Assembly (NCBI GenBank): GCA_021736255.1 | Contig: JAIPGG010000004.1 | Span: forward strand, 3,747 to 67,746 | Origin: Spirochaetales bacterium | GTDB lineage: Bacteria; Spirochaetota; Spirochaetia; JAIPGG01 | Length of the DNA: 64,000 bases | Direction of reading: 5' to 3' | In this document: positions 1 to 64,000 of the stretch, in pieces | How positions within the stretch are numbered: position 1 is the stretch's first letter | Layout of the letters: each line of letters starts with the position of its first letter | Translations under genes and position numbers: made by a program | Notes under the pieces: generated by a model | The model's input: the letters and a program-made list of their open reading frames with translations, nothing else | The model's database searches: none | Told to the model about the DNA's origin: nothing

Positions 1-48
1 CACAGGGCCTTGATTTTTCCGTTTTGATGAATATACTGTCTCCTACCG

Positions 49-120
49 GCCAGAATAGCTCAGCGGCAGAGCAGCTCACTCGTAATGAGCAGGTCGTCGG
101 TTCAATTCCGACTTCTGGCT
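49..120 (+). tRNA. tRNA-Thr (anticodon CGT)
   Basis: The cloverleaf is readable by eye and totals 72 nt. Acceptor GCCAGAA/TTCTGGC; D-arm GCTC-AGCGGCA-GAGC; anticodon stem GCTCA/TGAGC with loop CTCGTAA (anticodon CGT); T-arm GTCGG-TTCAATT-CCGAC; discriminator T. No CCA is encoded. Confidence 0.85.
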
Positions 121-186
121 TTTCAACGAGACAGATTTTGATGTGGTATGGTATATACCTCCGACACCATGCCGCGAAGCCGAAAA

Positions 187-519
187 TCAGGCAGGACTGA
201 TCATTATCCGTGGATATCGTTCAACCTGTTCGAGAAAGAGACGGACCTTCTTTTTCCCATCCAGTTTCTGTACCGACTTCATGCCCAGTTCCACCGTACC
301 GAGACGGCACTCGTTTTTCTGGTACAATCGGGCATAGACAGGCGGATCATCCTGCTGCAGGGGAAGATTATCAGGATCGGGAGTGATCACGAGTTCAACG
401 GTGGCCTCGGTCATCATGAGTCCCAAATCGAACCCGTCGTTGGGGTTGATAACCAGCTCCTTTTCGGTAAACGATTGGTCGGCGAGGACCTTCAATTCTC
501 CGGTCTTTTTTCTGCTCAT
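187..519 (-). CDS. hypothetical protein (110 aa)
   Basis: An ORF with an ordinary globular composition. It competes with overlapping plus-strand ORFs 143-337 and 148-546, which look less protein-like. I recognise no family, and no clear SD precedes the ATG. Confidence 0.45.
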   Translation of the reverse strand: MSRKKTGELKVLADQSFTEKELVINPNDGFDLGLMMTEATVELVITPDPDNLPLQQDDPPVYARLYQKNECRLGTVELGMKSVQKLDGKKKVRLFLEQVERYPRIMISPA

Positions 520-604
520 AATAGTAGTACTGTAGTGAAGAGGTAGGGGAAAATCAAGGTTGTCGAGCTGAGTTCTTCAATCAAATCGCCCTCGGGAGTT
601 CGGA

Positions 605-1996
605 ATGCCGGTTGAAAAAACTACATTAAGCAGTAGTGATCGCAACAGAGGCCAACGGTTCCTCCGGCGTTTCGTTACCCTGAATGGAATCTCCGTAGCC
701 TTTCTCATGAACGATCTGTTGATACTCTACGGAATCCGGAACGGGCTCGATGATCCGCAGGTTGCACTGCTTGCCTCGTTTATCCATCTGTCCATGCCCT
801 TCATGCTTTTCGGTATGTCCTGGATCCGCCGGGTCGGAGCTGCGCGCACTTGGGGATACGGGTGGCTCTTTCGTTACCTCTCGGGTTCTGTTCTCATTCT
901 CGCGCCTTGGATCGGCCGTTTCGCTCCCGAAACATTTGTCCACCTGGTCATTCTCCTCGGTGCATTCGGCTTTGCTGTTTTCCGAAGCATCGGGTTGGTA
1001 GCGAACTCTCCGCTTATCGGGGAGATAACCACCGAAGGCGAACGGGGCCGGTTCCTTTCGGGAAACTGGGTACGGGCAAATACGACCTATTTCTTTTCCA
1101 TGGCGCTGATAATCGCAATCATGTACTATTTCGATACAATGTGGGTGTACCAGCTGGTCATCGGAGCCGGTTGCGTAATCGGAATATTTGCCAGCCGGGT
1201 ATTGGTCCGGGTCCCGGAAACAGAAGGACCGGCCCGTTCCGCCTCAGAACCGATGGGAAGAGCCCTGAAAGAGATCCTTTCTTCCCCTCGTCTGCGCAGG
1301 ATTATTTTCGCCTGGGGCTCTTCCTTTGCAGCCTTTGTTTTGGTGATTCCCTTTGCCGTCGTTACGGTGAAAAACGGCTACGGCCTGTCGGATTACGCCG
1401 CACTGATCTTTTCACTGCTGGTTTTGGCCGGGGGAATTCTCTCTTCAGCGATAAATGCAGGGGTTTCCGACCACAGCGGGCCCCGGCCGCTTTTGATCCT
1501 CTACGTTACCGGTTTGATTCTGGTAGCGGGGTACTGGGCCTTTGCTCCATCGAGGTTTGCGCCCATACCTACCGCTGCGGCGTTTTTCACCGCGGGTTTC
1601 TGTAAGACCGGCATCATCCTGACCAACAGCCATTACCTGCTCTCAGCCGTCGAAGCCGGCCGGCGGGTGAGTATTTCTCTCTTTGCGCGAATGGCCGGGG
1701 GCGCTATGGCAGGACTCGCCGCTTCGGTCGGCGGCGGCACGCTTCTTCGAATTCTGAGAGAGACCACCTTCGGTAATGTGAGCTTGAATGGAATCGAGGT
1801 CTACCACTGGTATTTCAGGATTCTGGTCCCTGTTCTCCTCCTCCTTTTACTTGTCGTCATGCGGCTGGAGCGACTCAAAGAATGGGGAGTACGCCGGGTA
1901 ATTTCGTTTGTTTTCTCCCTTCAGGGCCTTCAGACAATGCTCATGCCCTCTCAGGACAGTGAAAAAGACGGGAACGAGGAGGACGATTCACGATGA
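605..1996 (+). CDS. MFS-type transporter (about 12 predicted TM helices, acidic C-terminal tail)
   Basis: The 463-aa product is hydrophobic throughout, with the periodic TM segments typical of the major facilitator superfamily. Its stop overlaps the next start (ATGA at 1993-1996). Confidence 0.75.
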   Translation: MPVEKTTLSSSDRNRGQRFLRRFVTLNGISVAFLMNDLLILYGIRNGLDDPQVALLASFIHLSMPFMLFGMSWIRRVGAARTWGYGWLFRYLSGSVLILAPWIGRFAPETFVHLVILLGAFGFAVFRSIGLVANSPLIGEITTEGERGRFLSGNWVRANTTYFFSMALIIAIMYYFDTMWVYQLVIGAGCVIGIFASRVLVRVPETEGPARSASEPMGRALKEILSSPRLRRIIFAWGSSFAAFVLVIPFAVVTVKNGYGLSDYAALIFSLLVLAGGILSSAINAGVSDHSGPRPLLILYVTGLILVAGYWAFAPSRFAPIPTAAAFFTAGFCKTGIILTNSHYLLSAVEAGRRVSISLFARMAGGAMAGLAASVGGGTLLRILRETTFGNVSLNGIEVYHWYFRILVPVLLLLLLVVMRLERLKEWGVRRVISFVFSLQGLQTMLMPSQDSEKDGNEEDDSR

Positions 1997-2364
1997 AAGG
2001 AGTGAAAGGAGTACCCATGCCGCCGCTCGTTTTGATCGCCTGCACGGTGGTGATTGCGAGCGCCGGCCAACTGGCAGCACGCGGCGGCGCGCTTCTTGCC
2101 GGTCAGGCCCCTCTGTGGCTGGTGAGTGTGCTGTTTCTTGGCAGCTACCTGGCTCTTGCCGGACGGGGAGTGCTCTGGCTCTTCGTATTACGCAAAATGC
2201 CCCTCTCCGTTGCCTATCCGCTGTATGCTGCTGTTTTTTTCTTGGTACCTGCTGGGGCGGCATGGCTTTATGATGAAGCGGTTAGTCTTCACTCTGCCGC
2301 AGGCTGGGCTTTGATCGGAGGAGGGGTCGTGTTGACCGGCATTCGTGCGGGGAAACAACGTTGA
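1993..2364 (+). CDS. small 4-TM DMT/EamA-like membrane protein (ArnE/ArnF-like flippase subunit candidate)
   Basis: The 123-aa product has four hydrophobic helices. It is paired with a second similar ORF and sits next to a GT2 gene, as in arnC-arnE-arnF arrangements. Confidence 0.6.
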   Translation: MKGVKGVPMPPLVLIACTVVIASAGQLAARGGALLAGQAPLWLVSVLFLGSYLALAGRGVLWLFVLRKMPLSVAYPLYAAVFFLVPAGAAWLYDEAVSLHSAAGWALIGGGVVLTGIRAGKQR

Positions 2365-2735
2365 TTGAAGCGGGTTTGTTGTCACAGTTGAGGCCTTATC
2401 TTTTTCTCTGCGGAATGCTGATCCTGGTGACCGCCGGGCAGATTCTCCTGAAGGCAGGGGCCCCGCGAATGGAAACGGGGCAGGGACTGAAGACCTTCGT
2501 TATCAGCCTTTTCCGCCCCCCTTTGGTTATCGGGGCCGGGCTCGTTTTTTCCGCTCCGGTGTTGTATTTTCTGGCCCTCCGGGACCTGTCCCTCGGACAA
2601 GCCTTTGCCGTCTCTGCCCTCTCGATTGTCCTCGTTCCCGCAGGCGCCCGAATCTTCCTGCAGGAGAGGATTACACCTTTACAGCTAGCAGCAATGATTA
2701 TGATTGCGGGAGGAGTAGTCCTTGCCAACCTCTGA
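2361..2735 (+). CDS. small 4-TM DMT/EamA-like membrane protein (ArnE/ArnF-like, second subunit)
   Basis: 124 aa with a TTG start that overlaps the previous stop. It has four hydrophobic helices and is a paralogous partner of 1993-2364. Confidence 0.6.
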   Translation: MIEAGLLSQLRPYLFLCGMLILVTAGQILLKAGAPRMETGQGLKTFVISLFRPPLVIGAGLVFSAPVLYFLALRDLSLGQAFAVSALSIVLVPAGARIFLQERITPLQLAAMIMIAGGVVLANL

Positions 2736-3585
2736 TCGTATCAAAGTCTCTCTGATCATCCCCACATTTCATCCTGCCGAATTTCACCCGGAAAGGGCAT
2801 TCCACGGGGAAGATGTTTCATCCGGCGGAGATCCATATTTGAATACAGAGGTGCACAACCCAATACAGACCCTCAGCAGGATGATCAGCAGCTGTGCAGA
2901 CAAGGAAAGAGAGATCATAATCTGTGATGACGGAAGCGGGGCAGAATATCAAACAGCCCTCCGCAATCTCTGCAGAAACCAGAGGGATACGGAAATCTTT
3001 TCTCCACTGAAAAGGAACCGACTTCGCTGTATCTTCATGGACCGGAACCGGGGACAGCAGATTGCCACGATAGCAGGTATGAGTGTTGCCCGGGGCAGCT
3101 GGATTATTACCATGGATGACGACGGTGAGCATCCGCCCGAATGCATTGAAGAATTGATAGCCCGCGGAGAGGAAGGAAACGACTTGGTCTATGCCGCGGT
3201 AAAGCAGCCGGAGAAAAGGAAAACAACCTGTATGCGCAGAACCGGCTCTGCTCTCAATCAATTTCTGTTTACCCGCTTTCTTGGCCTTCCAAAGGAGGTT
3301 CGGGTTTCGAGTTTCCGCGCAATACGGGCAACTTGGTTCCGGCAGACTTTTGAAAATCTGGAGAATCCCTTCCCCTACCTTTCGGCTATGCTCCTCCGGG
3401 AAGGCCCTCGGGTTTCCTCCATCCGGTATTCCGGAAAAGCTGCCTCGGCAAGCCGGTACAGCATTGCCTCTCTCGCGCTAATCTGGTGGAAGCTTTTCCG
3501 CTTCTGGGGCCCTCTCCGGTTTATTCCGTCCGAACGGCCGCATTTGACCGCCGATGATATTCGGTCTATGTACCGGGAGAAATAG
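2722..3585 (+). CDS. family-2 glycosyltransferase (polyprenyl-phosphate sugar synthase-like, ArnC/DPM1-like)
   Basis: N-terminal VSLIIPTF, then IIICDDGSG and ITMDDDGEHPP (the DxD region), which are typical GT-A/GT2 signatures. The gene overlaps its upstream neighbour. Confidence 0.8.
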   Translation: MPTSDRIKVSLIIPTFHPAEFHPERAFHGEDVSSGGDPYLNTEVHNPIQTLSRMISSCADKEREIIICDDGSGAEYQTALRNLCRNQRDTEIFSPLKRNRLRCIFMDRNRGQQIATIAGMSVARGSWIITMDDDGEHPPECIEELIARGEEGNDLVYAAVKQPEKRKTTCMRRTGSALNQFLFTRFLGLPKEVRVSSFRAIRATWFRQTFENLENPFPYLSAMLLREGPRVSSIRYSGKAASASRYSIASLALIWWKLFRFWGPLRFIPSERPHLTADDIRSMYREK

Positions 3586-3610
3586 AGTGAGGAAGAAGCT
3601 CCGTTCAATC

Positions 3611-4891
3611 ATGGTACTCGGCGGGGGCAGCAGCCAGATTCATCTGCTGCAAAGGGCCCTGAAGGCCGGGTTTTATGTGATTCTCGCAGATAAAGATCCC
3701 GATGCACCCGGAAGACGGTACTGCAGCGAATTCGTAGAGGCTTCCACCTTCGACATAGATGCGGTAACGCAGGCAGCCTCCCGGACCGGTGCCGAACGGA
3801 TTATTGCCGCCGGAAGCGATCAGCCGGTACTCACCGCTGCCGCAGCCTCGGCGGCCAACGGTCTGCCCTATCCCCTTTCTCCGGAAACCGCCCTTGCGGT
3901 AACGAACAAGCGAATAATGAAAACTATCTTTCACAAGGCTGATATTCCGACGGTCCGCTGGGCCCTTGCCGATGAAGATGGGAACCTGACGTTTGAACCG
4001 CAACAACAAGCAGAAAAGCCCCGCCCCCTCTTCGAGTCAACAGCCTCTCCTCTGGTGGTAAAACCGGTGGACAGCCAGGGACAGCGGGGTGTTCTGCTCG
4101 TCGACGACCGGAAGAAGATAAAGCAGGCAGCAAGCTACGTTCTCTCATACTCCCGGGAACCTGTTTTTTTGGTAGAGGAATATTATCCTTCGGGGGAAGT
4201 AACGGTTTCAGGCTGGGTGGAAAACGAAAAATGTAAAATCTATGCCGTAACCGACCGGGTAACCATCGATAATCCGCCGAGTCTGGGTGTTTGCACCGCC
4301 CACCGATATCCTTCCCGTTTTTTTCCTGAATTCAAGGAGGAGTTCGAAACGATCACCCGGCAGATAGTATCTTCCTTCGGCATCAGATCAGGCCCGATCT
4401 ATTTTCAGTACTTGATCGGGAAAGAGGGAATCAAGGTAAACGAGATAGCCTGCAGGCTCGGCGGAGCATACGAGGATGAATCTCTTCCGCGGGTCACCGG
4501 CATCGACATCATTGGAAAACTGCTGGGGGAAACGGAGGAAGCAGGCGGCGACAGGATAAGCCGAGAAAACAATACAAACCTGCACAAATATTTCTCTGTC
4601 CCTCTGATCTTCTGCAAACCCGGGCTGATACGTGAAATCCACGGAACCGGAGCAAGCCGGAAGATGAAAGGTGTTCACTCGCTATCCATTCTTCAAAAAC
4701 CGGGTACTCAAATAACCGATATGCAGAACTCCACCCAACGAGCGGCCTATGCCGTTATATCCGGTTTCACTGTCGGGGAGGTGAATAGGGCGGTCGATGA
4801 ATTATTCGATACCCTTCGGTTCTCCGATGAAAGGGGAAACGACCTATTGATAGACAGCCGGGATTCCTGCAAACTGAATCAGGATTTATGA
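3611..4891 (+). CDS. ATP-grasp domain carboxylate-amine ligase
   Basis: A pre-ATP-grasp Rossmann segment (IMVLGGGSSQIHLLQRALKAGFYVILADKD) is followed by an ATP-grasp body (PLVVKPVDSQGQRGV..., EEYYPSGEVTVSG, NEIACRLGG). The start is uncertain: ATG 3611, GTG 3587, or the ORF-track start 3554. Confidence 0.7.
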   Translation: MVLGGGSSQIHLLQRALKAGFYVILADKDPDAPGRRYCSEFVEASTFDIDAVTQAASRTGAERIIAAGSDQPVLTAAAASAANGLPYPLSPETALAVTNKRIMKTIFHKADIPTVRWALADEDGNLTFEPQQQAEKPRPLFESTASPLVVKPVDSQGQRGVLLVDDRKKIKQAASYVLSYSREPVFLVEEYYPSGEVTVSGWVENEKCKIYAVTDRVTIDNPPSLGVCTAHRYPSRFFPEFKEEFETITRQIVSSFGIRSGPIYFQYLIGKEGIKVNEIACRLGGAYEDESLPRVTGIDIIGKLLGETEEAGGDRISRENNTNLHKYFSVPLIFCKPGLIREIHGTGASRKMKGVHSLSILQKPGTQITDMQNSTQRAAYAVISGFTVGEVNRAVDELFDTLRFSDERGNDLLIDSRDSCKLNQDL

Positions 4892-5910
4892 TGGGAAAGC
4901 AGCAGAACCGGCAATATTTTTTTCTTATTATCGCCCTGGTATTGATCGCTCCGCTCGTTCTTGGCTTTCTCGGATGCGGTAGGGAATCTGATCCGCAAAC
5001 GCATTCTGCCGGCACGAAAAGCGGCAAACAGCCGGTTTTACGCATTGCAGAACAGTACGGACTGGCCTATGCCCCGCTTTCTGTTGCCAAGGCCCGGGGA
5101 CTCGTGCAAGCGGAGCTTCCCGGATGGCGAATCGAGTGGAAACAACTCGGGAATACAGCGGCTATTCGAGAGGCAATGATCGCAAAGGATCTCGATACTG
5201 GTTTCATGGGGATCCCCCCGTTCCTGATCGGCTGGGACCGGGGTATGAAATGGAAAATCTTTACCGGTCTTTCACAGGCCCCCCTCGGTCTTGTTACCTG
5301 GCGATCTGATATCCGCTCACTCGAAGACTTTGACCGAGACGACAGGATCGCACTCCCTCAACCCGGCAGCATCCAGCATATTCTCTTATCGATGGCAGCC
5401 GAACGGAGCCTCGGCGCCCCGAAGGCCTTCGATTCCAGGCTGGTAACACTCAACCACCCCAACGGCATGCAAGCATTGCTCGCCAGGCGGGATATTACCG
5501 CGCATTTCACCTCCCCCCCCTACCTGATGATGGAGCTTGCAACAGAAGATATGCACGAGGTGATTTCCGGACAGGAAGCAATGGGCGGTGAGTTTACGTT
5601 CATTGTCGGAACGGTAACCGATGAGTTTGCAGACAGAAATCCGGAAGCTGTGAAAGGTCTCGAACGAGCACTCGACAGGGCGATGACAATTTTGGCCGCC
5701 GGCGGAGGACGAAAGGAACTGGCCGCCGGCTTCAATCTCGAATTACCGGAGATCGAAAGCTATCTCGATCATCCCGATCTCGTCTATACCACAGAGGTTC
5801 AGGGGCTCGCTGAGTTTCTGGATTTTATGCTGCGACACAATTTTATCCGGAGAAAACCCGAAGAGAAAGAAGGAGTTTCCGGACTCTTGTGGGCTGGAGC
5901 CACGAAGTGA
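4888..5910 (+). CDS. ABC transporter substrate-binding lipoprotein, NMT1/SsuA/TauA-like (NitT/TauT family)
   Basis: A lipobox (LGFLGC) follows a hydrophobic signal, and the fold resembles periplasmic aliphatic-sulfonate/taurine/nitrate binders. The start overlaps the ATP-grasp stop (ATGA). Confidence 0.7.
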   Translation: MMGKQQNRQYFFLIIALVLIAPLVLGFLGCGRESDPQTHSAGTKSGKQPVLRIAEQYGLAYAPLSVAKARGLVQAELPGWRIEWKQLGNTAAIREAMIAKDLDTGFMGIPPFLIGWDRGMKWKIFTGLSQAPLGLVTWRSDIRSLEDFDRDDRIALPQPGSIQHILLSMAAERSLGAPKAFDSRLVTLNHPNGMQALLARRDITAHFTSPPYLMMELATEDMHEVISGQEAMGGEFTFIVGTVTDEFADRNPEAVKGLERALDRAMTILAAGGGRKELAAGFNLELPEIESYLDHPDLVYTTEVQGLAEFLDFMLRHNFIRRKPEEKEGVSGLLWAGATK

Positions 5911-6704
5911 CCCCCTCCAAGCGCCTTCTGCATGGAAGAAACAGAATAGTACGAAGGCTGATTTGGGTTGTCGTAATAATTGCCGGTTATGAAATAATAC
6001 GCCGGGGTCTGGAGATCTCTCCGCTCGCACTGCCCCCGATCGTGGAGATAGGAAGCGCCTTTTTTGCCGGTTTTGGAGAAGGAGACCTGCTCCAACAGCT
6101 TGTCCGGTCCTTGATTTTGATCGCAGCGGCCCTCGCTGCAGGAGCTGGGGCCGCCCTTGGTCTGGCCCTGCTCAGTGTTCGCCGTTCCTTTTTTGCCGAG
6201 CTCATCGACGGCCTGGTGGCCATATTCCATCCTCTTCCCGGCATCGCTCTTCTGCCCATTGTCATCCTCTGGTTCGGCACGGGTACCGCCTCTCTGCTGG
6301 TAATCATTATTCATTCCGTCCTCTGGCCGATGATAACGAACCTTACCGCCGGTTTGCGGGGAGTCTCTCCGACCCAAATCATGGCAGGAAAGAACCTCGG
6401 CATGGGCCGTTCCGAACTCTTTTTCCGAATCCTTCTGCCCGCTTCCTTGCCCTATATTATAGCGGGAATGCGGATTGCCTGGGCCCGAAGCTGGAGAGCC
6501 CTTATTAGTGCAGAGATGGTCTTCGGAGCTATCGCAGGGGCCGGAGGAATCGGCTGGTATCTTTATTCGAAGCGGGTCTTCATGGACTCGGCCGGACTGT
6601 TTGCCGGTGTTGTTCTTATTATTCTGATCGGGGTACTGGTAGAGGATGTGGTCTTCCGCCGGATTCAGAGGAAAACGGTAGAACGGTGGGGAATGGAACG
6701 CTGA
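5889..6704 (+). CDS. ABC transporter permease (NitT/TauT family)
   Basis: Six TM segments and an EAA-like loop region (ARSWRALISAEMV), in the context of the neighbouring SBP and ATPase genes. Confidence 0.8.
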   Translation: MGWSHEVTPSKRLLHGRNRIVRRLIWVVVIIAGYEIIRRGLEISPLALPPIVEIGSAFFAGFGEGDLLQQLVRSLILIAAALAAGAGAALGLALLSVRRSFFAELIDGLVAIFHPLPGIALLPIVILWFGTGTASLLVIIIHSVLWPMITNLTAGLRGVSPTQIMAGKNLGMGRSELFFRILLPASLPYIIAGMRIAWARSWRALISAEMVFGAIAGAGGIGWYLYSKRVFMDSAGLFAGVVLIILIGVLVEDVVFRRIQRKTVERWGMER

Positions 6705-7471
6705 TGGAAGAACGGATAATTTTCTCCGCCGAGAGAATTGTAAAATACTACCAGAATGGCGAAACAGGGGTACCCGTTTTATCGAATATTTCATTGAAGC
6801 TGAAGGAGAGAGAATTCGTCTGCATTCTCGGGCCCTCAGGCTGCGGGAAATCGACACTGCTACGGGTTCTTTCCTCCCTCGAAAAGGCCGATTCTGGAAC
6901 TATCGCTCTCGACGGGAACGAGATTACAGGTCCCGGCCCCGATCGAATGCTCATCTTTCAGGAGCAGGACCAGCTCTTCCACTGGCTGAGCACACGTTCG
7001 AATATTCATTTGGCCCTTGGCAAAACAGGCACTCAGAGCGAGCAAGAGCGTGAAAAACAAACCACAGCACTCCTTCGTCAATTCGGATTACAGGAAGCAG
7101 GAGACAAGTTTCCTCATCAGCTTTCCGGCGGAATGAAACAGCGGGCTGCCATCGCCAGGTCACTGGCAGCCGGTCCCCGAATTCTTTTTCTTGATGAACC
7201 GTTTTCCAGTCTCGACGCGATGACCCGAGAACACCTCCAGATATTTCTCCTCGACCTCTGGAAAAGGAGGAATCTTACACTGCTTTTTGTAACCCATGAT
7301 ATTACCGAGGCAGCTCTTCTTTCGGACCGGATAATTATTATGAATGCTGAGGGTAAGCTCGTAAAAGAAGTCGAGAATACACTCAGCCGCCCCCGGGACC
7401 GGGACGGAACAGACCTTCACAAATTCACTGCCGTTCTCCGGCAGGAGCTTTCCCATAATCCCGGTCTTTGA
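6704..7471 (+). CDS. ABC transporter ATP-binding protein (NitT/TauT family)
   Basis: Walker [10 protein letters not shown], signature LSGGMKQR, Walker B LFLDEP. ATG 6704 overlaps the permease stop (TGATG); the alternative GTG start is at 6686. Confidence 0.85.
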   Translation: MEERIIFSAERIVKYYQNGETGVPVLSNISLKLKEREFVCILGPSGCGKSTLLRVLSSLEKADSGTIALDGNEITGPGPDRMLIFQEQDQLFHWLSTRSNIHLALGKTGTQSEQEREKQTTALLRQFGLQEAGDKFPHQLSGGMKQRAAIARSLAAGPRILFLDEPFSSLDAMTREHLQIFLLDLWKRRNLTLLFVTHDITEAALLSDRIIIMNAEGKLVKEVENTLSRPRDRDGTDLHKFTAVLRQELSHNPGL

Positions 7472-9098
7472 TCCGGTAGACAGTTACCGCCCATTCTTTC
7501 CTGTCCTGATAAAGCACAAGCCGCATCCCGTAAACAGGATTCACTATCTCTGCAATTTTTTCACCCTGCTCATCGAGGATATCTTTCAACCGGGGATACC
7601 ACGGCGCGATATTTCCATAGACTGTGTTCCAGACCGGCCGGCTGCGGTAGATTAACTCGAGTTCCTCGGGAAGTAGTATATATTCAACCCTCTCCTGAGC
7701 TAAAAACCTTCCTATCCCCGGGAAATCCGGTCCGCTGAGATCCCGAAAAACCCTGAGTTTCCCATGGTCGAAAGCAAAGGCGGTATTCAAGTTTGCAAGC
7801 ACAGTCGCATCGCCGGGCACATGTCTTTGAATAGCTTCGATATAATCAGCATACCGGGACTTGCGCCAGGGCAGCACTGTATCCGCTGTGTTCCACAAGA
7901 GAAATCCGAAGACTCCTGTCAGGACAAGGATGCCGGCGAGCCTTACAGCCTTACTGAATTGTAAACTGACTTTCCCATATCCTTTTGCTGCCTCCACAAT
8001 AAAAGACAAGAAAACAATAAAACCAAGATAACCGAGGGGGAACAGAAACAATATGCTCGGGGGTGAATATTTTCCAATCAGGAAATATCCAACAGCAACA
8101 AGAGGCAAGCCTGCAAGCAGCCATCCGAATATATCTTTTCCGGAGTTTTGTTTTTTGCGTATGAAGAGGAGACCCACCGTTCCTATCCACGAAACGAGAA
8201 AAAGGCGCAGCTGAAATCCAACCGGCGGTAAAAAGTAGGTTCCGGCAATCTGTCCGTCAATCTTCCGAAAAAAAGAAAAGAACCTGGATAGTCGAGTCAC
8301 CGGATGATCAGTCACCCCTACTTCCCTTCCGAATTCCAGATAATTGTAAAGAAAGTCCGGGTCCATGATGAAGCTTACGGCAACTGCCGATGCAGCACAT
8401 ACAGCCAATCCCAAAATCAGTATACCTGCAGCAGGGAGGGGTCCGATGGTCCTGCTTTTGCTCTTTTTCCTCGAAAGAAGAAACCACAGAAAAAAGGGAA
8501 AGGGAAGTGCGATAATAAAACTGTTTGGATGAATGAAAACCCCGGCGCCGAGAATAAGCGATAAAAGAAAACTGTCGCGAACTCGCCAATCCCTACTTTG
8601 AACCGTCACATACCAAATACCGGCACACATAAGCAGAACCATAAAAATTTCCTGCCTTCCGATATGAGATGCGGTAATAAACTGAATATCTACAGATAGC
8701 AGGATGGCGGGAATCATCCCCGCTGCAACACTTCCAAAGCGGGAAGTAAAAAGACGCCGCCCGGCATCAGCGAGAAACAGCAGGGATGCAAACCCTGCTC
8801 CAAGAGAGGGAACCCTTGCAGCAACGGCAGACCAATCAACCGCTATAAAGGGCATTTGAAAGAGATGAAAAAGGATTTTTATCGCATGCGGCATGCGGGG
8901 TGTACTGTGGAAAAAGTCCTCGGTGGCCGCAAGGGAACCGGATTCAATCATGGACCTGGTCAGTGATGCAAGCCAGGCCTCGTCGGAATGGACAAAGGGG
9001 AAGAAAGGCAAAGACCAGATGTGGAACAAGAGGTAGGCTGCTATGGCTGCTGCGGCAGCGGCGACGCCGAGCAGTTTTCTGTTCACTCCTTTCCTCAC
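7425..9098 (-). CDS. GT-C fold membrane glycosyltransferase (ArnT/PMT-like, GT39/GT83-like)
   Basis: 557 aa with more than 10 TM helices. An acidic DE motif sits after TM1 (FVHSDEAWLA) and there is a soluble C-terminal domain of about 150 aa. GTG start. The 3' end overlaps the convergent ABC ATPase gene by 47 nt. Confidence 0.7.
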   Translation of the reverse strand: MRKGVNRKLLGVAAAAAAIAAYLLFHIWSLPFFPFVHSDEAWLASLTRSMIESGSLAATEDFFHSTPRMPHAIKILFHLFQMPFIAVDWSAVAARVPSLGAGFASLLFLADAGRRLFTSRFGSVAAGMIPAILLSVDIQFITASHIGRQEIFMVLLMCAGIWYVTVQSRDWRVRDSFLLSLILGAGVFIHPNSFIIALPFPFFLWFLLSRKKSKSRTIGPLPAAGILILGLAVCAASAVAVSFIMDPDFLYNYLEFGREVGVTDHPVTRLSRFFSFFRKIDGQIAGTYFLPPVGFQLRLFLVSWIGTVGLLFIRKKQNSGKDIFGWLLAGLPLVAVGYFLIGKYSPPSILFLFPLGYLGFIVFLSFIVEAAKGYGKVSLQFSKAVRLAGILVLTGVFGFLLWNTADTVLPWRKSRYADYIEAIQRHVPGDATVLANLNTAFAFDHGKLRVFRDLSGPDFPGIGRFLAQERVEYILLPEELELIYRSRPVWNTVYGNIAPWYPRLKDILDEQGEKIAEIVNPVYGMRLVLYQDRKEWAVTVYRIKDRDYGKAPAGERQ

Positions 9099-9151
9099 CT
9101 GGAAGCAGCCTCGCCGACTGCTTTCATTCCAGCAGGGGTTGCCGGGGACAG

Positions 9152-9190
9152 AAAAAAGCCCCCGACGCCGCAGCGCCGGGGACTTTTCTT
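9152..9190 (-). terminator. Rho-independent terminator of the sulfur operon
   Basis: On the minus strand, stem CCCCGGCG / CGTCGGGG (one G-U pair) has a 6-nt loop and is followed by GCTTTTTT. It lies 17 nt after the rhodanese stop. Confidence 0.6.
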
Positions 9191-9206
9191 TGACGATGTA
9201 TCGTCG

Positions 9207-10148
9207 TTACTGCACAACAGGGTATCCTTCGGTTACCCAGCCCATGGGCTCGTTCTTCGGTGTTCCCATACCGCCTTTGAGAGAGGCGGCATCATAACCG
9301 ATGACCTTCAGGATGGCCACAGTCTGCCCGGCAGTCTGTCCGCTGTAGCAATTTACTATGAGCTTCTTGTCTGCGGGAAGGCTTCCGAACATCTCGTGCA
9401 TATCGGCCCCGTAGGGAATGTTGACGGCCGTTTCGATATGCCCCTGGTCGTAGTCTTCTTTTCGGCGGATATCGACGAACTGCACCGAATCATCTTCTGC
9501 ATCGAGGATCTTCTTTGCGTTCTCTGAACTAATGATGTTGTTTGCAAAGGGAGTTCCGGCAAGTTCTTCGAATTCCTTATAATAGGCGTCTACCGTTTCC
9601 TGTACGGCCGGAGCGATCTCATTGTTTGCAGAGGGTACGGCTACCTCGGTAGTATCGATAAACTCATCTGCGCCTTCTACCTTGGAAAAACCGTAGTTGA
9701 ACCCGTACCGCACGGACTTGACGGGGATTCCGGCAAGGTTCAAGAGCGCCACCGTCTGCCCGGCGGTCTGCCCGCTGTAGCAGTAGAGATAGACCTGTCC
9801 GCTCTGGGGAATAGATGCCAGGTACTGTGCAAAATCCGGGCCCCAGGGCATGTTTACCGCTCCGGTAACATGTGCCTCTGCATAGGCATCGGGTTGACGG
9901 ATATCAATAACGAACATATCCTCGCCGTTTTGCAGCTTCTCGAGGAGCATCTCCTCCTTGATAATGTAGCCGCCCTGAGGGTATTCGTCGAAGTAGTCCT
10001 TTGCGAGTTCAGTTACATCAACAGCCGGTTCAGCAGCTTCCTGGGCCTGCTGTTCTCCCTGCGCACCTTCCTGCTGCCCCTTCGCGGTTACGGTCGCCGC
10101 GGAAAGTACCAGCAGAAGCACCAATAGAATGGGAAAGAGCTTTTTCAT
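9207..10148 (-). CDS. exported tandem-rhodanese sulfurtransferase
   Basis: Start reassigned to MKKLFPILLVLLLVLSAATVTA (signal peptide, RBS GGAGGAAG). There are two rhodanese domains, each with an active-site loop CYSGQTAGQT. Confidence 0.8.
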   Translation of the reverse strand: MKKLFPILLVLLLVLSAATVTAKGQQEGAQGEQQAQEAAEPAVDVTELAKDYFDEYPQGGYIIKEEMLLEKLQNGEDMFVIDIRQPDAYAEAHVTGAVNMPWGPDFAQYLASIPQSGQVYLYCYSGQTAGQTVALLNLAGIPVKSVRYGFNYGFSKVEGADEFIDTTEVAVPSANNEIAPAVQETVDAYYKEFEELAGTPFANNIISSENAKKILDAEDDSVQFVDIRRKEDYDQGHIETAVNIPYGADMHEMFGSLPADKKLIVNCYSGQTAGQTVAILKVIGYDAASLKGGMGTPKNEPMGWVTEGYPVVQ

Positions 10149-10233
10149 TGCTTCCTCCGAAAATTTCTTGTATTTATCTACTCCATCCGCCGGGCAAACT
10201 GCTCCGGTACGGATGGAGGTCCTGCACACTGTT

Positions 10234-11133
10234 TTATGAATTGTCCGCTGCTTCCAGTTCGAGAACCTCCGGGTCGGGCACATAAACCGGATTCATCGGG
10301 TTCGCGCTCCATTCAACCCACGCGCCGTCGTAAAGCTTCAGGTCCCGGTAACCGGCATTGTAGAGCGCCAGATACGTCTGGGCCCCGCGGATCGAAGTTT
10401 TGCAAAACATGATCACGGTATCGTCGAAATCGATGTCTTCTTCGAGGTAGCGAATTCTGATCTGCTGTACCGGTTTGTAGGTTCCGTCCTGGAAATTATT
10501 GCCGGTGAAATTCAAAAGAATCGATCCGGGGATGGTTCCCTCTTTGTATTCTTCTTCCGTCCGCGTATCGACAATACAGGTATTCTCGTCCGGGGTGTCG
10601 AGATGGTCTCGAATGTCTTCAGTAGTGGCTATCATTTCATCACGCCGAGGACCGGGTTCGAAAACAGCCGGCTGAACCGATGGCTTATCAGTGGTGATCT
10701 TTGCCCCCTCTTGCTTCATTGCAGCCAGGCCGCCGCTTACAACCTTTACCTGATCGTGTCCGTAGACCTTGAGGGTCCACCACAAACGGGCCGAATCCAT
10801 ATTTTTGTTGTTATCGTAAACAACAACCTGGGTATCATTGCTGATCCCCCGGCTTCCCATGACCTCGGCAATCTGCTCGGGCGGAGCCAAGAGGTTGGGA
10901 TACGGATCATTTACGACTATGTCTGCCCGGGCAATCGATACGGCTCCTGCAACATGTTCCTTCCGATAATCCAGAAGGTTCTGAGCATCCACAAGAAGGG
11001 CCCCTTCGCTTACGAGAGTTTGTGCCTCGGCGGCAGTAATTACCTCGGTATCTTGTTCACCGGCCGGCGGTGTCCCGCAGGCGAGAAGCGGAAGAACTAA
11101 AACCGCCACAACGGCTAACAGCTTGATCTTCAT
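10234..11133 (-). CDS. thiosulfate sulfurtransferase-like rhodanese lipoprotein (two-domain, SseA/TST-like)
   Basis: Lipoprotein signal MKIKLLAVVAVLVLPLLAC. It has an inactive N-terminal and a catalytic C-terminal rhodanese domain with loop CKTSIRG. Confidence 0.8.
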   Translation of the reverse strand: MKIKLLAVVAVLVLPLLACGTPPAGEQDTEVITAAEAQTLVSEGALLVDAQNLLDYRKEHVAGAVSIARADIVVNDPYPNLLAPPEQIAEVMGSRGISNDTQVVVYDNNKNMDSARLWWTLKVYGHDQVKVVSGGLAAMKQEGAKITTDKPSVQPAVFEPGPRRDEMIATTEDIRDHLDTPDENTCIVDTRTEEEYKEGTIPGSILLNFTGNNFQDGTYKPVQQIRIRYLEEDIDFDDTVIMFCKTSIRGAQTYLALYNAGYRDLKLYDGAWVEWSANPMNPVYVPDPEVLELEAADNS

Positions 11134-11160
11134 ATATCCTCCAGTTCCTAAATAATGCCG

Positions 11161-12414
11161 TTATACCGAAACCGGCTCGGCAACATATTTGTTCAGGGCT
11201 TCATAGATATGGGGCTTATCGCACTGGGTGGAAGTCTCAACCACTTCTCCCTCCTTGGTATAGAAGATGGTCATTGGTTCCACATCACAGGCAAGCCGGT
11301 CACAAAGGGATTTCCCCTTGTACTGATCGATGACATTCACTTTAACCTGACCGTCATATTCTTCTTCGATCTCCCGCAGCATAGGAAGCAGCTCTCGGCT
11401 CGGTGCATCGATAGCCGAGTACACGTAAATCAGACCTATCTTTTCCTTCTGCATGATCTGGTTTTTAAAGAGCTCGGTTTCCGAAATATGTTTTTCAGCT
11501 TCTACCCCGGCGATTGCACCGTCACCAACGGCGGTTGCAACCTGCTTGAGTTCTTTTTCTCGCACATCCCCGCATGCATAGACTCCGGCGATTCCTGTTT
11601 CCATCTTTTCATTGGTAATGACATATCCCTGCTTGCTGAGAGAAAGTTTGTCTTTGAATATCTCGGTGTTCGGTACATAGCCGATGAACTCGAAACAGGT
11701 ATCCACGTCGATGGGTATAATCTCTCCGGTCTTCAGGTTCTTGAGGTTCACCCGCTCGAGCTGCTCATCGCCTTCGAAGGAGTCGACTACTGTGTTCCAT
11801 ACGAACTCCATCTTCGGATTGTCGAGGGCCTGATCGCGTGAGATCTCGTTGCAGTCCATTTTCCCCTCATCGTGGATGACCGATACGATGACCTTCTTGG
11901 CAAACTTGCTTAGAAACATCCCTTCTTCAATAGCTGCATCCCCGGAACCAATAACCATAACGGTCTTGTCGGTATTTGCCGCAGCATCACAGGTAGCACA
12001 AAAAGATATACCCTTGTCGAAAAGGTATTTCTCCTCGTTCTCGGCACCTGTCGTCCTCGGTCTTCCGCCTGAGGCAACAATCACCGTCTTGGCTTCGAAA
12101 ATATTCCGAAAGGTTTCGACCTTCTTTACTTCGCCGTCGAGTTCGACATTCTTGACATCGGTAAGTTTGAACTTTACACCGAAGTTTTTTGCCTGTTTCT
12201 GGAAGAGCTCCATCAGGCCGAGACCGGTATTTCCCTCCGGAAAGCCGGGGTAATTCATGATCTCGTTCGTGTAGGTGGCTAACCCGCCGACCAGAGACTT
12301 TTCGATAAGCAGGGTTTTCAACTGCGCCCTGCCGCAGTATATTCCTGCAGTCATTCCACCGGCGCCTCCGCCGATTATGACCACATCATATTGTTCTACC
12401 TTCTTTTCTCGCAT
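11161..12414 (-). CDS. thioredoxin-reductase-like flavoprotein fused to a C-terminal thioredoxin-fold domain
   Basis: FAD site VVIIGGGAGG, redox-active CATCD, and second dinucleotide site VIGSGDAAIEE. HDEGKMDC stands where TrxR has HRRDxxRA. The roughly 100-aa C-terminal Trx-like fold has no CxxC. Confidence 0.8.
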   Translation of the reverse strand: MREKKVEQYDVVIIGGGAGGMTAGIYCGRAQLKTLLIEKSLVGGLATYTNEIMNYPGFPEGNTGLGLMELFQKQAKNFGVKFKLTDVKNVELDGEVKKVETFRNIFEAKTVIVASGGRPRTTGAENEEKYLFDKGISFCATCDAAANTDKTVMVIGSGDAAIEEGMFLSKFAKKVIVSVIHDEGKMDCNEISRDQALDNPKMEFVWNTVVDSFEGDEQLERVNLKNLKTGEIIPIDVDTCFEFIGYVPNTEIFKDKLSLSKQGYVITNEKMETGIAGVYACGDVREKELKQVATAVGDGAIAGVEAEKHISETELFKNQIMQKEKIGLIYVYSAIDAPSRELLPMLREIEEEYDGQVKVNVIDQYKGKSLCDRLACDVEPMTIFYTKEGEVVETSTQCDKPHIYEALNKYVAEPVSV

Positions 12415-12438
12415 ATGATCTCCTCTTTTCGGATAAGG

Positions 12439-12984
12439 CTACATAAAGTATTTAACCAGCATCTTGCTGCCGACTACGGCTCCGAAAAACATGGCCAATC
12501 CGAAGACCCAACCGGACAGGGAAAATGAAGCAATACCGGAAAAAAGAGCACCGATATTACACCCGAACCCGATGCGGGCCCCGTAGCCCATAAAAATACC
12601 TCCGAGAATCGCCGCAACAACCTGCCGCCAGGATTTGATTTTCTTGATCTTGAATCCGGAGGCTATAAGAGCGGCAAACAGAGCTCCGACAATAATGCCG
12701 ATATTCCGCCAGCTTCCCGGATCCCGAACAAACCCGCCGTCTATCGTAGTCCAAGCAGACTCTCGGGCAAAGTAATACCATTTATCCACCGAACCGCCGA
12801 GAGATTCGAATATCCAGGCACCCCAGTTGGCAAACACCGCAGAGACTCCCCACGGATTCCGGGTTACAGCAATGGTGAGAATCTGAAATACCGACAGCAA
12901 TATTGCAGCAGTCAGATAGGGCCAGGCATCCTTGAGCCAAAGCTTGTAATATTCGTTTTTCTTGACATTATCGAAGAATTTCAT
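12439..12984 (-). CDS. YeeE/YedE family sulfur-compound transporter, C-terminal half
   Basis: 181 aa and polytopic, with the conserved GFGCNIGALF motif. Confidence 0.8.
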   Translation of the reverse strand: MKFFDNVKKNEYYKLWLKDAWPYLTAAILLSVFQILTIAVTRNPWGVSAVFANWGAWIFESLGGSVDKWYYFARESAWTTIDGGFVRDPGSWRNIGIIVGALFAALIASGFKIKKIKSWRQVVAAILGGIFMGYGARIGFGCNIGALFSGIASFSLSGWVFGLAMFFGAVVGSKMLVKYFM

Positions 12985-12993
12985 ATTGATCCC

Positions 12994-13221
12994 CTACTTT
13001 GTCTTTTCGATGATGACTTCCCATTCACCATCGTCAATCTCTTCGATTTCTACGTTGTGTCCCTCGGTGCGGGCCCATTCGGGAACATTCTTCATTGCAC
13101 AGCTGTGATCGAGCTGAACAATCAGTACATCGCCAACCTCCAGTTCTTCGAGTTTCTTCTGTGCTTTTACCAGAGGAACCGGACAGGCTTCACCGTAACA
13201 ATCTAATTCGACTTCCTTCAT
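12994..13221 (-). CDS. TusA/YeeD-like sulfur carrier protein (copy 1, 75 aa)
   Basis: CPxP-type motif DCYGEACPVPLVKAQKKL. Start reassigned to MKEVELD (RBS AGGAG). The ORF-track N-terminal extension overlaps copy 2. Confidence 0.85.
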   Translation of the reverse strand: MKEVELDCYGEACPVPLVKAQKKLEELEVGDVLIVQLDHSCAMKNVPEWARTEGHNVEIEEIDDGEWEVIIEKTK

Positions 13222-13235
13222 AGCTGTGCTCCTTT

Positions 13236-13463
13236 CTATTTCGTTTTCTCTATGATGACTTCCCATTCACCGTCGTCGATCTCTTCGATCTCGACATTGT
13301 GGCCCTCGGTGCGGGCCCATTCGGGAACATTCTTCATCGCACAACTGTGATCGAGCTGAACGATCAGCACATCACCCACTTCCAGTTCTTCGAGTTTTTT
13401 CTGTGCCTTAACCAGGGGGACCGGACAGGCTTCACCGTAACAATCTAATTCGACTTCCTTCAT
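13236..13463 (-). CDS. TusA/YeeD-like sulfur carrier protein (copy 2, 75 aa, protein identical to copy 1)
   Basis: Same 75-aa sequence as copy 1. RBS GAGGTG. Confidence 0.85.
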   Translation of the reverse strand: MKEVELDCYGEACPVPLVKAQKKLEELEVGDVLIVQLDHSCAMKNVPEWARTEGHNVEIEEIDDGEWEVIIEKTK

Positions 13464-13483
13464 CGTATATCACCTCTTCTTGT

Positions 13484-14215
13484 TTAATGTTCTGCGCCGG
13501 CAGCTGCTGCCTGTTTTCTTTTGGCAAACTTATCCGCGGCAATCCACAGGAACACAATGATCAATAAATGAACAATAAGTGCTCCGATCCAACCAAATAT
13601 ATCCGGTAGAAAGACCTCATCTCCCTTGAGAATTACATTCAGTTTCCACCATCCAAAATGGTACGCTCCGAGCAGTGAACCAACGATGAAGAAGACGAGG
13701 GAAAGAACCTGCATCATAAATCCCTCACCTACCCGCATCAGTGTTCCCGAAGCACATCCGCCGGATATGACCATACCGATACCGAAAATAAATCCTCCGA
13801 CTATAGTCGCCAGACTTATCGGTACAACAAAACCCATACCGGGAATTGGAAGTCCCTGGGTAAAAGCCCCGTACTTGATTGCCCAGAAACCAATACCGGT
13901 AACCGCAAAAGCAACGAGTACGGCTTTTGAAAGATTGGTTCCTCCGGTCAGGTACGGATCCCTCATTGCAGCCGTAAAACAAAACCGGCCGCGCTGGAGA
14001 ATAAACCCGAATCCGATACCCGTGAGCCAAAAGAACGTTAAATTCTCCGACAACCCGCTCAAGACGATCCCGACAATAACGATGCCGATGAAAACGAGAA
14101 TCCCCAGAGGGATCTGGTTCGTTTTCTTCTTCCGGGAACGGGACCGTGAAGAACTCCTGCGGATTGTTGATCCGCCGGATGATGCCGGGGCCGCAGCATT
14201 CGTATCTTCGCCCAT
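13484..14215 (-). CDS. YeeE/YedE family sulfur-compound transporter, N-terminal part with Ser/Arg-rich cytoplasmic tail
   Basis: Motifs RGRFCFTAAMRD and SGGCASGTLMR. The N-terminal 40 aa are low complexity (SSSRSRSRKKK). RBS GGAGG. Confidence 0.8.
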   Translation of the reverse strand: MGEDTNAAAPASSGGSTIRRSSSRSRSRKKKTNQIPLGILVFIGIVIVGIVLSGLSENLTFFWLTGIGFGFILQRGRFCFTAAMRDPYLTGGTNLSKAVLVAFAVTGIGFWAIKYGAFTQGLPIPGMGFVVPISLATIVGGFIFGIGMVISGGCASGTLMRVGEGFMMQVLSLVFFIVGSLLGAYHFGWWKLNVILKGDEVFLPDIFGWIGALIVHLLIIVFLWIAADKFAKRKQAAAAGAEH

Positions 14216-14263
14216 GCACTAACCTCCGTTTTTTTCTTTCTTCTTTCTAAATCGAAAGAGTTC

Positions 14264-14316
14264 TATAGATATATATAGATATATTCTTATATAAAACTAT
14301 GCAAAATCTATATATA
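14264..14316. promoter_or_regulatory. AT-rich repeat cluster (candidate operator/promoter of the sulfur operon)
   Basis: Tandem TATAGATATA x2 at 14264-14283. An 11-bp inverted repeat, TATATATAGAT (14270-14280) and ATCTATATATA (14306-14316), also lies here. The cluster is 50-100 bp upstream of the yeeE-N start. Confidence 0.35.
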
Positions 14317-14478
14317 AGTTTTCATAAGCAAAGTCGTCATGTTTTGTGTGTAAACGATAGTAGTATGATTTCTGTGAGCGGTCAAGTAAGAATCGCTAAA
14401 AAATTATTAAATCAAATTTTATAATATAGTGTTTTTTATATTTCGTGAAAAACTATCAGAAGGATAAAAGATGGAATC

Positions 14479-14507
14479 TTGACTCACCCGGACACTTCTT
14501 CTAATGT
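14479..14507 (+). promoter_or_regulatory. candidate sigma-70 promoter
   Basis: TTGACT, 17 nt, TAATGT, followed 13 nt later by GAGGAG and then ATG 14527. Confidence 0.45.
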
Positions 14508-14526
14508 ATCCTTCGAGGAGAAAGCT

Positions 14527-15423
14527 ATGAAACAAAAAATGATAATGGGAGCTGCCGGGACAGCGGCAGCCTTTTTTCTACTGATAGCCGGTTCATGTGC
14601 CACCAGTGAACCCGCCGCCCCTTCCGATTCCGAAAAACAACATCCAAAACAGCAGCAAGCTGAGAAAGAACGAGAACCCGAGAAGGTAATCGAGACAGAG
14701 TACCTTGTTGCCCGTCAAGGCTCGTACTTCTCAGACGGCGTTCTCGATGAGTATATTGAATATACCTACGCCGATGAAGGCACCCTGCTGCTCAAAAGCG
14801 AACGCTATAATGCTTCAGATCAGTTACAGGAAACCATTCGGAACACCTATGAAAACGGTCTTCTTGTGCGAAGAGAAAGCATTGGCCCCTCCGGAGAACT
14901 GATTTCGTATCATCTTATTTCCTACGACGATGAGGGGAACCTGCTCAGTGACGGGACATATAATGCCGAGGAAGAGCTCCAAACTCTATCCGAATATGAA
15001 TATGATCAAGATGGAAACCGAATTCGTTGGAATATCTATGACGGAAACCGCTCTCTTCTCACTTATACAACCTATGAATACGAGGACGGGCTGAACAGTC
15101 GGATCATGAGCTACAGCCCCGGCGGCAGATTGGAAGAGTATTTCATTAATGAATACAACACAGAAGGAAAAATGACTGCCGCTGCCCATTATAACTCTGA
15201 AGATGAACTCCTTCAGACCCGAGAATACACATATAACAGTGAAGGGTCTCTGAGCGAACTACAGGTACTCCGCCCAAACGGAACTACTATCCGATCAGTC
15301 GAATACACCTACGATGAAGCAGGCAACCCGGTAGTTATCCGTTATCTTCGGGCCGGTAACGACCTTCGGGAAGAAGTGCGCCGTGAATATATAACACGTA
15401 ATGTAGAGCGTGTTGTCGAGTAG
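14527..15423 (+). CDS. YD-repeat-like lipoprotein
   Basis: Start reassigned to MKQKMIMG (RBS GAGGAG), with lipobox LIAGSC. Repeated Y-x-Y-D/E-x-x-G-N/R-like units are visible (YEYDQDGNRIRW, YTYDEAGNPVVI, YTYNSEGSL). Confidence 0.65.
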   Translation: MKQKMIMGAAGTAAAFFLLIAGSCATSEPAAPSDSEKQHPKQQQAEKEREPEKVIETEYLVARQGSYFSDGVLDEYIEYTYADEGTLLLKSERYNASDQLQETIRNTYENGLLVRRESIGPSGELISYHLISYDDEGNLLSDGTYNAEEELQTLSEYEYDQDGNRIRWNIYDGNRSLLTYTTYEYEDGLNSRIMSYSPGGRLEEYFINEYNTEGKMTAAAHYNSEDELLQTREYTYNSEGSLSELQVLRPNGTTIRSVEYTYDEAGNPVVIRYLRAGNDLREEVRREYITRNVERVVE

Positions 15424-15452
15424 ATTCAGATATGAATGAAGGATTACAAACT

Positions 15453-16664
15453 ATGCAGAAAACGATAAAACGAACACTTTTGATACTTCTTCTTGTATCC
15501 ATGACCGGACCTTCCCTTTTCGCAATTGGAGAGGTTTCAGCGGTCTGGTCGAGAATCTACCGGCGGGCCAACACGCTTCAACAAAAACACCAGGTTATGC
15601 AATCCATTGTAGAACAACACAGCCGAGAGATGGTACCGGTTCTCTCCCAGGCCCTTGAGGAGCAACTCCAAAATCTAAGCAATCCCATGAATACAAAGAC
15701 CCGAAACATTTCCACTTCTCTGCTCAAGATAATCGTTAAAGAGTTGGGCAGACTCAAGGCTTCGGAAACTGCACCCCTCGTTTTTGAACTGGTACAAGCA
15801 TCCGACGATCCCCTCTTAAAGGGAGAAGCCATACTATCTTTAGGAAAGATGAGGGCTCGAGGTTATGCCGAGGATTTTGCTCTTATGCTCAGGAATTTGA
15901 ATATGAATTATGGCGATATTCAACAACAGCGGGCGAATGAGACGCTGGCTTATTCATTGGTCCTTGCTCTCGAACTCCTCAAGGATCCTGTCGGATACTC
16001 ACCTGTCTTTTTTGCAGCTTCCGGCTGGTATTCCGATGTCGGTAATGTGAAACAAGCAGCTGAACGGGCATTAAAAACCATGGTGGATGATCCCACCGAC
16101 CAACTCACGAATATTCTCCTCGAAGCGAAGGATATCTCCGTCAAAAAAAGGGCCCTCGAAGCAGCTGTGGAGTCGGATGCCTCCTCACAAAACAAAGTAG
16201 AGCTCGCATCTCTTGCACTGGCCGAAGGACTCAACCGTGAAGCCAACTCTGCAGCACAGCGGCGTGAATTGAAGCAACTGAGGCTTGATTCTCTTCGAAT
16301 TCTTGCCGAGGCGGCAATACCGGATGAGAGCGCCCTGGTGTCCTTCGACGAGATGATTTACCAGTATCGGGTAGACCGTGTTTTCGATGAAGATGAGATG
16401 TTGACTGCCATTCACACGATGGGAAATTACAAAGACAGTGAGGAGGCGGCTGAAATCCTTTCACGCTTTCTTGAATATATGAACAATCAGCGGGAAGCTG
16501 GGAAACAACCTGATTCCCTTAGAATCGCAAAGGCCACGGTTATTGCGCTCGGTGAAATCGGAAGCCCTGTTGCAACGGAACAACTGATGACGCTCACCTT
16601 CATTCCGAACTGGGAGAATTCGATCATTCGGCTGGCCAAGGAAAGTCTGGAGAAGATTCAGTAA
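15453..16664 (+). CDS. exported HEAT/ARM-like repeat protein
   Basis: Signal peptide MQKTIKRTLLILLLVSMTGPSLFA followed by an all-helical repeat composition. The start could instead be 15432. Confidence 0.6.
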   Translation: MQKTIKRTLLILLLVSMTGPSLFAIGEVSAVWSRIYRRANTLQQKHQVMQSIVEQHSREMVPVLSQALEEQLQNLSNPMNTKTRNISTSLLKIIVKELGRLKASETAPLVFELVQASDDPLLKGEAILSLGKMRARGYAEDFALMLRNLNMNYGDIQQQRANETLAYSLVLALELLKDPVGYSPVFFAASGWYSDVGNVKQAAERALKTMVDDPTDQLTNILLEAKDISVKKRALEAAVESDASSQNKVELASLALAEGLNREANSAAQRRELKQLRLDSLRILAEAAIPDESALVSFDEMIYQYRVDRVFDEDEMLTAIHTMGNYKDSEEAAEILSRFLEYMNNQREAGKQPDSLRIAKATVIALGEIGSPVATEQLMTLTFIPNWENSIIRLAKESLEKIQ

Positions 16665-16743
16665 AAAAACGAATCAAAGACCGGGATGGACAGCTGCATA
16701 GACCAGTGCAGTCTGCTCCAAAGTTCGCAGGAGGTTTTCCGCA

Positions 16744-17391
16744 CTATGTCTTTTGTTCGCGGCGTGAACCCACAAACCGTTCAAAATCGTGAATATTTTT
16801 CACGATGATCTTGTCTTTTTGAAGCTCCACTCTCCGCTGCGAGGCAAAATGGTGAATAATCTCCCGGCAAGCCCCCGGAGACATTCCGGCCCAATGGGCA
16901 ATATCCTCGATGGATGTCTTGAATTCCCTCTCATCTTCTTCCGGGTCGGCAACGGGATTGAGTTCGTTCAACATTAAAAAGACATCGGCGACCTTTGCTT
17001 GTTCATCCTGAAGCGTTAAAATCATGAACCGCCGCTTTTGATCGTAAATCCGTTTGGTAAAGAGTTTCAGAAGCTTCATGGCGATTTGAGGATTTCCGCG
17101 CATGAGCACCTCGAAGTTTTCCCGGTTGAATTCGAGAGCTTTTACTTTCTCGTAGGCTATGGCAGTAGCAGAACGAGGTGCCTCTTCGAGGATTGCCATT
17201 TCACCGAAAATCTCCCCCGGATTGAGGATATCGATGGTCTTTTCAATGTCTCCCATTATCTTAACGATTTGCACACGTCCGGATTGAATAAGATAGAAGT
17301 TGTCTCCGGGTTCATATTCACAGAAAATTATATCCCCCGCTTGGAATGTAACCGCAAAACGTTCGAACATTGAAAGGTTCAAAGAGGACAT
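16744..17391 (-). CDS. Crp/Fnr family transcriptional regulator
   Basis: cNMP-binding domain with a canonical phosphate-binding cassette (FGEMAILEEAPRSATA) plus a C-terminal HTH. The ATGA overlaps the upstream gene. Confidence 0.8.
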   Translation of the reverse strand: MSSLNLSMFERFAVTFQAGDIIFCEYEPGDNFYLIQSGRVQIVKIMGDIEKTIDILNPGEIFGEMAILEEAPRSATAIAYEKVKALEFNRENFEVLMRGNPQIAMKLLKLFTKRIYDQKRRFMILTLQDEQAKVADVFLMLNELNPVADPEEDEREFKTSIEDIAHWAGMSPGACREIIHHFASQRRVELQKDKIIVKNIHDFERFVGSRREQKT

Positions 17392-18407
17392 CAGGCGCTA
17401 CCCTCCAGATTCTTCAGAGCCTTTTTTGCTTTGCGCAATATCGGTTCACCATCGGAGGCCATTGAGGTAATCTTTTGATAGAATCCCTTGGCCTTGGCAG
17501 ATTCCTCTTTTTGCTCATAAGAACGGCCAACATGATAAAGCGCCTCCAGAAGATCCGGGTGGCGGGGATAGTTCTTTACCAGATTCGTAAACTGCATAAT
17601 TGCCTTGTCGTACTGTCCGAGCTGAAAAAAACAGCGGCCGATCTCGAACTCAGCTTTTGCAGCATATTCCTTATCACTTGACTGTTCCCGGATTTCTTGG
17701 AACACCTTGAGTGCATCAGGATACATCTGCCTGCTGAACAGGCTGACCGCCTCGTAGTAGCGCTTTGCAACATCCGACATAGTATTTGTTCCGCTGCCTC
17801 CGGCAGGCTTCTCCATATCGGCACCGCGGCTTTGTGTCACAGGGTTTGGGCCGGCCCCTTCCCCATACGCCTGGCTGTACTCCTCCGCCTTTTGAATATA
17901 CTCGGTTGAAGCGGAGGCGTGTACACCTGAAGGATAATAGGTAATATACCGCCGAAAGGCATAAAGCGCCTGAGCATAGCGTTTATTTTTCATATAATAT
18001 TCGCCAATAGTAAATAAACCTGTTTCCGGATTGGCTTGCTCACCCGAGGAAAGAAGATTCTGCACCTGTTTATGAATACGTCTAAGCTGGTTCGAAAAAA
18101 CCCGGAGCATCTTCATAATGATACGGGTGTTGCTCATTGCCAGTTTCTCGAATTCCGGAACGGTAAAAGCAAGGACGGATGCCGTTTTCAATACAACGGC
18201 CGTTTCTTCCCGGGGATACTTCCCTAATGCGGATTTGACACCGAAAAACTCACCTGTCTGAATCAAATCGTGTAGTTCCTGGCCTGTTTCAATGTCCGTC
18301 GAATTAAGACTGACGCTCCCGGATTTAAGAATGTATACACGGTCACTGACGTCTCCTTTGAAATAGATTATGGAGTTCGTCTTGTACTGTATAGCTTTCG
18401 GCGACAT
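17391..18407 (-). CDS. cyclic-nucleotide-binding-domain protein fused to TPR repeats
   Basis: N-terminal CAP effector-like domain (IYFKGDVSDRVYILKSGSV ... FFGVKSALGKYPREETAVV) and C-terminal TPR units (YAQALYAFRRYITYYP, YPDALKVFQEI, YDKAIMQFTNLVKNYP). Confidence 0.75.
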   Translation of the reverse strand: MSPKAIQYKTNSIIYFKGDVSDRVYILKSGSVSLNSTDIETGQELHDLIQTGEFFGVKSALGKYPREETAVVLKTASVLAFTVPEFEKLAMSNTRIIMKMLRVFSNQLRRIHKQVQNLLSSGEQANPETGLFTIGEYYMKNKRYAQALYAFRRYITYYPSGVHASASTEYIQKAEEYSQAYGEGAGPNPVTQSRGADMEKPAGGSGTNTMSDVAKRYYEAVSLFSRQMYPDALKVFQEIREQSSDKEYAAKAEFEIGRCFFQLGQYDKAIMQFTNLVKNYPRHPDLLEALYHVGRSYEQKEESAKAKGFYQKITSMASDGEPILRKAKKALKNLEGSA

Positions 18408-18408
18408 T

Positions 18409-19656
18409 TCAGCTTTCGTCCTCGGTCATGGAAAACGGTAAATAATCGAGATGTTTTTCGAAACCAACAGCCTTCCTAACCGTACGAAGCAGGCCGGCCG
18501 GCTCCCCGGCAACGAGCATCCGCCGGTCTGCTACATTGAGCATCTCGCCATCTACTTCCCTTTGTTCGAAAATCGGGTGAAAATCAGCCTCTCCGTATAT
18601 CGGCTTCCCCTCGAGGGTCAGAAGGGCAATATCCTCCATCCGAGCCTCGACTAATGCCTCATAGGGATCAGCTCTACGCGGTCTGAGGAATAACAAATCA
18701 GCAAACATACCGGGCTCTATCCTACCAATTCTATCATCCATTCGAAAGGCCTTTGCCGGATTTCTCGTAATCATATGCACGAGGGTTTCGGCGGGTATGT
18801 CTTCCTGGTACATTTCCCGGTAAATCCGGCGGGCAAATCGAACCTCTTCGAGCAGGTTTACAGAACCGGTGGCCGTTGAATCAGTTCCGATACTGACGTT
18901 TATACCCGCCTCGAGCATCTCGCGGATTTTGCAGGTTACATTGAACATAAAGATATTCGACCCCGGACACCACGAAACATGGGCGCCGGCTTCACTGGTT
19001 TTCCGGATATCTTCTTCGCTGAAACCGAGACAGTGTATAAACACACAATGATCATCGAGTATATTGAGGCTTTCTAGGTAGTCTATCCCCTGCTGAGATT
19101 CCTGGTCGAAACCTTCTTCCAAGTGGGTAATAAAAGGATGGTTTCTTTTTACCGCCCTCCGGTGTTCGATCTCTACGCCATCGCCCCACCCCAGATCGTA
19201 GGATGAACATTCATGAGCGAGGGTGTAGTCGGAAATGACTCGAATCGGAAGATGTGGAATGAATGGTTCGTTGAACTCATGAGGAAAATGGTCGTTTACC
19301 GTGGTTACCCCGGAAAACAGATTCTTATAGGCGCTGAGGTAGTACATTTGATCGACGGAAATATTTGAACGCTCGGCTACTACATCCGACCCTTTTAAAT
19401 CATTATCCCAATAGGACCAGTTCACATAGTACGCCCGATTTTTCGGTCCTACCCTCGGAAGATAATCCCCGCGCAGATGATCATGAATATTGATTAGTCC
19501 GGGGTAAACATAGAGGGTTCCCGAATAATCTACAAAGTGTTTATCCGCGTTTCCAACTGATCCTATACGTTTGCCTTCGATACCGATCGAACTGTTTTCG
19601 AGTACAGAATCGGGAGTAACGAGGGTAACACCCTGAAACGAATAGTGTTTTTGCAT
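18409..19656 (-). CDS. amidohydrolase-superfamily metal-dependent hydrolase
   Basis: N-terminal beta-sandwich followed by an INIHDHL metal-binding motif, and a later GTDS motif. The length is typical of chlorohydrolase/deaminase-like members. Confidence 0.7.
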   Translation of the reverse strand: MQKHYSFQGVTLVTPDSVLENSSIGIEGKRIGSVGNADKHFVDYSGTLYVYPGLINIHDHLRGDYLPRVGPKNRAYYVNWSYWDNDLKGSDVVAERSNISVDQMYYLSAYKNLFSGVTTVNDHFPHEFNEPFIPHLPIRVISDYTLAHECSSYDLGWGDGVEIEHRRAVKRNHPFITHLEEGFDQESQQGIDYLESLNILDDHCVFIHCLGFSEEDIRKTSEAGAHVSWCPGSNIFMFNVTCKIREMLEAGINVSIGTDSTATGSVNLLEEVRFARRIYREMYQEDIPAETLVHMITRNPAKAFRMDDRIGRIEPGMFADLLFLRPRRADPYEALVEARMEDIALLTLEGKPIYGEADFHPIFEQREVDGEMLNVADRRMLVAGEPAGLLRTVRKAVGFEKHLDYLPFSMTEDES

Positions 19657-19770
19657 GTGGTCCCCTTCGCGGTCTTCTTTATTATCTATCGGCAGATATC
19701 ATCATAACACAAAAATAAAGTTAAAAAAACAGCATATTGACCCTTATATTTTTGCGGGTAAGCTGTAAAT

Positions 19771-20598
19771 ATGATTGACCTCCATACTCACAGCACCGCC
19801 TCCGACGGCACTTTCGCGCCGGGAGATCTCGTCCGTTACGCTTGGAAACAGGGAGTGCATGCCATTGCTGTAACCGATCATGACACACTCGCCGGGCTCG
19901 AAGAAGCAATAAAAGCTGCAGATTCCCTTCCCATCCGTGTTCTTCCCGGTATCGAACTGGAAATCATGTACGAAGGAGGAGAGTTTCACCTCCTAGGACT
20001 CGGTCTAAAATACTGGAAAGAGGTTGCCGGGGAACTGTTGGCTCCGCTGCTCGAACGAAGAACTGTCCGTAATCGGCAGATTATAGAAAAGATGCAGGAA
20101 GCAGGGCTCGAGGTGGAATACGATGATATTCGCCGCTTGGCAGGCGGGACGATAGTAGCTCGACCCCATTTTGCCCGTTACCTGGTTGAATCCGGTTTTG
20201 TTTCTTCTATGGAAGAGGCTTTTACCTCGTATCTTGGAGTGGGAAGACCGTTCTATGTTGAACGGGAAACAATGGGGCTTGCCGAAGGGCTTCATTTTAT
20301 TCACGAAGCGGGGGGAAAAGCGGTTCTTGCACATCCGAAAACCCTGCATTTGAAAATAGACACCCTCGAATCAAAACTGAGAGAATGGAAAGCAATAGGA
20401 CTCGACGGGATCGAGTCGCTGCATTCCAATGCGCGGCCTGCTGAATGCCGGCGTTTCAGCGACTTGGCCGGCCGGCTCGAGCTTTTCATCAGTGCCGGAT
20501 CAGATTTCCACGGCACTCACCGGCCCGACCGTCGAATTGGACATTCCTGTCATGGAAGACCGATCGATGACACCTACCTTCTTCCTTTCATCGATTGA
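19771..20598 (+). CDS. PHP-domain phosphoesterase (TrpH/YciV-like)
   Basis: MIDLHTHSTASDG, then AVTDHDT, and later AHP and SDFHG metal-ligand motifs. Confidence 0.8.
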   Translation: MIDLHTHSTASDGTFAPGDLVRYAWKQGVHAIAVTDHDTLAGLEEAIKAADSLPIRVLPGIELEIMYEGGEFHLLGLGLKYWKEVAGELLAPLLERRTVRNRQIIEKMQEAGLEVEYDDIRRLAGGTIVARPHFARYLVESGFVSSMEEAFTSYLGVGRPFYVERETMGLAEGLHFIHEAGGKAVLAHPKTLHLKIDTLESKLREWKAIGLDGIESLHSNARPAECRRFSDLAGRLELFISAGSDFHGTHRPDRRIGHSCHGRPIDDTYLLPFID

Positions 20599-20610
20599 AT
20601 CAATTCTCGA

Positions 20611-20639
20611 TTGAACCTGACCGGTGAATAGACTATGAT
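20611..20639 (+). promoter_or_regulatory. candidate sigma-70 promoter of the mla-like operon
   Basis: TTGAAC, 17 nt, TATGAT. AGGAGG lies 13 nt further on, before ATG 20663. Confidence 0.5.
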
Positions 20640-20662
20640 ACAATTATCATCCAGGAGGAAGC

Positions 20663-21439
20663 ATGGTAGCCAGGATCGGACACTGGGTAAACGGGAAGAT
20701 ACGGGATTCCGTTTACGCAGCGGGCTATTTTTACGAGACTATCAAGGCCCTTTTGCTTTTTTTCAGAAGAAGACAGGTGGGCTACAAGGTCCTGACCATG
20801 CAGATGCTCTTTACCGGAGTAGAGGCCCTCGGGGTTATCTCCCTCCTGTCTCTATCCCTTGGCGCTGTTATAATCATCGAGGGTTTAATCCTTCTCCCTC
20901 AATTCGGCCAGGGAGATTTGATCTACACGATTCTTATCACCATTATAACCCGGGAACTGGGACCGATTCTTACAGCCTTCATCATCATCGCAAGATCCGG
21001 TACGGCAATATCAACGGAAATCGGAAATATGGTGGTCTCACATGAAATCGAGGCTTACGTGTCCTTTGGAATCAATCCGATATCATATCTGGTTGTCCCG
21101 CGTTTTCTTGGAGTAACCTTTTCCATGGTACTCTTGAATCTCTATTTTAACATCTTTGGGCTTATAGGCTCTTATCTGCTGGGAACCCTGATGCAGCCGA
21201 TCGGTTTTTCAGAGTATCTTAATGGACTGCTTTCGGTTTTGACGACTGCCGACATTATTTCTTCACTGGGCAAAAGTGCTGTTTTCGGTATGATTATCTC
21301 CCTGGTTTCCACTTATTACGGCTTCAAGGTCGAGCGGGCCACGACTGAAGTCCCGCAAAAGGCAATCAAAGCGGTAGGGCACAGCATTGTTTTATGTATC
21401 TTGGCAAATGTAGTGCTGACTTTGTTTTACTACTTATAG
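20663..21439 (+). CDS. mlaE: MlaE-family ABC transporter permease
   Basis: 258 aa and polytopic, with TRELGPILTA and ARSGTAI motifs characteristic of MlaE/YrbE permeases. Confidence 0.8.
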   Translation: MVARIGHWVNGKIRDSVYAAGYFYETIKALLLFFRRRQVGYKVLTMQMLFTGVEALGVISLLSLSLGAVIIIEGLILLPQFGQGDLIYTILITIITRELGPILTAFIIIARSGTAISTEIGNMVVSHEIEAYVSFGINPISYLVVPRFLGVTFSMVLLNLYFNIFGLIGSYLLGTLMQPIGFSEYLNGLLSVLTTADIISSLGKSAVFGMIISLVSTYYGFKVERATTEVPQKAIKAVGHSIVLCILANVVLTLFYYL

Positions 21440-21463
21440 GAAAAGGGGTTTGGCGTAAAAGCA

Positions 21464-22261
21464 GTGAAAGATGCGGTAAAGGTTTCCGGCTTACGGTTTG
21501 AACGAAACAATCTCTTGATTCTAGACGACATCAGCCTCTCCTTTCCGGCTGAGGCCAGTACTGTAGTAATGGGTTCTTCAGGTTCAGGAAAAAGCACTCT
21601 GCTGAAAATTGCTGCCGGGATCATCATGCCGGACGGAGGCCGAGTGGAACTCTACGGGGAAAATATTTTCGGGGTAGGAGAGAAAAAGCTGCTCCAGCTG
21701 CAAAGACGCACCGGCTTTGTTTTTCAGGATGCGGCATTGTGGGCCAATATGAGCCTTTACAGCAACATGGAGGTCCCCCTCCGTTATCACTACCCTGATA
21801 TGACCAATGAAGAGGTTGACTCTAAAATAAACCAGCTTTTAAAACGTGTTGATTTCAGAGAAGATCTGTCAGTCCGGCCGGCTCAGCTTTCGACGGGGGA
21901 GCAGAAAATTTTTTCGTTTCTCAGGGCCCTGGTAACCGAACCGGAGCTTGTTTTTCTCGATGAACCGACAACCTCTGTTGATCAGTCTTCGGCAGATAAA
22001 ATCATCAATCTGATACGAAAACTCAAAGAAGAGGGAAAAACCATTATCGCCGTTACCCACAGTGCTCGCCTTACCTCTCTGATTGCAGATTATTTGATTG
22101 TAATGGGAGAGGGAGGTGTACTGGCTGAGGGCCCATTCTCCGAAGTTATACGAACAAAAGATCAGAGAGTTGCAGACATCCTTTCCGATGTTCTGGATAT
22201 GAGTTCATCGTACGATACCGACCTGCTGGAGCTTCTCGAACCGGAGTTCGACGATGAATAA
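21464..22261 (+). CDS. mlaF: ABC transporter ATP-binding protein (MlaF-like)
   Basis: Walker A GSSGSGKST, signature LSTGEQKI, Walker B VFLDEPT. GTG start. Confidence 0.8.
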   Translation: MKDAVKVSGLRFERNNLLILDDISLSFPAEASTVVMGSSGSGKSTLLKIAAGIIMPDGGRVELYGENIFGVGEKKLLQLQRRTGFVFQDAALWANMSLYSNMEVPLRYHYPDMTNEEVDSKINQLLKRVDFREDLSVRPAQLSTGEQKIFSFLRALVTEPELVFLDEPTTSVDQSSADKIINLIRKLKEEGKTIIAVTHSARLTSLIADYLIVMGEGGVLAEGPFSEVIRTKDQRVADILSDVLDMSSSYDTDLLELLEPEFDDE

Positions 22262-22324
22262 GAAACCCACACGGCAAAGAGATTTGACAGGTAAACCTGT
22301 TACGGCTAGGATGAGGTTAGTGCC

Positions 22325-23374
22325 ATGAGATTTCGAATTCGCTATGCAGATCAGATTGTCGGGGTATTCGTGGTCCTGGCAATTGCCTTTCTCTTGTTTA
22401 TTCTCATACTCATGGGCAGCAAACAGCGCTGGTTTACCGAAGACTATTTTTTCAGCACTACGGTTCGCACGGCCAAGGGCGTAGCCTCCGGGATGGCTAT
22501 AACTCTGTCCGGTATAGAGATAGGAAAAGTCGAAGATGTTAAACTCGATGAAAACAATAATGTTAAGGTTGATTTCCTCATTTTCGAGAGTTACTACGAT
22601 CGCGTAAAGAAAAACTCGGTTATGCAGCTCACAGCCAGCGGAATCGTTGGAAAAGCCCTTATACTTCATCCCGGAATAAATAACGGGGATCCTATCCCTC
22701 CGAATACACATATTCCGTCCCTTGACTTCGCCGAGGGACAGAAATTGGCCGAAAAAGGACTGGTTACTATCTCTCAGACGCACCGATCGGAAAGAATACT
22801 GAGAATTCTCGAAGCGGTGGAACCGGTTATGGAAAATCTCCAGGTTAGCCTGGTAACGGTAAACGAGATCCTGGTAACCCTGCGTGACGCCTTGGAGGGC
22901 GATGAAAGCCGGGCCCTCGGAAAACTCATAAAAAATATCGACGATACCGTGGTGACGATCGACAAATCCCTTTCGGATACTACCGGCAATGCAAATACTC
23001 TCATCAACAATATCGATGAAGTCGTTAAAAACCTGGAAGAGTTAACCGCCGATCCCGAAGGCCTTGTACCGGAACTTCTGGGGAACAAGGGATCTATAGC
23101 AAAAATCCTGGACGATGATGAGGTGCTCTTTGAGGAAATACACACCATTCTGGTGGAACTGAGAAAAACGGCCGAGCAAGCAAGAGAGTTTTCCACCTAC
23201 ATAAATTCAACACAACCCCAGGTTTCCGGTATACTGGAAGAGGGGCGGCAAACTTTGGACAAAACCAAGGACGTATTGGAAGGCCTCCGCAACAACCCAC
23301 TCCTTAGGGGAGGGATACCGGAGGAACGAGAACAGCCGAGCACCTTCGAGAGTTATCGCGATGAAGATTTTTAA
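22325..23374 (+). CDS. mlaD: MlaD/MCE-domain protein with long helical C-terminus
   Basis: An N-terminal TM helix, an MCE-like beta domain (GMAITLSGIEIGKVEDVKLD), then a helical extension. A candidate internal promoter (TTGACA-17-TAGGAT) lies just upstream. Confidence 0.75.
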   Translation: MRFRIRYADQIVGVFVVLAIAFLLFILILMGSKQRWFTEDYFFSTTVRTAKGVASGMAITLSGIEIGKVEDVKLDENNNVKVDFLIFESYYDRVKKNSVMQLTASGIVGKALILHPGINNGDPIPPNTHIPSLDFAEGQKLAEKGLVTISQTHRSERILRILEAVEPVMENLQVSLVTVNEILVTLRDALEGDESRALGKLIKNIDDTVVTIDKSLSDTTGNANTLINNIDEVVKNLEELTADPEGLVPELLGNKGSIAKILDDDEVLFEEIHTILVELRKTAEQAREFSTYINSTQPQVSGILEEGRQTLDKTKDVLEGLRNNPLLRGGIPEEREQPSTFESYRDEDF

Positions 23375-24323
23375 CATTCAACTGATCAAGCCGGCGGCGG
23401 CAGCAGCCTGCTTATCATTCATCCTCATCTTCGGGGCCTGTTCTTCCTCTCCTGAACAGCCGGAAAACATAACTGCGGTAAAGAACCAGGCCGCCCAATA
23501 CGAGGCCTTCGGCAATAACTATTTCGAACAAGCCAAATATCAGCAGGCACTCCAGTTCTACCAGCAGGGGCTCGAGTACAATATTTCGGTCTACAATGAA
23601 CCGGGAATCGTTAAGTCTTACAACTCGATTGCCAGAGTGTTCGTAGAAACCGGCAGCACCGACCGGGCCGAACGGACCTTTCTCAAGGCTTACCGTATAG
23701 CAAAAGACCTCGACAATAACGTCCTTTTGGCTCAAACAGCCAACAATCTCGGGTCTCTGTATCTGAAAACCGGCCGGGAGGAAGAGGCTTTCGAACTTTT
23801 CCAGGAAGCCCTCGAATTGTCGGAGGGAACAGAAAAAGAAAGTGTAGAAGAATCCATCCTCTACCACAATCTCGGAATGTCATACAAACTGCGGGGCAAT
23901 TACAAACAGGCCAAATTATATCTGCATAAAGCTCTGGAGAAAAACCTTGAAAACCGGGAATTCAAGGAAGCAGCATCGAATTACTATGGGCTGGCCTCCG
24001 TCGAATCCAAACAAAACCGCTACGAACAGGCCCTCGATTATGCGCGGTCGGCTTTGGAAAACGACCGGAAAATGGAATACAGTTACGGTATTGCGAAAGA
24101 TTTGAAAGCAATTGGAATCATACAGGAAAAAGCGGGTAACCTCGAAGCTTCATATGAAAGCCTAAAAAAGAGTCTCTTGGTGTTCGGGACTCTCAATCTT
24201 GTCGAGGATATTATCGATATACTTGTACGGCTGGAGGCCGCCGCTCGCGAGCTGGGAAAGCCTAAAGAGGCCGAGGAATATGCAGCTACCCTGAAGAACA
24301 TTCGGGAAAATCAGGACAAATAA
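23361..24323 (+). CDS. TPR-repeat lipoprotein
   Basis: Lipobox ILIFGAC and multiple TPR units (YQQALQFYQQGLEYN, EEAFELFQEALEL, YKQAKLYLHKALE). Confidence 0.7.
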   Translation: MKIFNIQLIKPAAAAACLSFILIFGACSSSPEQPENITAVKNQAAQYEAFGNNYFEQAKYQQALQFYQQGLEYNISVYNEPGIVKSYNSIARVFVETGSTDRAERTFLKAYRIAKDLDNNVLLAQTANNLGSLYLKTGREEEAFELFQEALELSEGTEKESVEESILYHNLGMSYKLRGNYKQAKLYLHKALEKNLENREFKEAASNYYGLASVESKQNRYEQALDYARSALENDRKMEYSYGIAKDLKAIGIIQEKAGNLEASYESLKKSLLVFGTLNLVEDIIDILVRLEAAARELGKPKEAEEYAATLKNIRENQDK

Positions 24324-24766
24324 TGCAGAGCAACCTACCGGCATTTTTTAAAAAGGCATGTATCGGCTATACCCGTATAGGGAAAGGGGTGGTACTGCTG
24401 TCTTCCGTTATTATAGCTACTGCTGTTTTTGTTTTCGCTTTCGTCCTTCCACTCTGGGCTTTCGCAAACAATGCTCCGGAACACTTCACCTTGACCATGC
24501 TCCTGCTTCTCCTTGCCGGTTTTATCTGGGTAATAACCTCTCGAATCCGGAGAGGGATCCAGGATTTCGATGGGAATCGCTCAACATATTTAACCAAACG
24601 GCTTCTCCCAAGACTGCAAAAACTCGGAATTATTCTCGGTTTTATTGTTGCCCCTTATGGTATAGCGCTCTTGTATGTCAATTTTCATCCGGCATACGGG
24701 GGGGTCTCGACAGCTGTTTATCTTTTGGCCCTTGGAGTTCTCATTCATGGCGGGAGAGGTGAATAA
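24323..24766 (+). CDS. hypothetical membrane protein (4 TM)
   Basis: 147 aa with four hydrophobic helices. The start overlaps the previous stop (TAATG). Confidence 0.5.
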   Translation: MQSNLPAFFKKACIGYTRIGKGVVLLSSVIIATAVFVFAFVLPLWAFANNAPEHFTLTMLLLLLAGFIWVITSRIRRGIQDFDGNRSTYLTKRLLPRLQKLGIILGFIVAPYGIALLYVNFHPAYGGVSTAVYLLALGVLIHGGRGE

Positions 24767-24781
24767 AGGAACATCCCGTCG

Positions 24782-25699
24782 ATGAGGCTCATTCTCCTGC
24801 TCATTTTTAGCTTGCTCTTCCTTACCGGAGAAACGGCCCGGGCTGAAAGCTCACAAGAGCCTGGAAATATTTACCCTGAGATCGGTGCACTGCATTCGGG
24901 AAATCTCCTTTTCCGCCAACTTCAACAGGACATAAGCCGATATCACCTGCGCTCTAAGAGCAATGAACCTTTGCCCCAGCTTTTTTTCTATCAATACATC
25001 GTAAAGAAAAACCAGGATTTTTTCAGTCTGGCCAGCAGGATCAACTTGCCCTATGATACGCTGGCCAGCCTGAACGGAATCAGACACCCTTCCCAAATCG
25101 ATGAAGGTTCCCGGATTCTTATCCCGAACATGCCCGGCCTTTTTGTACCTGTCACTCCGCAAAATGATCTCGAGTATATGATGGCTGCTCTCCGTGCGGA
25201 TTCATTCGAGCCCGAAAAACTTATTAAGATAAAACGAAACGACTCATTCTACTTCCTGCCGGGAGAACGTTTTCATTCCTTGGAACGTGCCTATTTTCTC
25301 CAGATTCTCTTTCGTTTTCCGGTGGACCGCGGAAGAATCAGCTCACGTTTCGGAGTGCGCCAAAGTCCTTTTACCGGCCATCGGATTTTTCATAACGGTA
25401 TAGATATCGCCGCCGGCCGGGGCGAATCCGTGCTGGCAGCCCGCGGGGGGGAGGTCGTCGAAACAGGAGCTGATCCGATCTATGGTAAATATATTCTCAT
25501 AGATCATGAGGGAGGCTATTCCACTTTTTACGGGCATCTGGAAAAACAATCAGTTTCGTTGCATGATAGAATCTATTCGGGTATGATTATTGGTAGGATA
25601 GGATCGACCGGCCGCTCAACAGGCCCGCATCTCCATTTCGAGATCAGACGGGACAATGAATTAAGAGATCCGGTCCAACTCATGCCGAACACGAGGTAA
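24782..25699 (+). CDS. LysM-domain M23 family metallopeptidase
   Basis: Signal peptide, then LysM (YIVKKNQDFFSLASRINLPYDTLASLNGI) and M23 motifs HNGIDIAA and GPHLHFEIR. Confidence 0.85.
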   Translation: MRLILLLIFSLLFLTGETARAESSQEPGNIYPEIGALHSGNLLFRQLQQDISRYHLRSKSNEPLPQLFFYQYIVKKNQDFFSLASRINLPYDTLASLNGIRHPSQIDEGSRILIPNMPGLFVPVTPQNDLEYMMAALRADSFEPEKLIKIKRNDSFYFLPGERFHSLERAYFLQILFRFPVDRGRISSRFGVRQSPFTGHRIFHNGIDIAAGRGESVLAARGGEVVETGADPIYGKYILIDHEGGYSTFYGHLEKQSVSLHDRIYSGMIIGRIGSTGRSTGPHLHFEIRRDNELRDPVQLMPNTR

Positions 25700-26700
25700 T
25701 GATGAGGCGTCTAACTCTTTCAGGAGTTCTCTTGTTCCTGCTTTTTTCCCCTGTTTTCATGTTTGCGGAAAATATCTATGGAACGATGAGCAAGATCGTC
25801 AAATTACAAGATACCGGAAGCAGTACGGAGGAGTTTACCCTCAAGCTCGAAGAACTTGCTTCCATTACCGTTCCCAAAAACCCGAAACTTCTTCAGGGTT
25901 TTGAAGTCCTTGTCACCCTCCCTGGTTCCCTCGAGGGATATTCCAACGCCGTTGCTGGAACCCTGTATAAACGAATAAGCCCCTTACCGCAACAAAATAT
26001 CCGGAGTTACCGGGGACAAGAACTCCACAGCGCACTACTCCCCGGCAGGGGGAAACAATACTTACTGGTTTCTTTGAGTTCGGATTATCAACCTGCCGAT
26101 CAATTGAACACTACCGTCATCGAACCGATCCAAGACCCGTCGGACGCTCCTTTTCTCTTTACAATTCTTCCCACCACAAAGGGAATTCCCTCTTCAGTGA
26201 ACCAGGCTCAAATAACGATTTCAGTCCGACCGGTTTACCGGGATGCGGGGCTTCTTGAACTTACTTTACTGAATGAATCAATAGAACTCGAAGCAATTCA
26301 AATTCAACTCGATGGTAACGAACTCGCCGGTATTGCCGCTCTGCCGAATGTGCTTTCTTCCGGTTTGCATACACTTAGCATCTCCGCACCTCGATACAGA
26401 CAGGAAACGGTTCGTTTTACTGTTGAACCGGGTAAAAGGCGTGAAGTCAAGATTGAACTGAAACAAACCCGTACCGCTCTCATTTTCGAAGCCCCTACCG
26501 GTACTGAGGTCTTTCTCGATGGGGAAATGGTAGAGACCGGAACCTCCATAGAGGCGGTCGAACCTGGTACGCACACGGTCACCTATTCTCTCGGCGGATA
26601 CAGACTGACCAGAAATATCGAACTGGCAGAGGGGGCTTCCTATCGGGTCAGTCTCAATATGGATATTAAACTTTCTTTAGAAAATCAGACGAAACAATAA
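25699..26700 (+). CDS. exported PEGA-domain-like protein
   Basis: Signal peptide. The C-terminal segments resemble PEGA repeats (APTGTEVFLDGEMV...VEPGTHTVTYSLGGY). Confidence 0.55.
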   Translation: MMRRLTLSGVLLFLLFSPVFMFAENIYGTMSKIVKLQDTGSSTEEFTLKLEELASITVPKNPKLLQGFEVLVTLPGSLEGYSNAVAGTLYKRISPLPQQNIRSYRGQELHSALLPGRGKQYLLVSLSSDYQPADQLNTTVIEPIQDPSDAPFLFTILPTTKGIPSSVNQAQITISVRPVYRDAGLLELTLLNESIELEAIQIQLDGNELAGIAALPNVLSSGLHTLSISAPRYRQETVRFTVEPGKRREVKIELKQTRTALIFEAPTGTEVFLDGEMVETGTSIEAVEPGTHTVTYSLGGYRLTRNIELAEGASYRVSLNMDIKLSLENQTKQ

Positions 26701-26821
26701 CCATTCAACATAAAGAGGTTAATGTTTCTTCAGCGTTTGTCGATATTTTCAATGTCGGTGCCTTACTATAGTTCCCCTCCCAGTTCACTATATGAGAACC
26801 GACACCATGGCAACATGGGAA

Positions 26822-26850
26822 GGCCGGCTCAACAGCCGGCCTTTTTTTTT
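26822..26850 (+). terminator. Rho-independent terminator
   Basis: A perfect 8-bp stem GGCCGGCT/AGCCGGCC with a CAAC loop, followed by T9. Confidence 0.8.
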
Positions 26851-27011
26851 ATCAGGCTTGTCACGCTTGTCATGTATCGATTTTGTCATGCATCGCTCTC
26901 GAAAACAGCTAAACAACCTGTTTCCACAAGCTTCGTACCAGCCGGCAGCCCGAACCATGATTCAACCACCGACTGCTTGACAAAAGCCCCTCCCCTATCT
27001 ACTCTAGCGCC

Positions 27012-29576
27012 ATGCAGTTTCCCCAGAAACGATACCTTTCCGTTCAAATAGTGATTGCCCTTACGATCCTGATTGCAGCAGCATTGGGCGTCGGTCTGGG
27101 TTACATCCTCTCCGGTACGGCAAACATAAAATATACAGAAGAATTCGGCGAATACGAACAGGCTCTCCCCACCCAGGTCCTGGACCGAAACGGAAGACTG
27201 ATAACAGAATTCTTTTCCGAAGAAAAGCGGGAAATCGTCGCAATCGACGAGCTGCCCGAACACTTGATTTTTGCCCTGATTACTCGGGAGGACAAAGGCT
27301 TTTTCAAGCACAACGGTTTCAGTTTGAAACACACAGTACGAGCTGTATTTCAGATTGTAACCGGTCAGCTGTTTTCCGGGGGAAGCACGATAACCCAACA
27401 GCTGGCAGGACATCTTTATGCCGACCGGTCGGAAATTTCCATTACCCGAAAACTCAAGGAACTATGGTGGGCTTTTCAACTCGAACGGCGCCTTACCAAG
27501 CTGGAGATACTCGAGCTCTATCTTAACAAGATGCCCTTCGGCCACAACACCTACGGCGTACAAGCGGCTTCAGAGTTTTACTTCAATCACCCGGCAACGG
27601 AAATGACCCTTGCCGAATCAGCTATGCTCGTTATCCAACTCGTCCGTCCCGGCCTCTATTCTCCTATACGCCACCCGAACCGGGCCCAACGAGTTCAATA
27701 CGAAATCCTCAACCAAATGGTCGAGCTCGGGTACACCGACAGAGAGACCGCAGAACGTTCATATCAGGAATACTGGAACAGTTACGACTATACGCGATCC
27801 AATACCACCACTGCCTTCTTTGAACGGAAAGACAAGGCGCCTTATTTCAGTGAATATATCCGGGGACGCCTCGAAGAGCTCATGTACGGCTCTCTCGATA
27901 TATACAGAGACGGGTTTACCGTTCATACCACCCTCGATCTTGACTATCAACAACAGGCACAACAACTCATGTCCTCGGGAATCGCTCGAGTGAATTCCGT
28001 GTTTCAATCTCAGACCTCGAAACGGCAAAACTATGCCGAAGATAAATTCCTCCCCATAATCAACCTGCTCGGTCTGAGTTTTAACGTGGAGGATATGCAC
28101 ATTTCCACCAGTATCCAGAGCAAACGAGCAAAAGACTTCTATCACGAACAGATCAATCCTGCAGTAGACATGATCTCTCTCATGTTCGGACTGGATGATC
28201 TCAAATTCGCTTCATCCATGGCCTATTCCCAACAGGAAAAAGAGGCTGAGCGGACTACAGTACAAGGTGCATTGATTACCCTGGAAAACGGCAGCGGTCA
28301 TATTCTTGCAATGATCGGAGGCAGTCAATTTGATCGTACCAACCAGTTCAATCGGGCGGTACAAGCCAAAGTCCAACCCGGTTCGTCCTTCAAACCCTTG
28401 TACTATTCACGAGCTATCGAGTCAAAGACTTTTACCCCGGCAAGCTTTATCTACGATGCGCCTGTTGTCTTCTGGAACGACGACGGAACACCCTATACTC
28501 CTCTCAACTACCGGGGCAGATGGAGGGGCCCGGTACGTCTTCGCTTTGCCCTGGCTCACTCGATGAACGTCCCCTCCCTCAAGGTCCTCGATGCCATCGG
28601 ATTCGATGCAGCAATCGACAACGCATCCTCTCTTTTGGGAATTCACGATCCTCAGGAGATAGCGCGCAACTTTCCGAGAAAATATCCCCTCGGACTCGGA
28701 ATTATCGAGGTTGCCCCGATTCAGATGGCCCGGGCCTATGCCACCTTCCCGAACAAGGGAAAAGAAGTAATACCGATAGGCATCAGTCACATCGAAGACA
28801 ACTCGGGAAACATAATCCTCGAACCGGAAAAAGAACTTCGTTCCCGGCAGGCAAAGAAAGGCGAGGAAGCCCAGCTTCTAACCCCTCAGACTGCTTATAT
28901 TATGGTAGACATGTTGTCCACCACGGTAGAGTCGGGTACCCTCAGCTATGCCAGAAGAACTGCCGACGGGTTTCCTATGCCTATGGGCGGAAAAACCGGC
29001 ACCACCCAAAATTGGTCGGATGCCTGGGCCATGGGATTCTCTCCCTACGTGACGACTGCCGTCTGGTTCGGATTCGATCGGCCCGGCTACTCCCTGGGCA
29101 CGAATCAATCGGGAGCAGTAGCCGCCGGGCCTGTGTGGGCGCAGTACATGAAACGGATTCATCAAAATCTGGAACCCAAAGAATTCGAAAAGCCGGAGAC
29201 AGGCCTGCAGGAAGTTACGGTGTGTGCCGTCTCCGGAGATCTCCCCACCGAGTACTGTGATGAGGGGACAATCGAAGAGATTTTTCTCGATGGGACTGAA
29301 CCCGACAGCTTCTGCTCCTATCATGAATTCGAAAACCGGCGAAACAGCGTTATGGTGAAAAAGCTCGAAGACTCCATGCTGACCGAGGATCTTTCACTTC
29401 AGGACGATTTCAATACATTTTCTGAATTCGAAGAACTCGATGAATCTCTCGATTCTCTCGAGCTCGAGCTCGATGTAGCTCCGGATATGCAGCCCGGTAC
29501 CGCTCCGGACGATACCGAGTCCGAAGCCGATGAAGACCAGCGGGAAACGGATACAAGCAACCCGCTTCTGGACTAA
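27012..29576 (+). CDS. class A penicillin-binding protein (PBP1A type: glycosyltransferase plus transpeptidase)
   Basis: GT51 motifs REDKGFFKHNGF and GGSTITQQL. Transpeptidase motifs SSFKP (SxxK), SMN and KTGTT. There is an N-terminal TM anchor and an acidic C-terminal tail. Confidence 0.9.
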   Translation: MQFPQKRYLSVQIVIALTILIAAALGVGLGYILSGTANIKYTEEFGEYEQALPTQVLDRNGRLITEFFSEEKREIVAIDELPEHLIFALITREDKGFFKHNGFSLKHTVRAVFQIVTGQLFSGGSTITQQLAGHLYADRSEISITRKLKELWWAFQLERRLTKLEILELYLNKMPFGHNTYGVQAASEFYFNHPATEMTLAESAMLVIQLVRPGLYSPIRHPNRAQRVQYEILNQMVELGYTDRETAERSYQEYWNSYDYTRSNTTTAFFERKDKAPYFSEYIRGRLEELMYGSLDIYRDGFTVHTTLDLDYQQQAQQLMSSGIARVNSVFQSQTSKRQNYAEDKFLPIINLLGLSFNVEDMHISTSIQSKRAKDFYHEQINPAVDMISLMFGLDDLKFASSMAYSQQEKEAERTTVQGALITLENGSGHILAMIGGSQFDRTNQFNRAVQAKVQPGSSFKPLYYSRAIESKTFTPASFIYDAPVVFWNDDGTPYTPLNYRGRWRGPVRLRFALAHSMNVPSLKVLDAIGFDAAIDNASSLLGIHDPQEIARNFPRKYPLGLGIIEVAPIQMARAYATFPNKGKEVIPIGISHIEDNSGNIILEPEKELRSRQAKKGEEAQLLTPQTAYIMVDMLSTTVESGTLSYARRTADGFPMPMGGKTGTTQNWSDAWAMGFSPYVTTAVWFGFDRPGYSLGTNQSGAVAAGPVWAQYMKRIHQNLEPKEFEKPETGLQEVTVCAVSGDLPTEYCDEGTIEEIFLDGTEPDSFCSYHEFENRRNSVMVKKLEDSMLTEDLSLQDDFNTFSEFEELDESLDSLELELDVAPDMQPGTAPDDTESEADEDQRETDTSNPLLD

Positions 29577-29581
29577 CAGGG

Positions 29582-29983
29582 ATGAACGTACAAATAGACG
29601 AAATAATCATGAAACGTCGAGTTCGTCATGATATGGGCAATATCAACGGTTTGGTGGAGAGCATCCGCCGCTACGGATTGATGAACCCTATTGTTCTCAA
29701 CACAAACAAGGAACTCATTGCCGGGCACAGACGTCTTCAAGCAGTAAAACAGCTCGGCTGGAAATCCATACCCGCCCTGATAGTCAATACTGAAGATACA
29801 GCCGACAAACTCGAAATGGAGCTCGAAGAAAACGTACAGCGAAAAGAACTCACCCCCGAAGAAATCTCCGAGGGCTACAACCGGCTCGAGCGGTTACGGC
29901 ATCCGGGCATATTCCATAAATTTTTTCAACTCCTCGCCGGACTGTGGCGCAGACTGCTCCGGCTTCTTCGCATCAGGCATTAA
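29582..29983 (+). CDS. small ParB N-terminal-domain (ParB/Srx fold) protein
   Basis: LVESIRRYGLMNPIVL, LIAGHRRLQA (GxxR box) and EENVQRKEL (ENxxR-like). The C-terminus FFQLLAGLWRRLLRLLRI is an Arg-rich hydrophobic helix. Confidence 0.7.
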   Translation: MNVQIDEIIMKRRVRHDMGNINGLVESIRRYGLMNPIVLNTNKELIAGHRRLQAVKQLGWKSIPALIVNTEDTADKLEMELEENVQRKELTPEEISEGYNRLERLRHPGIFHKFFQLLAGLWRRLLRLLRIRH

Positions 29984-30024
29984 CCCTTGAGCTAACCCAG
30001 AGCCCGTGTCCAACCGGCCTCCAC

Positions 30025-31611
30025 TCAGGGAAGCGAGTCCATCAAATCGAGGTTCCTCGGAGAGAAAACGAGAAAACCTCCGCCTCGTTTCTGGACAAGA
30101 ATTCGCCCGTCGTCCAGTTTTCTTATAAGAGTGTCAGGATGCACCTGCTCCGAACTCACCGAAATCCGTTGAAGCTGTTCATCGAAGCTTCCGAGTTTCC
30201 ACTCTCCTCCGTCATCGACTACAGCATAGACAATTCCACGATCGAAAAGCACCTGACCGGAGGCATATACGGTGGTTGCAGAATTTTCTTTTATCTGCAA
30301 GGAAGCGGTATCGAGTAAATAAAGGCGGGAGGTATTTCTGTTTGATTCGCTCCCAACTACCAGAATTCCGTTGGAAAGAAAGTGCAGCGTCCGTCCGTAA
30401 AGAACGAGATCGTCTGCTTCAGCGATTTGCCTGGCTGAATCGAACCTGTTTTTTGTCAACCGTCCCTCGGGAGGATGAACGCCTTCCCGGAGCCGGTAAA
30501 GATATACCGTACGGCCCGAATCTTCTTCGGGAACGGCTTGCTCCGCAGGTTCTTCTTCCTCGAGCTCCTCCTGCTGATCACGAGCTATCTCTTCCCTGGA
30601 CTCTTCGATTGCTTTTTGACGATCTTCGAGTTCCTCCCGGGTTTCATCGAGCTGCTGCTGTGTCTGTTCGGCCTCTTCTTCCTGCTCTTCGAGCTCCCTC
30701 TGTCTCTGTTCGACCTCTTCGGTCCTCTGGTCTATCTGTTCGATTTCTTCCTGATCTCCCCTTTCTTCTGCTGTCTCTCTTGCCTCGGCAAGCTCAGCCT
30801 CCTCTTCTTCCAGTGCCTGCTGTTCGTCTTCTCTCTGCTGCCGGCCCTCTTCTACGGCTTCTTCCTGCGTCTCGAGCGCCTCTTCCTCTTCGGCAAGCTC
30901 CTCATCCTGGAATTCCGACATCTCTTTCCGTTCTTCCAGACCCCGATCTTCCCTTTCTTGCAACTCGGAGACTACATCCTCATCGGTTAACTCAATAGAA
31001 TCCGGTGTATCCTGGCTGGTTCCGTCTTCGGTAAGACGCCGGCGAAGCGGAATAAGCATCCGGGTACTCCCGGCCCACTGCTCATAATTTGTTGCAAGCC
31101 CGGCATTATCAGCATTCAAGTATGAATTGACGTCCGATGTGTACCTGGTTGAAAAGAAGTCCATATCTCCACGGTGAACGGCGTTGTAAAGGGTAACAAA
31201 CTCGGCCAATAAGAGAGCTTCATTCTCTTCGTAATCAAAAGAGGCAGCAAGGTATCCGGCAAGTATCGTTCGCAGATTCCGAATATGATCGACCTGAGCC
31301 TCTTCTTCAATAATGAAGATGTCCGCATCCATTCGGTTTTCTGCTTGCGGATCCACCGAGCGTATTACCCGGTATTTTCCGTAAAAAGCCTGTTCTCCTC
31401 CGCTCTCGGTCAAACCCTGTGCCAGGGCCTCACCTATATCATAAATTTCCTGATAGGTGTCTATACGCTCATAAGGGCCCTGATAATTGGTAAAACTGAT
31501 CCCGGAGGCTTCTACATCCCGCACTTCTCCCTCGTCGACTTCGAGTGCCGTCACAGCAGTCCCGATTGCCGCAAGCAAAACTATCGTCAGAATAAATATA
31601 CAGCGTTTCAT
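30025..31611 (-). CDS. exported protein with central Glu/Gln-rich coiled-coil
   Basis: Start reassigned to MKRCIFILTIVLLAAIGTAVTA (signal peptide). The central acidic low-complexity stretch is about 140 aa. Confidence 0.6.
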   Translation of the reverse strand: MKRCIFILTIVLLAAIGTAVTALEVDEGEVRDVEASGISFTNYQGPYERIDTYQEIYDIGEALAQGLTESGGEQAFYGKYRVIRSVDPQAENRMDADIFIIEEEAQVDHIRNLRTILAGYLAASFDYEENEALLLAEFVTLYNAVHRGDMDFFSTRYTSDVNSYLNADNAGLATNYEQWAGSTRMLIPLRRRLTEDGTSQDTPDSIELTDEDVVSELQEREDRGLEERKEMSEFQDEELAEEEEALETQEEAVEEGRQQREDEQQALEEEEAELAEARETAEERGDQEEIEQIDQRTEEVEQRQRELEEQEEEAEQTQQQLDETREELEDRQKAIEESREEIARDQQEELEEEEPAEQAVPEEDSGRTVYLYRLREGVHPPEGRLTKNRFDSARQIAEADDLVLYGRTLHFLSNGILVVGSESNRNTSRLYLLDTASLQIKENSATTVYASGQVLFDRGIVYAVVDDGGEWKLGSFDEQLQRISVSSEQVHPDTLIRKLDDGRILVQKRGGGFLVFSPRNLDLMDSLP

Positions 31612-31630
31612 GCTACCCCCCTGGATATGG

Positions 31631-33430
31631 TTACCTTCCGGTGCCGGTCCCGCTGCGAATAGTTTCGAGCAAGTCCAGTGCCGCCTGTCTCGTTTCACGC
31701 CGATAATCTCCGGAAAAAACCTCGAGCAAGAGTTCATACCCCGCCACGTCGGGTAGACTCCCATGATAGTGATATATTGATTCTACAGCCTTGACCACTG
31801 TATGCACAAGATGGGCTGAGCCGGAGCCGCCGTTTCCTTCGCCAATTGCAGCCCCCTCCAAAGCCCAGCGGAGCCATCGTGTCATCCTTCCGTCAGGATC
31901 CGCAGCAATAGTCCCCATACCCTCAACAGCAGCCGTCCGCACTTCAATGGAAGGGTCGAAGCGGAGAAGCTTTATCATCATATGAAGCTGGTCGAGCCCT
32001 CCGTATTCAGCAAGCAGCCGCACCGCTTCAGCTCGCCGGCCGGGGAGCATGCGCCGGTCTTGCAGCGTAAGTGCAGAACCTGCAACCTGTTCGAGTAGAT
32101 CGAGCAGCGCCCAACGCAATGTTCCCGAATGCCCTGAATTAATGTGGGCCCGCGTTTCCTCGAGAAACTGACGGTGGTCTCGGTCTTCCGGTGAATTTAC
32201 CAAGTGCCGCAAATATTGTTCCTCAATACCGCCTGGAGAGGGTGTGGGCCTGCCTTTCACGAGCCTGCCTGAACTGCCCCTGCCGGCTGGACCGCCCCTC
32301 CGGAGAGTCCATCCGGAGGCAGGAGGCGAATCTATATCCCAACCGCTCACGATCCAGTCGGAAGTTCCTGCTACCAGCACTCCTGTTTTGTTCAGAGTCA
32401 GATCCCCGGGCTTCCCCTTAACAGACTTCATTCCCAGAAAACCCCCGTCGAGACCAAAGGACATGATATAACCCGAAGAAACGGGAAGAAATATTCGGCC
32501 GTCAGCAGACCAAACAGGAAAACCTGTAATCTGCGCTCCTGCAGCCCGCTTCCACAAGACCTGTCCCCTGCCGTCGACGGCCCATGCTCCCCGGTCGAGA
32601 GCCCAAAGTGCGGTGTCTTTACCTGCGGTAATGATCATGTTGTCGGATAACAGCAGATACTCTAAACCCGCTTCCAGAAAAACCTCCCACAGGACCTCGC
32701 CTTCAGGAGAAATACGAAGAATGTATCCTCTGCCGGTAACGCAGAGTAAACCCCGATCGGCCGGAATCACGATAGAGGGAATTCCGCGTACCGGAACCTT
32801 CCAGGCCAAAACACCATTGCTGCGATAAGCCCTGACAAAACGGTCCCTGCAGGGCACAATCAGAACTCCGTTAGTTAATAAGGGATCCCCCGAAACAGGT
32901 GCCGGCAGATCCGCCCCCCATATCTGGTGCCCCTGATGGGTAAGTGCACGCAAACCACCCTTGTCATCTGCTAGATATAAAACACCGTTATGATCGATGG
33001 CCGGCCGATAGAAACTTCCGCGTTCTGTCTTTAACCGCCAGACGACTCCTCCCTGCGGGTTAACAGCGTAGAAGCTGCCGTTTTTCGTCCCGGCATATAT
33101 CGTCCCGTCAGGTCCGACAGCCAAAGAATCGGAGAGCCTTTCCGGGATTCTCTTTTGTCGAAGTTTTTTTCCGTACTCAGACAAATATACGAGGTGCCGA
33201 GGCTCCACAATCGCATAAATAGATCCATCATTACCAAAAACCGGCTGATGCATTACCCGGCCGGTAGCGGCATAATCCCAACGCTCTGTTTGCCGGGCTT
33301 CGTTTTCCTGAGCAGAAAGGGACCCGGAAAAACAGGCAAGGAAAACAGTCAGGCAGAAAAATGCCGGCAGCTTGAACGGGACCGGAGGTTTTAGAATGGC
33401 TCGATGGTGTCGGCCGGAAATCATAATCAT
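31631..33430 (-). CDS. PQQ-like beta-propeller repeat protein with C-terminal HEAT-like repeats
   Basis: Repeats of the DGTIYAGTKNGSFYAVNPQGGVVW type, then a helical C-terminal third. The start was moved to MIMISGRHH to avoid overlapping the upstream gene. A hydrophobic signal-like segment follows. Confidence 0.6.
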   Translation of the reverse strand: MIMISGRHHRAILKPPVPFKLPAFFCLTVFLACFSGSLSAQENEARQTERWDYAATGRVMHQPVFGNDGSIYAIVEPRHLVYLSEYGKKLRQKRIPERLSDSLAVGPDGTIYAGTKNGSFYAVNPQGGVVWRLKTERGSFYRPAIDHNGVLYLADDKGGLRALTHQGHQIWGADLPAPVSGDPLLTNGVLIVPCRDRFVRAYRSNGVLAWKVPVRGIPSIVIPADRGLLCVTGRGYILRISPEGEVLWEVFLEAGLEYLLLSDNMIITAGKDTALWALDRGAWAVDGRGQVLWKRAAGAQITGFPVWSADGRIFLPVSSGYIMSFGLDGGFLGMKSVKGKPGDLTLNKTGVLVAGTSDWIVSGWDIDSPPASGWTLRRGGPAGRGSSGRLVKGRPTPSPGGIEEQYLRHLVNSPEDRDHRQFLEETRAHINSGHSGTLRWALLDLLEQVAGSALTLQDRRMLPGRRAEAVRLLAEYGGLDQLHMMIKLLRFDPSIEVRTAAVEGMGTIAADPDGRMTRWLRWALEGAAIGEGNGGSGSAHLVHTVVKAVESIYHYHGSLPDVAGYELLLEVFSGDYRRETRQAALDLLETIRSGTGTGR

Positions 33431-33479
33431 GTATACTTTACCATATCCTGGCCGGGCAAGCCAGTTTCTTCGAATTCTC

Positions 33480-34223
33480 TTATCGGTGGGAACCGGTGAG
33501 GCAACCGGGCTGGAGGGGACAACCGGGGCAAAGCGGTTTGGAGCGGCAATAGTCTTTGGCAAGGTGTACGATCAAGGCATGGAATTCATTAAAAATTACT
33601 TCTGATTCCGGCAAATTTTTTTGAAACAATTCCTGTAATCCATGATATCTCAAAGAGTCGCGGGAGGTTTCATCTTTTGCGTACAGCCTGTCCACAAGCC
33701 GATTTGTATACGTATCTACTACAAACACCGGCACATGAAACCCATAGAGCAGAATCGAATCGGCCGTTTCCGGTCCGATCCCCCAGAGAGCGAGGAGCTC
33801 TTCTCGGGCAGGTATCCGCTTTCCATCGTCGAGTTTAGAAAGAAAAAACTCAGCAAGGATATGCAGTTTTCGTGCCTTCTGATTGAAATATCCGGAAGGT
33901 CTTATCAGTAGGGCCAAATCGTCTGTCTGAAGCGACAGTATATTTGCAGGATCGATAAGATCGAGCTCGTGAAGGCGGGCAAGTACTGCTTCTACATTTT
34001 TCCAGGAGGTGTTTTGGGTTAATACAGCGCCGAGGGCTACCTCGAAAGATGAAGACGCACTTCCTGGTTCCCAATAGATTTCCGGATGATAACCCCGTTC
34101 ATTGAAACCTTGCCGCTTTCTATAGGAAACAAGGGGCCACCATCCTTGAGGACCATAATATGAATAAAGAGTCCGGTATATTTTTTCCGGCGCGAACTCA
34201 TTGTATGGTGCCTGTTCCGGCAC
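33480..34223 (-). CDS. HhH-GPD superfamily DNA glycosylase (endonuclease III-related) with Fe-S cluster loop
   Basis: HhH motif LWGIGPETADSILLYG, catalytic Asp context VDTYTNR, and a C-terminal cluster CRSKPLCPGCPLQPGC. GTG start. Confidence 0.75.
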   Translation of the reverse strand: MPEQAPYNEFAPEKIYRTLYSYYGPQGWWPLVSYRKRQGFNERGYHPEIYWEPGSASSSFEVALGAVLTQNTSWKNVEAVLARLHELDLIDPANILSLQTDDLALLIRPSGYFNQKARKLHILAEFFLSKLDDGKRIPAREELLALWGIGPETADSILLYGFHVPVFVVDTYTNRLVDRLYAKDETSRDSLRYHGLQELFQKNLPESEVIFNEFHALIVHLAKDYCRSKPLCPGCPLQPGCLTGSHR

Positions 34224-34244
34224 GGTTAGTCCCTTTTGCCCATA

Positions 34245-34274
34245 CGAAAAGCAGCCGCCGTTTCCGGCGGCTGC
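34245..34274 (-). terminator. Rho-independent terminator after ppdK
   Basis: A perfect 10-bp stem GCAGCCGCCG/CGGCGGCTGC with a 4-nt loop, followed on the minus strand by TTTT. Confidence 0.7.
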
Positions 34275-34292
34275 ATGTGTTTGCCTTCTTCT

Positions 34293-36959
34293 TTACTTGT
34301 TGCTAACTGCAGACTGGGCAGCGGCAAGCCTTGCTATAGGAACCCTATAGGGGGAACAGGATACATAATTCATACCTGAGCGAAAGCAGAAATCGATGGA
34401 AGGGGGGTTGCCTCCATGTTCTCCGCATATTCCCATTTTAAGCCCATTTTTGACCGAACGCCCTTTTTCAATTGCCAATTCAATGAGTGAACCGACTCCC
34501 GTCTGATCGAGTTCGGCAAAGGGGTCCTTTGAATAAATGGCTTCAGTCTGATAGGTCGGCAGAAAACTCCCCATGTCGTCACGAGACATCCCCAGGGTCA
34601 TCTGCGTTAGATCATTCGTCCCGAAGGAAAAGAAATCAGCATGTTCGGCAATCTCTTCTGCAGTCAAAGCTGCACGCGGAACTTCAATCATCGTTCCAAC
34701 CTGGTATTTCACCTGTTTCCTCATCTTCCTGCGGTCGAGAACAGATTCCGCTACCTCGATTGCCTTGTCACGAAGAATCTCGAGCTCTCGGGCGCTGCCG
34801 ACAAGCGGTATCATGATCTCGGGAAACACCTTTGCTCCCGACTTTGCTACATCGCAGGCGGCAGTAATAATAGCTTCAACCTGCATGTCATAGATTTCAG
34901 GATAGGTGACTCCCAGACGGCATCCACGGTGACCGAGCATGGGATTCTGTTCACTCAATTCGGATGCCTTGGTTTTGATCTTATTCGCGCTTACGCCGCT
35001 GAAGGAAGCGAGATCATCAATCTCTTTCTTGCTCTTCGGTACGAATTCATGAAGAGGAGGATCGAGAAGCCGGATGTTTACCGGAAGGCCTTCCATAGCC
35101 TTGAAAATCCCCCGGAAATCCTTTTTTTGCAGCGGAAGCAGTTTCTTGAGCGCCTTCTTTCGCGATTCTATATCTTCAGCGACAATCATCTGTCGAAAGT
35201 ACAGTAATTTTTCGCCTTCAAAGAACATGTGCTCGGTTCTGCACAAACCGATTCCCTCGGCACCGAACACGCGAGCCTTCTTAGCATCTGCGGGGGTATC
35301 TGCATTTGTCCGGACAATAAAGCCTACCTGATCCGTGTTACTTCGTTTTGCTTTCTTTCTAATCTTGTCCGTCCATTCGAGAAAGGTCTTCAACTCACCG
35401 GAAATTTTCGGTTGAATCAGATCCATTCCTCCGCCGTATACATCGCCGGTGGTCCCATCGATGGTTATGTAATCGCCCTCTTTGTACTTCTTTTTCCCGA
35501 TAGTCATGGATTTGGATGCTATGGATACCGATTTTGCACCGACAACACAGGGAATACCCATTCCTCTCGCTACCACTGCTGCATGACTGGTCATGCCGCC
35601 GGTAGAGGTCAAAACACCCTGTGCGGCATGCATTCCCCCGATGTCCTCGGGAGAGGTTTCTTTTCGAACCAGAATAACCTTTTTGCCTTTTTCAGCCCAG
35701 CTTTCAGCCTCATCGGCAGTAAAGATGATCATCCCCGTAGCCGCCCCAGGCGATGCATTCAGCCCGCGGGTTAGCGGTGTATTGTTCTTCTTTCCCTTCG
35801 GGTCGATCATAGGATGGAAAATCTGGTCGAGCTGATCCGGAGTAACGCGGTTGATTGCCTCATCCTCTTTGATCAATTTTTCCTGAACCATATCCACTGC
35901 AACCTTGACCGCAGCAGCACCGGTTCTCTTTCCATTCCGGGTCTGGAGCAAAAACAGTTCTCCTTCCTGAATCGTGAACTCTATGTCCTGCATGTCGCGA
36001 TAGTGTGCTTCGAGCTTGTCTTTTATCTCTTCGAGCTGCTGGTAGATCTTCGGGTTCTTTTTCTTCAGTGTTGTCAATTTCATGGGAGTCCGGATACCGG
36101 CAACAACATCCTCTCCCTGTGCATTCATGAGGTACTCACCAAAAAAGATCTTCTTCCCGGTCGAAGGATCTCGAGAAAAACAGACCCCGGTACCGGAAGT
36201 ATCGCCGAAATTACCGTAAACCATACTCTGCACGTTCACAGCGGTACCCTTAAGGCCTTCGATGTCGTTGATTTTCCTGTATTTTATAGCTTTTGTATTA
36301 TTCCATGAACCGAAAACAGCATTAATAGCCATCCAGAGCTGTTTTTTGGGATCCTGAGGAAACGCTTGGCCGGTTTCCTTTTTATAAACAGCTTTATAAT
36401 CCTTGACCAGGTTTTTCAGATCTTCGATTCCAAGATCCGTATCCAGGTCATATTTCTTTTTCTTTTTAAGGGCTTCAATTTTTTCTTCGAAGGATTCATT
36501 GGGCACGCCTTTTACCACATTTCCGAACATGTGTATGAAACGCCGATACGCATCCCATGCAAACCGTTCGTTTTCGGTAATCCGAGCAAGCCCTTCCACT
36601 ACCTCTTCGTTGAGACCGAGATTGAGGATTGTATCCATCATCCCCGGCATAGAAACAGCAGCGCCGGACCGCACGGAAACAAGAAGGGGGTTATCCGGAT
36701 TACCGAATTCTTTATTGAGAACCTCTTCGACCTTCTTCAGATTATTTTCGACTTCTTCTTCGAGACCTGTCGGATATGTCTTATCATGATCATAAAACCA
36801 TTCACAAACTTCCGTAGAAATCGTAAAACCAGGCGGGACAGGAATACCGATGTTCGTCATTTCTGCAAGATTGGCCCCTTTGCCTCCCAAAAGGTCCTTC
36901 ATTGCTGACTTGCCGTCGGCCTTTCCCCGCCCAAAAAAATACACAAATTTTTGAGCCAT
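34293..36959 (-). CDS. ppdK: pyruvate, phosphate dikinase
   Basis: Start reassigned to MAQKFVYFFGRGKADG (RBS GGAGG). Phosphohistidine motif GGMTSHAAVVARG and a PEP-utilising C-terminal domain (GICGEHGG). Confidence 0.92.
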   Translation of the reverse strand: MAQKFVYFFGRGKADGKSAMKDLLGGKGANLAEMTNIGIPVPPGFTISTEVCEWFYDHDKTYPTGLEEEVENNLKKVEEVLNKEFGNPDNPLLVSVRSGAAVSMPGMMDTILNLGLNEEVVEGLARITENERFAWDAYRRFIHMFGNVVKGVPNESFEEKIEALKKKKKYDLDTDLGIEDLKNLVKDYKAVYKKETGQAFPQDPKKQLWMAINAVFGSWNNTKAIKYRKINDIEGLKGTAVNVQSMVYGNFGDTSGTGVCFSRDPSTGKKIFFGEYLMNAQGEDVVAGIRTPMKLTTLKKKNPKIYQQLEEIKDKLEAHYRDMQDIEFTIQEGELFLLQTRNGKRTGAAAVKVAVDMVQEKLIKEDEAINRVTPDQLDQIFHPMIDPKGKKNNTPLTRGLNASPGAATGMIIFTADEAESWAEKGKKVILVRKETSPEDIGGMHAAQGVLTSTGGMTSHAAVVARGMGIPCVVGAKSVSIASKSMTIGKKKYKEGDYITIDGTTGDVYGGGMDLIQPKISGELKTFLEWTDKIRKKAKRSNTDQVGFIVRTNADTPADAKKARVFGAEGIGLCRTEHMFFEGEKLLYFRQMIVAEDIESRKKALKKLLPLQKKDFRGIFKAMEGLPVNIRLLDPPLHEFVPKSKKEIDDLASFSGVSANKIKTKASELSEQNPMLGHRGCRLGVTYPEIYDMQVEAIITAACDVAKSGAKVFPEIMIPLVGSARELEILRDKAIEVAESVLDRRKMRKQVKYQVGTMIEVPRAALTAEEIAEHADFFSFGTNDLTQMTLGMSRDDMGSFLPTYQTEAIYSKDPFAELDQTGVGSLIELAIEKGRSVKNGLKMGICGEHGGNPPSIDFCFRSGMNYVSCSPYRVPIARLAAAQSAVSNK

Positions 36960-37004
36960 AACCGGAATATACCTCCATTCAAGGGATCGAATATTGTTGG
37001 AATA

Positions 37005-37058
37005 GGGAAAAACTAAAACAAACAGCACCTTCTGTCAACTCTGACGGCAAGGTGCTGT
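37005..37058 (-). terminator. Rho-independent terminator after the sigma-factor gene
   Basis: A 10-bp stem ACAGCACCTT/AAGGTGCTGT. On the minus strand it is followed by TTTGTTTTAGTTTTT. Confidence 0.6.
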
Positions 37059-37098
37059 CTGTTATCTGCATGATATTTCTGAAATAACGACCGGAAAC

Positions 37099-37986
37099 TC
37101 AGCCCATATAGGATTCGAGAAGCGCACTTCTCGACGGATGCTGCAACCGCTTGATTGCCTTTTTCTCTATCTGCCGTATTCTTTCCTTCGTGAGCTCATA
37201 ACGATCTCCGATTTCTTTGAGGGAAAGAGGGCTTCTTCCGTTCAAACCGAAACGATACTGTATGATCTCTGATTCCTTTTCGGTGAGCGAATCAAGTACC
37301 TGATTAATGTCTTCCCGCAAGGAGTTTCCGAGTACTCTTTGATCGGGCGATTCATACCCAAAATCCTCAACAAAATCACTGAGAACTGCTGAATCCTTCT
37401 CGGAATACATGGGGGTTTCCAGTGAAACCAGATCCCGGGATATGTTGATCAAGTCGGCTACATGTTTTTCATCCATGTTCAGCTCTTTTGCAATGTCGTC
37501 GACTTCCGGGTCGCCGTTTTTTTCTCGCTGGAGCTGTTTGCGGGCCTTATCGATTTGAACAAGCTCATTGGCGCGATTAAGCGGCAGCCGGATCATACGT
37601 GATTTTTCGCAAACTGCCTTGAGAATGGCCTGTCTGATCCACCACACGGCATACGAGATAAAGTGATACCCCTTGGTTACATCATAGCGCTCTATCGCGT
37701 TCATGAGGCCGATATTCCCTTCGCTTATAAGATCCGATAGAGGAAGGCCCTGATTCTGGTATTTCTTTGCAACGTTTACAACAAAACGGAGATTCGCCTG
37801 GACCAGCTTGTGTTTTGCAATTTCGTCACCTTCGGCCGCACGAGTAGCATATTCATTCTCTTCCTCTCTGCTCAAAAGAGGAATACGATTGATTTCTTTC
37901 AGATACATGGAAAGTACATTCTCATCATCTGCATTTTCCGTGTAGATTTCGTTCTGTTTACCTGTCTTTGTCTTTGTCTTCGTCAT
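37099..37986 (-). CDS. sigma-70 family RNA polymerase sigma factor, short group-2 (RpoS-like) type
   Basis: Start reassigned to MTKTKTKTGKQ (RBS GGGAGGAG), giving 295 aa. Region 2 (YHFISYAVWWIRQAI), region 3, and region 4.2 (ELTKERIRQIEKKAIKRL) are present. There is no long region 1.1. Confidence 0.85.
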   Translation of the reverse strand: MTKTKTKTGKQNEIYTENADDENVLSMYLKEINRIPLLSREEENEYATRAAEGDEIAKHKLVQANLRFVVNVAKKYQNQGLPLSDLISEGNIGLMNAIERYDVTKGYHFISYAVWWIRQAILKAVCEKSRMIRLPLNRANELVQIDKARKQLQREKNGDPEVDDIAKELNMDEKHVADLINISRDLVSLETPMYSEKDSAVLSDFVEDFGYESPDQRVLGNSLREDINQVLDSLTEKESEIIQYRFGLNGRSPLSLKEIGDRYELTKERIRQIEKKAIKRLQHPSRSALLESYMG

Positions 37987-38008
37987 AACTCCTCCCACTG
38001 GTATATAC

Positions 38009-38024
38009 TGCAAAGAGCATGCCA
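38009..38024 (-). promoter_or_regulatory. sigma-54 (-24/-12) promoter candidate
   Basis: The minus strand reads TGGCATG-CTCT-TTGCA, one mismatch from the consensus TGGCACG-N4-TTGCW. It ends 22 nt upstream of the sigma-factor ATG. Confidence 0.6.
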
Positions 38025-38066
38025 ACACCATCCGGAGGAACTCTGCTGTAAATTCTTATATTACAA

Positions 38067-38080
38067 TGATTTGCAAATCA
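38067..38080. promoter_or_regulatory. perfect 14-bp palindrome TGATTTGCAAATCA (candidate operator)
   Basis: The sequence is self-complementary as read. It lies about 45 bp upstream of the -24 element and overlaps a possible TTGATT -35 hexamer. Confidence 0.35.
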
Positions 38081-38158
38081 ATAGATAAAAGCCGGAATTC
38101 AAGAACTCCTGATTTGAGTTGTTTTGACACATTCTATATTCGCCTTTCCTAATTTGAG

Positions 38159-38926
38159 TCATTCTGCCCCACTCAAGAGCTCTTCAGGGGATGGAGTGCG
38201 CCCGCAGCAAAGGTAATTGGGCAGTCCGCTCCCGCAAGAGCACGGGGCGGTATAGTTTTGATAGTAACAGCCGCTTCTTCGAAGCGATTGAGGGAGCAGA
38301 TCCTGATAGAGCATCGTCGTTGTGGGAAAAATGATGGAATAACTCTGGAAATACTCGAGCTTTTCTATGGTCCCCATCAGTTCCAGCTCATTCGATTCAC
38401 AAATAGTCTGCCAGGCGTCCAGGATGAGCTCCCGGACCATATCTTGCTCTGCAAAAGTCCCGATTTTCCCACTGGGTTTGAGGGCCATGTAACGCTTCAG
38501 TTGAATCGAATAAAAGGCAACCCAGTCATCGAGTTCAGGGGTGCTCTGTCGCACCATTCCGTAATCATTGGTATACTTCTCCAACATCTCGGCGATGAAG
38601 GGAAAGTGATGATACCTTTCTGCGGAAATCCAGCTCCGAACGGCTCTGCCTACGGATCCGAGCTTTTGCAGTGCCAGACCGGTGTAGTACAGGATTCTCG
38701 AGACTTCCCGGGATAAATGTTCAGGACAGGTCCTCGAGGCGGCACGAAAGAGTTCCAGAGCTTCCTCGGTCTTGCCGTCTTCAAGAGCATCAAGCCCCAT
38801 GTCGAGGAAAATACTATGGGTAAAGAATTTTTCCGATCCCTCCATATCTGTAAAATAGCAAGAATACAGATCGCGGGCAACAATAGATTTTTCTTGACCC
38901 CTTTGCAGTTCAAACGTATATTTCAT
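38159..38926 (-). CDS. SEC-C metal-binding-motif protein with TPR-like helical region
   Basis: C-terminal CSCGSGLPNYLCCG (SEC-C motif). The start is ambiguous between 38926 (MKYTFEL) and 38950. Confidence 0.55.
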   Translation of the reverse strand: MKYTFELQRGQEKSIVARDLYSCYFTDMEGSEKFFTHSIFLDMGLDALEDGKTEEALELFRAASRTCPEHLSREVSRILYYTGLALQKLGSVGRAVRSWISAERYHHFPFIAEMLEKYTNDYGMVRQSTPELDDWVAFYSIQLKRYMALKPSGKIGTFAEQDMVRELILDAWQTICESNELELMGTIEKLEYFQSYSIIFPTTTMLYQDLLPQSLRRSGCYYQNYTAPCSCGSGLPNYLCCGRTPSPEELLSGAE

Positions 38927-38982
38927 ATCGAGAAAATACACATACAACAATACTCATTATGAATCATCGTAGGAGGATGAGA

Positions 38983-39246
38983 ATGAAGATCAATCCTATT
39001 GGAGACAGAGTCCTGGTAAAAATGCAGGAAGGAGAAACCAAAACTGCAGGTGGTATTTTCATTCCTGATACCGCCCAGGAAAAGACCCAGATCGGGGAAG
39101 TTATCGCAGTCGGAGATGATGAAGCGGTTACCGTAAAAATCGGTCAAAAGATCATCTATGACAAATATGCCGGTACTTCCATCAAGGTAGACGGTGATGA
39201 ACAGCTCATCCTGAATATGGATGATATACTGGCTGTAGTCGAATAA
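38983..39246 (+). CDS. groES: co-chaperonin GroES
   Basis: MKINPIGDRVLVKMQEGETKTAGGIFIPDTAQEK. AGGAGG lies 7 nt upstream. No groEL follows. Confidence 0.9.
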   Translation: MKINPIGDRVLVKMQEGETKTAGGIFIPDTAQEKTQIGEVIAVGDDEAVTVKIGQKIIYDKYAGTSIKVDGDEQLILNMDDILAVVE

Positions 39247-39288
39247 GCCGGGTATCCAAAGCTTATTTTCCTGTCACACGTTAATCAA

Positions 39289-39332
39289 CGGGAATACTTC
39301 CACAACAAACTGGAGGTGTTTCCGTTTTTTTT
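39289..39332 (+). terminator. Rho-independent terminator after groES
   Basis: Stem CGGGAATACTTCCA / TGGAGGTGTTTCCG (with G-U pairs) followed by T8. Confidence 0.7.
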
Positions 39333-39343
39333 CGTGTTATTCG

Positions 39344-41779
39344 TCATTCGAACAGAAAGTCTTCAATCGCTTCTGATACCTGAGCGGTATTCCCCCCTGC
39401 AGACCGGGTTTCCGGAACGGATTTAAGAAAGAGTTTTCCGTAGCCCTTGGTAGAGAGCCGGGGATCGAGTACTAAAACCACTCCCCGGTCCTCGTTCCCC
39501 CGAATCAGGCGTCCGAACCCCTGCCTAAAGCGCATCACAGCTTCCGGAAGAGAAAGATCCCGGAATCCGCTTTTCCCCTGAGCCTCCAGCCAACTGTAAC
39601 GAGCCCGGGCAACCGGGTGCGAGGGAACACGAAAGGGAAGCCGGGTCAGAACAACTATACTCAGTGATTCACCCGGCGCATCGACTCCCTCCCAAAACGA
39701 ACTCGTAGCAAGGAGCACGCTCGAAATATCGTCATGGAAACTCCTCAAAAGACGGGCGCGGTCCTGCTGTCCCTGACGAAGCACAGTAATTCCCAAGGGT
39801 TCGAGCCGGGTTTTTATACTCTGGTAGACATCGTTGAGGAGTTCATAAGAGGTAAACAGCACAAGGGCTCGCCCCTCCGTCAGTTCCATCATTTCCGGCA
39901 GAACGGTTTTCAGATATTCTCTCCATTCCGGGCTTCCTGTGGCTGGTATGTCCTCCGGCGAAGCAAGCAGGACCCTGTTCTTGTAATCAAAAGGGGACTG
40001 GAGAAGCAGGGTCCGCACCCCTTCGAGACGGTCCAGACCGACCCGTTTAAACCAGAAGGAAAAGGAAGAAGCCACCGTAAGCGTAGCGGAGGTAAAAACA
40101 GCGGCCGAAACCGGCTCATAGAGGGATTCCCGCATCAAGGGTGCAATATCAACAGGTGTCGCCGACCACCGGACCTGCGGACCTCCCTCGCCGAAAGAAA
40201 CCTGTTCGAGCCAGTAGATCGTCTGGTCATCTTCGTACCATCGATTCCAGGCCTCACATACGGAAGACCACTCTTCAACCCGGCGAAGATAAGCCCGGAG
40301 CTCGAGGACCTCCTGCTCCTCTTCGAGGGTAGCAGGACAGGCATCCAGAAGGGATGCAATTCGGTCAGCCGTTTCGATCAGAGAATTCGATAATACACCG
40401 ATAGCCGAAAGAATTTCATCCTGCTTTTCCTGCGGAAGAGCAGGTTCCATAAGCAGGTTCCGTTCACCGGCGAGAAGGTCTATTGTCCGAGCCAGGGCTC
40501 GCTCCGAAGATGTGCGAAGATTTTCAACCGAATCCACCACCCCGGCATATTCTTTTCCGAGTGAGCTCCCGGCCTTCCGAATGAAGCGGGGCAGAACCCC
40601 GCCCTTTCTTCTTTTCCTCTGGTGTATTAAGCGATTGCACAGCCCCTCGACTCCGGCAGGCATGACGGTGCGGGAAAAAAACGATGTAGCGCTCTCTTCG
40701 ATATTATGGGCTTCATCAAAAATGACTCTCCTGAAGGCCGGCAGAACCGCCGCTCCATCGAAATCTCCCCCGCCTAGACGAAGAGAAAGGTCTGCAAACA
40801 GGAGATGGTGATTCGTTACAAGAATTCGTGCTGAGGCAGCCTGCCTTCGTGCGTGGATGAAAAAGCATGTATCCCGATAGGGACAGCGCAGACCCAAGCA
40901 GCTTTCCCGCTCTGAGCGTACAAGGGACCAGATCCTGTCGGATACAGGTACAGGAAGACCGGACCTGCTGCCGTCTTGATCGTTTTCAGCCCACTCTTTC
41001 AGCATCTCTAATTGATCTGATTCATTTTCGAAGAGTTCCGGTTCCAGAAGGATGTCCTTCAACCTCCGGAGACAAAGATAATTCCCCCGGCCCTTTACCA
41101 GAACCGCCTGCAGACCGGAAGCGAGGTGCCTCTGCACAAGGGGAATATCCTTCTCTATGAGCTGCTGTTGGAGATTGATCGTCGCGGTAGAGATCACGAT
41201 CCGTTCATCATTCTTTTCCGCCCATACACAAGCCGGTACCAAGTAAGCCAGAGATTTCCCGACTCCCGTCCCCGCTTCGACTACCGAGAGCTCCTTTTGG
41301 TTGAACGCTTCGGCCACCCGGCGGAGCATCCGAACCTGCTCCTCCCGGGGTTCAAAACCTTCGATCTCTGCGGGGAAACGACCCCCGGCATCTATCAGAG
41401 AAGCAAGCTCATCCGGATTGATGGGAGTTATCGCACCTGCGGGGTGGGCCCGGGCAACAACCGTTACCTCCTCGATGGTATTGTTTACAAGATAAAATCC
41501 TACCCCCTGGTTCCCGATCCTCGAGGCCACCGCAAGGTCGGCCCTGCTCGGTTCGAGAATCCCCGATGGGTGATTATGGATTACCACATCGCCTCGTTCC
41601 ATGTGCGGCTCGAGGGCCGGAACCATGTCTGTTGAACCGCGGGCAGCCTTTTCCACCCCGTTAACCCGGCCCTCTTCATCCAGCCTGCCCACCCAGAGGA
41701 TCTCGTTTCCGTTTTCATCGGAGACGTTCGCTCTCATCTCGAGGAGTACTTCCGATGCAAACCATTTTTCTATCGACAT
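39344..41779 (-). CDS. DinG/XPD-family Fe-S DNA helicase with N-terminal JAB/MPN (RadC-like) domain
   Basis: The N-terminal 115 aa carry an intact JAMM motif, HNHPSGILEPSRAD. Helicase motif I is AGTGVGKSLAY, with a Cys cluster (CLRRL...CLGLRCPYRDTC) and a DEAH box (FDEAHN). Confidence 0.85.
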   Translation of the reverse strand: MSIEKWFASEVLLEMRANVSDENGNEILWVGRLDEEGRVNGVEKAARGSTDMVPALEPHMERGDVVIHNHPSGILEPSRADLAVASRIGNQGVGFYLVNNTIEEVTVVARAHPAGAITPINPDELASLIDAGGRFPAEIEGFEPREEQVRMLRRVAEAFNQKELSVVEAGTGVGKSLAYLVPACVWAEKNDERIVISTATINLQQQLIEKDIPLVQRHLASGLQAVLVKGRGNYLCLRRLKDILLEPELFENESDQLEMLKEWAENDQDGSRSGLPVPVSDRIWSLVRSERESCLGLRCPYRDTCFFIHARRQAASARILVTNHHLLFADLSLRLGGGDFDGAAVLPAFRRVIFDEAHNIEESATSFFSRTVMPAGVEGLCNRLIHQRKRRKGGVLPRFIRKAGSSLGKEYAGVVDSVENLRTSSERALARTIDLLAGERNLLMEPALPQEKQDEILSAIGVLSNSLIETADRIASLLDACPATLEEEQEVLELRAYLRRVEEWSSVCEAWNRWYEDDQTIYWLEQVSFGEGGPQVRWSATPVDIAPLMRESLYEPVSAAVFTSATLTVASSFSFWFKRVGLDRLEGVRTLLLQSPFDYKNRVLLASPEDIPATGSPEWREYLKTVLPEMMELTEGRALVLFTSYELLNDVYQSIKTRLEPLGITVLRQGQQDRARLLRSFHDDISSVLLATSSFWEGVDAPGESLSIVVLTRLPFRVPSHPVARARYSWLEAQGKSGFRDLSLPEAVMRFRQGFGRLIRGNEDRGVVLVLDPRLSTKGYGKLFLKSVPETRSAGGNTAQVSEAIEDFLFE

Positions 41780-41798
41780 CAGTTCTTAGTAATAAAGA

Positions 41799-42608
41799 TC
41801 ACGATCGCCCCAAAGATCCGGCTAGTCCGGTGACTATTCCCGTCATTTCCTGTTTTACACTCTTGCCTGCAGCAACGACCTCTTCATGGTTCAGCGGCTG
41901 ATCACTGATCCCCGCTGCATAGTTTGTAACGGTGGAAATCCCGAGCACTCGCATACCGAGATATGCAGCGACAATGGCCTCTGGAACAGTGGACATCCCG
42001 ACCATATCGGCACCGAGGGTTTTGAGCATCCGGACCTCCGCCGGTGTTTCATAGCTAGGCCCAATCATGGCTGCATAAACGCCCCGCTTCATCTGTTTTC
42101 CTGCAGCCTTATCCGCTTCCTCCATTAAACCAGGATCGTACACGCTGCTCATATCCGGAAACCTCGGACCGAGCTGCTCATCGTTGGGTCCCCAAAGCGG
42201 ATTCGCCCCGAGCATGTTTATATGATCGGAAATGACAACCAGGTCGCCGGGAACAAGATGATCGCCAATTCCACCCGAAGCGTTTGTAAGGATCAGGATC
42301 TCAACCCCCAATCCCTGCAAAAGAAGAACAGGGAGTACGAGATTCGAAAGACTATTTCCCTCATAATAATGGAATCGGCCCCCCATAACAGCAATAGTAT
42401 CGTTGACCTTTAAAACCCCTACATGCCCGACTACGCCGATTTGAGGAAAATCTTCAATTTCTTTATAGGAAATCTTTTCTCCTGTGAAGGCATCAGCGAT
42501 CGAGGCCAGCCCTGAACCGAGGATGATTCCGACCCGGGGACGGGCGGAAGAAACCTTTCTTACCGAAGCCACTGCCTTGTCGCGGCGTTCACGAATATTT
42601 GCGTCCAT
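41799..42608 (-). CDS. purine nucleoside phosphorylase (PNP/MTAP family, PunA-like)
   Basis: RPRVGIILGSGL, VMGGRFHYYEG, and GPSYETPAE...GADMVGMSTVPE. Confidence 0.85.
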   Translation of the reverse strand: MDANIRERRDKAVASVRKVSSARPRVGIILGSGLASIADAFTGEKISYKEIEDFPQIGVVGHVGVLKVNDTIAVMGGRFHYYEGNSLSNLVLPVLLLQGLGVEILILTNASGGIGDHLVPGDLVVISDHINMLGANPLWGPNDEQLGPRFPDMSSVYDPGLMEEADKAAGKQMKRGVYAAMIGPSYETPAEVRMLKTLGADMVGMSTVPEAIVAAYLGMRVLGISTVTNYAAGISDQPLNHEEVVAAGKSVKQEMTGIVTGLAGSLGRS

Positions 42609-42808
42609 ACTCCCTCCTTTTGTATCTATACAGTATTATTCCTATCATAGATTACCATACGTGGTCACCGCCGCAAATTCACCCCTTTCCGGCAACCGAC
42701 CGTAAAGTCGGAATAGGTTCGTAAACCTGAATCCCGGAACTTGACACAAGGAGAATGGTGTGGTAGCACTAGCCGCTGGACATAAAATATTCTTTTTTGG
42801 AGACAGAC

Positions 42809-43849
42809 ATGAACCAGATTCCTGTTGCAGTCCTCGGTGCCACCGGCACAGTCGGACAAAAGTTCATTGCCCTTTTACAGGGTCATCCCTATTTCAGAAT
42901 TCATGAACTGGTAGCATCCCCTCGATCAGCCGGTAAGCCCTACCATGAGGTATGCCGCTGGAAACAGGAAATTCCTATGCCGGAGGAGATTGCCTCCAAA
43001 GTAGTCAAAACAACCGAGGACTCTCTCGAGAGCAGAGTACTTTTTTCAGGTCTCGACTCGAGCGTTGCAGGATCGGTAGAAACTCGATATGCCGAACAGG
43101 GACATGCTGTGATCAGCAATTCCAAGAATCACCGAATGGATCCGGATGTTCCACTCATCATTCCGGAAATCAACCCGGACCATTTCGAGATAACCAAAAA
43201 GCAACCCTACAAGGGAGCAATCATCACAAACTCCAACTGCTCCACCATGTTCCTTGCCATGACCCTCGCCCCCCTGAGGGACGCCTTCGGGATCGAGGCT
43301 GTACAGGTCACTACAATGCAGGCGATATCTGGGGCTGGGTATCCCGGCGTCCCGTCAATGGACATTCTCGGAAATGTTGTCCCCTATATATCAGGCGAAG
43401 AAGACAAGGTAGAAACGGAAGCCCAGAAGATCCTCGGTTCCATAAATGGAGACAGGATCGAGCCGGCGGAGTTTGCAGTCAGTGCACAGTGCACGCGGGT
43501 GCCGGTTTTCGACGGGCATACCGAATCCTTGTCGATCAAGTTTCAAAAGAAAGCGACGGTAGATGAAGTGAAACAGGTACTCTCCGGTTTCAAGGGAATG
43601 CCCCAGGAAGCCGAACTGCACTCAGCTCCCAAGCATCCAATCGAGGTCATGGAGCAGGAAGACCGCCCCCAGCCTGCCAGAGATGTCTGGCGAAACAAAG
43701 GAATGTCCGCGCTGGTCGGGAGAATACGTCCCTGCTCGGTTCTGGACATGAAGATGATGATAATGGGACACAACACAGTGCGCGGTGCTGCAGGGGCTGC
43801 CATATTGAACGGAGAAGCCTACGTCCACCTGGGGTATCTCGACTCATGA
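42809..43849 (+). CDS. asd: aspartate-semialdehyde dehydrogenase
   Basis: Start reassigned to MNQIPVAVLGATGTVGQ (RBS GGAGA). Active-site SNCSTM. Confidence 0.9.
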   Translation: MNQIPVAVLGATGTVGQKFIALLQGHPYFRIHELVASPRSAGKPYHEVCRWKQEIPMPEEIASKVVKTTEDSLESRVLFSGLDSSVAGSVETRYAEQGHAVISNSKNHRMDPDVPLIIPEINPDHFEITKKQPYKGAIITNSNCSTMFLAMTLAPLRDAFGIEAVQVTTMQAISGAGYPGVPSMDILGNVVPYISGEEDKVETEAQKILGSINGDRIEPAEFAVSAQCTRVPVFDGHTESLSIKFQKKATVDEVKQVLSGFKGMPQEAELHSAPKHPIEVMEQEDRPQPARDVWRNKGMSALVGRIRPCSVLDMKMMIMGHNTVRGAAGAAILNGEAYVHLGYLDS

Positions 43850-45189
43850 TAGTAGCCAAGTTCGGCGGTACCTCGGTACAGGATGCCGAGAAGATCGACC
43901 GTGCGCTGGATATTGTAGAGGCGCAACTCGAGAGAGCTCCTTTTCTCGTAGCCTCGGCTATGGGAAAAACCACGGACCGCCTCGTCGAAACAAGCCGCGA
44001 AGCTGAAAAGGGAAACTACCGAGAAAGCTTGAAAATACTGGAGGAGATCAAAACCCTCCACTACGAAACAGCCCGGTCATTTTTGCGTGGAAAAAATCTT
44101 GAAACCCTTCTCGCTAAGCTCGATCAGTTTTTTCAGGAACTCGGGTCTATCATTCGCGGCCTGTCCCTGCTCAAGGAATGCACTGCCAGAAGTTCGGACA
44201 CCCTCCTCTCTTTCGGAGAACTTCTCTCAACAACCGTAATCGCCGCCCGGGCTGAAGAACGTGGAATTCCGGTTACCTGGCTCGATTCCCGCCTGCTAAT
44301 CAAAACCGACAGCCAATATACGAATGCGGCCCCGGACAGAACAGCAACAGACGAGATTGTCCGCTCGGCTATAGAACCGGAACCCGGAAGGCTCTTTATT
44401 GCTCAAGGATTTATCGCCTCCGATCATCGAGGTATTACAACCACCCTCGGACGGGGGGGGTCCGATTTTTCGGCTGCTGTATACGGAGCCGCTCTTGGAG
44501 CGGAGGAAGTACAGATCTGGACCGATGTTCCCGGCATCATGACAAGCGATCCGCGGATTGTTCCGGAGGCTGGAACGGTCAGTGAGATAAGCTACCAGGA
44601 AGCGGCGGAACTTGCATATTTCGGCGCAAAGGTTCTGCACCCATCAACTATACAACCGGCCGTGGAGCGTTCAATCCCCGTATACGTCAGAAACACAGCG
44701 GATCCGGAGGGGAAACACACCAAGATAGTCAAAAAGGCATCCGGGCTCGAGGTTCGGGCTTTGGCAATGAAAAAGAACACCGTCCTTATCAATGTTTATT
44801 CGACTCGAATGCTCAACGCCTACGGATTTTTAAGCAGAATGTTCACGGTTTTTGAACGGTACAAAACGCCGGTAGACCTCATCGCAACCTCCGAGGTTTC
44901 GGTTTCCATGACCATAGACAGTGAAAACTCCCTGCAGGATATCCGCAAGGAACTCGAAGAGTTTTCCCAGGTTGAGATTGAAAAGGATCGCTCGATTATC
45001 AGCCTTGTCGGTACCGGACTGCGTGAACGGAACAACCTTCTTCTTTCGGTTTTCAAGAGTCTGAACGGTTATCCCGTCGAGATGATCTCTTTCGGTTCTT
45101 CCGATGTAAACCTCTCTTTGGTTGTTCCCGACAGCGAGGCCGAAGAAGCCCTGCGTGCACTCCACCGGGAATTCTTTTCAACGTTATGA
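43846..45189 (+). CDS. lysC: aspartate kinase
   Basis: VAKFGGTSV, an amino-acid kinase fold and C-terminal ACT domains. The ATGA overlaps asd. Confidence 0.9.
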   Translation: MIVAKFGGTSVQDAEKIDRALDIVEAQLERAPFLVASAMGKTTDRLVETSREAEKGNYRESLKILEEIKTLHYETARSFLRGKNLETLLAKLDQFFQELGSIIRGLSLLKECTARSSDTLLSFGELLSTTVIAARAEERGIPVTWLDSRLLIKTDSQYTNAAPDRTATDEIVRSAIEPEPGRLFIAQGFIASDHRGITTTLGRGGSDFSAAVYGAALGAEEVQIWTDVPGIMTSDPRIVPEAGTVSEISYQEAAELAYFGAKVLHPSTIQPAVERSIPVYVRNTADPEGKHTKIVKKASGLEVRALAMKKNTVLINVYSTRMLNAYGFLSRMFTVFERYKTPVDLIATSEVSVSMTIDSENSLQDIRKELEEFSQVEIEKDRSIISLVGTGLRERNNLLLSVFKSLNGYPVEMISFGSSDVNLSLVVPDSEAEEALRALHREFFSTL

Positions 45190-46019
45190 ACCTCACCCTG
45201 ATAAAAATCCAGGGGCCCGGTCGACACGACTTTCTTATACTCGACGACAGCTATCGCGGAAATTTTAAAACTGGAGAGGGGCTGCCGGAGCTGTCTCGTG
45301 TGGTATGCAAACGGCGTGCGGGGATAGGGGCCGACGGCCTCGTGCTTCTCAGCTGGGAGGAGCAGGAGGAGCTGTTCCGGCTTCAGCTTTTCCGGAGTAC
45401 CGGCAAAGAAAGTTCTCGTGTCGAAGATGCACTCTTTTGTGCCGGCAGATATCTCTTCGATTCCGGTCGGACCGGACGCGAAATGAATATTCTCACTCCC
45501 CGAGAAACCGCCGAACTCGAGGTCATCAACAGCGAAACACTCCGCCTCTATCTTTCCAGACCGGAAGATGAGTCGGGCCCCTTGAAAGAAGACCCCGATC
45601 GTTCATTTCTTCGAAGCCTCGGCAGCGAAGAGGGTGAAGCAACCTACATACCGGTACGAATCAACGAAAGGAATCATCTGGTCCGCTTTACCCGGAGCAA
45701 TGAACGAAAGGAAATAAAGGCTTTTACCCGCGCAGCCGCTTCCGAGGGATTGAGGGGAGATGTAGTATCTGTGATCGTTGCAAATAGAGAAAAACTGATT
45801 TTACCGGCCGTCCCACGCCGCGAGGGAGTACAGTACAGTCTCCAGTCCGCAGCTGCTCAAGTGGCTTCGGTGCTCCAGGGCTTTTGCGACCGAACAGTTC
45901 TCGTACGTGCGGGAAAACATACCTGCATCAGTGAATGGGACGAGGAGGATGACCGCATTACGATCACCGGGAAAGCCGGATATCGGTTTTCCGCCGAGTA
46001 TTATTATGAGCCCGGCTGA
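45186..46019 (+). CDS. diaminopimelate-epimerase-fold (DapF-like) protein, probably non-canonical
   Basis: IKIQGPGRHDFLILD and RRAGIGADGLVLL resemble DapF N-terminal motifs. I could not recognise the two Cys-containing catalytic motifs. The ATGA overlaps lysC. Confidence 0.55.
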   Translation: MNLTLIKIQGPGRHDFLILDDSYRGNFKTGEGLPELSRVVCKRRAGIGADGLVLLSWEEQEELFRLQLFRSTGKESSRVEDALFCAGRYLFDSGRTGREMNILTPRETAELEVINSETLRLYLSRPEDESGPLKEDPDRSFLRSLGSEEGEATYIPVRINERNHLVRFTRSNERKEIKAFTRAAASEGLRGDVVSVIVANREKLILPAVPRREGVQYSLQSAAAQVASVLQGFCDRTVLVRAGKHTCISEWDEEDDRITITGKAGYRFSAEYYYEPG

Positions 46020-46073
46020 ACGAGGACAGACTGCGTCTGTTTCGAAGCGGTCCGCTGTTTCAAAGCGGTTTTA

Positions 46074-46101
46074 TTGACAGTTTAGCAGAGTTTGCTATAT
46101 T
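46074..46101 (+). promoter_or_regulatory. candidate sigma-70 promoter
   Basis: TTGACA, 16 nt, TATATT, located 13 nt before ATG 46115. Confidence 0.5.
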
Positions 46102-46114
46102 CTCAAATCCGAAG

Positions 46115-47188
46115 ATGGAGCAGCATATCGGACTACTGATCTGCGCAGGAGCGGGTTTTGGGTTGAACATACTGATTACCCCCCTTATCCTGCGATTGTC
46201 TAAAAAATATAATCTCTACGACCACAGCAACAATCGAAAGATACACACTGGAGACATTTCCAGACTCGGGGGTATAGGGATCCTTCTCTCGTTCTTTGGA
46301 AGTATACTTCTCCTTTACGGCATAAACAGCATAGTACCGATTCCCGGTTCGACTTTTCTGGTTTCCAAGGAACTGCTTTTTTTTGTTTCCGGACTGATAA
46401 TTATTCACTTCATCGGTTTACTTGATGATTTCTGGAACCTGAGTCCTTTGTATAAACTGATTGGTCAAATTCTTGCAGCTGCAATTGTTGTAGCCGGCGG
46501 CTTACAGATAAACACTATCCTCCTTCCTTATGTGTGGTGCAGTATCGACCTGGGATGGACGGCTGTCCCGATCACCATGTTCTGGTTGGTGGGGCTGGCG
46601 AATGCAGTAAACCTCGTAGATGGTCTCGACGGCCTTGCCGGAGGGATTTCCGGTATAGCTGCTCTCGCTTTGGGTCTGTTCTTTCTCTTGCAGGGCCAGG
46701 CCCTCCCGTCCCTCATGAGCTTTGCATTGGTAGGCAGCGTTGCAGCATTTCTCGTTTTTAATTTTCCGCCGGCCCGTATCTTTATGGGTGACTCGGGAGC
46801 GCTTTTTCTCGGCTTCTTTGTGGGAGCTGTCCCGTTGCTGTTTCAACCCGGAGAAACTACCACCTTTTCTCTGCTTGTCCCGATTACCATGTTGATCATC
46901 CCGATTCTCGATACAGCTGCCGCAATCGTCAGAAGAATCTCCAGAAAAAAATCCATCGGATCTGCCGATCGTGAACATTTCCACCACAAACTGCTCGAAC
47001 TCGGATTTAGCGTAAAGAAAATACTTGTTCTTGTTTACATCCTCAGCATCGGGCTGCTGTTGTTAGCGGTTCTTACCACAAATCTAGAAAGGAATCTTTT
47101 TTTCAGCCTGCTTCTCTCTGCCTGGTTTGGATTCGGCCTCTTTTTCTACTGGCTTCATCGACGCATTCATCGCCCTCAAAACAGCTGA
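46115..47188 (+). CDS. polyprenyl-phosphate N-acetylhexosamine-1-phosphate transferase (MraY/WecA family, GT4)
   Basis: Polytopic, with NAVNLVDGLDGLAGG and FMGDSGALFLG motifs. Confidence 0.85.
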   Translation: MEQHIGLLICAGAGFGLNILITPLILRLSKKYNLYDHSNNRKIHTGDISRLGGIGILLSFFGSILLLYGINSIVPIPGSTFLVSKELLFFVSGLIIIHFIGLLDDFWNLSPLYKLIGQILAAAIVVAGGLQINTILLPYVWCSIDLGWTAVPITMFWLVGLANAVNLVDGLDGLAGGISGIAALALGLFFLLQGQALPSLMSFALVGSVAAFLVFNFPPARIFMGDSGALFLGFFVGAVPLLFQPGETTTFSLLVPITMLIIPILDTAAAIVRRISRKKSIGSADREHFHHKLLELGFSVKKILVLVYILSIGLLLLAVLTTNLERNLFFSLLLSAWFGFGLFFYWLHRRIHRPQNS

Positions 47189-47208
47189 GGGGGGAACCTC
47201 TTTTCCGT

Positions 47209-48558
47209 TCACCCGTCGATTGCGTATTCCTGCACTTTCCGGTGCAAGGTCTTCCGACCGATTCCGAGGGTCTCCGCTGTCTTGCTCTTGTTGCCCTTTT
47301 GGGACAAAAGAGTGGCCTTTATCACCTGTTTTTCAGCCTCCTGTAGTGTGGAACCGAGTGGAATTTTAATAGCATCATCCTCACTGCCGGAGAGCACCGA
47401 AGGAGGAAGATCATCCAGGGTGAGTATAGGTTTTTTAGACATCACGACCGCACTCTCGATACAGTTCCTGAGCTCCCGCACATTTCCCGGCCATGAATAC
47501 CGGTAGAGGGCCGATCTGGCCTCCGGATCGATTCCCTCCACGGATTTCTCGTTCTCTTTGGCGAACTCCTTGAGAAAGGCCGAAGTGAGCAGAGGGATAT
47601 CATCCTTCCGCTCACGCAGAGGGGGTATATTGATATTAACAACATTCAACCGGTAAAACAGGTCCTCCCTGAAACGCCCTTCTTCGATTTCCTTTTTCAG
47701 ATCTCTGTTCGTGGCAGAGATTATCCGCACATCGACTTCGAGGGTTTCCTCTCCTCCTACCCGCTCGAAGCGTTTTTCCTGCAAAACCCGCAGGATTTTG
47801 ATCTGCACGGACTGATTGATCTCCCCGATCTCGTCAAGGAATATATCTCCCCGATTTGCCAATTCGAATCTCCCCCGTTTCCGTGAAATAGCCCCGGTGA
47901 AGGCGCCCTTTTCATGGCCAAAGAGCTCGCTCTCCAAAAGAGATTCGGCAAGGGCTGCACAGTGTACCTTGATAAAGGGTTTTTCCTTTCTACTTGAAAG
48001 ATTGTGGATTGCATCGGCGATGAGTTCTTTCCCGACACCGCTTTCCCCAGTAATCAAGACCGAGGCCTTGGTAGGTGCTACCTGCTCGATCAGTTCGAAA
48101 ATCTTCTTCATCTGAGGGCTGCGGCCGATTATGTTCGAGGTGTGCTTTTTCTTTTCGAGTTCTTCCTGCAAAGCCTCGTGCTGCAGAACGAGCGCCCGGT
48201 TGGACAGGGCGCGTTTCATTAAGAGAAAAAGCCTGTCCAAATTCACCGGCTTGGTTAGAAAATCATAGGCGCCGTCACGCATTGCTTCTACGGCACTTTC
48301 TATCGTTCCATGTCCGGTAAGGATAATGACCGGGACGGTAGGATAAGCCGAGACTATCCGTTTGAGCAATTCTCCACCGGACATCTTCGGCATCTTGAGA
48401 TCGGCAATCACCAGATCCACATCGCCCCGATTCATGGCTTTCCAGCCTTCCTCTCCATCGGCGGCAAGAAGGACCTCATATTCCTCCATCTCCAGCGCTT
48501 TTTTCAAACCCTCACGTATATTCTTCTCATCATCAACGATCAGAATCTGAAAATTCAT
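47209..48558 (-). CDS. sigma-54-dependent response regulator (NtrC family enhancer-binding protein)
   Basis: Receiver (DLVIADLKMP), an AAA+ domain with GESGVGKE and GAFTGA, and a C-terminal Fis-type HTH. Confidence 0.9.
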   Translation of the reverse strand: MNFQILIVDDEKNIREGLKKALEMEEYEVLLAADGEEGWKAMNRGDVDLVIADLKMPKMSGGELLKRIVSAYPTVPVIILTGHGTIESAVEAMRDGAYDFLTKPVNLDRLFLLMKRALSNRALVLQHEALQEELEKKKHTSNIIGRSPQMKKIFELIEQVAPTKASVLITGESGVGKELIADAIHNLSSRKEKPFIKVHCAALAESLLESELFGHEKGAFTGAISRKRGRFELANRGDIFLDEIGEINQSVQIKILRVLQEKRFERVGGEETLEVDVRIISATNRDLKKEIEEGRFREDLFYRLNVVNINIPPLRERKDDIPLLTSAFLKEFAKENEKSVEGIDPEARSALYRYSWPGNVRELRNCIESAVVMSKKPILTLDDLPPSVLSGSEDDAIKIPLGSTLQEAEKQVIKATLLSQKGNKSKTAETLGIGRKTLHRKVQEYAIDG

Positions 48559-49723
48559 CCTGTTCTCCTTTCCAGTCCAACAAACGTCGCTTTCCTTCGG
48601 GCACGGGAAAAATTAGAGAAAAAACTGTTCCCTTTCCAGGCTTCGACTCCACCTGTATCTCTCCCATATGTTCCTTGATGATCTTGTAGGTCAATGTCAA
48701 ACCGAGTCCCGAGCCAAAATCCCGGGTGGTAAAATAGGGTTCGAATATTTTTTCCATTGTCTCTTCATCCATGCCATGTCCGGTATCCCGAATAGACAGA
48801 ACCACATCATTCCCTTCATTTTTGGTGGAAATTGTTAAAACGCCTCCGTCTTCCATAGCATAGAGAGCATTTTTGATGATATTGAGAACCGCCTGTTTTA
48901 TGTATTTCTCGTCGAGCTGCAACTCCGGCAAGTCAGACGAAAAATCCCGTTCGATGGCAACGCCCTTCTGCTCGAGTTCGTAGTGCATGAAATCCGCGAG
49001 ATCATCCATGAGGCTGTTTAAATTGGTCGGTTCGGGTTCAACATTCATCGGCCGAACGGCAAAGAGAAAATCAACAACGATCTTGTTCAGTCTCTCAACC
49101 TCTTCCTCCAAAACCCCGAGGTATTCTGTGAGTTTTGTCTTTTTTTCCTCTTCCAGCTGATTTGCAAGTTTCTGTATGAGCTGAATGTGAATACCCATTG
49201 ATCCGAGGGGATTTTTGATTTCATGAGCAACCCCGGCCGCCAGCGTGGTAAGCGAAGCAAGGTTTTCGGCCCTTCTGAGCCGTGCTTCCCGTTCACGCTG
49301 ATCGGTAATCTCGATAACATGAAGCAGGTTTCCTTCAATACCACCCTCCAGAACCAGGGGAACAATACTGCAGCTGAGTATCCTCTTTTTAGAACCTGAT
49401 TCGATGGTGAACACCTTGTCCCGAACACTGATTTGATCCTGCAGGTTGTCACGAACAAACTCGGCTACATCCTCGTCTTCTATTACCGTCCAGATTTGTT
49501 TTTCATACCAGTCCGGATCATGTAACGGTAAAAACCGCTCTATCTGTTTATTCATCAAAATCAGACGGTGTTCGGTATCTGCAACCATCACCCCGTCAAT
49601 CATCGAATCGAGAACCATTTCCAAAAGCTCGTTTTCATCCGCCAGGTCCAGAAAAAGAGAACGCAGCTGATGATGATCTATCCGATCGATTCTGTTCAAT
49701 GCCTTCTGAATGAATTTTCTCAT
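48533..49723 (-). CDS. cytoplasmic PAS-domain sensor histidine kinase
   Basis: PAS-like N-terminus, H-box VAHEIKNPL, and ATPase motifs DTGHGM and GSGLGL. It has no TM segments and overlaps the RR gene by 26 nt. Confidence 0.85.
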   Translation of the reverse strand: MRKFIQKALNRIDRIDHHQLRSLFLDLADENELLEMVLDSMIDGVMVADTEHRLILMNKQIERFLPLHDPDWYEKQIWTVIEDEDVAEFVRDNLQDQISVRDKVFTIESGSKKRILSCSIVPLVLEGGIEGNLLHVIEITDQREREARLRRAENLASLTTLAAGVAHEIKNPLGSMGIHIQLIQKLANQLEEEKKTKLTEYLGVLEEEVERLNKIVVDFLFAVRPMNVEPEPTNLNSLMDDLADFMHYELEQKGVAIERDFSSDLPELQLDEKYIKQAVLNIIKNALYAMEDGGVLTISTKNEGNDVVLSIRDTGHGMDEETMEKIFEPYFTTRDFGSGLGLTLTYKIIKEHMGEIQVESKPGKGTVFSLIFPVPEGKRRLLDWKGEQDEFSDSDR

Positions 49724-50931
49724 ACAGCGTCCCTGAGTCGATAAACAAGAGTTTCAGAGAGAAACTCCGGGGTTTGGTTATAGCTCTCCGCCATACGTCC
49801 AGTCTCCATAATAATCCTCTTCATTCGGTCGAACCGCTCAACGACACCGGGCCCAAAATCCTGGTTTTCTATCTGCTTCATCCCCGCCTCGAGGGCCGCA
49901 AGGAGCTCTTCGAGGAACACTTGAAAGCTTTGCGGAGGTCCTTCCTGTATAAGCCGGAGCGGCTCAGAAATAAGTGTTCCCGACTGCTTTTCTCCATTGA
50001 AAACAGATTCAAAAAGGCGGGCGGCGGTTTTTTGCATCCTGTCCCGGTCGATACCGCTGAAGCTGTGCATATAGTCGCGAATACGATGGTAATACCCTGG
50101 TTCTCTTCGAAAGACTCTGGCGAGTACTTCCTGTTCCCCGGAGGAGCCGCGGTCGGCAAACTCATAATTCCGGAGTCGCGAAAGTATAGTGGGAAGGAGT
50201 CTGCTCCGCTCCCGAGCTATAAGAATAAAAAAGGTATCGGTCGGAGGTTCCTCGAGGATTTTGAGAAACGCATTCGCTGCGCTGGTCTGAAGCTGCTGTG
50301 CTCTATCGATGATAACGGTCTTCGGGCCGCCGGAAGATGCGCTCATTCTCGACCAGAAGGCCACATTCCGAACGAGATGCACGGGAATACCGCCGGTCGG
50401 CAACCGGGTGGAAAGCTTTTCGGCTGATTCAATCAAATTCGTCAGCCGCTTCTCCAAAATCGCTTCAGACTCCAGTTCAGCCGGGGGAGCAATGGCTTCC
50501 GAATGATCCATGAGTTCTTCGAGAAGTCCTGCCGCCCCCCGGATACGGTCATTAGCCCCCTCCCAGAGGACCGGATCAAAACGCCGCGTGAGTTTTCTTA
50601 CCGCCCGTACGAGCATGTATCTCACTGCCGGGCTGTGATCGGCCCGCAGCATCTCAGCTGCGGCACGCAGTTCTTCCAGATGAGCTCGGTTCCCAATGAG
50701 CATCATATCCGGATGTTCGAGCAAACGGTGACTTCTGCATGAAGAACAACTGCAGTTCCATTCAGCCTGTCCTTTGCGGCAAGAGAGTGCACGGGAAAGC
50801 TCGAGAGCTGCAGTCAGCTTCCCGGAAAAGTCAGGTCCCGAAAATAACAACCCGCCCGGTAAATTGCCGGAGGCAACAGCAGCTGCCAATTCCTGGGCCA
50901 ACACGGGATGCCCGAGAAGATTATCAAACAT
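49720..50931 (-). CDS. holB: DNA polymerase III delta-prime-like AAA+ protein
   Basis: GGLLFSGPDFSGK P-loop-like motif, a Cys module CSCSSCRSH, and IIDRA and SRL motifs. At 403 aa it is longer than typical HolB. Confidence 0.65.
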   Translation of the reverse strand: MFDNLLGHPVLAQELAAAVASGNLPGGLLFSGPDFSGKLTAALELSRALSCRKGQAEWNCSCSSCRSHRLLEHPDMMLIGNRAHLEELRAAAEMLRADHSPAVRYMLVRAVRKLTRRFDPVLWEGANDRIRGAAGLLEELMDHSEAIAPPAELESEAILEKRLTNLIESAEKLSTRLPTGGIPVHLVRNVAFWSRMSASSGGPKTVIIDRAQQLQTSAANAFLKILEEPPTDTFFILIARERSRLLPTILSRLRNYEFADRGSSGEQEVLARVFRREPGYYHRIRDYMHSFSGIDRDRMQKTAARLFESVFNGEKQSGTLISEPLRLIQEGPPQSFQVFLEELLAALEAGMKQIENQDFGPGVVERFDRMKRIIMETGRMAESYNQTPEFLSETLVYRLRDAV

Positions 50932-51430
50932 TCAACACCTCCAAACGCTGATTCAAATCCCAGGGGAGTTCCTGCAACACCGGGGGAAGATAACGAAAGG
51001 TCCATTGTGCACCAAGACTCTCGTCGAGGAGTTCCTGCGCATCAAAAAACGGTTGGAGTTGAAGCGCCATAACGATGAGTACGACAAGCAGTACACCCTC
51101 TACCCAACCGAGAAGAAAACCGAATGCCCGATCGAGCTTTTCAAGATGGATTGCCTCCAAAAGACGGTGAAGCGCACTCTCGAGTATTTTTACCACAAGA
51201 TACACAACGAGTAAAATCATCAGAAAAGAAATGACCGGATTCCAGGCGGATTCTCCGAATGTCCTTTCAAGGTATGCTGAACCTGTACGGTAGAGCGTGA
51301 TTGCCGCCACCAGACTCAGGATAATCCCCGCCAGGGACATGAACTCTGCAATAAATCCCCGAATAGTACACCTGATAACAGCAACAAGGAGTACCGCGGC
51401 CAGGATGACATCAAGGACACCGATCTGCAT
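50924..51430 (-). CDS. cvpA: CvpA family membrane protein
   Basis: 168 aa with four TM helices, and an N-terminus typical of CvpA (VLDVILAAVLLVAVIRCTIRGF). Confidence 0.7.
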   Translation of the reverse strand: MQIGVLDVILAAVLLVAVIRCTIRGFIAEFMSLAGIILSLVAAITLYRTGSAYLERTFGESAWNPVISFLMILLVVYLVVKILESALHRLLEAIHLEKLDRAFGFLLGWVEGVLLVVLIVMALQLQPFFDAQELLDESLGAQWTFRYLPPVLQELPWDLNQRLEVLNV

Positions 51431-52570
51431 TCATACACCCGCCGTCTCGAGAATCCGGGCTGCTATCCGTTGTGCCGCCCCGGCCCGGAAGAGCCGGCTC
51501 GCCTTCTCTTCCATTGTTCGAAGCCGCTCCGGCTCGGCGGCCAGAGTATTCAAGTCATCCGAAAAAACCTTCGCCGGCGGGAGTTCGAGCGGCAGCTCAT
51601 CCCCCGTCCCGCTCCTGCCCGGGTCGGTGTCCTTCAGCCCGGGGCCGGCAGCAGCCCCCTGACCTCGGAAAAAAGCAGCATTCCGCACCTGGTCACCCCG
51701 AGTTCCCGAACCCGACAAAGGCAGAAGATAAGACGCCTTTCCAAGGGCTGCAAATTCCCACAAAGCACCCGCTCCGGAGCGGGACACGACAAGATCGGCT
51801 GCAGCAAGAATGGAGGGAAATTCACTGGTCCAAAAAGGACGACTGATATATCGTTTTGTATCGATGGAGGAAGGGACGGGAATCGGCTTCCCCGTTTGAT
51901 GGACTACAATCCAGCGCGGCAGTAAAAGAGGCAGGGCTTCGAGGACGAGCATGTTCATCTTTTCTGCTCCCTGACTTCCGCCTATAACCAGGAGGATCGG
52001 TTCCTCCCTGCTTACCCCCAGATAGCGTCTGCCTGCTGCGGAATCGGCTTCCATGATTTCTGAACGCACCGGATTCCCGGTTACTTCGAGTCTTTCCTGG
52101 ATAGAATCAGGGTAAAATTCCCTGCTTTCACAGAAAGGAATAAATACCCGCCTTGCACGCTTGAGCGCTACGCGGGTAGCAAGCCCGGGATCCATATCCG
52201 ATTCATGAGCATAAACCGGTATTCCGAGTTGCCCTGCTGCTAGTACGGAAGGAACGCTCACATATCCTCCCTTCGAAAAGAGGGCGTCGGGAGCAAGCCG
52301 TTTCAGCAACCTGCGGGACTGGAGAACCCCCAGAGCTACCCGAAACAGATCCAGCAGGTTTCTTACAGATAGATACCGGCGAACCTTGCCGGTTGATACC
52401 GGATAATATTGATATGGCCAACGAGAGAGAATTTCCCGCTCAATACCGTTTTTCGAACCTATCCAGACTATCCGGCATTCGTCGACGGTGGTCAAAGCTT
52501 CCGCAACGGCAATGCCCGGGAAGACGTGACCCCCGCTCCCACCGCCGGTTATTGCTATCAATCTTTTCAT
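51431..52570 (-). CDS. murG: lipid II synthase MurG (UDP-GlcNAc:lipid I GlcNAc transferase)
   Basis: ITGGGSGGHVFPG N-terminal motif and a GT28 C-terminal domain (GGSQGA). Confidence 0.85.
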   Translation of the reverse strand: MKRLIAITGGGSGGHVFPGIAVAEALTTVDECRIVWIGSKNGIEREILSRWPYQYYPVSTGKVRRYLSVRNLLDLFRVALGVLQSRRLLKRLAPDALFSKGGYVSVPSVLAAGQLGIPVYAHESDMDPGLATRVALKRARRVFIPFCESREFYPDSIQERLEVTGNPVRSEIMEADSAAGRRYLGVSREEPILLVIGGSQGAEKMNMLVLEALPLLLPRWIVVHQTGKPIPVPSSIDTKRYISRPFWTSEFPSILAAADLVVSRSGAGALWEFAALGKASYLLPLSGSGTRGDQVRNAAFFRGQGAAAGPGLKDTDPGRSGTGDELPLELPPAKVFSDDLNTLAAEPERLRTMEEKASRLFRAGAAQRIAARILETAGV

Positions 52571-52643
52571 GACGGATCAAATAATAGCACAGGCCTTCAA
52601 AGCGTATCAATGTAAAGCTGATGAGCACGGGATGGGTCGCTGT

Positions 52644-53477
52644 TTATCCGAATCTTCCGCTGATATAATCGGTTGTTTGTTTTTTGGAAGGATTGAGAAA
52701 TATTTTTTCAGTCGTATCAAACTCTTCGAGGGAACCGTTCAGAAAAAACGCGGAATAGTCTCCCACTCTACCTGCCTGCTGCATATTGTGGGTAACAATA
52801 ACGACGGTATAATTTTCTTTCAATTCGTAAATAAGGTCCTCGATATATGTCGTCGCAATCGGGTCGAGAGCCGATGCAGGTTCATCCATGAGAATAACCT
52901 CGGGCTCGACGGCGATCGCTCTGGCTATACACAATCGCTGCTGCTGTCCTCCGGAGAGGGACAGGGCGTTTTTATGAAGACGATCCTTTACCTCATCGAA
53001 AAGAGCCGCTTTTTTGAGACTGGTCTCTACGATTTCTTCCAGGCTGCTTTTGTTCCTTACTCCGTGCATTTTCGGACCATAGGCTACATTGTCAAAGATA
53101 GTTTTCGGAAACGGATTCGGCTGCTGAAACACCATTCCTACATGACGGCGCAATCGTACCGGGTCGATTTCTTTCGCATAAATATCCACCCCATCGAGCA
53201 GAACTTTGCCCTCCACTCTGGTTCCTTCGATTAAGTCGTTCATTCGATTAAAACACCGCAGCATGGTGGATTTCCCGCAGCCGCTGGGGCCGATAATCGA
53301 GGTAACCTTGTTTTTATAGATGTGCATATCGACATCGATCAGTGCTTGGGTGGAGCCGTAATAAAAATTCAGTTTGTTTACTTCTATAACCGACTCGAGC
53401 TTTGTTTCTTGTGTTTGTTCCGTCCCGTTTTTTTCTTCCCGGGTATTAAGTGCACCTGAACCATCAATCTCAATCAC
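52644..53477 (-). CDS. pstB: phosphate ABC transporter ATP-binding protein
   Basis: [22 protein letters not shown], and a typical PstB C-terminus ending YISGRFG. Confidence 0.92.
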
Positions 53478-53489
53478 GATGTACTCCTG

Positions 53490-54386
53490 TTACTTCTTGT
53501 TCTTGTAGTATTTATTTCGAGCATAAACAGCAATTCCATTCATTGTCAGTATTACCAGCAGTAAAACAACGATAGCAGCCGGTAGAACCCCGTGTTGAAA
53601 CTCCGACTTCGGAAAATCCGACCAGGCGTAAATCTGCAGGGGCATTGCGCTGAAAGAGCTGAGCAGACCGTGGGGAGGCGAAAAGATCGTGGTAGCCGCA
53701 CCGATCATAATCAGAGGAGCGGTTTCCCCTATGGCATTAGCCAGGGAGATAATTGTCCCGGTCATAATTCCCGGAAATGCCTCCGGGAGAACAATACTGC
53801 GGATCATCTGCCACTTGGTGGCCCCGAGGCCCAAGGCTGCCTGCCTTTGCAGGTCGGGTACAGCACGTATCGCCTCCTGAGAGGAAACGATCACGATAGG
53901 AAGCACCCGGAGTGTCAGGGTAAAGGCCCCGACCAAGACGACCCCGTGAGGAAGCCCGAGAGTGCCCACAAAAAGTCCAAGCCCCAAAAGGCCGTAAACA
54001 ATAGAGGGAACACCTGCCAGGTTTGCAATGTTCGTCTGAAGGAACCTCTGAATAAAATTTTTCCGCGAATACTCCTCCAGATATACCGCAGCTCCCACCC
54101 CAAGAGGGAGAGCGAAAAGGGCTACCAGGGCAACGACAAAGGCCGAACCGAGTATCGCCGGATAGTACCCGGCTTTTTCCGCAAAACGTGAGGGGGTGCT
54201 GGTAAGAAACTGGAGATCCAACCATCCTGCCGCCTCGGTAAAAACATAAGCGAGAAGGACGGCGAGGGAAACGATCCCAATCAATGTTGCAAGAACAGCA
54301 ACTATCTTGAAACCGAACTCTTTCTTGTGTTCCTTTCCAATGTTGTCTTTTTCCGCTGTTCCGCTCAGATAATCTAATGTACTCAT
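53490..54386 (-). CDS. pstA: phosphate ABC transporter permease PstA
   Basis: Polytopic with an EAA-type loop. Its position is between pstC and pstB. Confidence 0.9.
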   Translation of the reverse strand: MSTLDYLSGTAEKDNIGKEHKKEFGFKIVAVLATLIGIVSLAVLLAYVFTEAAGWLDLQFLTSTPSRFAEKAGYYPAILGSAFVVALVALFALPLGVGAAVYLEEYSRKNFIQRFLQTNIANLAGVPSIVYGLLGLGLFVGTLGLPHGVVLVGAFTLTLRVLPIVIVSSQEAIRAVPDLQRQAALGLGATKWQMIRSIVLPEAFPGIMTGTIISLANAIGETAPLIMIGAATTIFSPPHGLLSSFSAMPLQIYAWSDFPKSEFQHGVLPAAIVVLLLVILTMNGIAVYARNKYYKNKK

Positions 54387-55354
54387 TATTCGTATTTCTC
54401 TCTGTATTTATTCTTAATACGCTGGCTCACCAGATTGAGAAGCATGGTCATAACAAAGAGTGTCAGCCCTACGGCGAACAGGCTCTTGTAGGCTACCGAG
54501 GTCCCTGTTACATCGCTCGTGCCTACCTCGACCATTGCCGACGTCATTGTCTGAACCGGCTGCAGAAAGGCCTCTTTCGGATTGAGCCAGTTTACTATTC
54601 TCGAAAGATTACCGGCGGCGATCGTAACCGCCATGGTCTCTCCGATCGCCCTGGATATACCCAGGATGAAAGAAGAGATAATACCGGACAAGGAGGCCGG
54701 GACCACTACCGTACTGGTTACCTGAAATTTCGTAATGCCCAGTCCATACCCTGCTTGCCGCAGACTGTTCGGAACCGCCCTCATTGCATCCTCGCTCAGA
54801 CTGGCTATGGTCGGAATAATCATAATACCGACCATTATAGAAGCGCTCAGCACATTAAATGTGGAAATCTCGGGAAATATCTTTTTCAAGAGCGGGGTGA
54901 CATAGATCAGAGCAAAATATCCATACACAACCGTCGGGATACCGGCAAGGACCTCGAGTGCCGGCTTGACGATTCTCCGAAAGCGTTCGCTTGCGTACTC
55001 ACTGAGGTAAATTGCAGCCAGCACACCGATCGGTATGGCAACCAGAGCAGTTAGAAAGGTAAATGTGAGTGTACCGCTGATAATCGGAAGGACACCGAAC
55101 TCTATCGGCTTTATAACCGGACTCCAGCGGGTAGATGTGAAGAATTCTACTATAGAGACCTGGCTGAAGAAATCAACAGAATCAGCAAAGAGGACAACAA
55201 CAATACCGACAGTAGTAATAATCGATACAAGGGCGGTGGCAAAAAACACCCCGCGTACGGAGTTCTCTTTCAAGTCGGCTCGAAATTCTTTGTGCAAGCT
55301 CTTTGGCGTTGCCATCTTTTCCACCTTGCTCAGTCTGCTGTTTTTTTCCATCAC
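54386..55354 (-). CDS. pstC: phosphate ABC transporter permease PstC
   Basis: Polytopic, following pstS. The stop and next start overlap by 1 nt. Confidence 0.9.
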   Translation of the reverse strand: MMEKNSRLSKVEKMATPKSLHKEFRADLKENSVRGVFFATALVSIITTVGIVVVLFADSVDFFSQVSIVEFFTSTRWSPVIKPIEFGVLPIISGTLTFTFLTALVAIPIGVLAAIYLSEYASERFRRIVKPALEVLAGIPTVVYGYFALIYVTPLLKKIFPEISTFNVLSASIMVGIMIIPTIASLSEDAMRAVPNSLRQAGYGLGITKFQVTSTVVVPASLSGIISSFILGISRAIGETMAVTIAAGNLSRIVNWLNPKEAFLQPVQTMTSAMVEVGTSDVTGTSVAYKSLFAVGLTLFVMTMLLNLVSQRIKNKYREKYE

Positions 55355-55361
55355 GAAAACA

Positions 55362-55387
55362 GGGAGAATACCCGAAGGTATTCTCCC
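55362..55387 (-). promoter_or_regulatory. perfect intercistronic hairpin between pstS and pstC
   Basis: GGGAGAATACC-CGAA-GGTATTCTCCC, an 11-bp perfect stem with only a weak T-run after it on the minus strand. Confidence 0.5.
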
Positions 55388-55448
55388 GAATTATTCAATG
55401 TTTTGTCAATCAAAAGATTTCAGTTTTTTTTGTAATCAGGTTTTCTTC

Positions 55449-56408
55449 TCATTCAACACCCAGATCCGCAAGAGCAGACTCGAATTTCTCCATCTGGGCG
55501 GCCTTGTCGGTGGAGGTCATGGGCACATACCCTATCTGCGAAATGATCTCCGTATCGATCCGCTCGAGATAAAAGCGCACGAACTCGCGAACCTCAGGGC
55601 GCTCGAGGGAATCCTTCCGTACATAGATGAACAGAGGGCGGGATAGCGGGCTGTATTCACCTGATTTAGCGGTCTCTAGGGAAGGCATTACACCGTTTAC
55701 CGACAGGGCCTTTACCTTATCCTTGTTTTCGAGATAGTAGGCCATGCCAAAATAGCCGAGGGCCGTCTCGGATCCGGACACCGCCTGAACAATGGTGTTA
55801 TCCTGTTCGGTTCCCTGATAATCGGAGCGGGAAGCGCCCTCTTCACCGACAATCTCTTCGGTAAAATAAGCGAAGGTCCCCGAAGCGCCGGTAGGCCCGT
55901 AGAGTTCGAACTCTGCATCAGGCCAATTGGAATCAACATCACTCCACTTCTGAGCCGGGTTTTCCGGGCGCCAGATCTGTGCAAGCTGCTTTACAGTGAT
56001 GTTGTCTACAGGATTGTTTTTGTTCACAGCGATGGTAATGGCATCGGTCCCTACCTGGAACTCGAGTGCGGTAACACCGCTTTCTTCGAGTTGAGCCACC
56101 TCGCTGTCTTTGATCTTCCGGCTGGCATCGTTGATCACAGTCTTGCCGGGGATGAAAAAATTGTTGAATCCCCCGCCGGTCCCGGTGGACTGGACAGGAA
56201 TCTCAACATCGGGGTGCACCCTGCTGAACTCTTCGGCCATGGCCATACTTACCGGATAGACCGTGCTGCTGCCTGCAATCTTGATCGAACCTGATAGTTT
56301 CTGTGTTTCTCCTGTTGCTTCACCGCTCGCCTCTTCCTGGGATCCGCCGGCAAAGGAAAATGCCGGAACGAGCAGCGCAATAAAAAGGATCGCTATAACC
56401 TTTCTCAT
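55449..56408 (-). CDS. pstS: phosphate ABC transporter substrate-binding protein
   Basis: Start reassigned to MRKVIAILFIALLVPAFSFA (RBS AGGAG). GSSTVYP and TGTGGGF motifs. Confidence 0.9.
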   Translation of the reverse strand: MRKVIAILFIALLVPAFSFAGGSQEEASGEATGETQKLSGSIKIAGSSTVYPVSMAMAEEFSRVHPDVEIPVQSTGTGGGFNNFFIPGKTVINDASRKIKDSEVAQLEESGVTALEFQVGTDAITIAVNKNNPVDNITVKQLAQIWRPENPAQKWSDVDSNWPDAEFELYGPTGASGTFAYFTEEIVGEEGASRSDYQGTEQDNTIVQAVSGSETALGYFGMAYYLENKDKVKALSVNGVMPSLETAKSGEYSPLSRPLFIYVRKDSLERPEVREFVRFYLERIDTEIISQIGYVPMTSTDKAAQMEKFESALADLGVE

Positions 56409-56479
56409 TTCTAATCTCCTTTTGGAAGTATTTAACATGCACAAGATGCCCTTGTTTTGTTAAAAACCTGCATTGATCC

Positions 56480-56534
56480 TGTTAGAAAACTCTTATATTT
56501 TGGTTCAGATATTGTTAGGATTGTGTTATAATCC
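56480..56534 (-). promoter_or_regulatory. candidate Pho-box array (five 11-bp-phased direct repeats)
   Basis: On the plus strand: TGTTAGAAAAC, TCTTATATTTT, GGTTCAGATAT, TGTTAGGATTG, TGTTATAATCC. On the pstS strand these read (C/A)TAACA, resembling PhoP/PhoB TTAACA-type half-sites spaced 11 bp apart. Confidence 0.45.
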
Positions 56535-56723
56535 TTCTAGCAGTGATTCGAAACAGACGGTACGGCACGAAATTCACAGGGACAGACCCTAGTCGACAAA
56601 AAATCTTAACCAATACCTAAAAGAATACTAACATTCTGCAAATGCAAAACGTGTTTTAATACAATGATTTTATCCGGATAACCCGGCAATTACCGGCATC
56701 AAAGAGGGGGACAGGAGGTTTAA

Positions 56724-57380
56724 ATGCCTAATCGACAACATTATCAAGAAAAACTCGACACACTCCACCAGGAAATTCTTCGGCTCAGCACCTATGTTGA
56801 GGAACTTCACAGAAAGGGTCTGGAAGCCTTAATGAATCAGGATTACAAAACGGCCGAAGAGGTTATCCAGGAAGATACGAAAATCAACGACCTCCAACTC
56901 AGAATAGAAAATGAATGCGCCAATCTTATCGCTATCGAGCAGCCGGTAGGGCAGGATCTCCGTTTCATTGTTACTGCGCTAAAAATCGTTTCCAATCTTG
57001 AACGCATCGGCGATCATGCCGTGCATCTCGGGCGCCATACGAAGCGCTTGTACAACCAATCATTCATGATTTCCATGGCACCGATCAATGAGATGGCGAG
57101 TATAGGTCTGGAGATGATGCAGAGCAGCATCAAGGCTCTTCTCGAAGGTGATGCTGATTCCGCACGCAAAATCTCAGCACGAGATGACGAAATCGACGAA
57201 ATCCATGGCCGGTTCATGAAAGAGCTTATTAATAAAATGCAGGAAAACCCCCAAACCATCGAACAGGGAATTTCTCTCCTGCTCATTGCCAGATTTATGG
57301 AACGGATGGGAGACCATGTAACCAATATTTGCGAATGGATAGTCTATGCAATAGAAAGTGAGCATGTTGAATTGAATTAA
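56724..57380 (+). CDS. phoU: phosphate signalling modulator PhoU
   Basis: Two PhoU repeats with ERIGDHA and ERMGDHV motifs. RBS AGGAGG. Confidence 0.9.
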   Translation: MPNRQHYQEKLDTLHQEILRLSTYVEELHRKGLEALMNQDYKTAEEVIQEDTKINDLQLRIENECANLIAIEQPVGQDLRFIVTALKIVSNLERIGDHAVHLGRHTKRLYNQSFMISMAPINEMASIGLEMMQSSIKALLEGDADSARKISARDDEIDEIHGRFMKELINKMQENPQTIEQGISLLLIARFMERMGDHVTNICEWIVYAIESEHVELN

Positions 57381-57395
57381 AGAGGAATAGAAGCA

Positions 57396-58115
57396 ATGGC
57401 CAGAGAAACCATCCTTGTTGTTGATGATGAATCAGATATCCTCGAACTCGTTCGATTCAACCTGGAACGCGAGGGATACACGGTTATAACCAAAACAACC
57501 GGAGAAGACGCGTTATCGGATATTTCTCAGAACATGCCCGACTTAATTGTTCTCGACATCATGCTCCCTGGTATAGACGGGCTGGATGTGGCAAGACAAC
57601 TCAAACAGAAAACCGAGACCCGGTCCGTACCTATCCTGATGCTGACGGCAAAGAATGAGGACAGCGATGTAATCACCGGCCTCGAACTCGGAGCTGATGA
57701 TTATATTGCCAAGCCCTTCAGCCCGAAGGTTCTGATAGCCCGCATCCGTGCCATCCTGCGAAAGACAGGTTCTCTTCCCGAAGAAGAAATGCATGAAGAA
57801 CGGATTACTGCTGGAGAAATCGAGGTCGACATTTCCCGTCACGAGGTTAAGTGCAACAACAAGATTATCAACCTTTCGGCTACCGAATTCTCAGTTCTCG
57901 AGTTCCTGTCCAGGAACCCCGGTTGGGTCTTTTCCCGGAACCAAATCATCAACGGGGTTAAGGGAAAAGACTACCCGGTTACCGAACGCTCGGTAGATGT
58001 TCAGATACTTGGTTTACGAAAAAAACTCGGGTCTTGCGGCCACTATATCCAGACCGTCCGCGGAGTCGGTTACCGCTTGGATGCTGAACCGTCTTCTTCC
58101 GGGCAGAAGAGTTGA
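57396..58115 (+). CDS. OmpR/PhoB-family response regulator
   Basis: Receiver (DLIVLDIMLPGIDG) plus a winged-helix output domain (TVRGVGYRL). It follows phoU directly. Confidence 0.85.
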   Translation: MARETILVVDDESDILELVRFNLEREGYTVITKTTGEDALSDISQNMPDLIVLDIMLPGIDGLDVARQLKQKTETRSVPILMLTAKNEDSDVITGLELGADDYIAKPFSPKVLIARIRAILRKTGSLPEEEMHEERITAGEIEVDISRHEVKCNNKIINLSATEFSVLEFLSRNPGWVFSRNQIINGVKGKDYPVTERSVDVQILGLRKKLGSCGHYIQTVRGVGYRLDAEPSSSGQKS

Positions 58116-59006
58116 TCAGCCGCCTTTCGAATCCGGTAAAGCTTCCGCACATTCGGCGAGAAAATTCCCGGGTATCTTTATCGGCCTGCCGGTATAACGA
58201 TCCACCCACACCCACAAAGACGAGGCCCTGGCCAGAACCGCTCCATCAGATATTCGATGTATCTGAAAATCCCGCTCCGCCTTGATCCCCCGGGCATACC
58301 TAACCCACGTGGTAACACCAAGCGTATCTCCGAGAAATGCCGGCTGAAGATAATCGATCTGATAGCTCCGGGCTACTATGAGAAATCCTTCATCGATCAT
58401 CCGCTGTACCGGCCACCCGAAGGCAGCACATTGGCGCAGAGCACTCTCTTCCATGTAGGAAACGTAAACGGCATTGTTCACATGCCATTCCGTATCAATA
58501 TCCCGGTGCTCCACCTGTCGCTCAATTGAAAAGGCTATCCTGTCTGAAAGAGAACCGACCTCCCGCTCCACCTTAGGCGGCTTGTACGCATCCTTTCTGT
58601 TTACCTCGCCTCCGAGAAATGCATCGACAACATCCTTGGGACAGGGTTTGGGGCGGTTCCGGGCAAGATCCATATAAATCCATTCGGTCTCCGCACGGGA
58701 TGCGGTACGCCCCTGTTCGTCGATAAACTCATAGCGGCGGTAGGCACCCGGTCCGCGGAAGGCTTCCACCCAGGTTCGTACTCGTACTGTCTTGCGCATT
58801 TCGAGAGGGATTAGGTAATCAATAGAACTTCTCCTGATTACCCACCCCTCTTCCCGCTCCATATAGGCTTCCCTGGTAAGCCCCAATGCTGCTGATGCTT
58901 CCATGGCTGATTCCTGCATATAACGGAAGTATCCAGCATGGTTCAGATGTCCGAAGACATCACACTGATAGTGTCGTACTCGAAAGGGTTCTTCATGGAT
59001 GTTCAC
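58116..59006 (-). CDS. tandem hotdog-fold acyl-CoA thioesterase (4HBT/YbgC-like)
   Basis: Two repeats with a D-x-x-G-H-L/V-N-N/H pattern (CDVFGHLNHAGY and DIDTEWHVNNAVY). The ORF-track start 59174 overlaps the upstream gene. GTG 59006, with GGAG upstream, is preferred but uncertain. Confidence 0.6.
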   Translation of the reverse strand: MNIHEEPFRVRHYQCDVFGHLNHAGYFRYMQESAMEASAALGLTREAYMEREEGWVIRRSSIDYLIPLEMRKTVRVRTWVEAFRGPGAYRRYEFIDEQGRTASRAETEWIYMDLARNRPKPCPKDVVDAFLGGEVNRKDAYKPPKVEREVGSLSDRIAFSIERQVEHRDIDTEWHVNNAVYVSYMEESALRQCAAFGWPVQRMIDEGFLIVARSYQIDYLQPAFLGDTLGVTTWVRYARGIKAERDFQIHRISDGAVLARASSLWVWVDRYTGRPIKIPGNFLAECAEALPDSKGG

Positions 59007-59026
59007 GTATTTTGTTACTCCGTAGT

Positions 59027-60067
59027 TCAGCTTTCTCCACAGACATTGTTCTTGCCGCGCTGTTTTGATGTATACATCGCCCTGTCGGCACGTTCTATCC
59101 AGTGCTCTCGGCTTTCTCCGGAACGGAACTGAGCAACCCCCAGTGAAGCAGTTACATTCAGTCCCTCGATACAATCGGAGAGAGAGGTCTTCTCAATGGA
59201 TTCACGAAAACGCTCCGCAATAGTCAGGGCCTGATCATGCTCGGTCGTGGGAAGAACTATAATAAATTCCTCCCCACCGTAACGCCCAGCGTGATCGTAT
59301 TTACGCAGACCGGAGTTGAGGGTCCTGCCTATTGCCCGGATTGCCTGGTCACCGCATTGATGCCCGTATTCATCATTTATCCGTTTGAAATTGTCTATAT
59401 CCAGCATGATACAAGAAAGCGGCTGCTCATTACGAATAGCCCGTTCGATCTCCATATCCATCGCATTTATCAGGTTCATCCTGTTATAGAGTCCAGAAAG
59501 CATATCATACTTGGCAATGCGTTCCAGGTCACGATATGAAGCTTCGAGTTCTTCGTTGTTCTGATATACTTGTTGGTAAGCCTTTTTCAGTTGAAGGTTT
59601 TCATCCAATACCCTGGCAGACAGGTCCTGTTCTTTTCTTACGGCGTGCTTGAAGTATTCCCGCTCTTCGAAAAGGCTCTGCTGCCGCATATAGCGAATGC
59701 GGGCAGCCCGTACCCGGGCAACCAGTTCCATTGAAGAAAAGGGTTTTTTGATAAAGTCGTCGGCCCCTACAGACAAGCCCCGATGGAGGGAAGAGTCATC
59801 AGTATATCCCGAGACAAGCACGATCTGCAAAGGAGTTGTATAATATTTACTCCGGATATTCTTGCATACGGTAAAACCGTCTTCCGACTCAGGTCCGAGA
59901 TCGATATCCAGGAGTATCAATCTAATATTTTCTTCTTCCAGTATTCGACATGCAGAATCCGTTTCTCCGGCCGCCCAAATATTAAGCCCCTCATTTTCCA
60001 GCATTCTCTGCATGAGTACGCGTTCCTGTTCTTCATCATCCAGGATCATTATCTCAAAACCCGGCAT
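59027..60067 (-). CDS. response-regulator receiver fused to GGDEF diguanylate cyclase
   Basis: Receiver (LILLDIDL), a coiled linker, the GGEEF active site, and RKYD (RxxD I-site) five residues upstream. Confidence 0.85.
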   Translation of the reverse strand: MPGFEIMILDDEEQERVLMQRMLENEGLNIWAAGETDSACRILEEENIRLILLDIDLGPESEDGFTVCKNIRSKYYTTPLQIVLVSGYTDDSSLHRGLSVGADDFIKKPFSSMELVARVRAARIRYMRQQSLFEEREYFKHAVRKEQDLSARVLDENLQLKKAYQQVYQNNEELEASYRDLERIAKYDMLSGLYNRMNLINAMDMEIERAIRNEQPLSCIMLDIDNFKRINDEYGHQCGDQAIRAIGRTLNSGLRKYDHAGRYGGEEFIIVLPTTEHDQALTIAERFRESIEKTSLSDCIEGLNVTASLGVAQFRSGESREHWIERADRAMYTSKQRGKNNVCGES

Positions 60068-60068
60068 A

Positions 60069-60452
60069 TCATTCCAGCTCCGCCGCTCGGACAGCCTTTT
60101 CTCGGGTTTCGAACAATTCTATAGAATCACCGAAGACCCATCCCTTCACCTCGTCATTCTCGACAAGGTACCAGTAATCACGAGTATCATTCATCTCATA
60201 AAGTCGCTGCGAAATAGCAAGAACCTCTGCTACACTGCCCTTGCGCATCATCCCAATCGTTTCGCTCGTATCCTCGGATGATCCACGGATCCGTAAATAG
60301 GGAACAGAAACGACCGCCCATAGATCCCGCTCGGAAAGCTGGGGCGTTTCCGGAAGTTTTAATTGTAATTCCTCCTCTTGTTTCGCACAGGCGGTTACGG
60401 AAAAAGAGATGACTGCGAGTATAATCACCATAAGAGACAAACCGAATCTCAC
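60069..60452 (-). CDS. SH3b-domain lipoprotein
   Basis: A GTG start (RBS AAGGAG) gives VRFGLSLMVIILAVISFSVTAC with a lipobox. The SH3_3-like segment is YLRIRGSSEDTSETIGMMRKGSVAEVL...GWVFG. Confidence 0.55.
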   Translation of the reverse strand: MRFGLSLMVIILAVISFSVTACAKQEEELQLKLPETPQLSERDLWAVVSVPYLRIRGSSEDTSETIGMMRKGSVAEVLAISQRLYEMNDTRDYWYLVENDEVKGWVFGDSIELFETREKAVRAAELE

Positions 60453-60459
60453 TACTGAA

Positions 60460-62499
60460 TCACTCCTTTCCAGATTTCTTTGTTCCCTGCTGCGGTGCTG
60501 CAGAACCATTCTGCTTGCCTTGATTTTTTATCCGTTCAATCTCATCCCGGATTACAGCCGCAGCTTCGAACTCGAGGTTTTTTGCCTTCTCCAGCATCTC
60601 TTTTTCCATTTCTTTGATGAGCTGATTCCTTTCTTTTGGTATTAGTATATTATAATGTTGTTCAAGAAGTTCAAGAGAAAATTCCTCATCTTTCCGCTTT
60701 TCTTCCTGTTTGCGGACGAGAATGTCCTTCACCGCTTTTTGTATGGTCTGAGGGGTTATTCCGTGTTCCTGGTTGTATTCAAGCTGTATCTGTCTTCTTC
60801 GTTCGGTTTCCCGGATAGCCTCCTGCATAGCATCCGTAGTCTTATCGGCATACATAACGACCATTCCGTTCACGTTTCGAGCCGCCCGTCCGATTGTCTG
60901 GATCAATGACGTGGATGAACGAAGAAAACCAATCTTGTCGGCATCGAGGATGGCCACCAGCGAAACCTCCGGCAGGTCGAGTCCTTCCCTCAGCAGATTG
61001 ATTCCCACCAGTATATCAAAATTCCCGAGACGAAGATCTCGCAGAATATCCACCCGCTCGATTGTTTCTACCTCCGAATGAAGATACCGTACTTTCAAAC
61101 CGAGTTCGGTAAAATAATCGGTGAGATCTTCCGCCATTTTTTTTGTCAGTGTTGTTACCAATACCCGTTCGTTGTCTTCTATACGGCTCCGGATTTCCCC
61201 GTACAGGTCTTCTATCTGCCCCTCCGTCGGCCGCACGCTTATCTTTGGATCGAGCAAACCCGTCGGACGAATGATTTGCTCTACCACCTCGCTCGACCTT
61301 TTTCTCTCCTGTGATCCAGGCGTTGCAGAAACATACACCACACGCCCGGTCAATTTATCGAATTCCTCATAGTAGAGGGGTCGGTTATCCAGAGCCGATG
61401 GAAGACGAAATCCATAATCAACCAGATTTCGTTTGCGGGACCGGTCCCCCTCATACATGGCACCTATCTGCGGCAGGCTAACATGGGATTCATCGATGAA
61501 GGTAAGAAAGCGATCGGGGAAATAATCGAGAAGAACTGCAGGCCTCTCCCCGGCAGACCGGCCGGACAGATGTCTGGAATAATTTTCGATACCGGAGCAG
61601 TACCCCATTTCCTCGAGCATCTCCAGGTCATACTCGGTTCTGGTTCTAAGCCTTTGCGCTTCCACCAGTTTCTTCTGAGCCGTCAATTCGGCGTGCCGCT
61701 CTTCCAGTTCTTCCCTGATACGATAAAGGGCCTGCTGGATTTCTTCTTCGGGCATCACAAAGTGTTTGGCAGGATAAATGGTGCACAAATCGAGTTCCTC
61801 GAGCACTTCTCCGCTTACCGGATGGATACGGGATATTCGTGAGACCACATCCCAGTCAGTTTCGATCCGGTAGGCGGTTTTCTGGTATGCCGGAAAGATG
61901 TCCATTACCTCGCCCTTGAGTCGAAACCCGCCCCGCTGTAGAATTGCATCATTCCGGTTGTACTGCAGGGTTATCAGTGTGTTCTTCACGAGTTGCAGGT
62001 CGAGCTCCTTGCCGACCTCGGCCTGTACGCGCATTTCCTTGAAGGCAGAGGGGTTTCCCAAACCATAAATACAGGAAACTGTGGCCACTACCAGCACATC
62101 CCTCCGTTCGAGAAGGGCCGCTGTCGCGGACAAACGCATCCGGTCGATCTCTTCGTTAATTGAGGCATCCTTTTCGATATAGAGGTCCCGGGAAGCAACA
62201 TAGGCCTCCGGCTGATAATAGTCATAATAGGAAACAAAATACTCTACGGCATTATCCGGAAAATATTCAGAAAACTCCCGGTAGAGCTGGGCGGCAAGGG
62301 TTTTGTTGTGAGATACCACCAGGGTAGGAAGCTGAAGCTCCTCGACAATTTTGGCCATGGTGTAGGTTTTCCCTGAACCTGTCACTCCCTTGAGAGTAAG
62401 GCGTTCGGATCCCTCCCGCAGGTGCCCGCTCAGGCGCTTAATAGCTTCTCCCTGATCCCCCGCCGGCTGATAATCTGAAACAACTCGGAACTTCCTCAT
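60460..62499 (-). CDS. uvrB: excinuclease ABC subunit B
   Basis: GVTGSGKT, DESH, and the C-terminal UVR domain (FEAAAVIRDEIERIK). Confidence 0.95.
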   Translation of the reverse strand: MRKFRVVSDYQPAGDQGEAIKRLSGHLREGSERLTLKGVTGSGKTYTMAKIVEELQLPTLVVSHNKTLAAQLYREFSEYFPDNAVEYFVSYYDYYQPEAYVASRDLYIEKDASINEEIDRMRLSATAALLERRDVLVVATVSCIYGLGNPSAFKEMRVQAEVGKELDLQLVKNTLITLQYNRNDAILQRGGFRLKGEVMDIFPAYQKTAYRIETDWDVVSRISRIHPVSGEVLEELDLCTIYPAKHFVMPEEEIQQALYRIREELEERHAELTAQKKLVEAQRLRTRTEYDLEMLEEMGYCSGIENYSRHLSGRSAGERPAVLLDYFPDRFLTFIDESHVSLPQIGAMYEGDRSRKRNLVDYGFRLPSALDNRPLYYEEFDKLTGRVVYVSATPGSQERKRSSEVVEQIIRPTGLLDPKISVRPTEGQIEDLYGEIRSRIEDNERVLVTTLTKKMAEDLTDYFTELGLKVRYLHSEVETIERVDILRDLRLGNFDILVGINLLREGLDLPEVSLVAILDADKIGFLRSSTSLIQTIGRAARNVNGMVVMYADKTTDAMQEAIRETERRRQIQLEYNQEHGITPQTIQKAVKDILVRKQEEKRKDEEFSLELLEQHYNILIPKERNQLIKEMEKEMLEKAKNLEFEAAAVIRDEIERIKNQGKQNGSAAPQQGTKKSGKE

Positions 62500-62526
62500 T
62501 ATTGATTGTTTACCGCTTTCACCTTT

Positions 62527-63789
62527 TTAATCCCATCGATACTGCTGCGGACGCTCGGAGAGCTCGAGTTCGATCGTTTTTTCCTTACGGCCCCGAACCA
62601 CAACGACATCGATTACTTCTCCCGGTTTATTGTCTTCGAGGGCATTGTACAAATCGCTCAGAGAGGTTACCCGGTCCCCATCGATTTCGATGATGATATC
62701 ACCCCCGAGATAAATTACCGATCGCCCGTAGCGAACCGCCTTATCCCGGTCCCCGCCGCGCAGACCGGCTTCATCCGCATTCCCCCCGGGCAGAACCCGA
62801 GAAACGAGAATACCGCGCTTGACCGGGAGATCCGCATAATCGGCAAGCTGGGGGAATATCTGTACTGGGACAATATCTATCCACCCTCTCCGAACGGAAC
62901 CGTATTCGATCAGTTCAGGAACAACCCGGCGAGCCGTATCAACAGGCACGGCAAAGCCTATTCCCACCGAACCGCCTGAAGGCGAGTAAATCATCGTATT
63001 GATACCGATCATCTCTCCCCGGGAATTGAGCAGGGGCCCGCCGGAATTTCCGGGATTGATAGATGCATCCGTCTGGATCATCTCCCGCACAATCAGCCCC
63101 TCAGAGTTCTTGACCGGCCTCCCGAGACCGGAAACGATTCCAGTAGTCAGGGTACGGTCGAAGGCAAAGGGGTTTCCGATAGCAAGGACCTTTTGTCCAA
63201 CCCTGAGGTTTTTCGAGGTTCCCATGGGAATGGTCGTCAGTTCTGCATCTCCAGGATCAAACTTGACGACCGCCAGATCATTTTCCGGGTCGGTACCGAT
63301 GACTTCTCCTTCATACCGGCTGCCGTCGGCCAGGGTGAGTTTTACCGTATAGGCATCCTTTACGACATGATGATTCGTAAGTATGTAGCCGCGTTTATCG
63401 ATAATTGCACCGGAACCGGAACTCCCCTCCCGGGGAACGGGTTCGAGAAACCAGTTGTAGGCAACAATTTCGGTGGTGATGTTTACCACCCCGTAGTTCA
63501 ATCGTTCATATATGCGAATATTTTCCAGTTCTTCTTTGCCGTAATTCCCTTCAGCCGCAGGTACAATATCCCCGCTGCTCGAAGATACATTATCCGAAGG
63601 AATCGGAGCTGAATTAGGGTTCGTCTGCAGCATGAACCGGTTTTCTTCCTCTGCGGCGCCTCCGGTTTGCTGCACATCTCCTTTTATATTCTCAGTGTTT
63701 TCCCGGAAAACCCCCATGCCTATCAAGACGAGGAGAGCCAATACCAGGCCCAAAATCGGTAAGATTAGCTTCGGCTGCGTTTTCCTCAT
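62527..63789 (-). CDS. htrA: HtrA/DegP-family serine protease with one PDZ domain
   Basis: Catalytic triad contexts TNHHVV, NDLAVVK and GNSGGPL. There is a C-terminal PDZ and an N-terminal TM/signal segment. Start chosen at MRKTQPK (RBS GGGGGA). Confidence 0.85.
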   Translation of the reverse strand: MRKTQPKLILPILGLVLALLVLIGMGVFRENTENIKGDVQQTGGAAEEENRFMLQTNPNSAPIPSDNVSSSSGDIVPAAEGNYGKEELENIRIYERLNYGVVNITTEIVAYNWFLEPVPREGSSGSGAIIDKRGYILTNHHVVKDAYTVKLTLADGSRYEGEVIGTDPENDLAVVKFDPGDAELTTIPMGTSKNLRVGQKVLAIGNPFAFDRTLTTGIVSGLGRPVKNSEGLIVREMIQTDASINPGNSGGPLLNSRGEMIGINTMIYSPSGGSVGIGFAVPVDTARRVVPELIEYGSVRRGWIDIVPVQIFPQLADYADLPVKRGILVSRVLPGGNADEAGLRGGDRDKAVRYGRSVIYLGGDIIIEIDGDRVTSLSDLYNALEDNKPGEVIDVVVVRGRKEKTIELELSERPQQYRWD

Positions 63790-63910
63790 TTGTTCCCCCA
63801 TCCGGCCGGTCAGTCCGCCGTACCCTCTTTTTTGCGACTTTTCAAGCATAATGAAAATGGCGGTATCTGTCACCTACGGGAAAATCGGATTGCCTCCTGT
63901 TTGCCGGCGT

Positions 63911-64000
63911 TCAAATAATCAGACGCATTTTTTCTCCTGGAATATCCTCTTCTTCTCCGGTTCGGCGGTACTGCAGCGCCTCGAAAAGGTGCTCCTTCCC
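63911..64000 (-). CDS. 3' end of a gene running off the window (possibly a YifB/ComM-type Mg-chelatase-like ATPase)
   Basis: My own translation of the minus strand gives ...GKEHLFEALQYRRTGEEEDIPGEKMRLII*. The EALQYR segment recalls the C-terminal region of ComM/YifB. The fragment is very short. Confidence 0.3.
   Translation of the reverse strand, partial: GKEHLFEALQYRRTGEEEDIPGEKMRLII

Follow-up and report, generated by a model that had tools for sequence, protein, structure and literature searches.

Why would a bacterium carry, between the two halves of one transporter, two adjacent genes whose products are identical to the last residue and whose DNA differs by a tenth? The question is raised by a Spirochaetales bacterium (assembly GCA_021736255.1, contig JAIPGG010000004.1), from which we analysed a single stretch of 64,000 nucleotides, referred to here as the window. 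Two tusA/yeeD-like genes lie in tandem on its minus strand: copy 1, the upstream one (13236..13463), and copy 2, the downstream one (12994..13221). Each is 228 nt long including a TAG stop codon, and within the window we found no tusA-like sequence beyond these two. Our pairwise comparison reproduced what the initial annotation had reported, namely that the proteins agree at 75 of 75 positions and that the genes differ at 23 nucleotides, or about 10% of the DNA (18 transitions and 5 transversions), with all 23 differences being synonymous and at third codon positions. These differences extend from codon 15 to codon 75. The ribosome-binding regions also differ as had been claimed, reading GAGGTGATATACG-ATG at copy 1 and AAAGGAGCACAGCT-ATG at copy 2, and each copy has a Shine-Dalgarno-like sequence 7 nt from its ATG. 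In fact, AAAGGAGCACAGCT makes up the entire 14-nt spacer between the genes (13222..13235, minus strand); it supplies copy 2 with its Shine-Dalgarno sequence, is unlike either outer flank, and contains no transcription signals.

The reading that we favour, with a probability of about 0.7, is that the pair is a lineage-specific duplicate under ordinary strong purifying selection, probably kept for dosage. The tandem pair itself is real, and the possibility of an assembly artefact, which had been put forward as a way to refute it, was settled by an independent contig. This contig, L001 (related loci are numbered with an L throughout), is a 538-nt metagenome contig from the ENA that comes from a separate assembly and is 98.1% identical to the window; since both tusA copies and the junction between them recur there, the pair is no artefact. 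L001 likewise encodes one and the same TusA protein twice, and of the 23 differences between the paralogues, 21 are common to the window strain and L001. The two strains are separated by 8 further strain-specific coding differences, all 8 of which are synonymous, and the spacer of L001 is that of the window with one substitution.

We assign the duplicated product to the TusA family, and within it to the TusA/YeeD type. It matches PF01206 at 87.4 bits (cut-off 28.6), with residues 5-73 covering positions 2-70 of the 70-position profile. The CPxP motif, as defined in PMC11073785, is found as C13-P14-V15-P16 in both copies, which also contain cysteines C8 and C41; C13, P14, and P16 are shared by all 25 homologues compared. 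The best NCBIfam model for the carrier is TsuB/YeeD (NF041048), at 50.9 bits (cut-off 147.5), followed by YedF (TIGR03527) at 45.2, with both scores falling well short of the respective cut-offs. The genes of the carrier do adjoin, in the same orientation, genes for a YeeE/YedE-family membrane protein. Amongst solved structures, similarity at the sequence level was found to the TusA-like proteins 1jdq, 8k1r, 3hz7, and 3lvj, with the closest relatives being TM0983 (1jdq) and the YeeD part of the Spirochaeta thermophila YeeE-YeeD fusion (8k1r, 8j4c). The carrier aligns with this StYeeD at an E value of ~1e-9.

The pair is embedded in a set of genes that all lie on the minus strand. Directly upstream, the N-terminal half of a YeeE-type transporter (13484..14215; 243 aa) matches positions 1-161 of PF04143 (108 bits) and aligns with residues 7-129 of 6leo; it begins with an extension of ~60 residues rich in Ser, Arg, and Lys. 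Directly downstream, the C-terminal half (12439..12984; 181 aa) matches positions 164-310 of the same profile (116 bits) and aligns with 6leo residues 187-319. All three relay cysteines of StYeeE (C22, C91, and C293) are present across the two halves: the equivalents of C22 and C91 are found in the N-terminal half (RGRFCF versus RGRICF, and GGCASG in both), while the equivalent of C293 lies in the C-terminal half within GFGCNIG, where FGCNIG aligns with GGCNIG. The NCBIfam models for TsuA (NF041049, NF052577) and YedE/FdhT (NF033796) all score far under their cut-offs, as expected of half-size proteins, and the selenium model scores highest for the YeeE halves (103-104 bits against a cut-off of 350). 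Next comes a gene for a thioredoxin-reductase-like flavoprotein fused to a thioredoxin-fold domain (11161..12414; PF07992 and PF00085), which scores 311.8 bits with TIGR01292, slightly under the cut-off, and which lies directly downstream in nearly all related loci. It is followed by two genes for double-rhodanese proteins, each of which matches PF00581 twice. The first (10234..11133), whose translation reads as beginning with a lipoprotein-like signal sequence, is kept downstream in Spirochaete loci. The second (9207..10148) was delimited from its translation and synteny; its true start is probably M46 of the open reading frame listed as 9207..10283, followed by a signal peptide. Upstream of the whole set, an AT-rich leader (14216..14460, minus strand) contains promoter-like hexamers and inverted repeats that are matches to consensus only, amongst which the TATATAGAT/ATCTATATA repeats are a candidate operator.

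What might this module do? By analogy, it most likely works like the characterised YeeE-YeeD system, with thiosulfate, sulfane sulfur, or selenium as candidate substrates. In YeeE(TsuA)-YeeD(TsuB) of Escherichia coli and S. thermophila (PMC11073785; 6LEO, 8J4C, 8K1R), as in the window, a gene for a CPxP carrier of the TusA family adjoins a YeeE/YedE gene, and in the window carrier, as in EcYeeD, another conserved cysteine follows downstream of the motif. In the characterised system, YeeD joins YeeE in a 1:1 complex at the cytoplasmic side, receives thiosulfate on its CPxP cysteine (the "fourth cysteine"), dissociates, and decomposes it (PMC11073785). The window differs in that two genes encode YeeE, one on either side of the carrier genes, in that the carrier is duplicated, and in its downstream genes, which encode the TrxR-Trx-like fusion and the exported rhodaneses. 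It differs as well in its model scores, with TsuA and TsuB far short of their thresholds and about matched by the YedE/YedF (selenium) models. A second comparison is offered by PmpA/PmpB(/PmpC) of Serratia and Hyphomicrobium (PMC11582611), where YeeE also takes the form of two half-size genes accompanied by a TusA-like protein, and where the half-size proteins PmpA and PmpB have been proposed to act as heterodimers (PMC11582611). PmpA and PmpB are however ~130 aa long and without the central helix, whereas the halves in the window are 243 and 181 aa long and align with StYeeE 7-129 and 187-319. The gene order is also unlike that of Pmp, since the window carrier sits between the halves, and carrier duplication is unreported for Pmp. 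A literature search yielded no description of a tandem tusA pair between split yeeE halves.

We asked how the carrier and its copy number vary amongst relatives, as the initial annotation had suggested. A genome survey using one genome per species gave 80 loci and a metagenome scan added 76, for a total of ~156 related loci. The order yeeE-N, tusA, yeeE-C, TrxR is found in essentially all 80 genome loci, with the two rhodaneses added in many Spirochaetes, and the placement of the carrier gene between the YeeE halves on the same strand is conserved across the ~156. TusA is the most conserved component of the module: across the 80 genome loci, identity to the window is 77-93% for TusA, 45-73% for YeeE-N, 45-76% for YeeE-C, and 58-85% for TrxR. 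Across all 75 residues, the TusA homologues of Spirochaetes, Clostridia, and Acholeplasmataceae share 77-93% identity with the window protein, and 39 of the 75 columns are invariant in a sample of 25 sequences from two phyla. Most relatives have one copy. Full-length tandem tusA genes were found in 14 of the 80 genome loci and 2 of the 76 metagenome loci (16 of ~156 in all), a frequency that is uncertain because short-read MAGs may under-count tusA copies through repeat collapse. This count covers full-length (228-nt) copies of high identity, with L011, which has two 225-nt copies, being counted apart. The pairs are spread over several distinct clades. Isolate genomes with such a pair include the complete chromosome L080 (NZ_CP115913) and the assemblies L027, L061, and L066. 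The copies in these pairs differ by 0-5 amino acids and their NG86 dS ranges from 0 (L018), through 0.05-0.4 in most pairs, to as much as 1.28 (L058); pooled over the 16 full-length pairs other than that of the window, there are 18 nonsynonymous versus 118 synonymous codon differences. Protein identity between the copies is thus found in some relatives and not in others. The spacers of the relatives' pairs range from 10 to 205 nt and their 3' ends often repeat the RBS region upstream of copy 1, which indicates that the duplicated unit was an RBS plus the gene and that the events differ between lineages.

Is the absence of any replacement amongst 23 substitutions unusual for such a protein? The proposal of strong purifying selection on both copies was borne out by our dN/dS estimate, as 0 replacements over 179.7 nonsynonymous sites at a dS of 0.5-0.85 give an upper bound on omega of ~0.02-0.03. 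Neutral drift of one copy would predict ~47-76 replacements, and the fact that none are seen implies that both copies are functional and constrained. To set the value of 0:23 against the family, we used baselines from shallow, unsaturated pairs (N/S 0.14-0.24), with a homogeneous Poisson model and a gamma-Poisson model that accommodates lineage heterogeneity. The probability of 0 replacements given 23 synonymous changes is 0.004-0.04 under the homogeneous model and 0.06-0.22 under the overdispersed one, while Fisher's test yields 0.08 when the pair is set against the other paralogue pairs, and 0.027 if the two strains are taken together as 31:0. Orthologue pairs with no replacements do exist at 12-31 synonymous codon differences (L040/L046, 31:0; L024/L026, 19:0; L004/L006, 13-16:0). 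Of 48 independent pairs of nearest orthologues that differ synonymously at 10-30 codons, only 2 lack a replacement, a comparison that is confounded by saturation, since third positions saturate at ~16 or more codon differences. We discounted for the same reason the contrast with the nearest orthologues of the window, which show 7-9 replacements along with 21-27 synonymous differences at equal third-position divergence. A tree-wide parsimony baseline (1259 synonymous to 418 nonsynonymous changes) was dropped as well, because saturation inflates its N/S. Altogether, 0 of 23 is in the low tail yet inside the range of the family, and is not clearly exceptional. The emphasis placed on this ratio by the initial annotation was therefore justified as far as constraint is concerned and not as regards exceptional status, given the constraint seen family-wide and the 31:0 and 19:0 orthologues. 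Constraint may nonetheless be somewhat stronger in the window lineage.

Alternatively, selection could specifically hold the two products identical, for instance because they form a transient homodimer or share a single docking site, in which case omega would lie below that of ordinary purifying selection. For this, one can point to the nominally low probability of 0:23 or 0:31 against the family baselines (Poisson 0.004-0.04; Fisher 0.03-0.08), and to the observations that StYeeD runs as monomer plus dimer and that a dimer model for thiosulfate decomposition has been proposed (PMC11073785). With overdispersion, however, the probability rises to 0.06-0.22, the 19:0 and 31:0 orthologue pairs match the pattern without any paralogue being involved, and other tandem pairs tolerate 1-5 differences (L048, L058, L109). 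We consider such selection unlikely. A more elaborate version strikes us as similarly improbable: here the carrier-to-channel ratio would be tunable, with tusA being recurrently duplicated and then homogenised or collapsed, and the window pair would have escaped conversion by silent divergence into a stable two-gene state whose products are held strictly identical, beyond ordinary purifying selection, by a transient homodimer or single docking site. Identical proteins are what is expected of a 75-residue protein with more than half of its positions invariant, and do not by themselves point to an identity-keeping mechanism.

We next consider when the duplication took place and whether it is particular to this lineage. 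The dS of the window pair is 0.52 by maximum likelihood, 0.56 by LWL85, and 0.85 by NG86, in line with the claim of a fairly old duplication. Apart from its counterparts in L001, each of the two copies has the other as its nearest relative, and both carry the lineage-specific residues L37 and T52. The metagenome scan with the window protein returned no relative closer than 92% amino acid identity, leaving no sister genomes with which to bracket when the gene was duplicated. In a tree of concatenated YeeE-N, YeeE-C, and TrxR sequences, the window groups with eight single-copy loci (95 of 100 bootstraps), and a Sediminispirochaeta-like clade, in which tandem pairs are common, is separate (100 of 100). 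Because the flanking genes place the window amongst single-copy loci, its duplication is lineage-specific and independent of those in the Sediminispirochaeta-like clade. There, genomes with one and with two copies are intermixed, and copies from one genome group together. The copies of L004, for example, differ at 2 positions, both in the last 16 nt, versus 13-16 differences to L006, and in several pairs the differences are confined to the region near the 3' end. These patterns point to frequent turnover or gene conversion in the Sediminispirochaeta-like clade. The window pair, unlike the pairs of that clade, has gone for long without homogenisation by gene conversion. Signs of conversion or turnover are seen in other relatives as well: the copies of L018 are identical, and those of L078 differ at 4 positions, all in the last 31 nt.

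Could the two copies instead have diverged before they were brought together? The second copy might have been captured from a related strain or species by unequal recombination, such that the 10% silent divergence predates the tandem. Given how conserved TusA is, alleles from strains at ~90% ANI would be protein-identical, and TusA is indeed discordant with the phylogeny of its flanks, being 7-9 residues from the Sediminispirochaeta-like clade versus 11-15 from the clade that is sister by flanks. However, the lineage-specific residues L37 and T52 are common to both copies, no donor-like sequence was found among ~160 loci, where the nearest relative of each copy is the other copy, and the spacer and flanks are without a foreign junction. 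In light of these observations, we regard capture as quite improbable.

The silent divergence could also be a product of selection, or of sorting by survivorship, that stabilises the repeat against RecA-mediated deletion or conversion, which would mean that the age of the pair is overestimated. Tandem pairs in relatives do seem to turn over, and only diverged pairs can escape collapse. This idea fits poorly with the uneven spacing of the differences, which leaves identical runs of 44 and 35 nt, and with the fact that the changes are between near-equally used codons. Moreover, 21 of the 23 differences were fixed before the strains split, and later changes have followed at an ordinary-looking rate. 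We think it very unlikely that stabilisation of the repeat accounts for the divergence.

Concerted evolution by gene conversion would be a further way to keep the proteins identical, and conversion or turnover is evident in relatives (L004, L018, L078). Conversion would erase synonymous differences too, however, and the window pair has 23 of them spanning codons 15-75, with 21 common to two strains, which upholds the earlier conclusion that recent gene conversion does not explain the pair. Conversion of the whole gene is refuted by the sequence itself, and we hold any form of conversion to be highly improbable as the cause of protein identity. The 44-nt run at the 5' end could be a small old tract, but a test on the longest run is not significant (P 0.06-0.07).

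This 5' run deserves separate attention, because the initial annotation had seen in it a local constraint such as structure at the site of translation initiation. The identity is there, although the run is longer than the 42 nt originally given: it comprises 44 nt (14 codons plus 2 nt), with the first difference at nt 45. The probability of finding no difference in the first 14 codons is 0.003 if changes are uniform and 0.008 if they are weighted by the synonymous variability of the family; if a run this long is sought at any place in the gene, the corresponding values are 0.07 and 0.06. Family-wide, codons 2-8 show low synonymous diversity (K2, 0.20; E3, 0.08; E5, 0.00; D7, 0.12), which fits a general translation-initiation constraint and accounts for part of the 5' identity, but codons 9-14 show no such reduction. 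The significance of the 5' identity is marginal, copy 1 of L001 already differs at nt 12, and the proposed role of mRNA structure was not upheld, as folding of the 5' segments gave weak structure that was not significant (z +1.1 to +1.4). A general constraint on 5' codons combined with chance, or else a small and old tract of conversion, suffices to explain the 44-nt run.

That two strain alleles of one gene were set in tandem by the assembler can scarcely be credited: the window probably comes from a metagenome-assembled genome, its exact protein being entered as "MAG: Spirochaetales bacterium", and the coverage of L001 is low (1.7x), but the pair has a unique 14-nt junction with its own RBS unlike both outer flanks, the same junction recurs in L001, which was assembled independently from a different sample and bears substitutions of its own in each copy, and analogous pairs are found in isolate genomes (the complete chromosome L080, as well as L027, L061, and L066).

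We return therefore to the reading of a lineage-specific duplicate under ordinary strong purifying selection, and to the question of why two copies are kept. On this reading, a unit of RBS plus tusA would have been duplicated in tandem within a conserved sulfur-import operon, giving the order yeeE-N, tusA, tusA, yeeE-C, TrxR-Trx-like gene, and two exported rhodaneses, and both tusA copies would be co-transcribed, each with its own Shine-Dalgarno sequence. Synonymous substitutions would have built up ever since the copies arose, or since conversion last homogenised them (dS ~0.5-0.85), with replacements being purged by the very strong purifying selection to which the carrier is subject everywhere. 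The second copy would have been retained because it raises the carrier-to-channel ratio: if the carrier binds the cytoplasmic side of YeeE in a 1:1 complex, accepts the sulfur species on its CPxP cysteine, and then departs to unload it, a larger pool of carriers could raise flux. From the recurrent, independent gain and retention of RBS-plus-tusA duplications, we infer a dosage benefit for a carrier that cycles on and off the channel, and such a benefit is probably the reason for retention here, even if most related loci manage with one copy. Stoichiometry is also the best of the three ideas on the two copies that had been offered at the outset. The idea of one carrier per half-transporter is contradicted by the single tusA gene of most related split-YeeE loci and by the 1:1 stoichiometry of YeeE-YeeD (PMC11073785). 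Nor is there support for differential translation: the two copies score 0.81 and 0.84 on a CAI-like measure of codon usage, both have a good Shine-Dalgarno sequence at 7 nt, and a comparison of codon usage and GC3 between the copies revealed no directional signal. The differing codons are near-equally used synonyms, consistent with neutral drift.

How does the pair compare with duplicates known from other organisms? The histone H3/H4 and ubiquitin families of eukaryotes are multi-copy families in which the paralogous proteins are identical or nearly so, synonymous sites are strongly diverged, and copy number is relevant to dosage; Nei and co-workers are said to have summarised them as "purifying selection, not concerted evolution". 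The pattern in the window is the same, in the form of a two-copy, operon-internal bacterial tandem of a 75-aa sulfur carrier, and conceptually the pair is, by analogy, a bacterial counterpart of the histone and ubiquitin pattern. The tufA/tufB genes of enterobacteria are likewise a constrained duplicate kept for dosage, and are held near-identical, including at silent sites, by ongoing conversion. The window pair, in contrast, is 10% diverged in its DNA and is not maintained by conversion, whereas the pairs of L004, L018, and L078 look tuf-like.

Altogether, the tandem tusA genes are a real yet fairly ordinary old duplicate that has been kept intact by strong purifying selection, and they reveal no new mechanism. 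They provide a clean bacterial example of paralogous proteins that are identical through purifying selection and not through conversion, in a family whose members span the range from freshly homogenised to long-diverged pairs. The module itself, known here from its genes, also draws attention: it is widespread in anaerobic Spirochaetes and Firmicutes, and it combines a split YeeE with an intercalated carrier and a TrxR-Trx-like fusion, along with exported rhodaneses in Spirochaetes. Finally, the recurrent duplication of tusA suggests that the abundance of the carrier can limit flux through YeeE-type importers.

The phylogeny of the flanking regions places the window with eight single-copy loci (L029, L047, L053, L056, L059, L062, L068 and L113 in our numbering of related loci with the same module; 95/100 bootstraps), and the similarity of TusA itself is discordant with this placement. 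The window TusA differs at 11-15 residues from those of the eight flank sisters, but at only 7-9 residues from those of the Sediminispirochaeta-like loci, which belong to another clade. Uneven substitution rates in a protein of 75 aa, or past recombination at tusA, could account for this discordance.

When the inter-copy differences of 14 other tandem pairs (loci L004-L080) are pooled, 44 of 118 fall within the last 15 codons, and in the window pair all of the last five codons differ. This 3' concentration may be an edge effect of conversion tracts that extend no further than the stop codon. Alternatively, it may indicate weaker constraint on the TusA C-terminus. Firmicute versions of the module (L011, L015, L016, L019-L028 and others) encode an additional, distant TusA-family protein, about 30-40% identical to the window TusA, roughly 2 kb upstream of yeeE-N; among the related loci compared, this upstream gene is absent from those of Spirochaetes.

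An AT-rich leader lies upstream of yeeE-N (14216-14460). It contains two sigma-70-like hexamer pairs on the minus strand, at 14451-14421 and 14385-14357. Between these pairs and the yeeE-N start codon are perfect 11-nt inverted repeats, TATATATAGAT and ATCTATATATA (14270-14280 and 14306-14316), which we regard from their sequence as a candidate operator.

The N-half of the split YeeE begins with a Ser/Arg/Lys-rich extension of about 60 aa (…SSSRSRSRKKKTNQ…; 14036-14215, minus strand). StYeeE, the Spirochaeta thermophila transporter of known structure (6leo), has no counterpart of this extension, and the N-half aligns to 6leo from its own residue 64 onwards. For both YeeE halves (12439-14215), the top NCBIfam score is that of the selenium YedE/FdhT model, which the halves match in swapped order (N-half to positions 179-383, C-half to positions 3-159). 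The carrier's YedF score is nearly as high as its YeeD score. Because all of these scores are below the cut-offs, thiosulfate, sulfane sulfur and selenium are each candidate substrates of the module.

In nearly all related loci, yeeE-C is followed by the TrxR-Trx-like fusion (ORF 11161..12414), and this near-constant position suggests that the fusion may be specifically devoted to the loaded carrier, as its reductase or acceptor. Its C-terminal thioredoxin-fold domain (11194-11481, minus strand), which is fused to a TrxR-like flavoprotein, has no CxxC at the position of the thioredoxin WCGPC site, where it reads ...VYSAIDAPS...; a cysteine pair, CDRLAC, is found farther along.

Two double-rhodanese proteins are encoded at 9207-11133 on the minus strand. 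Both have export-type N-termini and, judged by these, look to be exported: the first has a lipoprotein-like signal (…LLAC), while for the second M46 (10148) is the probable start, giving it a signal peptide, and the 50-nt overlap in the mechanical ORF list would then be an artefact. Because these apparently exported rhodaneses adjoin a YeeE-type importer, the arrangement suggests that import follows extracytoplasmic processing of the sulfur substrate.

Follow-up and report, generated by a model that had tools for sequence, protein, structure and literature searches.

Which polymerase and which activator drive the short sigma-70-family gene on this contig of a Spirochaetales bacterium, and does the answer carry the Rrp2-RpoN-RpoS cascade beyond Borrelia? 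In the parts of the Lyme disease literature considered here (PMC4683003), that cascade is treated as a distinctive Borrelia system. The stretch analyzed (64 kb in full, hereafter the window) carries a series of elements upstream of the sigma gene and on the same strand (Table 1). Their comparison across spirochaete loci makes it likely that the segment from about 38171 to 37987 (minus strand) is a complete sigma-54-dependent control region, that the Hk2-Rrp2 pair is its most likely activator, and that the whole is the counterpart of the Borrelia relay.

Table 1. Features of the sigma-gene locus and of the regulator operon (window positions)
Feature	Position	Strand	Remarks
Probable intrinsic terminator	37015..37058	-	ACAGCACCTT...AAGGTGCTGT then TTGTTTT; read by eye, absent from a simple scan of this strand
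Sigma-70-family gene, 295 aa	37099..37986	-	Regions 1.2-4.2; without region 1.1 and without the non-conserved insert (Pfam and NCBIfam scans)
Predicted 12-nt leader	37987..37998	-	GTGGGAGGAGTT; inferred from the usual -12-to-start spacing
Shine-Dalgarno sequence	37989-37996	-	GGGAGGAG; inside the predicted leader
Putative sigma-54 promoter core	38009..38024	-	TGGCATGCTCTTTGCA; -24 GG at 38023-38022, -12 GC at 38011-38010
A+T-rich spacer, enhancer to promoter	38025..38114	-	Holds the perfect palindrome TGATTTGCAAATCA at 38067-38080
Proximal predicted enhancer site (UAS)	38115..38131	-	TGTGTCAAAACAACTCA; 15.9 bits; centre ca. 100 bp 5' of the -24 GG
Distal predicted enhancer site (UAS)	38155..38171	-	TGGGGCAGAATGACTCA; 15.9 bits; overlaps the TPR/SEC-C stop codon
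Rrp2 orthologue	47209..48558	-	Receiver, sigma-54 AAA+ activator domain (GAFTGA, Walker A), Fis-type HTH (HTH_8)
Hk2 orthologue	48533..49723	-	PAS-HisKA-HATPase sensor kinase
holB-like, cvpA and murG genes	49720..52570	-	Upstream of hk2-rrp2; Borrelia order

Promoter core and predicted tandem enhancer

Direct reading of the minus strand gives ...GGATGGTGT, then TGGCATGCTCTTTGCA, then GTATATACCAGTGGGAGGAGTT and then the ATG of the sigma gene (37984-37986), so that TGGCATGCTCTTTGCA lies 22 nt from the ATG in the orientation correct for a sigma-54 promoter. Its GG and GC dinucleotides are 10 bp apart, and it departs from the full consensus TGGCAC-N5-TTGCW by one mismatch. A preliminary description had claimed a near-consensus -24/-12 element at this place, and the comparison with orthologous loci bears it out. 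Of 23 spirochaete loci, 18 have the sequence TGGCA(C/T)-N5-TTGC(A/T) just upstream of the orthologous sigma gene; Treponema phagedenis, T. pedis and a Marispirochaeta-like contig have it intact as well, and conservation of the element at the orthologous position covers Spirochaetaceae, Treponema, Breznakiella, Rectinema and Sphaerochaeta. Throughout the 398 kb of the 23 spirochaete loci the relaxed motif has 21 matches, 18 of which lie directly upstream of the sigma orthologue (11 matches are found in 944 kb of non-spirochaete loci).

Farther upstream, the promoters are accompanied by a conserved 17-bp palindrome (consensus TGTGTCAAAATGACACA), which usually occurs in two copies exactly 40 bp apart. 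Of the matches to the palindrome, 34 fall within the approximately 8 kb that precede the promoters and 23 within the remaining 475 kb, and a spacing of exactly 40 bp accounts for 17 of the 20 pairwise spacings. A 40-bp pair is present at 16 of 25 loci (the window and 15 others) and at 0 loci in 200 shuffles; T. phagedenis, which lies outside the palindrome matrix set, still has such a pair, and only one strong site is found at the T. denticola-like and T. putidum loci. Two weak matches elsewhere in the window (11-12 bits; unpaired and with no adjoining -24/-12 motif) were judged to be noise.

The 7-N3-7 geometry of the palindrome fits NtrC-type sites, and its core, GTCA-N3-TGAC, agrees with the core of the E. 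coli NorR enhancer (GT-N7-AC); work on NorR was also the sole relevant match to the enhancer sequence in literature text. We read the paired palindromes as a predicted tandem enhancer, presumably bound by an activator, which would complete a canonical sigma-54 control region. A+T-rich stretches occupy the position of the spacer at loci L006-L011 as well, and the palindrome TGATTTGCAAATCA within the window's own spacer is a possible DNA-bending or accessory site. The tandem enhancer was not among the observations of the preliminary description.

The sigma factor and its candidate activator

The 295-aa product had been described from the outset as a sigma-70-family protein without region 1.1, and the Pfam and NCBIfam scans agree. 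Relatives at 74-80% identity occur in Spirochaetales/Marispirochaeta. The protein scores below the cut-offs of the proteobacterial RpoS models (262.7 bits vs. 378.7 for TIGR02394; 251.1 bits vs. 394 for NF004207), and Borrelia RpoS is also below the proteobacterial RpoS family cut-off, at 207.1 bits. An identity as the primary sigma factor RpoD/SigA was rejected (294.5 bits vs. a cut-off of 555, model positions 392-629 of 631 only, no region 1.1). The label "RpoD/SigA" is attached to the protein in some annotation sources.

Borrelia RpoS (P0123), found through primers published in PMC3037356 together with a representative search, is 33% identical to the window's sigma factor. Its best BLAST match in the comparison set is E. 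coli RpoS (36%), its long branch in a neighbour-joining tree joins none of the groups, and the family HMM scores (192 vs. 172 bits) discriminate no better than those of an RpoH control. None of these three approaches (BLAST, neighbour-joining tree, family HMMs) places Borrelia RpoS with or against the spirochaete sigma clade.

The NtrC-family activator and kinase previously noticed 9 kb away are indeed present, both on the minus strand like the sigma gene, and sequence and gene order match them to Rrp2 and Hk2 of Borrelia as positional orthologues. Regulator and Borrelia Rrp2 share 57% identity over 450 aa, and GAFTGA, Walker A and receiver aspartate of the regulator are all intact; the kinase is 31% identical to Borrelia Hk2 and has the same position, and the order murG-cvpA-holB-hk2-rrp2 is identical in the window and in Borrelia. 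Because promoter, regulator pair, GAFTGA and enhancer all hold, the suggestion that the relay extends well beyond Borrelia gains support, and a sigma-54-to-second-sigma relay appears to be widespread in free-living and host-associated spirochaetes. A six-frame search of the window and all fetched loci found no RpoN box. The promoter and the enhancer are both present in Breznakiella homolactica RmG30 (locus L008). For that strain, as for all 15 Spirochaetia genomes surveyed, rpoN is reported (PMC12316311), and the co-occurrence of enhancer-binding proteins and sigma-54 across genomes is almost perfect (PMC3162934).

We propose that RNA polymerase with sigma-54 would sit on TGGCAT-N5-TTGCA as a closed complex, while dimers of an NtrC-family activator would occupy the two 17-bp palindromes, on the same helix face and about 100 and 140 bp upstream. 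The oligomerised activator would loop over the A+T-rich spacer and use ATP to open the promoter, the transcript would start about 12 nt before the ATG, and its product, a short group-1/2-like sigma factor, would redirect polymerase to an adaptation/stress regulon. The most likely activator would be the Hk2-Rrp2 pair encoded 9 kb away, in a counterpart of the Borrelia Rrp2-RpoN-RpoS cascade.

It is rather unlikely, though deserving of some weight, that promoter and enhancer are sigma-54-dependent and answer to another enhancer-binding protein whose gene lies elsewhere in the genome (e.g., a NorR-like protein with a GAF domain), not to the Hk2-Rrp2 orthologue. Since the enhancer core is NorR-like, another activator may bind it, but the recognition helix of the regulator's HTH, nearly identical in the window, at locus L027 and in Borrelia, equals the enhancer motif itself in degree of conservation (the helix's LHR motif is common to NorR, where NtrC has LTR, a likeness too weak to indicate specificity). 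Several activators of this kind are usual in free-living spirochaetes, whereas the 64-kb window encodes no sigma-54 activator besides this regulator. Where the 10-kb flanks are complete, most loci lack an HK-RR pair near the sigma gene; against this, regulator and sigma gene are linked in the window, L027, L105 and Borrelia, the pair adjoining dinG-groES-sigma in L027 and being separated from the sigma gene by 7-9 kb in the window and L105. Borrelia moreover offers a direct precedent for Rrp2 at a sigma promoter, to be set against the behaviour of the T. denticola gene TDE0937, whose induction by oxygen runs counter to the anaerobic conditions reported to stimulate Hpk2.

Leader, TATA-rich stretch and motif statistics

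Setting the C of the GC dinucleotide at -12 puts the predicted start near 37998 and gives a leader of about 12 nt, in agreement with the start site that had been proposed about 12 nt before the ATG. The distance from motif to ATG in the closest relatives is also 21-24 nt. With a 12-nt leader the transcript would carry its Shine-Dalgarno sequence at the very 5' end, an observation that counts against the main reading. Among known RNA families, the interval 36800-39400 yielded only one match, at chance level.

A TATA-rich stretch is conserved 1-5 nt downstream of the -12 element, and it could be a sigma-70-type -10 box instead of an easily melted region. With this stretch, or with read-through from the TPR/SEC-C gene, the housekeeping polymerase might be the main driver and the -24/-12 element minor or vestigial, which we regard as very improbable. 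Such a role for the TATA-like sequences would accord with the T. denticola/T. putidum clade, where the -24 element of T. putidum and of a T. denticola-like contig reads TAGCAT, not TGGCAT (GG now AG), and the TATA stretch is kept. However, visual inspection reveals no conserved -35 element, there is no conserved extended -10, and a scan of this strand from the upstream gene to the sigma gene found no sigma-70-type promoter. Read-through may contribute because the TPR/SEC-C gene, 127 nt away, is co-oriented with the sigma gene and no terminator is predicted between them, but it is impossible at loci without the TPR gene, since their upstream neighbour is a divergent groES. Neither TGGCAC-N5-TTGC nor the phased enhancer plays a part in sigma-70 initiation, and the clear purifying selection on both likewise argues against a housekeeping promoter.

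The window alone is only suggestive: TGGCAY-N5-TTGCW has a single match in its 64 kb, the promoter core itself (shuffle expectation 0.09), but at least one match arises in 9 of 100 shuffles, and 38 of 100 contain a match to the full consensus when up to one mismatch is allowed. It is conservation that settles the reality of the promoter. When scored with a position matrix derived from 17 promoters of orthologous genes, with the window's own site left out, the promoter core reaches 24.1 bits vs. 9.9 bits for the runner-up in 128 kb scanned. A functionless chance match, for which those shuffles might speak, has next to no probability and is already refuted by the comparative data, as the element keeps its place in at least 21 independent loci with completely diverged flanks; judged by these comparisons, the promoter core is no chance match.

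Implications and comparison with known systems

The comparison shows the same predicted wiring (a sigma-54 promoter before a short sigma gene, plus an orthologous Hk2-Rrp2 operon) to be conserved in Treponema, Breznakiella, Rectinema, Sphaerochaeta and Spirochaetaceae, with a phased enhancer that Borrelia lacks. The conserved promoter is thereby a concrete candidate target for Treponema Hpk2-Rrp2, the palindrome may be the DNA motif of the Rrp2 family, and the enhancer-independent arrangement of Borrelia becomes explicable as a derived, reduced state. Tentatively, and as a proposal that may well fail in one part or the other, we suggest that an Hk2-Rrp2-fed relay is an ancestral stress/adaptation switch of Spirochaetia and that TGTGTCAAAATGACACA is an ancestral Rrp2-family site lost at Borrelia rpoS. 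If so, the relay would reach relatives of the syphilis agent. Moreover, Borrelia would have kept the Rrp2 recognition helix almost unchanged despite that loss, so that the palindrome could serve to trace the unknown DNA targets behind the reported essentiality of Rrp2 in Borrelia.

A sigma-54 promoter on a sigma-70-family gene means that one sigma factor controls another, and in this respect the locus resembles enterobacterial rpoH and the COG0568 sigma genes of the aRpoNDB survey, where sigma-54 likewise controls a sigma-70-family gene. Those examples differ in being single cases or bulk predictions; the rpoH and aRpoNDB literature examined describes no class-wide conserved enhancer or dedicated two-component system.

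With the E. coli systems NtrC/glnAp2 and NorR/norV the locus shares multiple dyad activator sites placed 100-250 bp upstream of a -24/-12 element and an A+T-rich, bendable spacer. NorR sites, however, are three in number at a spacing of about 22-23 bp (exactly 40 bp here), NorR has a GAF domain where the window's neighbouring activator has a receiver domain, and the targets of both systems are metabolic or detoxification operons, in contrast to a sigma-factor gene.

Closer at hand is T. denticola, whose sigma-70-family gene TDE0937 is located three genes away from groES. The primers published for TDE0937 encode GDEDAK and QGLPLM, both signatures of the window sigma's family, and TDE0937 is a probable member of that family. 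Its induction is 2.8-fold under heat, 21.8-fold under oxygen and 14-fold under osmotic downshift, and a role as global stress regulator has been proposed for it in an organism stated to be without an RpoS homologue (PMC2965109). The Hpk2-Rrp2 pair of T. denticola (TDE1970/TDE1969) comprises a predicted sigma-54 activator, Rrp2, described as unstudied, and a kinase with a PAS domain whose autophosphorylation is enhanced anaerobically (PMC12070737); the window kinase has a PAS domain as well. The published directions conflict, anaerobic enhancement of Hpk2 standing against oxygen induction of TDE0937. Neither of these T. denticola studies (PMC2965109, PMC12070737) links TDE0937 to sigma-54 or to Rrp2. 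Given TAGCAT at -24 in the T. denticola-like contig, expression data from T. denticola may not report on a sigma-54 promoter.

The nearest parallel is the Rrp2-RpoN-RpoS cascade of Borrelia burgdorferi, and several differences set the two loci apart. The window promoter has two phased 17-bp palindromes whereas the Borrelia rpoS locus has none, and Rrp2 reportedly acts there without an enhancer, according to work by Blevins in 2009. The Borrelia promoter is flanked by a BosR direct repeat (TAAATTAAAT), none of which is found in 38025-38171 of the window; the motif-to-ATG distance is 62 nt in Borrelia, as opposed to a predicted leader of about 12 nt here; and the neighbours of the sigma gene are groES and a SEC-C protein gene in the window but flagellar genes in Borrelia. 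What the two share is the design itself: a sigma-54 promoter directly upstream of a sigma-70-family gene of about 270-295 aa without region 1.1, a nearly identical promoter core (TGGCAY-N5-TTGCA; TGGCACAGTTTTTGCA in Borrelia), and a sigma gene and regulator that lie less than 10 kb apart in both.

Sigma-54 promoter of the sigma gene and its conservation across spirochaetes

A near-consensus sigma-54 (-24/-12) promoter upstream of the sigma gene, as claimed in the preliminary description, is present on the minus strand at 38040-37981, which reads TTCCTCCGGATGGTGT-TGGCATGCTCTTTGCA-GTATATACCAGTGGGAGGAGTT-ATG. The background check proposed there, run on the 64-kb window, returned the promoter 16-mer as the single match to TGGCAY-N5-TTGCW, with 0.09 matches expected from shuffles (0.46 when the full consensus with one mismatch is permitted). 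By itself, the window sequence is suggestive of such a site and does not prove it. A matrix of 17 orthologous promoters, with the window left out, scores it at 24.1 bits vs. 9.9 bits for the second-ranked window site.

Scanning the sigma protein against one genome per species yielded 80 loci, comprising 23 from spirochaetes (48-76% identity to the window sigma) and, as the remainder, short primary sigmas of Bacteroidota, Gemmatimonadota and allies (44-50%). The motif TGGC(A/G)(C/T)-N5-(C/T)TGC(A/T) lies on the coding strand, 21-105 nt before the predicted start codon, in 18/23 spirochaete loci, including Breznakiella homolactica, Rectinema subterraneum, Sphaerochaeta and many Treponema MAGs; one further locus (L002) reads TGGCATGCTTCTTGTA, with the -12 GC changed to GT. 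The relaxed motif occurs 21 times in 398 kb of the 23 spirochaete loci (both strands), 18 of these at the promoter position, and 11 times in 944 kb of non-spirochaete loci. Since the sequence around the motif is not alignable between loci, selection acts on the motif itself. Loci fetched later also carry it intact (Treponema phagedenis, TGGCATGTAATTTGCT; T. pedis; a Marispirochaeta-like contig).

The motif is absent from four related loci (L017, L018, L020 and L026, the last from Leptospiraceae), which form separate branches in a neighbour-joining tree. These encode related short sigmas (48-51% identity) with neither sigma-54 promoter nor enhancer, and open N-terminal regions are longer in L017 and L018; they may belong to another paralogue group, or be the primary sigma in those lineages.

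Coordinates of the regulatory elements and genes in the window
Feature	Position	Strand	Remark
Sigma ORF	37099-37986	-	295 aa; Pfam regions 1.2, 2, 3, 4
ATG of sigma gene	37984-37986	-	sequence reading
Shine-Dalgarno GGGAGGAG	37989-37996	-	sequence reading
Sigma-54 promoter 16-mer	38009-38024	-	sequence reading
Proximal enhancer site TGTGTCAAAACAACTCA	38115-38131	-	centre ~100 bp before -24 GG
Distal enhancer site TGGGGCAGAATGACTCA	38155-38171	-	overlaps upstream gene's stop codon; centre ~140 bp before -24 GG
Response regulator ORF	47209-48558	-	receiver, sigma-54 interaction domain, Fis-type HTH

Tandem enhancer and its candidate activator

A shared-word search found GTCAAAA, CAAAATG and the dyad GTCA-N3-TGAC to be commoner upstream of the promoters than in shuffles, and these words resolve to one 17-bp palindrome (consensus TGTGTCAAAATGACACA), a new motif as far as the literature could be checked. 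At a threshold of 11 bits, its matrix gives 34 matches in the 420 nt upstream of promoters (~8 kb summed), 23 in the rest of the spirochaete sequence (475 kb) and 35 in 944 kb of non-spirochaete sequence, an enrichment that is partly circular because the matrix was trained on sites it scores. Unlike the enrichment, the spacing statistic is free of this circularity: 17/20 pairwise distances between matches are exactly 40 bp (one is 80 bp), and a phased pair is present in 16/25 loci and in 0 loci across 200 shuffles. In T. phagedenis, outside the training set, palindromes stand at -206 and -166 relative to the promoter. A role as groES operators was ruled out, since the palindromes stay beside the sigma gene in loci where the TPR/SEC-C gene intervenes between it and groES. 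NtrC-family enhancers have the same 7-N3-7 geometry and 40-bp (four-turn) phasing.

The best-supported model is a canonical enhancer-dependent sigma-54 promoter, and we are nearly certain that promoter and enhancer are functional sigma-54 elements. Polymerase would be held in closed complex at the 16-mer, dimers of the activator would occupy both phased palindromes and loop over the A+T-rich spacer, and the start site would fall near 37998, giving a 12-nt leader. This spacer also contains a perfect 14-bp palindrome (TGATTTGCAAATCA, 38067-38080, minus strand), for which no conservation was seen in other loci and which may be a site for a bending protein or accessory regulator.

The NtrC-family activator and kinase previously noted near the sigma gene were borne out. 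The best NCBIfam matches of the regulator are AtoC, NtrC and ZraR, its GAFTGA and Walker A motifs are intact, and the ORF before it encodes a PAS-HisKA-HATPase kinase. Borrelia RpoS was obtained via published primer sequences (PMC3037356) and a representative search, and its locus was then compared; in it, rpoS and three further genes precede murG, cvpA, holB, hk2 and rrp2, in that order. The same five-gene order, murG-cvpA-holB-hk2-rrp2, is found at window 52570-47209 (minus strand), with identities of 57% (450 aa) to Rrp2, 31% for the kinase and 31% for MurG, so that the window pair is the positional orthologue of Hk2-Rrp2. The Marispirochaeta-like contig (L105) matches the window in order, holB-HK-RR-(3 genes)-dinG-groES(-)-SEC-C-sigma-PPDK, and another locus (L027) reads HK-RR-dinG-groES(-)-sigma.

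We consider this Hk2-Rrp2 orthologue the somewhat likelier activator of the sigma promoter. Its HTH recognition helix is near-invariant (GNKSKTAETLGIGRKTLHRK in the window, GNKSKASEVLDIGRKTLHRK in L027, NNKSKCAEILKIGRKTLHNK in Borrelia), which fits a conserved DNA site and does not prove which protein binds. A different activator could occupy the enhancer, whose GTCA-N3-TGAC core equals the GT-N7-AC core of E. coli NorR sites (PMC2831303; norR-norV intergenic sequence). Against this stand the linkage of regulator and sigma gene, the precedent in Borrelia and the conservation of the HTH. Expression mainly via sigma-70 or read-through would agree with the TATA stretch conserved after the -12 element and with the co-oriented upstream gene; however, there is no conserved -35 element, a same-strand promoter scan gave no sigma-70-type promoter, selection is evident on -24/-12 and the phased sites, and in many loci a divergent groES upstream speaks against read-through. 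A chance match of the promoter motif is excluded by the comparative data.

In the Borrelia locus (L081, 17468-18826 and 9850-10000), the Rrp2 DNA-binding helix is almost as in free-living spirochaetes, and no matching palindrome was found upstream of rpoS; two weak matches 41 bp apart directly after rrp2 (18888, 18929), in A+T-rich DNA, are probably noise. Further sigma-54-like motifs (L007 1042, L013 17818 (-), L026 8534) and strong single palindromes (L016 10246, L013 1722, L010 981 and 8904) scattered in the fetched loci could mark additional regulon members.

Among neighbouring genes, a 263-aa protein (38159-38950, minus strand) combines a weak TPR match with a C-terminal SEC-C-type metal motif (CSCGSGLPNYLCCG). 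Its gene is co-oriented with the sigma gene and ends within the distal enhancer site. It is a conserved neighbour in less diverged lineages (window, L001-L005, L007, L105 and L008, B. homolactica RmG30), standing between groES and the sigma gene, and its product may act together with the sigma factor or regulate it. In the window, L027 and L105, a gene for a DinG-type helicase lies between rrp2 and groES. The window protein (Helicase_C_2, DEAD; 39344-41779, minus strand) is extended N-terminally by ~130 aa, a part without Pfam match whose HNHPSG...S..D is reminiscent of the JAB/MPN metalloprotease motif. An STnc30 candidate downstream of groES (39208-39328, plus strand) was rejected as chance level (Rfam 23.5 bits vs. 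gathering 120, E = 0.76).

Sigma family, Treponema denticola and the Borrelia relay

Pfam found no region 1.1 in the window sigma, in line with the preliminary description, and its sequence places it as a short group-1/2-type sigma. The RpoD model gives it 294.5 bits (cut-off 555, match limited to the C-terminal part) and the proteobacterial RpoS model 262.7 (cut-off 378.7); relatives at 74-80% identity (Spirochaetales, Marispirochaeta) are annotated RpoD/SigA or "sigma-70 family". Identity to Borrelia RpoS is 33%. The latter is about equidistant from E. coli RpoS (36%) and from the spirochaete family and Bacteroidota sigmas (30-36%), and forms a lone branch in the neighbour-joining tree. Family HMMs do not discriminate it either, and its own score on the RpoS model is no more than 207 bits. 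None of these sequence comparisons establishes orthology; common descent is argued from the shared wiring and from the Borrelia sigma set of only RpoD, RpoN and RpoS (PMC3037356), which makes rpoS the sole possible counterpart. A 37-aa fragment (P0121, Logan contig of 4126 nt), in which the Borrelia RpoS N-terminus (MNIFSNEDLNIYLKSVREHKLITH) runs into unrelated sequence, is possibly a sequenced rpoS insertion mutant.

The family has a probable studied member in T. denticola, TDE0937, which encodes a sigma-70-family factor and lies three genes away from groES (TDE0934). It is induced by heat (2.8-fold), oxygen (21.8-fold) and osmotic downshift (14-fold) and was put forward as a global stress regulator, an RpoS homologue being missing according to the authors (PMC2965109). 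The published TDE0937 primers encode GDEDAK and QGLPLM, signatures of the window sigma's family. T. denticola also has a functional two-component system, Hpk2-Rrp2 (TDE1970/1969), whose PAS domain senses oxygen (PMC12070737); an incomplete literature search found no link between it and TDE0937. In a T. denticola-like contig (L095) and in T. putidum (L102), TAGCAT replaces TGGCAT and a single strong enhancer site is seen. At L095 1032-1047 and 68 nt upstream of the L102 ATG, the -24 GG is AG, with the -12 TTGCT and TATA stretch retained, and a palindrome of different type (TGTGCC-N5-GGCAC) lies 40 bp from the sole recognisable enhancer site. Read from these sequences, this clade may have weakened or rewired its promoter.

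A 2025 survey associated COG0568 sigma genes, in general terms, with predicted sigma-54 promoters, and its supplement lists rpoN for B. homolactica RmG30 and all 15 Spirochaetia genomes analysed (PMC12316311).

Overall, the proposal that the relay extends beyond Borrelia gains support from the motif in 18/23 spirochaete loci and the orthologous Hk2-Rrp2 operon, and the sigma-54-to-sigma relay emerges as a class-wide Spirochaetia feature, not a Borrelia speciality. The Rrp2-RpoN-RpoS relay of Borrelia works alike (here predicted from sequence), and the activator operon is common to both. There are four differences: the spirochaetes described here have a conserved tandem enhancer, whereas Borrelia, where Rrp2 is said to act without one, does not; the sigma belongs to a well-conserved family that is only putatively related to Borrelia RpoS; the BosR repeat is absent here; and the leader is far shorter.

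Follow-up and report, generated by a model that had tools for sequence, protein, structure and literature searches.

RadC is among the most widespread bacterial JAB domains. Fusions of a RadC-type JAB domain to a DinG/RAD3 helicase were reported by Iyer, Zhang, Rogozin and Aravind in 2011 (PMC3239186), with spirochaetes among the organisms that carry them. In that study the JAB-fused helicases were described as close relatives of forms that carry a 3'-5' exonuclease, and non-homologous domain displacement was invoked to suggest a possible nuclease role for the JAB domain. In a 2025 review (PMC11981726) the subgroup was named 'RadC-like DinG', with Desulfuromonas soudanensis as its exemplar; HolC was noted to be absent from it, and no research on it was said to exist. 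The E. coli protein YoaA is a DinG-family Fe-S helicase that acts with HolC (chi) in AZT tolerance, and 5'->3' Fe-S helicase action has been shown for both E. coli DinG and YoaA (PMC4636137, PMC9826845). For the chemistry of the RadC JAB domain itself, our search of the literature since 2018 found no relevant experimental data. Here, we show that a spirochaete metagenome-assembled genome (MAG) encodes a RadC-like JAB domain and a DinG Fe-S helicase on one polypeptide, as confirmed by profile, structure and conservation, and that the gene product almost certainly belongs to the published RadC-like DinG subgroup.

The window analysed here is the whole 64,000-nucleotide stretch of the contig. In it, the RadC-like DinG gene is a complete coding sequence of 811 aa at positions 39344..41779 (ORF list and translation; full-length homologues at 37-56% identity), and its stop codon occupies 39344-39346. 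The original prediction had placed a JAB-DinG fusion at these coordinates; the ORF is borne out, and the strand, which had been left unstated, is the minus strand, as it is for every other feature given with coordinates below.

The N-terminal RadC-type JAB/MPN+ domain comprises residues 1-112 (41444..41779) and is identified by Pfam, by a profile match to a RadC crystal structure and by an AF2 model. Pfam RadC (PF04002) matches residues 16-90 with 25.7 bits against a curated cut-off of 22.1, and in the genome scan the fused domain scores 28.9 bits to the RadC Pfam model, likewise above cut-off. A complete JAMM signature with acidic residues upstream had been predicted, and direct reading finds every element at the implied positions: the motif H68-N-H70-P-S-G-x4-P-S78-x2-D81 (HNHPSGILEPSRAD) spans residues 68-81 (41537..41578), and E26, the catalytic-type Glu of the JAMM set, is encoded at 41702..41704. 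Residues E26, H68, N69, H70, P71, G73, P77, S78 and D81 are invariant among 24 homologues of 44-48% identity, and the same set does not vary among 26 JAB domains that are more distant (36-54% identity). The top match of a profile built from the JAB domain is 2QLC, a RadC crystal structure (E 1.6e-7), with archaeal AfJAMM as a weak second. When the PDB is searched by Foldseek with an AF2 model of this domain (pLDDT 95.3), 2QLC again ranks first, ahead of Rpn11, BubCD, PfJAMM1 and CSN5, so that the RadC-like assignment holds both by profile and by fold. The motifs and profile matches of the JAB domain and of the helicase exceed chance.

A linker of residues 113-140 (41360..41443), variable in the homologue alignment and lying between the Pfam/NCBIfam domain boundaries, connects the JAB domain to a DinG/YoaA-like superfamily-2 Fe-S helicase core (residues ~141-794, 39398..41359) that is recognized by NCBIfam profiles and by Foldseek. 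Residues ~128-809 match the NCBIfam profiles for YoaA (565.7 bits), ExoDinG (PRK08074, 497.6 bits) and DinG (PRK11747, 419.6 bits), with E between 1e-169 and 1e-104. A full DinG-type helicase had been proposed for this part of the protein, and each of the elements named is present: Walker A (helicase motif I, AGTGVGKS) at residues 169-176 (41252..41275), a Fe-S cluster insertion at 40865..41074 with the pattern C236...C294-x4-C299-x5-C305, and the DEAH box (motif II) at residues 355-358 (40706..40717). Walker A, all four Cys and the DEAH box are invariant among the same 24 homologues. Motor domain 2 (Helicase_C_2, residues 629-790, 39410..39895) is found by Pfam PF13307 at 152.4 bits, and Pfam also detects DEAD in the helicase part. 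Structure prediction, suggested as a check, gave a full-length model (pLDDT 85.7, pTM 0.81) whose best Foldseek matches are E. coli DinG (6FWR/6FWS) and S. aureus DinG (9II8 and 8ZEF), followed by CasDinG and XPD. All sequence determinants of 5'->3' ATP-dependent unwinding with a 4Fe-4S cluster are present, and this activity is predicted for the protein.

The architecture is widely distributed. More than 7000 relatives were recovered by a word-indexed search. The highest-ranking ones are 810-830 aa long, and the named ones among these come from Spirochaetia/Spirochaetales MAGs; the closest sequence found has at most 56% identity. A phmmer search with the JAB domain alone, run on 1.84 billion representatives, yielded 552 representative clusters at E <= 1e-3, and among the 150 matches listed the JAB domain is N-terminal in every protein. 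The JAB-bearing proteins among these listed matches are ~800-930 aa long or are shorter fragments, and the short matches that were inspected (108-153 aa) have abrupt ends or frameshifted or truncated tails. A stand-alone version of the fused JAB subtype was considered and rejected, given that these inspected short matches are fragments. When one genome per species was scanned with an alignment of the JAB domain alone, at least 424 genomes were confirmed, and the best 80 of these loci are mostly from Spirochaetota, with Geobacteraceae/Desulfuromonadales, single representatives of Acidobacteria/Terriglobia and KSB1, and a few other MAGs. Walker A and the DEAH box lie on the same ORF as the JAB domain in 73 of these best 80 loci, and the proteins align end to end with the query at 37-47% identity. 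The search for JAB plus DinG fusions that the original prediction had called for hence recovers the fusion in great number. Because this JAB subtype occurs solely in DinG-length proteins or fragments of them, among the matches listed, and is spread widely, it is an obligate and ancient partner of the DinG helicase lineage.

The same genome (2.66 Mb, 81.8% complete) has a separate gene for a canonical HhH-RadC (225 aa, 130 bits), which is 40% identical to the fused JAB domain over just 50 residues. Given this separate RadC, the fused JAB domain is a specialised paralogue. The RadC-like DinG protein is the sole Helicase_C_2 protein found in the 81.8%-complete MAG, a status that is provisional at that completeness, and the genome scan gave no match to HolC (PF04364), which is provisional for the same reason.

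Directly upstream on the same strand lies a purine nucleoside phosphorylase (PNP) gene (ORF at 41799..42608), and in one related locus the PNP homologue at the same position carries PF01048. The predicted order of the two genes stands, and the gap from the PNP stop to the helicase ATG is 19 nt (41780..41798), not 20 nt. It has no terminator-like or promoter-like site and no obvious Shine-Dalgarno sequence. Co-transcription with PNP, also proposed, is plausible from the short gap, the shared strand and the lack of a terminator. Of the 80 loci, 28 have PNP directly upstream and 28 have groES downstream; all of these loci are from spirochaetes, and the PNP adjacency does not occur outside that phylum. 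Both genes belong to a spirochaete synteny block that runs aspartate kinase, (ASD), PNP, the RadC-like DinG gene, a converging groES, a TPR-like gene and a sigma-70 factor. PNP as a functional partner was rejected because the adjacency is spirochaete-specific and part of this larger housekeeping block; it is lineage-specific synteny, possibly an operon, with no evidence of a functional link. Among 27 loci outside the spirochaetes, no cluster of flanking ORFs recurs in more than 4, and their flanks hold no conserved Ubl, E1/E2, nuclease or SSB-like partner. The neighbourhoods examined show no mobile-element or defence-island signature. The gene encodes a chromosomal, vertically inherited housekeeping protein of Spirochaetota.

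The reading that we favour, with a probability of about 0.45, is that the protein works as a helicase-nuclease, in which the helicase loads and translocates and the JAB domain hydrolyses nucleic acid. At a stalled fork or a damaged end, the helicase core would load on single-stranded DNA and use ATP to translocate, presumably 5'->3', and would thereby carry the JAB domain at its N-terminus to the blocked end of the DNA. There, a putative Zn held by H68, H70 and D81 and E26 as the candidate general base would serve to hydrolyse a nucleic-acid bond. The JAB domain would thus be a nuclease module, like the DnaQ exonuclease and the endonuclease of the sister subgroups ExoDinG and EndoDinG. A nucleic-acid hydrolase is favoured because the sister subgroups place nucleases at the same position, because all known fusion partners of RadC are DNA-related, and because there is no Ubl system nearby and the domain is of minimal size. 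Against this reading, we know of no JAB/MPN+ domain for which cleavage of nucleic acid has been demonstrated, and the active members whose characterisation we are aware of are all (iso)peptidases. The JAMM Ser, which in peptidases stabilises the tetrahedral intermediate, is kept in the fused JAB domain as S78, and this also counts against a nuclease. So does the report, as relayed in PMC11981726 from Attaiech et al. 2008, that E. coli radC mutants are normal in damage sensitivity. The argument that displacement of DnaQ points to a possible nuclease, which the original prediction had made, is sound and reasonable, yet it was already published (PMC3239186).

The alternative with most in its favour is that the JAB domain keeps JAMM (iso)peptidase chemistry, and that a helicase-coupled metallopeptidase cuts proteins crosslinked or tightly bound to DNA, that is, roadblocks; we regard it as rather doubtful. 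The fused domain has the complete peptidase-type JAMM set including the invariant S78, and its structural neighbours are purely isopeptidases. There are also RadC domains joined to an ArdC module with a zincin-like metallopeptidase (PMC3239186), and a precedent is FANCJ, a helicase of the DinG/XPD family that is reported to assist the DPC protease SPRTN (Yaneva et al. 2023). However, the gene has no conserved neighbour that would encode a Ubl, an E1/E2 or another protein partner, the ~110-aa JAB domain, judged by size alone, is without the insertions with which known isopeptidases hold the Ub/Ubl tail, and sister DinG subgroups place nucleases, not proteases, at this position (PMC11981726, PMC3239186). 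In its specific form, with the helicase reaching a trapped protein and perhaps unfolding it so that the JAB domain can cleave it as a DNA-guided metallopeptidase, we consider the idea unlikely. Such a protein would be a one-polypeptide analogue of vertebrate FANCJ working with the SPRTN protease.

A JAB domain that does not hydrolyse anything, and acts instead as a zinc-dependent DNA-binding, protein-binding or regulatory module, has a small probability in our view. Examples of such a role would be a stand-in for the HolC/SSB tether of YoaA, or a gate on the helicase. Organisms of the subgroup are without HolC (PMC11981726; none was found in this incomplete MAG) and would need another recruitment device, and in some fusobacteria an inactive RadC-JAB is fused to DinG, for which DNA binding has been suggested (PMC3239186). 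However, five residues do not vary between phyla even at 36-54% domain identity: the general-base Glu, the oxyanion Ser and the three metal ligands. Such invariance of catalytic residues is the pattern expected for catalysis and not for mere binding, which makes a non-catalytic role unlikely.

The original prediction had itself raised a wrong start codon, with the JAB segment as a separate gene, as a point to check. The public gene call for the same genome starts at M15 and gives a product of 797 aa, whereas homologues align starting at residue 1 and the first helix of the full-length model spans residues 9-21, and for these reasons we favour the ATG at 41779 (M1) over M15 as the start codon, with slight uncertainty. 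With either start the JAB domain stays within the translated helicase polypeptide. That the fusion is an artefact of annotation or assembly, with the JAB segment a separate small gene or untranslated and the helicase made alone, was rejected as extremely improbable: the M15 start of the public call and the lack of a clear Shine-Dalgarno sequence ahead of either candidate ATG speak for it, but 39344..41779 is a single ORF in which no stop codon separates the JAB segment from the helicase, both possible starts lie upstream of the JAB core, homologues align over the whole length, the continuous ORF recurs with the JAB-only query in those 73 best species loci and in hundreds of representative clusters, and the short matches are frameshifted or truncated fragments.

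The fusion to DinG is the strongest contextual clue to RadC acting on DNA or DNA-bound substrates. This clue has been published since 2011 and the window brings no new kind of evidence. The supporting details that it adds are the exclusive fusion of this JAB subtype to DinG, among the matches listed, the coexisting canonical RadC, the lack of a conserved partner gene and the status of the protein as the sole DinG-family helicase found in an 81.8%-complete MAG. If the metallopeptidase reading were true, the protein would repair DNA-protein crosslinks in bacteria with a single chain, by analogy with FANCJ plus SPRTN, and would hint at the long-sought function of RadC proteins. If it were a nuclease instead, it would be the first demonstrated JAB-fold nuclease, as predicted in 2011, and almost equally novel. 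The RadC-like DinG family is a good experimental target.

Compared with known systems, the JAB domain shares the HNHPSG...PS..D motif with canonical RadC (HhH plus JAB, ~220 aa; 2QLC; TIGR00608), which is also its nearest solved structure. However, the HhH domain is absent, the scores to the canonical family models TIGR00608 and NF000642 are 21.4 and 24.0 bits against cut-offs of 133.85 and 180, and these matches are limited to the motif region, residues 65-90. With the JAMM/MPN+ isopeptidases (Rpn11, CSN5, AMSH, PfJAMM1 and CBASS Cap3-like proteins) it has in common the fold and the full E...HxH...S...D motif, but the domain here is minimal, fused to a DNA helicase and without a neighbouring Ub/Ubl system.

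ExoDinG of Bacillus and Staphylococcus (PDB 9II8, 8ZEF) likewise carries a catalytic-type accessory domain at the N-terminus of a closely related helicase core, and the full model aligns to 9II8 with a Foldseek TM of 0.65. The ExoDinG domain is a DnaQ-like 3'-5' exonuclease of RNase-H fold, whereas the N-terminus here has the JAB (deaminase-like) fold, and the matches to TIGR01407/PRK08074 begin at profile positions 243-248, past the exonuclease, with scores below the cut-offs. E. coli YoaA provides the top NCBIfam profile (residues 128-794) and shares the four-Cys Fe-S domain and the size of the core. It differs in that the protein here has an extra N-terminal JAB domain, scores 565.7 bits against an equivalog cut-off of 680 (NF053712), and comes from a genome in which the HolC gene was not detected, provisionally for a MAG at this completeness.

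With the RadC-like DinG subgroup, the protein shares an N-terminal RadC-like JAB domain with the conserved E, H, H and D (here E26, H68, H70 and D81), a YoaA-like core with MD1, MD2, Arch and a four-Cys Fe-S domain, and an origin in the phyla explicitly named for the subgroup, spirochaetes and deltaproteobacteria. The RadC-like DinG proteins of Desulfuromonadales and Geobacter align with it end to end at ~39% identity. Its gene sits in a spirochaete-specific synteny block (AK-ASD-PNP-gene, converging on groES), and the protein is at most 56% identical to any other sequence found. Nothing essential differs, and the gene described here is an ordinary, if divergent, spirochaete member of an already known family whose function is predicted.

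The start of the fusion protein lies at window positions 41737–41779 (minus strand), where the public gene call (P0002) chooses M15, giving 797 aa, whereas the homologue alignment and the predicted model lead us to favour M1, giving 811 aa. Two of the compared loci have open frames reaching far upstream of the JAB domain, one of 1,084 aa (L079, from a MAG labelled Rickettsiales) and the other of 1,473 aa (L021). The extra length may be spurious, a product of high GC content, or may come from read-through with an upstream gene.

The helicase gene is met convergently by groES (Cpn10; 38959–39246, plus strand), which stands alone, with no groEL immediately 3′ of it in the window. This arrangement of a lone groES converging on the helicase gene recurs in 28 of the 80 loci (the best 80 of at least 424 species genomes), all 28 from spirochaetes. 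The two stop codons are 97 nt apart, and within this gap a strong terminator-like hairpin of 16 pairs followed by a T-run (39287–39326, plus strand) is oriented to serve groES; the gap holds no T-run of similar strength for the minus-strand helicase transcript. Beyond groES, an ORF (38159–38950, minus strand) encodes a 263-aa protein with a C-terminal Cys-rich stretch containing CSCGSGLPNYLCCGR, which looks like a metal-binding motif of the SEC-C type. Homologues give a faint TPR match at best; they are found at the equivalent place, flanked by groES and sigma-70, in 21 of the same best 80 loci, all 21 from spirochaetes.

Separately from the fusion gene, the source genome encodes a canonical HhH-RadC of 225 aa on contig C40 (L001:1492–2169, minus strand), which carries AAHNHPSGSTDPSHED; the organism therefore has two RadC-type JAB domains.
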